From NCBI GenBank assembly GCA_964016885.1, contig OZ024755.1, positions 7,316,001 to 7,380,000 of the forward strand: DNA of 64,000 nucleotides, in the 5' to 3' direction. The notes beneath the pieces were generated by a model. It was not told the origin of the DNA and did no database searches. It worked only from the letters and a program-made list of their open reading frames with translations. The DNA is from Eledone cirrhosa (Eukaryota). Each line of letters begins with the position of its first letter. Position 1 is the first letter of the stretch. This document shows, one piece after another, positions 1-64,000 of this stretch. Made by a program: the position numbers and the translations under genes.

Positions 1-30249: not shown

Positions 30250-30560
30250 TATAATAACTAGAAATTGATTAACATATAAATAAACATGAATAATCACAGG
30301 AGATAATTTTTACAAGTGTGTAACCACACATAGCTAGGTAGGTACCTACCTAGCTATGTGTGGTTACACACTTGTAAAAATTATCTCCTGTGATTATTCA
30401 TGTTTATTTATATGTTAATCAATTTCTAGTTATTATAAAATGCTCGGACCTATTCGTTAGAATCTTAGAGCTTATTTTGCGGGTGATATGGCGCATGTCT
30501 TTCTGGCATGACACCCATAATTTTGATTTAGATTAAATTCATTTGATTTATCTTAATTTT

Positions 30561-30562
<2 letters not shown>
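30250..30562 (+). mobile_element. Fold-back module: 94-bp perfect arms with no loop, plus about 125-bp tail
   Basis: Palindrome 30250-30437 centred on GGT|ACC; (TA)n flanks. Confidence 0.65.
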
Positions 30563-30628
<66 letters not shown>

Positions 30629-30731
30629 AGGGAGTGTAACGTGAAGTTGCCGTAGGTTCACCTAGGTGAGCACTCGAGGTTTAGGTTCACTTCAGTAGAG
30701 AGCTAGACAGTGTCATTACAACAGCAGACGT

Positions 30732-30817
30732 CAGAGGAGCTTTTGATTCCAGGGTCGGGCCAGATCGATGCAGATGGTGCAGATCGAACCTTGAGCTGAT
30801 CAATAGCGAAACGCTTA
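30732..30817 (+). ncRNA. Decayed hammerhead ribozyme with long stem II
   Basis: CAGAGGA-GCTTTTGATT...GATCAATAGC-GAAACGCTTA, in a module flanked by simple repeats. Confidence 0.3.
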
Positions 30818-30935
30818 TCACCAATTAATAAACGTAATGAAGGCTTAACAAATCGTCCTTCTATTATTATCTCTCTCTCTATATATATATCATTAGATTG
30901 AGGAGTAATAATATGTTGCTATATATATATGTATA

Positions 30936-30966
<31 letters not shown>

Positions 30967-31260
30967 TGTTAGATAGAAAAATAATGGTATGTTTATATTT
31001 TTATATTTATTTATTAATATATTTCCTTGTTGTTTCATTGCAGATGATGGAATCCTGATTTTTACCAAAAGAATAATATAAAACCGAAAAATATTTCCTA
31101 AAAACGTTCAACCCAGTCACAGTGATGGGGTTGACCAGTTCCTTATATATGCTGACTACATGCAAATGGAGACGATATTATAATCACATCCAATGTCCAT
31201 CTAGGTATTCCTATAATATATTGACCTATAGATTTGCTGCGTGAGAGAGTATCTAGCACA

Positions 31261-31375
31261 ATGCGACGATTTTGGCGATGGTCACACACGAGTTGGTTAC
31301 TTTTTTACGGAGAGTGGAATTTATTGCTACTCACTATGTACAAAGGGGTCGTCATGTCTGCCGAAATAACTTTAG
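31261..31375 (+). CDS. Putative first coding exon (signal-peptide-like) of the EGF/pentraxin gene
   Basis: ATG at 31261 gives MRRFWRWSHTSWLLFYGEWNLLLLTMYKGVVMSAEITL plus 1 nt, then a consensus G|GTAAGT donor. Phase 1 matches the downstream exons. A polypyrimidine TGCAG acceptor at 31043 suggests the exon starts with 5' UTR at 31044. Confidence 0.5.
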
Positions 31376-31438
31376 GTAAGTCATTGATTTTGGTATTATT
31401 GATATACATACATAACACACATATACCTATTATATATA

Positions 31439-31540
31439 CAGGGTCTCCCCCCAAAATATATATACACACTTCAACAGCATTCTAATAAATATTGCCTGTA
31501 CAGGTAATCAAAGTGTGTATACATTTTGTGCGGACACCAT
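31439..31540. mobile_element. Family E MITE
   Basis: Same interior (CAGCATTCTAATAAATATTGCCTGTACAGGTAATCAAAG), with TIRs and TA flanks. Confidence 0.75.
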
Positions 31541-31711
31541 ATATATATATATATATAATTAAAATTAGAGAAAGAAGCTTTCGCCGCCGTATTTTTGACT
31601 AAAGAAATTTTAGCCTGTAGTGGAGTTTAGAACTCTCAAAGAAATGGAAAAAGATGAGTAAAAAATACGGCGAAAGTTTCTATTTCTAATTTCAATATCG
31701 TTGGGTGTTTC

Positions 31712-31802
<91 letters not shown>

Positions 31803-32095
31803 ACACACACACGTATACGCACACATATTAACAAAATTACTGTTTGACACGTGTGACATTTTGCCAGGTAACTGGACCAACGTGAAATAAAGTGTCACAT
31901 CTACCAAGTAGCTACTACACACCAATGGAAGGTCATCAGATGACAACATATATAACTGTACTCAACGTAGAAAGATGTTAGTCACATTATTGTCAACCTC
32001 TAGTCAGCCTCTAAAAACCCAAACAAGGAGCACCATGAAAACAAGTGCCCCCAAAACGAGGAGAAATGAGGCAAAATGGGGAGCTTTTACATAAT

Positions 32096-32272
32096 TGTTT
32101 CTACTTTTGACACCAGGCCAGCAATTATTCCAGTGCATTACTAGTACTTTATTTTATCGACCCCGTAAGGATGAAAGGAAAAGTTAACCTCGGCGGGATT
32201 TGAACTCAGATCATAAAGGAAAGCATGGCGCCCGACCCTCTACCGATACTGCCAATCCACCACCCTTTTACC
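32096..32272 (-). mobile_element. Family D SINE inserted in a hAT-like MITE, 15-bp TSD
   Basis: GAGCTTTTACATAAT at 32081-32095 and 32273-32287. Confidence 0.85.
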
Positions 32273-32947
32273 GAGCTTTTACATAATGAAAGCTATACTC
32301 ATTTTCACAAGAGAAGATATCTCCCACCCACCCCAAAGTTGACCTCGGCGGGAGTTGAACTCAGAGAGCCGGAATGTATACCATAGAGCCGGAATGTATA
32401 CCATAGAGCATTCTATCCAACGTTCGAACGACTCTGACAATTCGTCGTCTTATGTGAAATTAACAACAGCCTTGAAGTTCCACTATGAATGTTACATATG
32501 AAGGGTCACATGGCAGAGGATGCATACACATCGTACTAATTATCTTAGCCGACAGCAATTAATAAACTGGCAATATGTAGTCGTGTTTGATTTGATAGAT
32601 ACAAATACAATTAATCAATACCTTTAGTAAACATCGATAATCTTATTTATATAATTTCTTATTTGCCTAAGAAATAGTATGATACAATGAAGGTTGTCCT
32701 GAGTTTCATTTAGTATCGACAACAATTTGTCTGTTTAATGACCGGGAGTAGCGTCTAGTGAATTGTTGGCCTGTTGGTATTCTACATCGATATTATGGTA
32801 TCTATCTATCTATCTATAAAGATCGATGATGCTGGTATATCATGAAAAATTATACATCCCATATGTGATTACACATAAATTTCTGCATCCCCGAAATATA
32901 TATAATGAAATAAATAATGATGATATAAAGTATATATCTTTTATTAC

Positions 32948-32999
<52 letters not shown>

Positions 33000-33442
33000 T
33001 TGATAAATGAATACACCGTCACTCCTAATCATCAACTCTTAGCTGGGCTAAACTACTCTCATGAAGTGCTTTTGGATCGCTCGGACTGGCTTATCCCCAA
33101 GACTGGCTTATCCCCAAGGTAAAAACTGTGTATAAGCAACCTATCTTCTACTATAGATAGAGGATCGACTTTAGTACTTGACCGGTACTTCATTGACTTC
33201 GAATAAATGAAAGACAAAGTTGACCTCAGCAGGATTTGAACTCAAAGTACAGAGAGCCGGAATGAATAACGCGAAGCATTTTATCCAACGTTCTAACGAC
33301 TCTCAAATCGTTGCTTTTTGTCCTTTATTACAGTTTAGAAAAACTACACTGCATATGTTAAAATGTTTTTTTGTAAGCTACACCGGACATTAAGAGAAGT
33401 AATTCAATACGATCTCACCCACCGCCCCTTTTCTCCCCCCTC

Positions 33443-33510
<68 letters not shown>

Positions 33511-34049
33511 CTCACCAAATCAATTTTTGTTTATCTATTATTTCACACTATTGAATTTCCCATTTCTCCAGAGAATCTTTACCGTTATTCAGGAATTCTT
33601 TATTTCCTAAATTGTTTCTCGGTAAAATCTTTCACGAATATTTTTATATTGATATTTTATTTAATTCTTCTTATATATATTTCAATGGATCTATTTACCA
33701 ATATATATTTTTTTTCTGCTGCAACGTGAGATAAACAACAGATTAAGAGTAATTCCACATATTGATTTCATTTCATTTTTTTTCATTTTTTAAAAATGTG
33801 TTTCTCATTTTGTTTGTTAGTCTAATTTTATTCTTTAACTGTTTTCAGTCATTAGATAGTGGCCAAGCTGGAGCACGGCCGTATAGTTATTTTTATCAAA
33901 GATATCCACACCAGTATTAATTTGATTCATGCCTGTTTCTTATTTTAGCGATCTCGCTTTTTTCGATTCGCCAATTTACGGGATATGAATAGTAAACGTA
34001 AACAGTTACAAATTCCTACACACACACGTACACGCACACATATATATAT

Positions 34050-34205
34050 AAAGAGAGTCGGGACACCGATGGCTGAGCTCTTGCTGTTTAAATAGCAAGT
34101 CCCAAGAGCTCAGCCGTCAGGGCCCCCGAGTCTTTATAATATAACGGTGCTCTACTACACCAAGTATCGAGTACTCTGTTGAGTAATGGTCTAACCAGTT
34201 TCAAC
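34050..34205 (+). mobile_element. Diverged family B subfamily copy
   Basis: GATGGCTGAGCTCTTG...CAAGAGCTCAGCCGTC hairpin plus the AAGTATCGAGTACTCTGTTGAGTAATGGTC tail. Confidence 0.65.
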
Positions 34206-34352
34206 ATCTTAATTCATATATATATGTAGTATATAAGTGCGAGTGTAGACAACAGACGAGCTAGAAATAGCAGACAAATATCCCTCCAATATATATATTT
34301 ATAGCAACAGAATGAAGAATAACATGGTCGACTGTACAATAGGGTTTATTGA

Positions 34353-34471
34353 CAGTATTAACAATTACAATGGTTTCTTTAGTCCGGTGTGTCTAAAAGT
34401 CACTGATCGTTAGAAGCTACGTCACTCGACCTTAATTACAGTCGATACCCGACCAAATCATCAGAATACTG
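34353..34471 (-). ncRNA. Type I hammerhead ribozyme with extended stem II
   Basis: Minus strand reads CAGTATT-CTGATGA-TTTGGTC..(about 70 nt)..GACTAAA-GAAACCATTGT-A-ATTGTT-AATACTG; stem I is bulged. Confidence 0.55.
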
Positions 34472-34533
34472 ATATCCTCGACACAGAGTACTCATAACCT
34501 CTAGCTGGATTACCTTAAATGATACCTTGTTAT

Positions 34534-34600
<67 letters not shown>

Positions 34601-34666
34601 TAAAATAACAGATTATTTATCCTTATCGAGCCCTCTTTGGATTTTAGTCTTCAAATTTATTATTAT

Positions 34667-34700
<34 letters not shown>

Positions 34701-34705
<5 letters not shown>

Positions 34706-34904
34706 AACGAGTAGGACCCCGACGGCTGAGCTCAAGCCGTTTCGACGGCTAATTCTGGACTATAATTAGTCCAGAATTAGCCGTCGAAACGGCTTGAGCT
34801 CAGCCGTCGGGGTCCTACTCGTTCCTATTACCCACTCTGCTACCTTAAGTATTGAGTACTTTGGTGCGTTATGGTCCACCTGGTTCCTTACCACATTTCC
34901 TTCG

Positions 34905-34906
<2 letters not shown>
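34701..34906 (+). mobile_element. Hairpin-plus-tail element, family B copy 3
   Basis: Perfect 62-bp arms (34701-34762 and 34767-34828), 4-nt loop, then the tail; (TA)n flanks. Confidence 0.85.
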
Positions 34907-34960
<54 letters not shown>

Positions 34961-35558
34961 GCATTAGTCAATTGGTTTGATTTAATTCGAAGCCACATGA
35001 TTGCGAACCACATTCCTTAACCACAGTCATATCACCTATATTATTTCTGTTTTTCACTTTATGTTTTGTTTATTTGTTTCAGTATAATTTATTTACTTAG
35101 GTGTTTATTAGTTATCAGATTAAGTTTTTTTTTTTTAGCTTCGAATTATTTAACATTGATAAAAGACTTTTGGATGATAACAGTAATCTCGAAGTGCCTT
35201 ACTTTCGGTTGGTAATACCACGAAATCTTAATCCCACCCCTCCACTTCAAGATCCGATGATGTTTTAGTTGATTGTTATTCTTTAATTATGCATATTAAA
35301 TATTTTTTCTTTTGTTTTATCGATTTATAGATCGATTTGTTGATTGTTAACTTCGATCTAGATTTATCGGCATCAGCAGTTGAAAGGAATTGTCTAATCC
35401 ATAGCTGATATCAGCAACGTTATTTATCCCATCATTGGATATTGTATTCTTAAGGAAATCTCACAACATCCTCTTTTAAATGAATTCTTAACACGATAGA
35501 ATACATCTGAAATACTAGACACGTGCCAGATCTCATGTAAATGTTAGTCCTATTAAAT

Positions 35559-35790
35559 TATATATGTATGTATGTATATGTGTATGTATATGTATGTATG
35601 TATATGTGTATATATATATATATATTTATGTATATGTGTATATGTATATATATATATTTGTGTATATGTATTTATATATATATGTATATGTATGTATGTA
35701 TATGTATATATATATATATATATATAAATATATTTATGTATATGTGTGTATATATGTATATATATATATATATATATATAAATATATTTA

Positions 35791-35821
<31 letters not shown>

Positions 35822-35832
35822 TTGTGTATATG

Positions 35833-35871
<39 letters not shown>

Positions 35872-36083
35872 GTATATGTGTATATGTATGTATATATTTG
35901 CATGTATATATATATATATATGTATGTGTATGTATATGTGTATATATATATATATGTATGTGTATGTATATGTGTATGTATATATATATGTATATGTATG
36001 TATAGGTATATATGTATATGTATGTATAGGTATATATGTATATGTATGTATAGGTATATATATGTATAGGTATATATATGTAT

Positions 36084-36123
<40 letters not shown>

Positions 36124-36126
36124 AGG

Positions 36127-36157
<31 letters not shown>

Positions 36158-36766
36158 AGTATATATATATGTATGTATAGGTATATATATATATGTATGT
36201 ATAGGTATATATGTATGTATAGGTATATATATATATGTATGTATAGGTATATATATGTATGTTTAGGTATATATATATGTATGTATATATAGGTATATAT
36301 ATATATGTATGTATAGGTATATATATATATGTATTTATAGGTATATATATATATGTATGTATAGGTATATATATATGATATGTATAGGTATATGTATGTA
36401 TAGGTATATATATATATATATATGTATGTATAGATATATATATATATGTATAGGTATATATATATATATATGTATGTATAGATATATATATATATGTATA
36501 GGTATATATATGTATGTATAGGTATATATATGTATGTATAGGTATATATATGTATGTATAGGTATATATATGTATGTATAGGTATATATATGTATGTATA
36601 GGTATATATATATATATATGTATATATATGTATGTATAGGTATATATATATATGTATATATATATATGTATATATGTATAGGTATATATATATATATAGG
36701 TATATATATGTATATATGTATAGGTATATATATATATATAGGTATATATATGTATATATGTATAGG

Positions 36767-36803
<37 letters not shown>

Positions 36804-36828
36804 GTATATATATGTATATGTATGTATA

Positions 36829-36859
<31 letters not shown>
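35559..36859. repeat. Compound (AT)n/ATGT/TATAGG array
   Basis: Direct reading. Confidence 0.95.
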
Positions 36860-37265
36860 GCACCACCCCTGTCACCAATTACCACCCCCACCGTACCCAA
36901 CAATGATAATAACCTACCCTCCACACTCCCCAAAACAACAACACAATGATACTAAATTCGTAGGTGTTTCCTCTGTAGTAACGTGTAACAGGACCCAGAA
37001 GCACTTAGAGACTAAAGTGAAGAATAGAAGCGAAAGTTTTCATTTCTAAACTTCGTGCACCATAAAAAGTAGAATGCGCGCACGCACACACACACACAAA
37101 CACACACACACACACACACGTAGTTAGGTAGGTAGGTACGTACGACGTATGTATGTATGTAAAAGGTAAACAGAAATAACAACACAATCGGTGCAGTATA
37201 TGGAAGGGATATATTAGGTTAACGCTTGATATAGCAGGAAGAGGGTCTTAACGTTTCGGACGCTA

Positions 37266-37465
37266 AGGAAAAGAGTCCCGACCCCGACGGCTGAGCTCCG
37301 GCCGTTTCGACAGCTAGATCTGAACTGTTCGGACCTAGCTGTCGAAACGGCTGGAGCTCAGCCGTCGGGGTATTGACTCTTTTCCTATTACCGACTCTAC
37401 TATTTTAAGTATCGAGTACTCTGGTGCGTTATGGTCCACCTGGTTTCTTACCACACCTTCTTTGC
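37266..37465 (+). mobile_element. Hairpin-plus-tail element, family B copy 4
   Basis: Palindrome 37266-37386 plus tail followed by (TA)n. Confidence 0.8.
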
Positions 37466-37911
37466 TATATATATATATATATATATATGCACTCATGCAC
37501 ACAAGATGAGACACACGTGTGAGTGGAAATTACTTTCAATCATGGCATCACGTAAAGATTTGTTCACCAGTTTATATTCCTAATTAAATCAAAATATATT
37601 ATTTATAAATATGAAGTAAATGCCTAAATATTGAGGGTGCTCTTTTTCCTAACGGGACCAGAATACTTCGGCACGTGAAGTATACATACGTATAACATCA
37701 GATTGCTAGTTGGAAGGGAAATACTGTGATACATTTGTTGTGAAGACGCATGTCTTAGTGACTGAAGCGTTGGTCTTACAATCATGAGGTTTTCAATTCG
37801 ATTCTCGGACCAGGGTGATCGCTGTGTTCTTCAGCAAGACACATGTTTGTGGATTTACATGTGGGTGTATATCCAAGATATTTTCTCCAGCGTTGAAACT
37901 CTTCTTTTAAT

Positions 37912-38453
37912 AATTGTTTCTACTTTTGGCACAAGGCCAGCAATTATCCCAGTGCATTACTGGTACTTTATTTTATCGACCCCGTAAGGATGAAAGGCAA
38001 AGTTAACCTCGGCGGGATTTGAACTCAGACTGCTAATAATAATGGTTTCTGATTTAGGCACAAGGCCAATAATTTTGGGAGAGGGGAAATCCGATTAAAT
38101 CGACACCAGTGCATTACTGGTACTTTATTTCATCGACTCCGTAAGGATCGGTAATTATGAAAGGCAAAGCTAACTTTGGCAGGATTTGGACTCAGAACGC
38201 AGAGGGCCATAATTCTATGCTGCTAAGCATGTTTTCCGACGCTCTACCGATGCCCCCAATCCACGTGATAATAATTGTTTCTACTTTTGGCTCAAGGCCA
38301 GCAATTATCGCCGTGTATTACTGGTAATTTATTTTATCGACCCCGTAAGGATGAAAACCGCGGCGGGATTTGAACTCAGACCATAAAGGGCCGTAACTCT
38401 TTGCTTCACAGCATGGCGTCCAACCCTGTCCCGATACTGCCACTCCACCACCC
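37912..38453 (-). mobile_element. Three tandem family D SINEs
   Basis: Units at about 37912-38030, 38042-38262 and 38276-38453; the last is flanked by a TGATAATAAT duplication. Confidence 0.8.
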
Positions 38454-41400
38454 TGATAATAATAGATGCTGGATAGTGTTTAACTGGTCGTTAATATACA
38501 TGAATGTTGGCTGGAGTTAAAAGGACAAGTCATAAGAAAGGTTCAGAACACAACCAGACAAAATACTTTCCGCTACTGAGTTAAATCATTTAAACGTTTT
38601 AATACCAAATAATGTCCACCTTATCTGTTATCTCCGGATCTCTATAGAAATATGTTGCAGCCCAATATTGAGAGTCAATTGAATAAAATCGTTCATCAGC
38701 TATAAATTTCTGGCTGTTTGCCAAAGTCAGAAGTCGTTGTTATTCTAAGCAAGAGATAAATTATATAAGTTAACTAATGAGTGCACCGTTCATGTTTTCC
38801 TGGCATCAACGTTTCTCTAATGGAGATTATTAAAACATCATAGCATCATAAATAGTAGTGTGTAATTGAGGAAGGAGACCTGATAATTAAGTGTTTGTAT
38901 TGTTCGTGCTTCTATATGAAACGACTTGGAATTTAAACAGTTTCAGCATTGATTATAATCTGACATGACAGATGTTAAAATAGTAAAAATTTATAACAGA
39001 CATCTTACTGGTTTTTCAAGATAAGGTTTGCTAATAAGTATTTAGGCCTGACAGGATCGATTTTTCTCTATTGATTTTGTCTCTTTGATGATTCATGCTG
39101 AAAGGTAAACGCTCAAATAATTACTGTTAAATCATATTATAAAATTGCTAAAAGCTTATGTGTAGGTCTACACCAGTACAAAGCGACCTATAATTTCCTA
39201 CATGGTCAACACTTACATCATTAATATTACATATCCTTAATAGATACACCAATATATAATAGATAGACCATTAATAGATAGATCACTCAGTTTATAATTG
39301 ACAAACGCCGACTCAGTAATGAGTATGGTTTATGCTTGTTAATGCGTTACAGACAGAATATAGAATTTTAGCCTAGCTGATGATTGGTAGCTTTTGTCAC
39401 AACTGTCATGTATATGGCTTTTCTTCAATAAATGAAACGCTGAACCAGAACAATTGTCCGTGTACTGTTATATTTCGTTAGACCATCAATAATAAAAAAA
39501 ACAACAACGTTCGTTACACGACTGCCAGAGCTGAGAGCTTTCAGACAGTGATAACCTGTTCTTAGATTGCATTAGTTCATGTAAGCTTGAATGTTTAACA
39601 ATTCCAGTCTTAGACAAACGTAGTTAGAAGTAAAGAATAAACTAAGCATATGTTCTAATATTTATGCGGTTTCCTTTCCTTGTGTCTCGTTTCAATTTTG
39701 TGTCTTAAATGTTATTCTCCTCAAAATGCTTGCATGTATTGGGTATATATTTTCGTCGTAATGCGTTATCACGAATATGATTGTTTTCTCAGATCAGATT
39801 TAAGGAAATATTTGTATAATAATTTCAGTGTGGGTTTGAGAGAAAGAGAGATAGAAGGGAGAGAAAAAAATGGGTGATCTTTTCCTGTATACAGTCCCTC
39901 GTATAGTATTGCTTCAGTTGCTCCAGTTACTGTGAGGAAGCAGAATATGGAGGAATGGACATAATTCTATAATTTAAGCCAAATGGTAGTTCAGGAAGAT
40001 TTGGGACTAATGAAATAATTATATAATTATAAAACCCACTCTAGCCTCCCTCCTCAAACTATCTTCCATTTCACATAAAAAAATAAAGTTTATAATTATA
40101 GAATTAATATTAAAATGATACTTGACAGTTCCCTCCCACAGATAGCCTCCCACAAGATTGTATTTCATAGGCGATTTCAAGGGTCTTTAAATGAGAGGTG
40201 TCTCATTAGTTTCATTATAAAATAAAATAAAAAAATGAGTGATACTTTGGCGTGTCAAGGATTTTAGACGTGTATCAAGTTGTATCTTCACCAGAAAATC
40301 AGGAGATAAACCAATATATCCCACCTTTTTATATATTGCCAATAGATTAACCAATATATCTCAGGTTTTTTTTATATTCTGTTACCAATTTATTTAGTTT
40401 AAATACATTTAGTTTCATTGCTGTTTAATTAACAAGTAATTAGATGAAAGTAGCTTACTATAATTCATACCAAATTCAACAGCTTTATATAATACATACC
40501 ACATTCAACACAGTTTTCTATGATACATCATTTAGCATAACATTCTATAATGTTCATTACCGTTGAACATTTTACCCACGAATTTATATGTCGGATTACT
40601 AGCTAAAAATAACATGATTATTGATGATGTGGAGTGACCTTGACCAAGTTTCTTTACCCTCTGTTACAATATTTCCAATGTATAGGTACAGTAAATGTTA
40701 TGTTCTGAGTAGAAAAGTGACACTGTCCTCGAGATTTCAGCTTGGTCGCATCATCTAACTGCGACTTATGGCGAGATCAGGGATGTATGTGTACAGCTTC
40801 CCTTACGTAGGAAAGACTGAAATTATTTGAGATTCGAGGTGGTTTTGTTGTAATAATCTGTGTTCACCGTAGATATACTCAGTACTTAAGAAATAAAGGA
40901 AGTATTATATTCTATATAGATTACTAATTTAGATATGAATAAACATTGCAGGGCGACTGCCATAAAATATTCAGTGTTTGGGAAACGACAAGAGAGAAAG
41001 TGGAACATAAAATAATTTGATAAAAACTGAAAGAAAAAGAGGAGCCATGAGAATTGTTACAACGAAGTGGATTTCAAAACTGGGACATCGTTTTAATGGA
41101 TGTGAGAATGTGTGTTAGAACATTAATGGATTGAAATACGTAAGTAAATAGATTGAAAAACTCTGGTGCCTATTTCAGCATCAGAAATAAATTGGTGATC
41201 GATTTTTGGCAGTGTCTAAATTCGTAGTGTTTGTGAGACAGATGAATAATATTTTTCAAAATCAAACCAGAGAAAATTAGCGTCGAGATTATTTCGTATT
41301 AATTTCAGATATTCTATTAATTTAAGAGCTTTCTTCCTGAAAGATAATGGTGATACATACTTTAATAATTTTATCTTATTAATTTCTCATAAGTCCTCCC

Positions 41401-42252
41401 ATAGTTGAGAAATAAAAGTTATACATTTAGAGAAAATGTGTTAATATCTTGTAGCTGATTCAATATATGGGAAAAAGAAAACAACAAGGAAAGGTTGAAT
41501 TTAATTTAAGTATAGATGTATAGAAAATTATTGAAGAAGCCGTTAATTTAAGTTAATGGCTGATAACTGAGCTACTATCCGAAGTTACGAAAGAAGGGGA
41601 AAATGATGTTTTCGAGTTAAAAGGAAATAGCTATTATTTATCATTAATAGGAATTTTGAAATAGAGTTAGATAAACATAAATATATTTAGGCAGACAAGA
41701 TTTGGTGTGATTGTAATAAAGTTTGAATAAATTTGTAAGTTTAGAAACTAGGTTGACAAAATAAATGATAGATAAGTAGTTGGGGGATGTTCTGGTGTAG
41801 AAAGGGATATTTATAGTTAATACAGTTAATATATTTCAAGAAAAGTGGGACACTTAATAATTTGGTGTAAGCCATCGTCATGACAAAATTGTTTACATTT
41901 CGAAGTTAATGTATAAAAACTTGAAACTGTCACCTGCAACAATTTTCGATTCGTTTGAGAATATGTGGCTCCAACATTGAGTCCATACTACTTCAAACGA
42001 ACATGATTAATCACGGAAAAGTGTCGACAACTGTTATACTAATATATACGAATAGTTAAGGAGTTCACCTCGCAATCATAAGGTCTCGGTTTCGATCCTT
42101 CTCTAATTTCCATTTATTTGTTTTCTTTTTTTTTACTGGTTTCAGTCATTGGAAAGCGGTCATGTTGGGAAGTGAGATTCTATGTAATTATGTACTGACC
42201 ACAATGAATAGATACAATAGTTTATAACTTTGCCTAACTTTGCCTATTAATC

Positions 42253-42445
42253 CGTATGGTGAGCAAATGGGGTCCCACATGCTGGCCTCCCCACAGCCCC
42301 GGTGGACAGGATGGTGGCGTTTCCCCGGAGGATGGTAAGGGAGATGCGCTGGAAGGGCCATTCCAACTCACGAGACACACACCTGCGGCTGGCCAGCACA
42401 GCGCCTATAGTGGTGAATAGGAAGGTAGCCCTAGGGCCAAGGACA
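42253..42445 (-). mobile_element. 3' fragment of a CRE-clade (restriction-like endonuclease) non-LTR retrotransposon
   Basis: Translates ...RELEWPFQRISLTILRGNATIL, the FQR-x-S-x4-RGNA C-terminal motif of CRE elements; GC-rich. Confidence 0.7.
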
Positions 42446-42703
42446 CCAGAAGTCTCCACTGTTAGTGAAATTGAGTTGACAGAAATTGTTTGGAAGCCTG
42501 TCAGATGGGCAGTAATTTTAATTCAAAGTGCCAGTTGTCATAGAGTATGTCACACCAAATCTCTACGAGAACCAAGTTAACTGTACACATGTCAGTAGAA
42601 TACTCAGTGATGTCCACGTTAATTTCATATGCAAGGTGTTCCGTTTAACGAACAGTTGGAATATTCCTCATCGAAACCGACGAAGTCTCATTCTACTGTT
42701 TTT

Positions 42704-42850
42704 CTACTGTCTCTAGGAACTATTTCATGTTACCCCTCCAACAAGATTTAGACATGGAGAGATGAGAGCCACCCATCTCTATTGCTTTCCTACTGTCTCT
42801 AGGAACTGTTTCATGTCACCCTTCTCAATGACAAGATTTTGACATGGAGA
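42704..42850. repeat. Local direct duplication, period ~86 bp
   Basis: CTACTGTCTCTAGGAACT...ACAAGATTT.GACATGGAGA occurs twice. Confidence 0.85.
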
Positions 42851-43049
42851 TATTTTCCAGATATTCTTTCCTTCGTTATTTGAAGATTCATCATTTTGTT
42901 TCCTTTTCTTTAGAGTTTGAACAAAAAACTCACATCTTTGTCTTCAATTATACATTTATTTTTCTACTGTTGCATTTTGGTAGGTCCATACTGCTAATTA
43001 CATCACACGCACAGGTTGACATTCACTTCAGTTTTATTAATCGGTTAAA

Positions 43050-43374
43050 TACTCCATTAATGAGAGGATTAATTAACTAAATGTCACCGTATTTCTATCA
43101 CAATCTATGACATTATTGAGTACTATTGGTCAACCTTTCACCTCTTCATCCACACTTACTCCATTAATGAGATGATTAATTAATTAAATGTCACCGTATT
43201 TTTATCACAATCTATGACATTATTGAGGACTATTGGTCTTCCTTTCACCTCTTCATCCACACTTACTCCATTAATGAGATGATTAATTAACTAAATGTCA
43301 CCGTATTTTTATCACAATCTATGACATTATTGAGTACTATTGGTCAACTTTTCACCTCTTCGTCCACACTTACT
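43050..43374. repeat. 107-bp tandem repeat, 3 copies
   Basis: TACTCCATTAATGAGA starts at 43050, 43157 and 43264. Confidence 0.95.
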
Positions 43375-43406
43375 GCATATTTAATGTTTACCTTCTTTTC
43401 CCCCAG

Positions 43407-43526
43407 AAAACCCCGACGACAAGTGCCACCAGCTTTACTATACTGAGCCGAGATGTGATGATCATCCCTCCGGATATAAATGTGTGTGCGGTCCTGGTTT
43501 CCATTGGAACAAGTATAAATGCATGT
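43407..43526 (+). CDS. EGF-like domain exon
   Basis: CTTCTTTTCCCCCAG acceptor and GTAAGT donor; 120 bp, phase 1-1. Translates NPDDKCHQLYYTEPRCDDHPSGYKCVCGPGFHWNKYKCM, with the EGF C-terminal pattern Y-x-C-x-C-x-x-G-F-x6-C. Confidence 0.85.
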
Positions 43527-44064
43527 GTAAGTAGAATTATTATTTAGTGTGTTTGTGCGTGTGTGGTCACTTGTTGGTACGACAAAACATGATCGATAAA
43601 ATAAGTACTAAACCTGAAACAATAAGTTCTGAGGCCAATATGACTTCATGGTTGACTCAGCATGACAATAGTTCAATCATTGAAACCATTAAAAGAAGGG
43701 ACAACCCCCTGCGATATATAATTGAAAGCTCTCCTCACACGCGGTGTTACAGTTGTTTGATCATATGAACAGCTTGCCTGTGAAATTAGCTTGCAAGTGA
43801 TTGAACATTTCACAAACACGAGTACCGTGAACCTAGTTCTAAAGGAGATTTTATATGACAAGGATCGCCCTTTGAATTACTGGTACAATTAATTATTTCA
43901 AGTTGAGTTGACCAATCGGTATATAATAAAGGACATGATGCGTCACCGAAATGGAACTGTTAGAACCGAAAATTTTAACCACTTGGAATCAGATTCCCAC
44001 ATAAATTACATAGATACTTTATAGAAACCAAAGGGAGATGCGTTAAAATGAATATTTATTCGGT

Positions 44065-44321
44065 GTGTGTGTGTGTGACAGCTCACACCTATGCAGGTTT
44101 AGCTGACCTCCTCCAAGGTATATCTCGTTGGAGGTGTCTTGGGTAATTTAATGATTAGGGACCCCAGTCCTATCATCTCAATTATACAGCTGAGTAAGCT
44201 GGAGAAACGTCAAATAAAGTGTCTTGTTCAAGGAAACAACACATCACCCGGTCTGAGAATTGAACACACAACGCTTCGATTGCAAGCCCAATGTTCTAAT
44301 CACTAAGCCATGCATCTTCAC
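44065..44321 (-). mobile_element. Family C SINE with 12-bp TSD
   Basis: Homologue of 11978-12226; TATTTATTCGGT duplicated at 44053-44064 and 44322-44333. Confidence 0.85.
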
Positions 44322-44871
44322 TATTTATTCGGTAGAAAGAGATGATTTAATAATATATCTTAATCTAAATTGTTGCCAGGAACTACACTTATGGCGATCT
44401 TTATCTCGAAAGTGGTTTTATACCCAATACTTAAACTAAATTATATACGCAAGCATGAATCATTACTGAAGGAAAGTATTCATCTTGTCGCTATTTGGTA
44501 CCCGAGTATTTCTATTTCTATTTACCATTAATTCACCTGCAATCTCTAAAGCAACTACTACATGCAAATATAGCATTAAACGTCTTCAGAAATGGCATTC
44601 ACAATTTCTATTATGCAGAATATCTTTGATTTGTAATCTATAGAGTAGGACTTCAAACATGAGAAGATATAAATCTCCTTGTTATGCCCGGCGCTTCTGT
44701 TAGGGCCAACACGGACTCCACCTAATGCAGAGACCTCAGGGAAGTACACTTTGTACCGAAATACTTTAATTTATCCAATAGCGATCTTTATAAATATCAG
44801 TATAACATGAAGTAGAAATATATATGGGGTATCCCCAAAAGATGTATGCACACTTTGATTACCTGTATAGG

Positions 44872-44909
<38 letters not shown>

Positions 44910-44952
44910 ATGCATACATATATGTGTCTATGCATATATATATATGTGTGTA

Positions 44953-44983
<31 letters not shown>

Positions 44984-45043
44984 GTATGTATATATATATA
45001 TATATGTGCATGTGTGTATATATATATATATATGTGTATGTAT

Positions 45044-45082
<39 letters not shown>

Positions 45083-45110
45083 CATGTGTGTATATATATG
45101 TGCATGTGCG

Positions 45111-45164
<54 letters not shown>

Positions 45165-45292
45165 TATGTATTAATATATATATGTGCATATTTATATGTG
45201 TATGTATATAGATATATATGTGTGTGTGTATATATATATATATATGTATGTATATATATATGTGTGTATATATATATATAATATAATATATA

Positions 45293-45473
45293 ATTGTTTC
45301 TAATTTTGGCACAAGGCCAGCAATTATTCCAGTGCATTACTGGTACTTTATTTTATCGACGCCGTAAGGATGAAAGGCAAAGTTAACGATTTGAACTCAG
45401 ACCCTAAAGGGACGTAACTATGGTAGAAATCATGGCGTACAACACTCTACGGATACTGCCAATTCACCGCCCT
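45293..45473 (-). mobile_element. Family D SINE
   Basis: Homologous to other D copies. Confidence 0.8.
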
Positions 45474-45519
45474 AAATATATAATATAATATATAATGCAT
45501 ACATAAAATATGTAATGGA

Positions 45520-45526
45520 TATATAA

Positions 45527-45557
<31 letters not shown>

Positions 45558-45613
45558 CATTATATATTTTATGTATGCATTATATATATATACATTATAT
45601 ATTTTATGTATGC

Positions 45614-45654
<41 letters not shown>

Positions 45655-45672
45655 TATATATTTTATGTATGC

Positions 45673-45721
<49 letters not shown>

Positions 45722-45739
45722 TATATATTTTATGTATGC

Positions 45740-45780
<41 letters not shown>

Positions 45781-45800
45781 TATATATTTTATGTATGCAT

Positions 45801-45831
<31 letters not shown>

Positions 45832-45849
45832 TATATATTTTATGTATGC

Positions 45850-45886
<37 letters not shown>

Positions 45887-45953
45887 TATATATTTTATGT
45901 ATGCATTATATATATATATATATATATATATACATTATATATTTTATGTATGC

Positions 45954-46022
<69 letters not shown>

Positions 46023-46040
46023 TATATATTTTATGTATGC

Positions 46041-46086
<46 letters not shown>

Positions 46087-46096
46087 CATATACATA
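45520..46096. repeat. Minisatellite ACATTATATATTTTATGTATGCATT(AT)n
   Basis: About 9-10 units with variable (AT)n. Confidence 0.95.
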
Positions 46097-46407
46097 CAAA
46101 CACATAGACAGAGGAATTCTATTCCATTGTAATTAATATAGTCAACTTTGGAAAGTTCCAGTATATATTTAAAAAATATTCACAAAGATCATATTGTATG
46201 ATAGTATTTCTATAGCTGTCTAGAGCGAAGCCCAAAGCTGGAGGGTATATAGTCGTTGTTGGTGATGATGATGATGATGATGATGCTGTTGTTGGTGGGG
46301 TAGGATGTGTTCGTATGAGGGTTGGTGTCTGTCAGTTGTTGTTGTCCTTGGTGTTGTTTTGGTTATGGATATTATGAAAAGTAACTATTATATTCTCATA
46401 TATAAAT

Positions 46408-46538
<131 letters not shown>

Positions 46539-46735
46539 TCTTTTCTAGAAATGTTTCCGAGCTGTGCATTCTGTAGAGTCCTTTCTCACAACACATCAAT
46601 TCTTCGGTTTATAATCAGATAGATTATTCTGCCAGTCTGATGAAACAAGCGCTACTTAAAACTGACGGTTTATTGATTTCAGTGGCTGATATCATGTCAA
46701 TTGAATTCAAGGCTAGCAATTTATCTCTCTCTTCC

Positions 46736-46800
<65 letters not shown>

Positions 46801-46853
46801 ATGTATATACGTATATATACATGTATAGAGGCACGCAAATTACCAGCACACTA

Positions 46854-46953
46854 CTGGGTGTCCCATCAAAAAGTATACACACTTCAACAGCATTCTAATA
46901 AATATTGCCTGTACAGGTAATCAAAGTGTGTATACATTTTCTGGGACATCATG
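46854..46953. mobile_element. Family E MITE
   Basis: Homologous to 31439-31540. Partial copies at 12939-13012 and 44824-44877. Confidence 0.75.
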
Positions 46954-47243
46954 TATATATACATATATATATACTTACTTTTACTGATAATGATGATAAA
47001 TACTTGATTATATATATTTTTCTCAAGTGAAACAAAGTCATACAGACGTCCTTTATTCTGTGTCTTGAAATAACTGTGTTCAGTCATTCGCACCTATGCT
47101 GGTGTAACGGAATAATTTGATCAATCATATCGACCCCAGTATTTAGTTTTACAAATCTGGTACTTATATCTCGCTTTTATCGAATCGGTAAGTTACCTGG
47201 CAATGCACAAAGACAAAAACCATAAAAATAGATGCATACCGAC

Positions 47244-47305
<62 letters not shown>

Positions 47306-47319
47306 AAGTTTTCTTCTCA

Positions 47320-47362
<43 letters not shown>

Positions 47363-47363
47363 A

Positions 47364-47564
47364 CAACAAAGAAAGTGTGGTAAAATACTAGGTGGACCAT
47401 AACGCACCAGAGTACTCGATACTTAGGGCAGCAGAGTGGGTAATAGGAAAAGAGTCAGAACCCCGACGGTTGAGCTCCGGCCATATCGACAGCTAGATCC
47501 GAACGAATCAATTCGGGTCTAGCTGTCGAAACGGCTGGAGCTCAGCCGTAGGGGTCCTGTCTCT

Positions 47565-47571
<7 letters not shown>
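47364..47571 (-). mobile_element. Hairpin-plus-tail element, family B copy 5 (reverse orientation)
   Basis: Reverse-complement tail 47364-47442 then palindrome 47443-47571; flanked by (ATCT)n and (TA)n. Confidence 0.8.
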
Positions 47572-47602
<31 letters not shown>

Positions 47603-48499
47603 TAGCGAGAATCGTATTTCGGTTTAGGAATTAACGAACAACAACTTCCGAGATGTGTGGCAAGCGCTCGATGATTCAGATGAATATATGTAAATATATA
47701 TATAATATATATTTACATATCTACACTACATGTGTGTGTGTGTCAGACATCTGCTGTTGGTTGTATGTAACAAGATCCACTCATACTACACACTGATCGA
47801 ATTACTGAAAGCTCATCGTCGAAACCGACGGGAGATCCATCTAACTAACCTTATCCAGTTGTCCTGACAACCTGGCATCTATTAGGAGTATATTAGGGCA
47901 AAAAACTACCAGGAAGATCGACTTATTTCACTTGTTACGATACAATTGGAAACATTCAAATATAATTTAGACCAAGTTTGTGTATGTTGATTCTCCTTCA
48001 GTTTGCTCAGGCAAGTGGCCCTGCATTCGATAGACACGTGCACTATTTATGTAATTTTGAGCGTGTTTCAGCATGATACAGTGAGACAAAGTTTGTCATG
48101 GGGTTTTCTTCAACTGAGTGGAGTGGAACAAAATGAAAGAAAGTGTCTTGTTCAAGGACACAACGCATCGCAGTGAGTCGAACTTGCGGCTTTGTGATCA
48201 TGAACCGAAAGCCCTAACCACTAAGCCAAACCTTCACTCTAGACTAACAATAAATATACTGAAACATCAAAATAAACTACTCTCTTTTTCTTGTTCTACA
48301 GTTCAATCTTCATTTCTAACATCAATGACGATGATAACAGTTCTTCCATAAACTCTACAGCTATTTAGTTGGCTTTCTATATTGTCTTTATTTATTTCTG
48401 TTTCTTGCTTAACCAATTCCATCTCGCTATGTCTTGTATAAACTATTACATATATACTTATAGAAACACACATACCGTACACACACACGCACACACACA

Positions 48500-49645
<1,146 letters not shown>

Positions 49646-49763
49646 TCTATACATATACACGTCTCTATCTATATACTTTTATGTAATGTGTAAACATCTG
49701 TGTTCTTACTTTTGGATATACATTTTGGGAGCTTGCTCCCTTTCTCTCTCTCTCGCACGCAGT

Positions 49764-49873
<110 letters not shown>

Positions 49874-50028
49874 GTATGTGTGTGTGTCTGAGTCTGTGTG
49901 CGCATAATTTTCAACGTATGGTCGTTTATTCTTTAAAAGTATTAATGTTTATCATTACACAAATGTAATACAATCTTTTATTCTATGGAATTCATCGATT
50001 TTTCTAAAACATCAAAATAAAATATATA

Positions 50029-50060
<32 letters not shown>

Positions 50061-50454
50061 ACTGAAGCCAAACATTGCTAGAGCGTTGTCAAGATTGCAG
50101 ACAAAATTATACTTTTAGTCTTCTAGAAAATTACAGAAAATTACAACTGATTTTTTCTTTGGTTTCTTATATCCGAATAGTTGTGAAATCCCAGTCGGAA
50201 GCTATTTTAGTTGAAGTTAACTAGTTGCTTTATTTTATTTGTATTTCGTCTGTATAAAATGAAATATTGCAGACGTATTAATCCAGTAAACACACTTGTT
50301 ATTGATTCTACTGTAAAGTTGAATGAAATGGAACTCCGTCTCTTTCGACTATAAATGGGTAGTTTTAGTTTCTCAACAAAACGAAAGAGCCTATTTGTGA
50401 AATCAATGTGCAAATGACTGAGCATTTCTCCTCAGACCCTCGTCCTCATAACGT

Positions 50455-51068
50455 AAATCAAATTCTGCCCAGGTCAGCTTTGTCTTTCATCTTTCCGAAC
50501 CGCGGTCGATTTAATAGAACTTTCTCTACCTTTAAATTGCAGACCTTGTGCTTAAATTAGGAAACGTTGTTATTATCCTGAGAGGAAAGGGCGGTGGATA
50601 GGTAGTATCGGTAGAGAGTCGGACACCATGTTTTGCAGCACAGAGTTACGGCCCTTTATGATCTGAGTTCAAATCCCGCCGAGATTAACTTTGCCTTTCA
50701 TCCTTACCGGTTCGATAAAATCATGTACCAGTCACGCACTGGGGTCGATTCAATTGACTTTCCTTTCCCCCAAAATTGCTAGCCTTGTGTCTATATAAGA
50801 AACCATTATTATCCTTGGCAGTATCGGTAGAGGGTCGGACGCCATGCTTTCAAGCATAGTTACGTCCCTTTATGATCTGAGTTCAAATCCCGCCGAGGTT
50901 GACTTTGCCTTTCATCCTTACGGGGTCGATAAAATAAAGTACCAGTAATGCACTGGATAATTTCTGGCCTTGTGCCTAAAGTAGAAACAATTATTATCCT
51001 TATAAAGTACCAGTAATGCACTGGGTAATTGCTGGCCTTGTGCCTAAAGTAGAAACAATTATTATCCT
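50455..51068 (+). mobile_element. Head-to-tail array of family D SINEs
   Basis: Old copy at about 50455-50570, full copy 50588-50812, 5'-clipped copy 50816-50998, and tail-only unit 51003-51068; each ends in TTATTATCCT. Confidence 0.8.
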
Positions 51069-51310
51069 TAGAGGAATAAGAGTCATACAGGCTCACCCCT
51101 TATCTCCCTTTGTTGTGGAACTCTTCTTTGCTAGACGACATTTAGGGCGTTGGTTTAAAGCTAATCTAAGGTATTTTTGTTCATAATTATCTTTGACAAC
51201 ATTTAGTTGTTTTAACGGTTGTTCTAGCGATGAGTTTTCTCATTTTATATGTATTTAAATAATTTGTATTTTATTCCATTTTATACCACCTCTTCTTTCT
51301 CATTTTGCAG

Positions 51311-51610
51311 CTTCTGCGTTAGATTCGCGGCTAGAATTCCGAAATAAAGATCCTGTACGATATACGTTACTTTTGGGTAAAGGATTTCCGGAAGTGAAAA
51401 ATATTACCATTGCATTCTGGGTGAAGGCTAACGGAAGTAATATGAACCAAGATACTATTCTATCCTACAAGCAGGATCAGACTATCAACATATTACGTAT
51501 AACAAGTGGAAGTAATTTAGTTTTTAATATATTCCGCAAACGTATATCAACAAATATTTCGTTAACAAATGAAGTGTGGACTCATGTGGTATGGACATGG
51601 AGAATGCATG
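51311..51610 (+). CDS. Pentraxin/LamG-like domain, N-terminal half (SVEP1-like secreted protein)
   Basis: TTTTGCAG acceptor and G|GTAAGT donor; 300 bp, phase 1-1. SALDSRLEFRNKDPVRYTLLLGKGFPEVKNITIAFWVK...TILSY...NEVWTHVVWTWRMH contains pentraxin-type T-I-x-F-W-V-K, TILSY and WxHxxxTW motifs. Confidence 0.92.
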
Positions 51611-51710
51611 GTAAGTAGTCTACATATTTACTTATTTATTAGCACAAACGCTTCATGTTTATTTTTATCCAGAAGACAGCGCTAGTGACATAAGTATTCA
51701 GAACAGTACT

Positions 51711-51775
<65 letters not shown>

Positions 51776-51812
51776 GAAAATAACAGATTAAAGTTTAAGC
51801 AAGCAATCGCTG

Positions 51813-51853
<41 letters not shown>

Positions 51854-53130
51854 TAGATAGATCACCTGTGTTGTCTATACTTTACATTTCACTGTTGACG
51901 CAGTGTGGTCGAAGTTCGCTTCGTAATTATTATGTCTCGGGTGGGTCGACCCATTCTTTGTGAGTGAAATTGGGCAGACTGAAACTGTTTGGAAGCCCGT
52001 CTGATGGACTGCACGTGTAATTCAAAATGCCATCATTATCACACATTCTGTCACACTGAAATTCCTCGAAAAATTACGTTAAGGATACACGTGTCTGTGG
52101 AATAACGGCAACTTACATGTTAATTTCATGAGCAGACCTTTCTACCGATCAAATAACCAGAACACTTATCTTCGAAACTGACGGAGGTCCTTTCCATTCA
52201 TTACCCGAGTTACTTAATCAAACACCTTTAATTCAAAGTAACCACGCTACAGGTATGTATATGATGAATCAATACCTGGCGTGTCTATCCTTTACATGTC
52301 ATTACCTGCACAGCTGAATAAAAAGAACTGTTTGTTCAACACAGCATGTTGTTGCATGTGAACTATTTCTTCTTCATGCGATCGAAAGATCGATCTCCGT
52401 CGATTTCGACGATGAATTTTCCAGGTGTTACGATTAACAGAGTAGCCTGCTCCTGAAATTAGCGTGCAAGTGGCTCAGCATTCTACAAATATATTTACCT
52501 TTAATGCGTGTGATAAGGCTAGATCTTTGAATTGCAGGTACAGTCCATCCATCCAACGGGTTCCAAACAGGTCCCGTCCACCCAATTTTCCTTAAATGAC
52601 AGGGGGTCAAAACATGATATGAAGTGGGATCGAACCCGGGAACAAATGATTGCGAAGCGAACCGCTTAACCATTAAGCCATGTTGCATCTGCGATCATTC
52701 TGGGGAAACTCTCTACAAATATTTTATCGACCACTGTACTTATTTCTGATACTTATTTTATCGATCTCTCTTTATCGAACTCATAAACCTCTGTGTTGAC
52801 ATAGACACACTTTGCCACTCCACTTTTCATCTGTAGTCACACACAAACATGCACTCACACGCACACACAAAAGCATATATATACAAATATATTTTATTAA
52901 TGACTAGAGTAAATATAGTTATATGACTCCACTATAGTTTTACAAATATCCCGTCCAAATTGCCTAGTGGTTACGGTGTTACTTTAAAGATTTTAAAATC
53001 GTGGGTTCGGGATCCCGTTCTCGTGATCTAGTGGTTATAGTATTCGTCTAAAATACACAATGCCGTGTTTTCGATTCATAGAACAGGTGATATGGCGACA
53101 GCAATCTATGAAATTATGTTGGATGGGAGA

Positions 53131-53321
53131 CAGACCTGCCAACCTCTAAAATCCCAAGCGGGGAGTACAATGAAAACAAGTGCCCCCAAACGTGGAGAAA
53201 TGATGCAAAATGGGGAGATTTTACATAAAGCTATACCAATTTTCACAAGAGAAAACATCTCTCACTCACCTGAAAGTGGATGGGAGATCTCCCCGTCGGA
53301 TGGGGAGAGTTGACAGGCCCG
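53131..53321 (+). mobile_element. ~190-bp MITE with short imperfect TIRs (hAT-like, family F)
   Basis: CAGACCTGCCAAC ... GTTGACAGGCCCG. Homologues at about 32003-32338 (SINE-interrupted) and 57232-57402 (minus). No clean 8-bp TSD seen. Confidence 0.6.
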
Positions 53322-53559
53322 ATGAGGTTCTATGTATTGCAGTATCAAGGTTTAGATACGTTGTGGTGGGTATATTGATTACCTTGTTCTGTGACATTTG
53401 TAATCACATGAAAAGATATGAGATACGCTAACATAAAACAAAGTATTGATTAATATCATAAAGAAATTGTAATTCCTTACAAAACACTGAATAGTTGGCT
53501 CTGTGGTTCTGTGGCTACATATTTAAATATTTATACCAGGTTTTGTTTTCTTTCCTCAG

Positions 53560-53877
53560 ATGGTAATTGGCGTCTTTACATCAATGGAACCAAAAAACAA
53601 AGCGGACGTGGTGCTTCGGCGAATAAAGCAATTCCTTCTGATGGAGAACTGGTTCTCGGCCAAGCTTCACGTGAAGGCGCTTATTTTAATACTACTTATG
53701 CTTTTGTCGGTGATTTAAGTCACTTTAACATCTGGGATTACGAAATGAAGCGCCAAGCAATTAGAAGTATGTATCAGTCCTGTGTATTTATGCATTGTGG
53801 AAATGTTGTCCAATGGGCGGAATTTCGCAGTGGTACACGAGGAGCGATGCGTCTACGTTGGCCTTCAGGGCTTGTCA
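53560..53877 (+). CDS. Pentraxin/LamG-like domain, C-terminal half
   Basis: TTTCCTCAG acceptor and A|GTAAGT donor; 318 bp, phase 1-1. DGNWRLYINGTKKQSG...IPSDGELVLGQ...AFVGDLSHFNIWDY...CGNVVQW matches the pentraxin GxWxLYxNG, GxLxLGQ, FxGxLxxFNIWD and GNVVxW motifs. In frame with the previous exon. Confidence 0.92.
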
Positions 53878-53911
53878 GTAAGTATACACTATATTTTCTT
53901 AATATTACAAA

Positions 53912-54050
53912 TTCTGCCGAGGTTAACTTTGCCTTTCATCCTTACGAGGTCGATAAAATAAAGTACCAATAATGCACTAGGGGCGATGTAATCGACTTTC
54001 CCCTCCCCTCAAATTGGTAGCCTGGTGCCTGAATCAGAAACCAATATTAA
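53912..54050 (+). mobile_element. Family D SINE, 5'-truncated
   Basis: GCCGAGGTTAACTTTGCCTTTCATCCTTACGAGGTCGATAAAATAAAGTACC. Further fragments near 17150, 33170 and 57620. Confidence 0.75.
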
Positions 54051-55168
54051 TATTACACTTAGTATCCACAATCTTCAGATGTAAGACCATCCTATCTGTT
54101 TAATATTCAGATGTTGTAATAGATAATCTGTCAGTTACTGGTTCGGAATATGAAACGTGTGCTTTATAGGAATCAGGTTGTTACAGGAACATACATATTC
54201 GATGAGGTAATCTGGAGGCTTTTAACATAAACCCCTCTAAGTATAAGATTATAACTAGCGCCATTTATTTCGTATTCGACCACTTGATGGAAATATAATT
54301 GGAAATATCTGGGTAAAATAGTAAATCGAATATATTTATAGCTAATATATCATTAATAAATCTTTGCTCCAAAATATTGCTTTTATTGATAAACTAAAAT
54401 ATTGGGAAAATGCTTAGATTGGGGTATTATCGACTCATGCTTAGAAATATATTACGGCTGGAAGATTCAATTTAGCAAATGCATGCCATTTGGAACAGAT
54501 TACTGTCAAAAGAATGTGAGGTATTATCTGCATCTAACCTATAGAATGATTAAGCACATTGTGATTATGGACAACTGCATTTGAAGAAGCGACAAACGGA
54601 ATTTGAGTAAAATATTTATAAATTAAGAAACTGCATGAATAATGGAGAGAATTGAACTGAAAAGGGATAGAATTGAGTCGAGATAAATGAAATTCTTTAG
54701 AAGAAATATTTGTAATTTGGTTATAAATCATTCGATTATCTTGGCCGCTTTGTGTCAACGGAAGCGAAATTGCAGTTAATTTTCTATCTGACACCTTTCT
54801 TAATTAGATTTAACCCGTTTCATATCAATTCGCCCACAACGGTCTCTTTAAAGCGTTCCCAAACTGCCCAACACAGTTTACCTAAGACGCTTTTGTGATT
54901 TTACAAATAACATCTTAATGAGATAATTAGTAACATTAGTAAATCCCCCAAGATTCTTCTATAATTCAAATATTGTGTATTTCACTATATATGGTAGCAA
55001 AATGTTTAAGAACAAATATAATGTTGCGATTATTATTGTTTTCGAGAAATACCACCAGAAGAAAAATCGTTTCCTTGATCCGATCTTATGATCGGCTCCT
55101 TTCCTTTGTTATATAAAAGTGTTCTCAAAGTTTCTATCTATTACATAGCATATTATAAATATTTTCAG

Positions 55169-55234
55169 CCAAGCCTTGCTTTGACGAGCACGAAGCTGCA
55201 ACAACATGTGACAAGCATTGCAGCGACGTCATAG
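55169..55234 (+). CDS. Small Cys-rich exon following the pentraxin domain
   Basis: TTTTCAG acceptor and G|GTAAGT donor; 66 bp, phase 1-1, open: (T)KPCFDEHEAATTCDKHCSDVI. Confidence 0.75.
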   Translation, partial: PSLALTSTKLQQHVTSIAATS

Positions 55235-58200
55235 GTAAGTCATAATTATTTGTTATTATTTCAATTCTCTTTAAGGTGAAGTTTAGAAGCTTTATCATAA
55301 TTTAATTTTCTTTTGAACTGACATGAAATAAAACAACCATATTTCTATTACACGCTTTGTTGGGATTTTAAATGAGTTGTGTTAAAAATAATTCATCATT
55401 TAATAAACGTATATATTTCTTCATTGAAGTGAATAAAACCTCATATGAGTTAATGTTTACTGGCGTATTTATGAATGATTTAACACTGAGAAACACAAGA
55501 TATCTGTGATATAAACGAATTATACGTTATACTGAATTAAAATGTGATTAATGTGCAATTTACTAATTGTAATGAAGACTCGTGCTTTAATAAGTAAAGT
55601 CGCGAATTCGATTCCCAGACGGTGTAGTATGTTCTATGTTTGAGCAAAATACTTTATTTCACGTATCTGCAATTATTCAACGAGTCAGAGTAGTCGTACA
55701 ATGTTACACTGAATCTATGGGAATTTCATTAAGGGTACACGTGCTCATGAAATCCTCAGCCACATGCACTTTATTTCCTGAGTAGTCTGTTCTATACTTC
55801 GATGAAGTGGACTGCAAATCGTCGTAACTGACAGATTTTCAATACACCCACATTGATAAACAAACATACTGTAAATTACATCGAATATGTTGAGGTTATA
55901 AGGACTTTGTCAATTCTAGTTTACATCACTTCTGTATAGTTTCTTCGGAGTCAAGATTAATTTTGCCGAATTCTTTAACTTTCTATTGTGTAACACAATC
56001 CTAACGTGACATACCAAACAGCATGTGTGGATTAGGAGTGCCATAATGTATATATCCTTAATTAACCGTGGATTGCTTTAAAGAGATCTTTGGTATTCAC
56101 GATTTTGTGAGCGAATACTTGATAATGATGATGAATATCAAAATATTATGAATAGCCAATGAGATTTTCCGCAAAGATCTGTCATAGAAGGTGATATTTC
56201 TATCCAAATATTTCTATGACACTATTGCCATTTCATTGTAAGATAGCAACTTGTAGTGAAAGCGTGGATAAAAAAAATGATATAAAGCATTGAAGAAAAT
56301 CTTTCAAAACGAATTCTTGTATTATTAAGACTCTTCCATTATATTTAAACGGTTCCAATATTTTGGTACCGAAGGTAAATGAAAACCTTTATCTCCTGTC
56401 ATCAGATCCCGTGAATATGATAGCAATATCTCTGAGGGCGGGGGACATATTTGCAAAAGGATTCCGACATGCGAAATATTGACGCCGGTAGCTATGATTT
56501 GTGGTTATTGAGTTTCAGGAGAAATGGTTCGTAGTTTGGTAACAGCAAGATCGATAATCAATTGAAATAGCTTCTTACCGGTTCTGATTTTGAATAAAGA
56601 AATCTATACAGCAAAAACCACTGAAAATACAGGAATAATCACAAGAATATATAAATACAAGAATAAATTAGAAAAAATATAAATAATAACGAATATAAAT
56701 GTTTTGTAGCGGTGAGGTGTTTAGGATTCTATGAATGCATCCATCCAGTCTATAATAAAGACAGCTTTTGTCAGTGAAACATTTCGATGTTTTATATTAC
56801 ATTCCAGTTAGCGGAAAGTAGTTTGATATTAGATGCAGGAAAAGAATTATGTTTCAAATAAATACTGGTGTATATCTATTATCTATTGTCAATGATAGCT
56901 AAATGATAGAATAGGAACGAAATAATTATATGTCATTAATATTTGTAAAATAATCGAATCTTCAGTAAATATATATATATATATTATATATATGTATATG
57001 TTTTTCCGTATACAACGAATGTTAGTCTCACCCATTTGTTATGGGGTTTTTTAAATGACGATATTATGGTTTGCTTTTTGCCAAAATGACTAACCTTTAA
57101 AATATTTGATAATGTACAGGATAATAAATACCAGATACATGATTCCTTATTAAACAAATCAGAATATAATTACAGATATTGTTCTCTATTAAATATGATT
57201 CTTCTAACTCTTATATAATCATAATAGATAATGGGGAGATCTCCCACCTACTTTGGGGTGGGTGAGAGATGTCTTCTCTTGTGAAAATGGGGTAGCTTTC
57301 ATTATGTAAAATCTCCACATTTTGCCTCATTTATCTATGTTTTGGGGAACCTTTTTTTCATGATTCTCCCCGTTTGGATTTTTAGAGGTTGGCAGCTCTG
57401 TCATAATATTACTCTACTAGAAACGGTTGTTTCTTATGACCCCTTAAATGTGTAAAATATATACAAACAAAAGACTGTTCTGGATATCTTTTATAGGAAT
57501 TCTCCGCAAATTTATATTTAAATACAATCTTTGTTTTTGTGTAACACATAGGATGCATAATCAAGTAGTTTTAGGATTATAGCCTTTCCAGTCGTAGGAT
57601 TATCCTATTAGTAATTAGACAGGTTAGCTTTGCCTTTCATCCTTACGGAGTCGATAACATAATACACTGGGGTCGATTTAATCGACTTTCCCCTCCGCTT
57701 CAAATTACTGGTCTTGTGCCTAAAGTAGAAATCATTGTTATTATTGGGGTGTTAAATTAACATTATCAGTAGAGCGTTGAACAACATGCTTTGTGGCATA
57801 GAGTTATGTCTGTTTACGTCCAATAAAATTGTATCTTGATTATACACATCCAGCGCATTGGTGTATCGACGAGGAAATATCTAGAAACCGAAGTGTAGAT
57901 ATTAGATTCTTTAAAAATATAATTTATATCGCAATTAATAAAGTTTCTCTACTCATTAATGCTATCGGTTGTTTATGAGTAAGATTTAATTAGAGACACC
58001 TCTCAAAGAATTTCCCATATTAATTAAACACAGCAAGCGAACATGAACTATCCCTTGCCATAAATATTAGCAACGTGCTGTGCATTCTAATTAGAATATA
58101 TACCATGCTTCAGAGAAGACAGTTTAATTAAAGCCGTTTTAACATGTTTGGAAATCTTTATAACCTTCATGTTTATTTCCGTTTCTTTTTCTTTTTAAAT

Positions 58201-58376
58201 TCTTGTAGAAAATAACCGATCGATTAACTTTGTGATCAATATCATTTAGTCATTGTGTATTGTTTGTAGGTTCCTTTACGTAGGAGAATAAAATTAGTAT
58301 GTATAGCAAATGGTCCTTAAATCATGTGTAGGTGTTAGGCAGGGACTATATGCGTTTTTCTCGTGTATTCCCTTTA

Positions 58377-58470
58377 CAGGGTGTCCCCAAAAATGTATAC
58401 ACAAAGGCTGTGCATTCAAATAAATATTGCTCATACAGGTAATCAAAGTATGTATAAGTTTTTGGGACAC

Positions 58471-58474
<4 letters not shown>
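58377..58474. mobile_element. ~100-bp Tc1/mariner-like MITE (family E)
   Basis: TIRs CAGGGTGTCCCCAAAAATGTATAC and GTATAAGTTTTTGGGACACCC, flanked by TA. Confidence 0.75.
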
Positions 58475-58511
<37 letters not shown>

Positions 58512-58653
58512 TTGTTATACTTGGGAAGGGTCATATTTTTATAATATTTTCTAAAAGATACAGAAGCGAAAACCAACCCCAACCAAACAGTGAGTGTGTT
58601 TTGTTATTATTTCTGGCAATATTATAACAATATGACTCTCCCCAAGTATAACA

Positions 58654-58685
<32 letters not shown>

Positions 58686-58917
58686 TGCCCCCCCGTTATT
58701 GAGTATGGCCATTGCACGATATAACATTATTAACAATTATCAATTAATGCTATCGTGCAATGCCTGTGCGTGAAGATTTTTTTTAATTGAGGAAAGACTG
58801 TGCACTGAGCCAATCCCACTCTCTGAGCGACAGTAGTTATAACCCGAAAAGAAGAAAAAATCAACATTACCAGTAACTACTGAGCCGCAGGTTTTATGTT
58901 GGAGTTATCCCAGTTCC

Positions 58918-58975
58918 CAGAGTTGCCTTCTCCTAGAAAAATGTCATTACAAAGGCTAGGGGTCCTTCACTCCCA
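58918..58975 (-). mobile_element. Diverged family A-like fragment
   Basis: Minus strand GGGAGTGAAGGACCCCTAGCCTTTGTAA...TTCTAGGAGAAGGCAACTCTG resembles 61282-61339. Confidence 0.5.
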
Positions 58976-59039
58976 GTTGTTTAACCGCGCAATCGGAATT
59001 CCAGACTGATTATTTCTATGTCCACGCGCATATACATAC

Positions 59040-59118
<79 letters not shown>

Positions 59119-59859
59119 GGCACACAGAGCTATTCAAACAAGGCGCACCATTGATAGTGAATTTAATTTGATGCTACTTCAATATTTCAGGATGAGAGAT
59201 AAATATAGGGGAAGGGTGTAATCTACTTTACTTTATCATCATATCCAACGATACCAATATATCCAACCGTTTATTACCCTGTAATACAACTATATTAAAG
59301 TGTGCTTGTTATTTGGTCGTACAACGATATCATTGTCTCTATCAGTGCATCTTTTAGTAATACAACGATATCATTGTACCCAGCTTTGCTTTATGACAAC
59401 TGTATCAATATATCTCATAGGACTTGTTGAAATAACTATAGCAATTTATTCAACAGAGCTTTGCCTATTGAAACAGCCATATCAGTATATCTGTTTAAAC
59501 AATAATATCAATAGAATATATAATAACCTTTTTATTCAGCTTATACTATGTGATTTATCGAAAGGATTTTTGTAAGTACATGTATCTTCTTACAGTAAAG
59601 AATATGAATTCACTCTTTGTAAGATATGTCGTTAAAGTTTTATATCCATTCTTTTCTCTGTTCAGTAATTATACAAGGATTCGATATTGTAGTCTAGCCA
59701 TCATCCAATAAGTGACTCCTATTTGAGTATTTCGATTAACACAAATGATAGAAACCACCAGATGCCACCTCTGGTTCTACAATACAAAACTATTCATTTT
59801 AAAATATGTGTTTTATATTTGTGTATATATATATATATATGTATATGTATATATATATG

Positions 59860-59927
<68 letters not shown>

Positions 59928-59941
59928 TGTATGTATGTATG

Positions 59942-59989
<48 letters not shown>

Positions 59990-59990
<1 letters not shown>

Positions 59991-60163
59991 ATAGAGAAAA
60001 TTGAGGTTGGTAATGGCACATGGAATATATAAGAGACAGAATACTTTTTTGTGAAAAAACATATAATTTTATAAGGTAAGGAAATAATAAAGGGTATAAA
60101 AAATGACCGGTTTCGGTCATATATATATTCCATGTGCCATTACCAACCTCAATTTTCTCTATA
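59990..60163. repeat. Perfect 42-bp inverted repeat with 90-bp spacer
   Basis: Arms 59990-60031 and 60122-60163. The spacer ends in ATGACCGGTTTCGGTCAT (minus strand CC-GAAACCGGTC, hammerhead stem III-like). Confidence 0.85.
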
Positions 60164-60195
60164 ACCTTCGTTTTGTGTAGAAAATTACACTTTTC

Positions 60196-61080
<885 letters not shown>

Positions 61081-61081
61081 A

Positions 61082-61691
61082 TGTCAGGTCACCAGTTGGT
61101 GCTACTGGTAACATGTATCCCAGTACAACCTGTCCCATGGTCGGGTCGTTGGCGACTAAACTGGCAACCCCACCAAGGTTTCTTGGTGAGGAGGGTGACT
61201 TTGGACATCCTGCAGGACTAAATACAAAACCTGTCAAAGGGCAAAGGAGCTCTTAAGAGTCAATGGCCATCCAAAATCACCGGGAGAGATGACCCCTTAG
61301 CCTTTGTCAAGGCAGAATTCTAGGAGAAGGAAAACTCTGATATAACACCTGCAACCCTGATGGTATCCAATGATGTTGACTTGTTCTTCTTTTTGGTAAA
61401 TATCATCTGGGTTAAGAGAGTGGGACTGGCTTTGTGCAGTGCCTTTGCTCACTATAAAAGCTTCACGGCACAGGCATTGCTTTATATCTGGAGATCTCTC
61501 TGCACTTGTCGTCACATGGTACCATGGGCCCAGCACTATGTGTCAATAATTGTCACAAGTGTAGTGTTTGTACCAGAGTTTTCAAGTCGCTGGCTGGACT
61601 AAAAAGTCACACTCGTTCAGCGCATCGGTAGGGGTTCTCCTACATGGATATAAAGTAGTGGCCGTACTCGAAAACGAGTTGGCAGCCACCA
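61082..61691 (+). mobile_element. Family A non-autonomous RTE-like retroelement, apparently full length
   Basis: Nearly identical to 1415-1916 over ~500 bp. Contains CTAGGAGAAGGAAAACTCTGA and a 3' coding remnant [22 protein letters not shown] (C2H2 motif typical of RTE ORF ends). Embedded in (TA)n. Confidence 0.8.
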
Positions 61692-61869
61692 TATATATAT
61701 ATATGTATGTATATATATGTATATATATATATGTATATATATGTATATATATATATGTATTTATATATATGTATTTATATATATGTATTTATATATATGT
61801 ATTTATATATATGTATTTATATATATGTATATATATATATGTATATATATATATGTATATATATATATG

Positions 61870-61920
<51 letters not shown>

Positions 61921-61990
61921 GTATATATATATATGTATATATATATGTATATGTATATATATATGTATATGTATATGTATATATATATGT

Positions 61991-62022
<32 letters not shown>

Positions 62023-62981
62023 GTATGTATATGTATATATATATATATATGTATATATATGTATATGTATATATATATGTATATATATGTATATATATGT
62101 ATATATATGTATATATATATATATGTATATATATGTATATGTATATATATATGTATATGTATATATATGTATATGTATATATATGTATATGTATATATAT
62201 GTATATGTATATATATGTATATGTATATATATATATATGTATATATATGTATATATATATATATGTATATATATGTATATATATATATATGTATATATAT
62301 GTATATATATATATATGTATATATATGTATATGTATATATATATGTATATGTATATATATATATATGTATATATATGTATATATATATATATGTATATAT
62401 ATGTATATATATATATATGTATATATATGTATATATATATATATGTATATATATGTATATATATATATATATGTATATATATGTATATATATATATATGT
62501 ATATATATGTATATATATATATATGTATATATATGTATATATATATATATGTATATATATGTATATATATATATATGTATATATATGTATATATATATAT
62601 ATGTATATATATTGTATATATATATATATGTATATATATGTATATATATATATATGTATATATATGTATATATATATATATGTATATATATGTATATATA
62701 TATATGTATATATATGTATATATATATATATGTATATATATGTATATATATATATATGTATATATATGTATATATATATATATGTATATATATGTATATA
62801 TATATATATGTATATATATGTATATATATATATATGTATATATATGTATATATATGTATATGTATATATATGTATATATATATATATGTATATATATGTA
62901 TGTATATATATGTATATATATATATGTATATATATATGTATATGTATATATATATGTATATGTATATGTATATATATATGT

Positions 62982-63013
<32 letters not shown>

Positions 63014-63804
63014 GTATGTATATGTATATATATATATATATGTATATATATGTATATGTATATATATATGTATATATATGTATATATATGTATATATATG
63101 TATATATATATATATGTATATATATGTATATGTATATATATATGTATATGTATATATATGTATATGTATATATATGTATATGTATATATATATGTATATG
63201 TATATATATGTATATGTATATATATGTATATGTATATATATATATATGTATATATATGTATATATATATATATGTATATATATGTATATATATATATATG
63301 TATATATATGTATATATATATATATGTATATATATGTATATGTATATATATATGTATATGTATATATATATATATGTATATATATGTATATATATATATA
63401 TGTATATATATGTATATATATATATATGTATATATATGTATATATATATATATGTATATATATGTATATATATATATATATGTATATATATGTATATATA
63501 TATATATGTATATATATGTATATATATATATATGTATATATATGTATATATATATATATGTATATATATGTATATATATATATATGTATATATATGTATA
63601 TATATATATATGTATATATATGTATATATATATATATGTATATATATGTATATATATATATATGTATATATATGTATATATATATATATGTATATATATG
63701 TATATATATATATATGTATATATATGTATATATATATATATGTATATATATGTATATATATATATATGTATATATATGTATATATATATATATGTATATA
63801 TATG

Positions 63805-63835
<31 letters not shown>

Positions 63836-64000
63836 GTATATATATGTATATATATATATATGTATATATATGTATATATATGTATATGTATGTATATGTA
63901 TATATATGTATATATATATATATGTATATATATGTATATATATGTATATATATATATATGTATATATATGTATATATATATATATATATATGTATATATA
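61692..64000. repeat. Long (AT)n/ATGT array running off the window end
   Basis: Direct reading; over 2.3 kb. Confidence 0.97.

Follow-up and report, generated by a model that had tools for sequence, protein, structure and literature searches.

Penelope-like elements (PLEs) account for 6.83% of the O. vulgaris genome (PMC13282606). The PLEs described in Octopus, Hydra-1_Obim and the Naiads, all prefer (TA)n as a target, and the Naiads possess no canonical hammerheads (PMC8557442). Members of the Hydra clade, exemplified in the comparisons below by Hydra-1_Obim, Hydra-2_Amil, Hydra-2_Ajap and Penelope-13_HM (2021, PMC8557442), insert into (TA)n, carry a canonical hammerhead near the 3′ end and occur in Octopus; one of them has a 5′-truncated inverted copy attached (PMC8557442, section 11, files S1 and S2). 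The head-to-head inverted arrangement was shown across PLE clades by Craig et al., and the formation of the inverted ends was left as an open question (PMC8557442). In Penelope of Adineta vaga, head-to-head inverted pLTRs with junction palindromes and a one-sided tail were read as the result of self-priming (Arkhipova et al. 2013, PMC3846280), the head-to-head junctions needing priming on an antisense template. The hammerheads of metazoan PLEs are marked by G10.1-C11.1 and by a palindromic stretch from 15.2 to 16.2, and the palindromic loop III is their hallmark (PMC4209133). Poseidon of Anolis uses AT-rich targets in vitro, where two RT start sites define the tail, and its insertion proceeds from an uncut RNA template with no need for hammerhead cleavage (Frangieh et al. 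2024, PMC11167929).

The family considered here, designated family B, is a high-copy, non-coding octopus repeat of about 200 bp. It is similar to the Hydra-clade PLEs in the (TA)n target, hammerhead-related sequence near the 3′ end, the TA-like site about 20 nt after it and the occurrence in Octopus, but it has no ORF, retains half of the ribozyme, is uniformly about 200 bp long, and its apex is confined to loop II. The structures of A. vaga resemble it in the inverted repeat, the junction palindrome, the tail on a single side and the proposed self-priming. However, they flank low-copy elements of kilobase size and have a 31-bp tail, whereas in family B the hairpin is the whole element, the copies are very many and the tail measures 66-78 nt, compared with 30-40 nt in published PLEs. 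Non-LTR retrozymes are also short, non-coding, hammerhead-related and derived from PLE pLTRs (bioRxiv 10.64898/2026.07.22.740005), but their units are arranged in tandem, head-to-tail, and each holds an intact hammerhead, whereas the family B unit is inverted and dispersed and its hammerhead is broken. The independence of Poseidon insertion from cleavage fits the loss of CUGANGA in family B; Poseidon, unlike family B, is autonomous, and the formation of inversions is not described in the portions of the article covered here (PMC11167929).

Hairpin repeats and their relatives in the window

The window, that is, the whole analysed stretch of 64,000 nucleotides, is animal DNA with 27% masked as dinucleotide repeat. 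The BLAST search with 34701-34906 against the window detected five full-length copies of family B and two weaker relatives. The order of parts is the same in all five copies and comprises (TA)n, inverted arm, variable apex, sense arm, one-sided tail and microsatellite (Table 1), with an inverted 5′-truncated copy joined head-to-head via a palindrome in each of them. The tail is present at one end only, with lengths of 74, 66, 78, 78 and 78 nt in copies 774, 26595, 34701, 37266 and 47443, respectively, and the left arm of the focal copy (34701) terminates in the TA run without a tail. The core, measured from the left GAC to the right GTC, spans 30, 31, 42, 35 and 40 nt in the same order of copies. 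TA runs are located on both flanks in three copies and on a single flank in the remaining two. The five units are dispersed and single, unlike the head-to-tail units with complete hammerheads in non-LTR retrozymes.

The earlier note had described perfect 62-bp arms in the focal copy, and 34701-34828 is indeed a perfect inverted repeat with a 4-nt loop; the motifs quoted there for the family are all present as well. The right arm, which was said always to read stem-GTC-GAAA(C)-GGC, does so in four of the five copies, copy 47443 being mutated. The end of the focal tail (34874-34895) resembles the end of the sense arm (34809-34833), with 12 of 15 letters of GGTCC...TTCCT...TACC in common, and these stretches are possibly two similar RT start or nick sites.

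Table 1. Positions of the family B copies, their parts and the related elements in the window
Feature	Position	Strand	Remarks
(TA)n target, left flank of focal copy	34670..34700	.	seen in the sequence
Left arm of focal copy	34701..34762	-	inverted copy of the sense arm, 62 bp, 0 mismatches
Focal apex loop	34763..34766	.	4 nt
Focal sense arm	34767..34828	+	likely the 5′-truncated terminal repeat of a Penelope-like element
3′ half of type I hammerhead in focal sense arm	34783..34814	+	CUGANGA absent
End of stem II	34783-34785	+	
GAAA	34786-34789	+	
Stem III	34789-34794 with 34802-34807	+	6 bp, ACGGCT/AGCCGT
Cleavage triplet GUC	34806-34808	+	
Likely stem I 3′ strand	34809-34814	+	
Focal one-sided tail	34829..34906	+	78 nt; CTCT(A/G)CT and GAGTACT motifs (GAGTACT at 34854-34861)
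(TA)n target, right flank of focal copy	34907..34958	.	seen in the sequence
Family B copy 774	774..966	+	subfamily B2; 4 arm mismatches
Family B copy 26595	26595..26777	+	subfamily B1; 5 arm mismatches; 12-nt tail deletion
Family B copy 37266	37264..37466	+	subfamily B2; 6 arm mismatches; left side without TA run
Family B copy 47443	47365..47572	-	subfamily B2; 8 arm mismatches
Family F	15241..15648	-	layout like family B; 153-bp perfect arms; complete type I minimal hammerhead (core 15434-15428)
Family A	30038..30237	+	layout like family B; 62-bp arms
Family C	34046..34215	+	stem III and tail related to family B; fold-back at about GAAA
Family C, deleted copy	1161-1285	-	
Second complete type I hammerhead	5057-5128	+	long stem II; TA-flanked island 4891-5159 without hairpin

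Family F consists of a TA run, a 153-bp inverted arm, a 6-nt loop, the sense arm, a 96-nt tail carrying a GAGTGCT motif and a second TA run. Stem III of its full ribozyme is palindromic, and since this ribozyme lies in a perfect fold-back, both strands encode it. In family A the fold-back immediately precedes a CTGAAGAT...TGAAAC core, which is spelled as in the hammerheads of the Hydra clade. The strict descriptor of a full type I hammerhead gave three matches in two elements, one of which is family F, whereas 30 block shuffles yielded 0.067 on average. The cleavage site is situated downstream of the fold in families A, B, C and F, and the template was therefore likely an RNA that had not been cut; the arms span 55-153 bp across the families. 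The motif GAGT(A/G)CT(C/T) was found 34-60 nt before a TA run nine times, compared with 0.33 in 30 shuffles, and these nine occurrences are not all independent, since four of them belong to family B copies.

Two TA-flanked, hairpin-free islands, 34299-34535 (+) and 30627-30879 (-), have GAGT(A/G)CTC 42 nt before the TA run and are possible un-inverted PLE ends of other families. The stretch 30250-30562 (+), which adjoins family A and lies between TA runs, contains a perfect loopless palindrome of 94 bp with a one-sided 125-nt tail, and a hammerhead core was not seen in it. At 59990-60195, inverted ends of 42 bp enclose 90 nt, with a 32-nt extension on one side and a hammerhead-like GAAACCGGTC on the minus strand, and the layout is that of a classic Penelope end. 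Decayed, TA-flanked hammerhead-like cores at 8907-9129 (-) and 46538-46738 (+) fail the strict descriptor, and three tandem copies of a 107-bp unit with a GAGTACT motif occupy 43050-43378. The window also contains pentraxin-domain frames (51259-51615 and 53454-53969, +), which are exons of an adhesion GPCR gene with 96% identity to Octopus bimaculoides, a match that identifies the host as an octopus. At 5892-6604, a SINE-like repeat is enclosed by inverted repeats of 146 bp with 14 mismatches, within which a perfect pair of 46 bp is nested, and the whole may represent a TIR element with a SINE inside. The elements at 19070-19362 and 58486-58679, which are imperfect palindromes and have terminal inverted repeats, are MITE-like. 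A repeat family with a C2H2-like frame (sub-threshold in Pfam) is represented at 1409-1993, 12724-13475 and 61178-61768 and includes a young pair with 93% identity.

Hammerhead remnant and tail of family B

Judged from sequence, family B holds the 3′ half of a Penelope-type hammerhead, which is a remnant rather than a ribozyme and, with CUGANGA lost, would not cut. It was thought in the earlier note that the sequence after GAAAC lacks a canonical UH cleavage site, but a 6-bp stem III closed by GUC is located there, the loop of stem III holds the palindrome GAGCTC, and U plus H are kept in all ten family B arms. The link of the element to hammerheads, which the note had proposed tentatively, is therefore stronger than was claimed. 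When the 30 bases downstream were shuffled 50,000 times, a stem of at least six Watson-Crick pairs together with H was formed in 0.33% of cases, and a looser rule (five pairs, G-U allowed) was satisfied by 6.5% of 20,000 shuffles. No compensatory change in stem III was found across the five copies, and the folding energy of the family is not unusual (z 0.09). The Rfam search gave no hammerhead match and nothing at the gathering threshold over the window; over 29900-37600 the matches were sub-threshold only, of miRNA type and other chance ones. CUGANGA and the 5′ strand of stem I were not found within 1 kb upstream of any of the five copies. Thus, the non-palindromic parent with CTGANGA immediately 5′ of GAC(A/G)GCT, for which the note had recommended a search, was not encountered within that distance, and neither an unfolded parent nor a coding partner of family B was found in the window. 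Given this and the core length, which varies from 30 to 42 nt, a fixed stem II acting as a self-primer at the apex is not supported.

In Hydra-2_Amil and Hydra-2_Ajap, the hammerhead is followed after about 20 nt by TATAT and then by CTCT(A/G)C, with GAGCACT 18-21 nt later; in family B, GAGTACT stands 19 nt after CTCT(A/G)CT. The comparison of the tail with six new Hydra consensus ends, made by eye with no alignment or chance estimate, revealed a motif like that of family B in two ends, and it was not clear in the other four. Three family B motifs had no exact match in the portions of the supplement of Craig et al. examined (PMC8557442), and in the same material the family B sequence does not match the end of Hydra-1_Obim. 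In the 3′ ends of Naiad_Obim and Naiad_Ovul the halves of the hammerhead core are permuted, GTCGAAAC preceding CTGATGA (PMC8557442, file S5). This GTCGAAAC is common to the Naiad ends and family B, and the remainder does not match.

As for other classes of elements, a B box of the usual pattern was present in none of the five copies, and no tRNA was found in the window, which does not suggest a tRNA-derived SINE. There was no Pfam match to RT or GIY-YIG in 113 of the 125 unmasked frames of the window, no homologue of the 46-aa open frame across the arm and tail, and no match in pattern scans of viral, two metagenome and prokaryote collections.

Relationships of the arms and evidence from public reads

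The left arms of the five copies were reverse-complemented and compared with the right arms over about 54 columns. The arms of one copy differ at 4, 5, 0, 6 and 8 positions in copies 774, 26595, 34701, 37266 and 47443, and the mean differences are 10.2 between left arms, 11.7 between right arms and 10.95 between left and right ones. The arms group by subfamily and copy and not by side. Subfamily B1 comprises copies 26595 and 34701, subfamily B2 comprises copies 774, 37266 and 47443, and the subfamilies are distinguished by changes present on both arms, among them an indel of 2 nt; between the B1 copies there are five differing sites, likewise on both arms. It appears from these groupings and mismatches that a single template gave rise to both arms, no later than insertion, and that each arm decayed on its own afterwards. 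The earlier note had opposed to its reading a pattern of left arms clustering with left arms around a fixed loop; what was found is clustering by copy and subfamily with apices of 30-42 nt.

The pairing of each arm with its own partner gives a sum of 23 differences, which is attained by 5 of 120 pairings, and the best of the pairings listed merely shuffle B2 copies among themselves. Within B2 the own pairing sums to 18, inside the range of 16-19 spanned by all six pairings. Consequently, the statement that arms stay complementary within each copy is true of the focal copy (0 mismatches) and fails for the other four, with their 4-8 mismatches and, in B2, own pairing no better than any other. 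These mismatches also mean that lasting concerted evolution is absent, and lasting arm-to-arm conversion in family B is not supported. The proposal that one arm was copied from the other at or after each insertion stands as far as the derivation of one arm from the other is concerned; the alternative given in the note, gene conversion between the arms, is not supported as an ongoing process.

Public reads were compared with the reference 34734-34905 at 80% likeness, and the matching material comprised 17,640 contigs (run X1) and 23,566 and 24,189 raw reads (0.19% of reads), with no match in the last of the four runs; the letter changes are the best-supported 40 of 156, the joints are the best-supported 15 of 35, and contig counts and depth here are not copy numbers. 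The arms are concordant only at alleles common in the family: the five alleles found on both arms are all common in the public data (105-128 contigs each), for example, T34777A in 124 contigs and A34802T in at least 128. Since the concordant alleles are common ones, copying at each insertion is unproven with five copies.

The arm ends at 34828 and passes into (AT)n in 3577 and 3096 raw reads, and this constant position indicates that the left end is fixed; TA after both element ends was seen in the public reads. Among the best-supported changes and joints there are apex deletions of 1, 5, 8, 11 and 11 nt and strand-switch joints at several positions within 34768-34774, which point to a variable apex. 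The changes seen at 34763 in 63 contigs and at 34765 in 46 contigs correspond to the focal loop as seen in reverse orientation, and it is likely that some apex classes are common to many copies. Thus, loops do differ in every copy in the window, where the five apices are distinct, as the note had stated, while genome-wide the focal loop seems to recur in dozens of contigs.

Loose ends before 34778 (1622 and 1744 reads) were considered as an unfolded parent, and the TTAG in them as a splice site, and both were rejected. Their 30-letter consensus contains no CTGANGA and is absent from the window; compared by eye, it matches the left arm and apex of copy 774 in register at 18 of 30 letters. A decayed left arm is the more likely source of these ends.

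Origin, rival explanations and significance

The PLE origin of family B is highly probable, and its derivation from the Hydra clade is favoured more modestly. Family B is best described as a non-autonomous Penelope-like derivative and not as an autonomous PLE (206 bp; RT and GIY-YIG unmatched in 113 frames). It is likely that family B is the 3′ end of an endonuclease-bearing PLE, consisting of a truncated terminal repeat and the tail, probably of the Hydra clade, with the left arm made by fold-back self-priming. The GIY-YIG endonuclease of a partner would nick a (TA)n run, and the partner reverse transcriptase would start at the tail end, copy the sense arm and stop in hammerhead loop II. The new strand could then fold back on 2-3 bases of microhomology in loop II, copy itself to the TAT at the arm-tail border and join the target there. 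Arms copied by fold-back would be identical at birth; their later independent decay, like that of LTR pairs, is shown by the 0-8 mismatches. Source copies that are already hairpins probably yield offspring too, which would explain the recurrent apex classes. A direct hint of folding at microhomology comes from copy 774, which closes at GAT/ATC, since in copy 47443, which is longer, this GAT stays unpaired within the loop; the loop of copy 26595 contains bases that in 34701 belong to the arm. Comparable patterns could arise if a longer master hairpin lost bases at its tip. Three copies have an asymmetric apex, and their unpaired bases come from the sense side. The antisense-template priming proposed for A. 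vaga (PMC3846280) is a route other than the fold-back cycle proposed here and counts against it.

The PLE origin may also be combined with faithful copying from a few ready-made hairpin masters, each formed by one fold-back, the apex differences being those of the masters or tip deletions. Hairpin-tip deletions in palindromes are an established phenomenon, the alleles shared by both arms (T34777A, A34802T) are common in the family, the focal loop appears to recur in reverse orientation, and the starts of all copies lie within 12 nt of each other. Yet the five copies have five apices, at least three lineages each have matched arms, the reads add five apex deletions and the strand-switch positions 34768-34774, and the unpaired apex bases of the asymmetric copies are sense-side, so few masters are considered a rather unlikely source, and within the PLE origin the greater weight is given to a left arm that is rebuilt repeatedly. 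Arm-to-arm gene conversion or cruciform repair after insertion might account for the perfect 62 bp of the focal copy and for the five differences between 26595 and 34701 on both arms, but it would hardly leave 4-8 unrepaired mismatches in four of five copies, the B2 copies show no excess of own-arm similarity, and the shared alleles are family-wide; conversion is thus very improbable.

A non-autonomous Helentron-type element (HINE/DINE-1) or a MITE, with the hammerhead likeness due to chance, would also be short, non-coding and high-copy with inverted segments. In family B, an inverted repeat is located close to the 5′ end and a palindrome of 8 bp stands 44 nt before the 3′ end. The 15-mer at the 5′ end has a weak inverted match in the tail, with agreement at 8-12 of 15 letters, and the 3′ hairpins are weak (-1.7 to -3.5 kcal/mol). 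TIR elements and Helitrons have expanded in Octopus (PMC13282606). However, only 5-9 of 20 terminal bases pair, so that terminal inverted repeats of MITE type are lacking, and a subterminal pair is at best weakly indicated; the subTIRs of HINEs measure 12-15 bp (PMC4067079) against arms of 55-153 bp. The flanks are (TA)n and not the TT of HINE/DINE-1 insertion, and sister families possess complete hammerhead cores in addition to the remnant in family B. This origin is judged very improbable, on a par with conversion. An artefact of assembly or library preparation was suggested by the occurrence of perfect palindromes of 62, 94 and 153 bp in one window, as polishing could homogenise arms, but the arms are mismatched in four of five copies, and independent raw reads carry the arm-TA junctions and strand-switch joints, which makes it the least credible of all.

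The preferred reading, fold-back at the 3′ end of a PLE, allows a bolder version, in which the hairpins are self-renewing mini-retroelements: transcripts of hairpin copies serve as templates, of which the partner RT copies the tail, the right arm and the apex, and by snapping back the new strand rebuilds the left arm from the right one at every jump. This version is tentative and rather doubtful. If true, neither an unfolded parent nor a working ribozyme would be needed, the divergence of the arms would give the date of every insertion, and the process would have taken place in octopus in several families unrelated to one another (A, B, C and F).

The head-to-head inverted PLE ends and the idea of self-priming have already been published (PMC3846280, PMC8557442). 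In the octopus and mollusc literature no description was found of uniform, very abundant 200-bp hairpin PLE derivatives folding inside the ribozyme; repeat libraries (O. vulgaris, Repbase), which lay outside this scope, may list the family under another label, and automated libraries may wrongly classify repeats of this type as MITEs or SINEs. The many short copies, in which a single read length covers the junction and the two arms, make the question of how inverted PLE ends are formed testable by genome analysis alone, and the arm divergence in family B offers an LTR-like clock.

The hyper-editing signal of octopus is exceptional, and near-perfect dsRNA is found there in excess; in the frog, the family with the most editing is a palindromic repeat of 200 bp (PMC5625713). 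Hairpins of the family B type are putative candidate substrates of editing. If the self-renewing version is true, the octopus genome would have been filled with perfect dsRNA hairpins for ADAR editing, and family B would provide both a direct genomic test of the formation of PLE inversions and a candidate source of octopus dsRNA.
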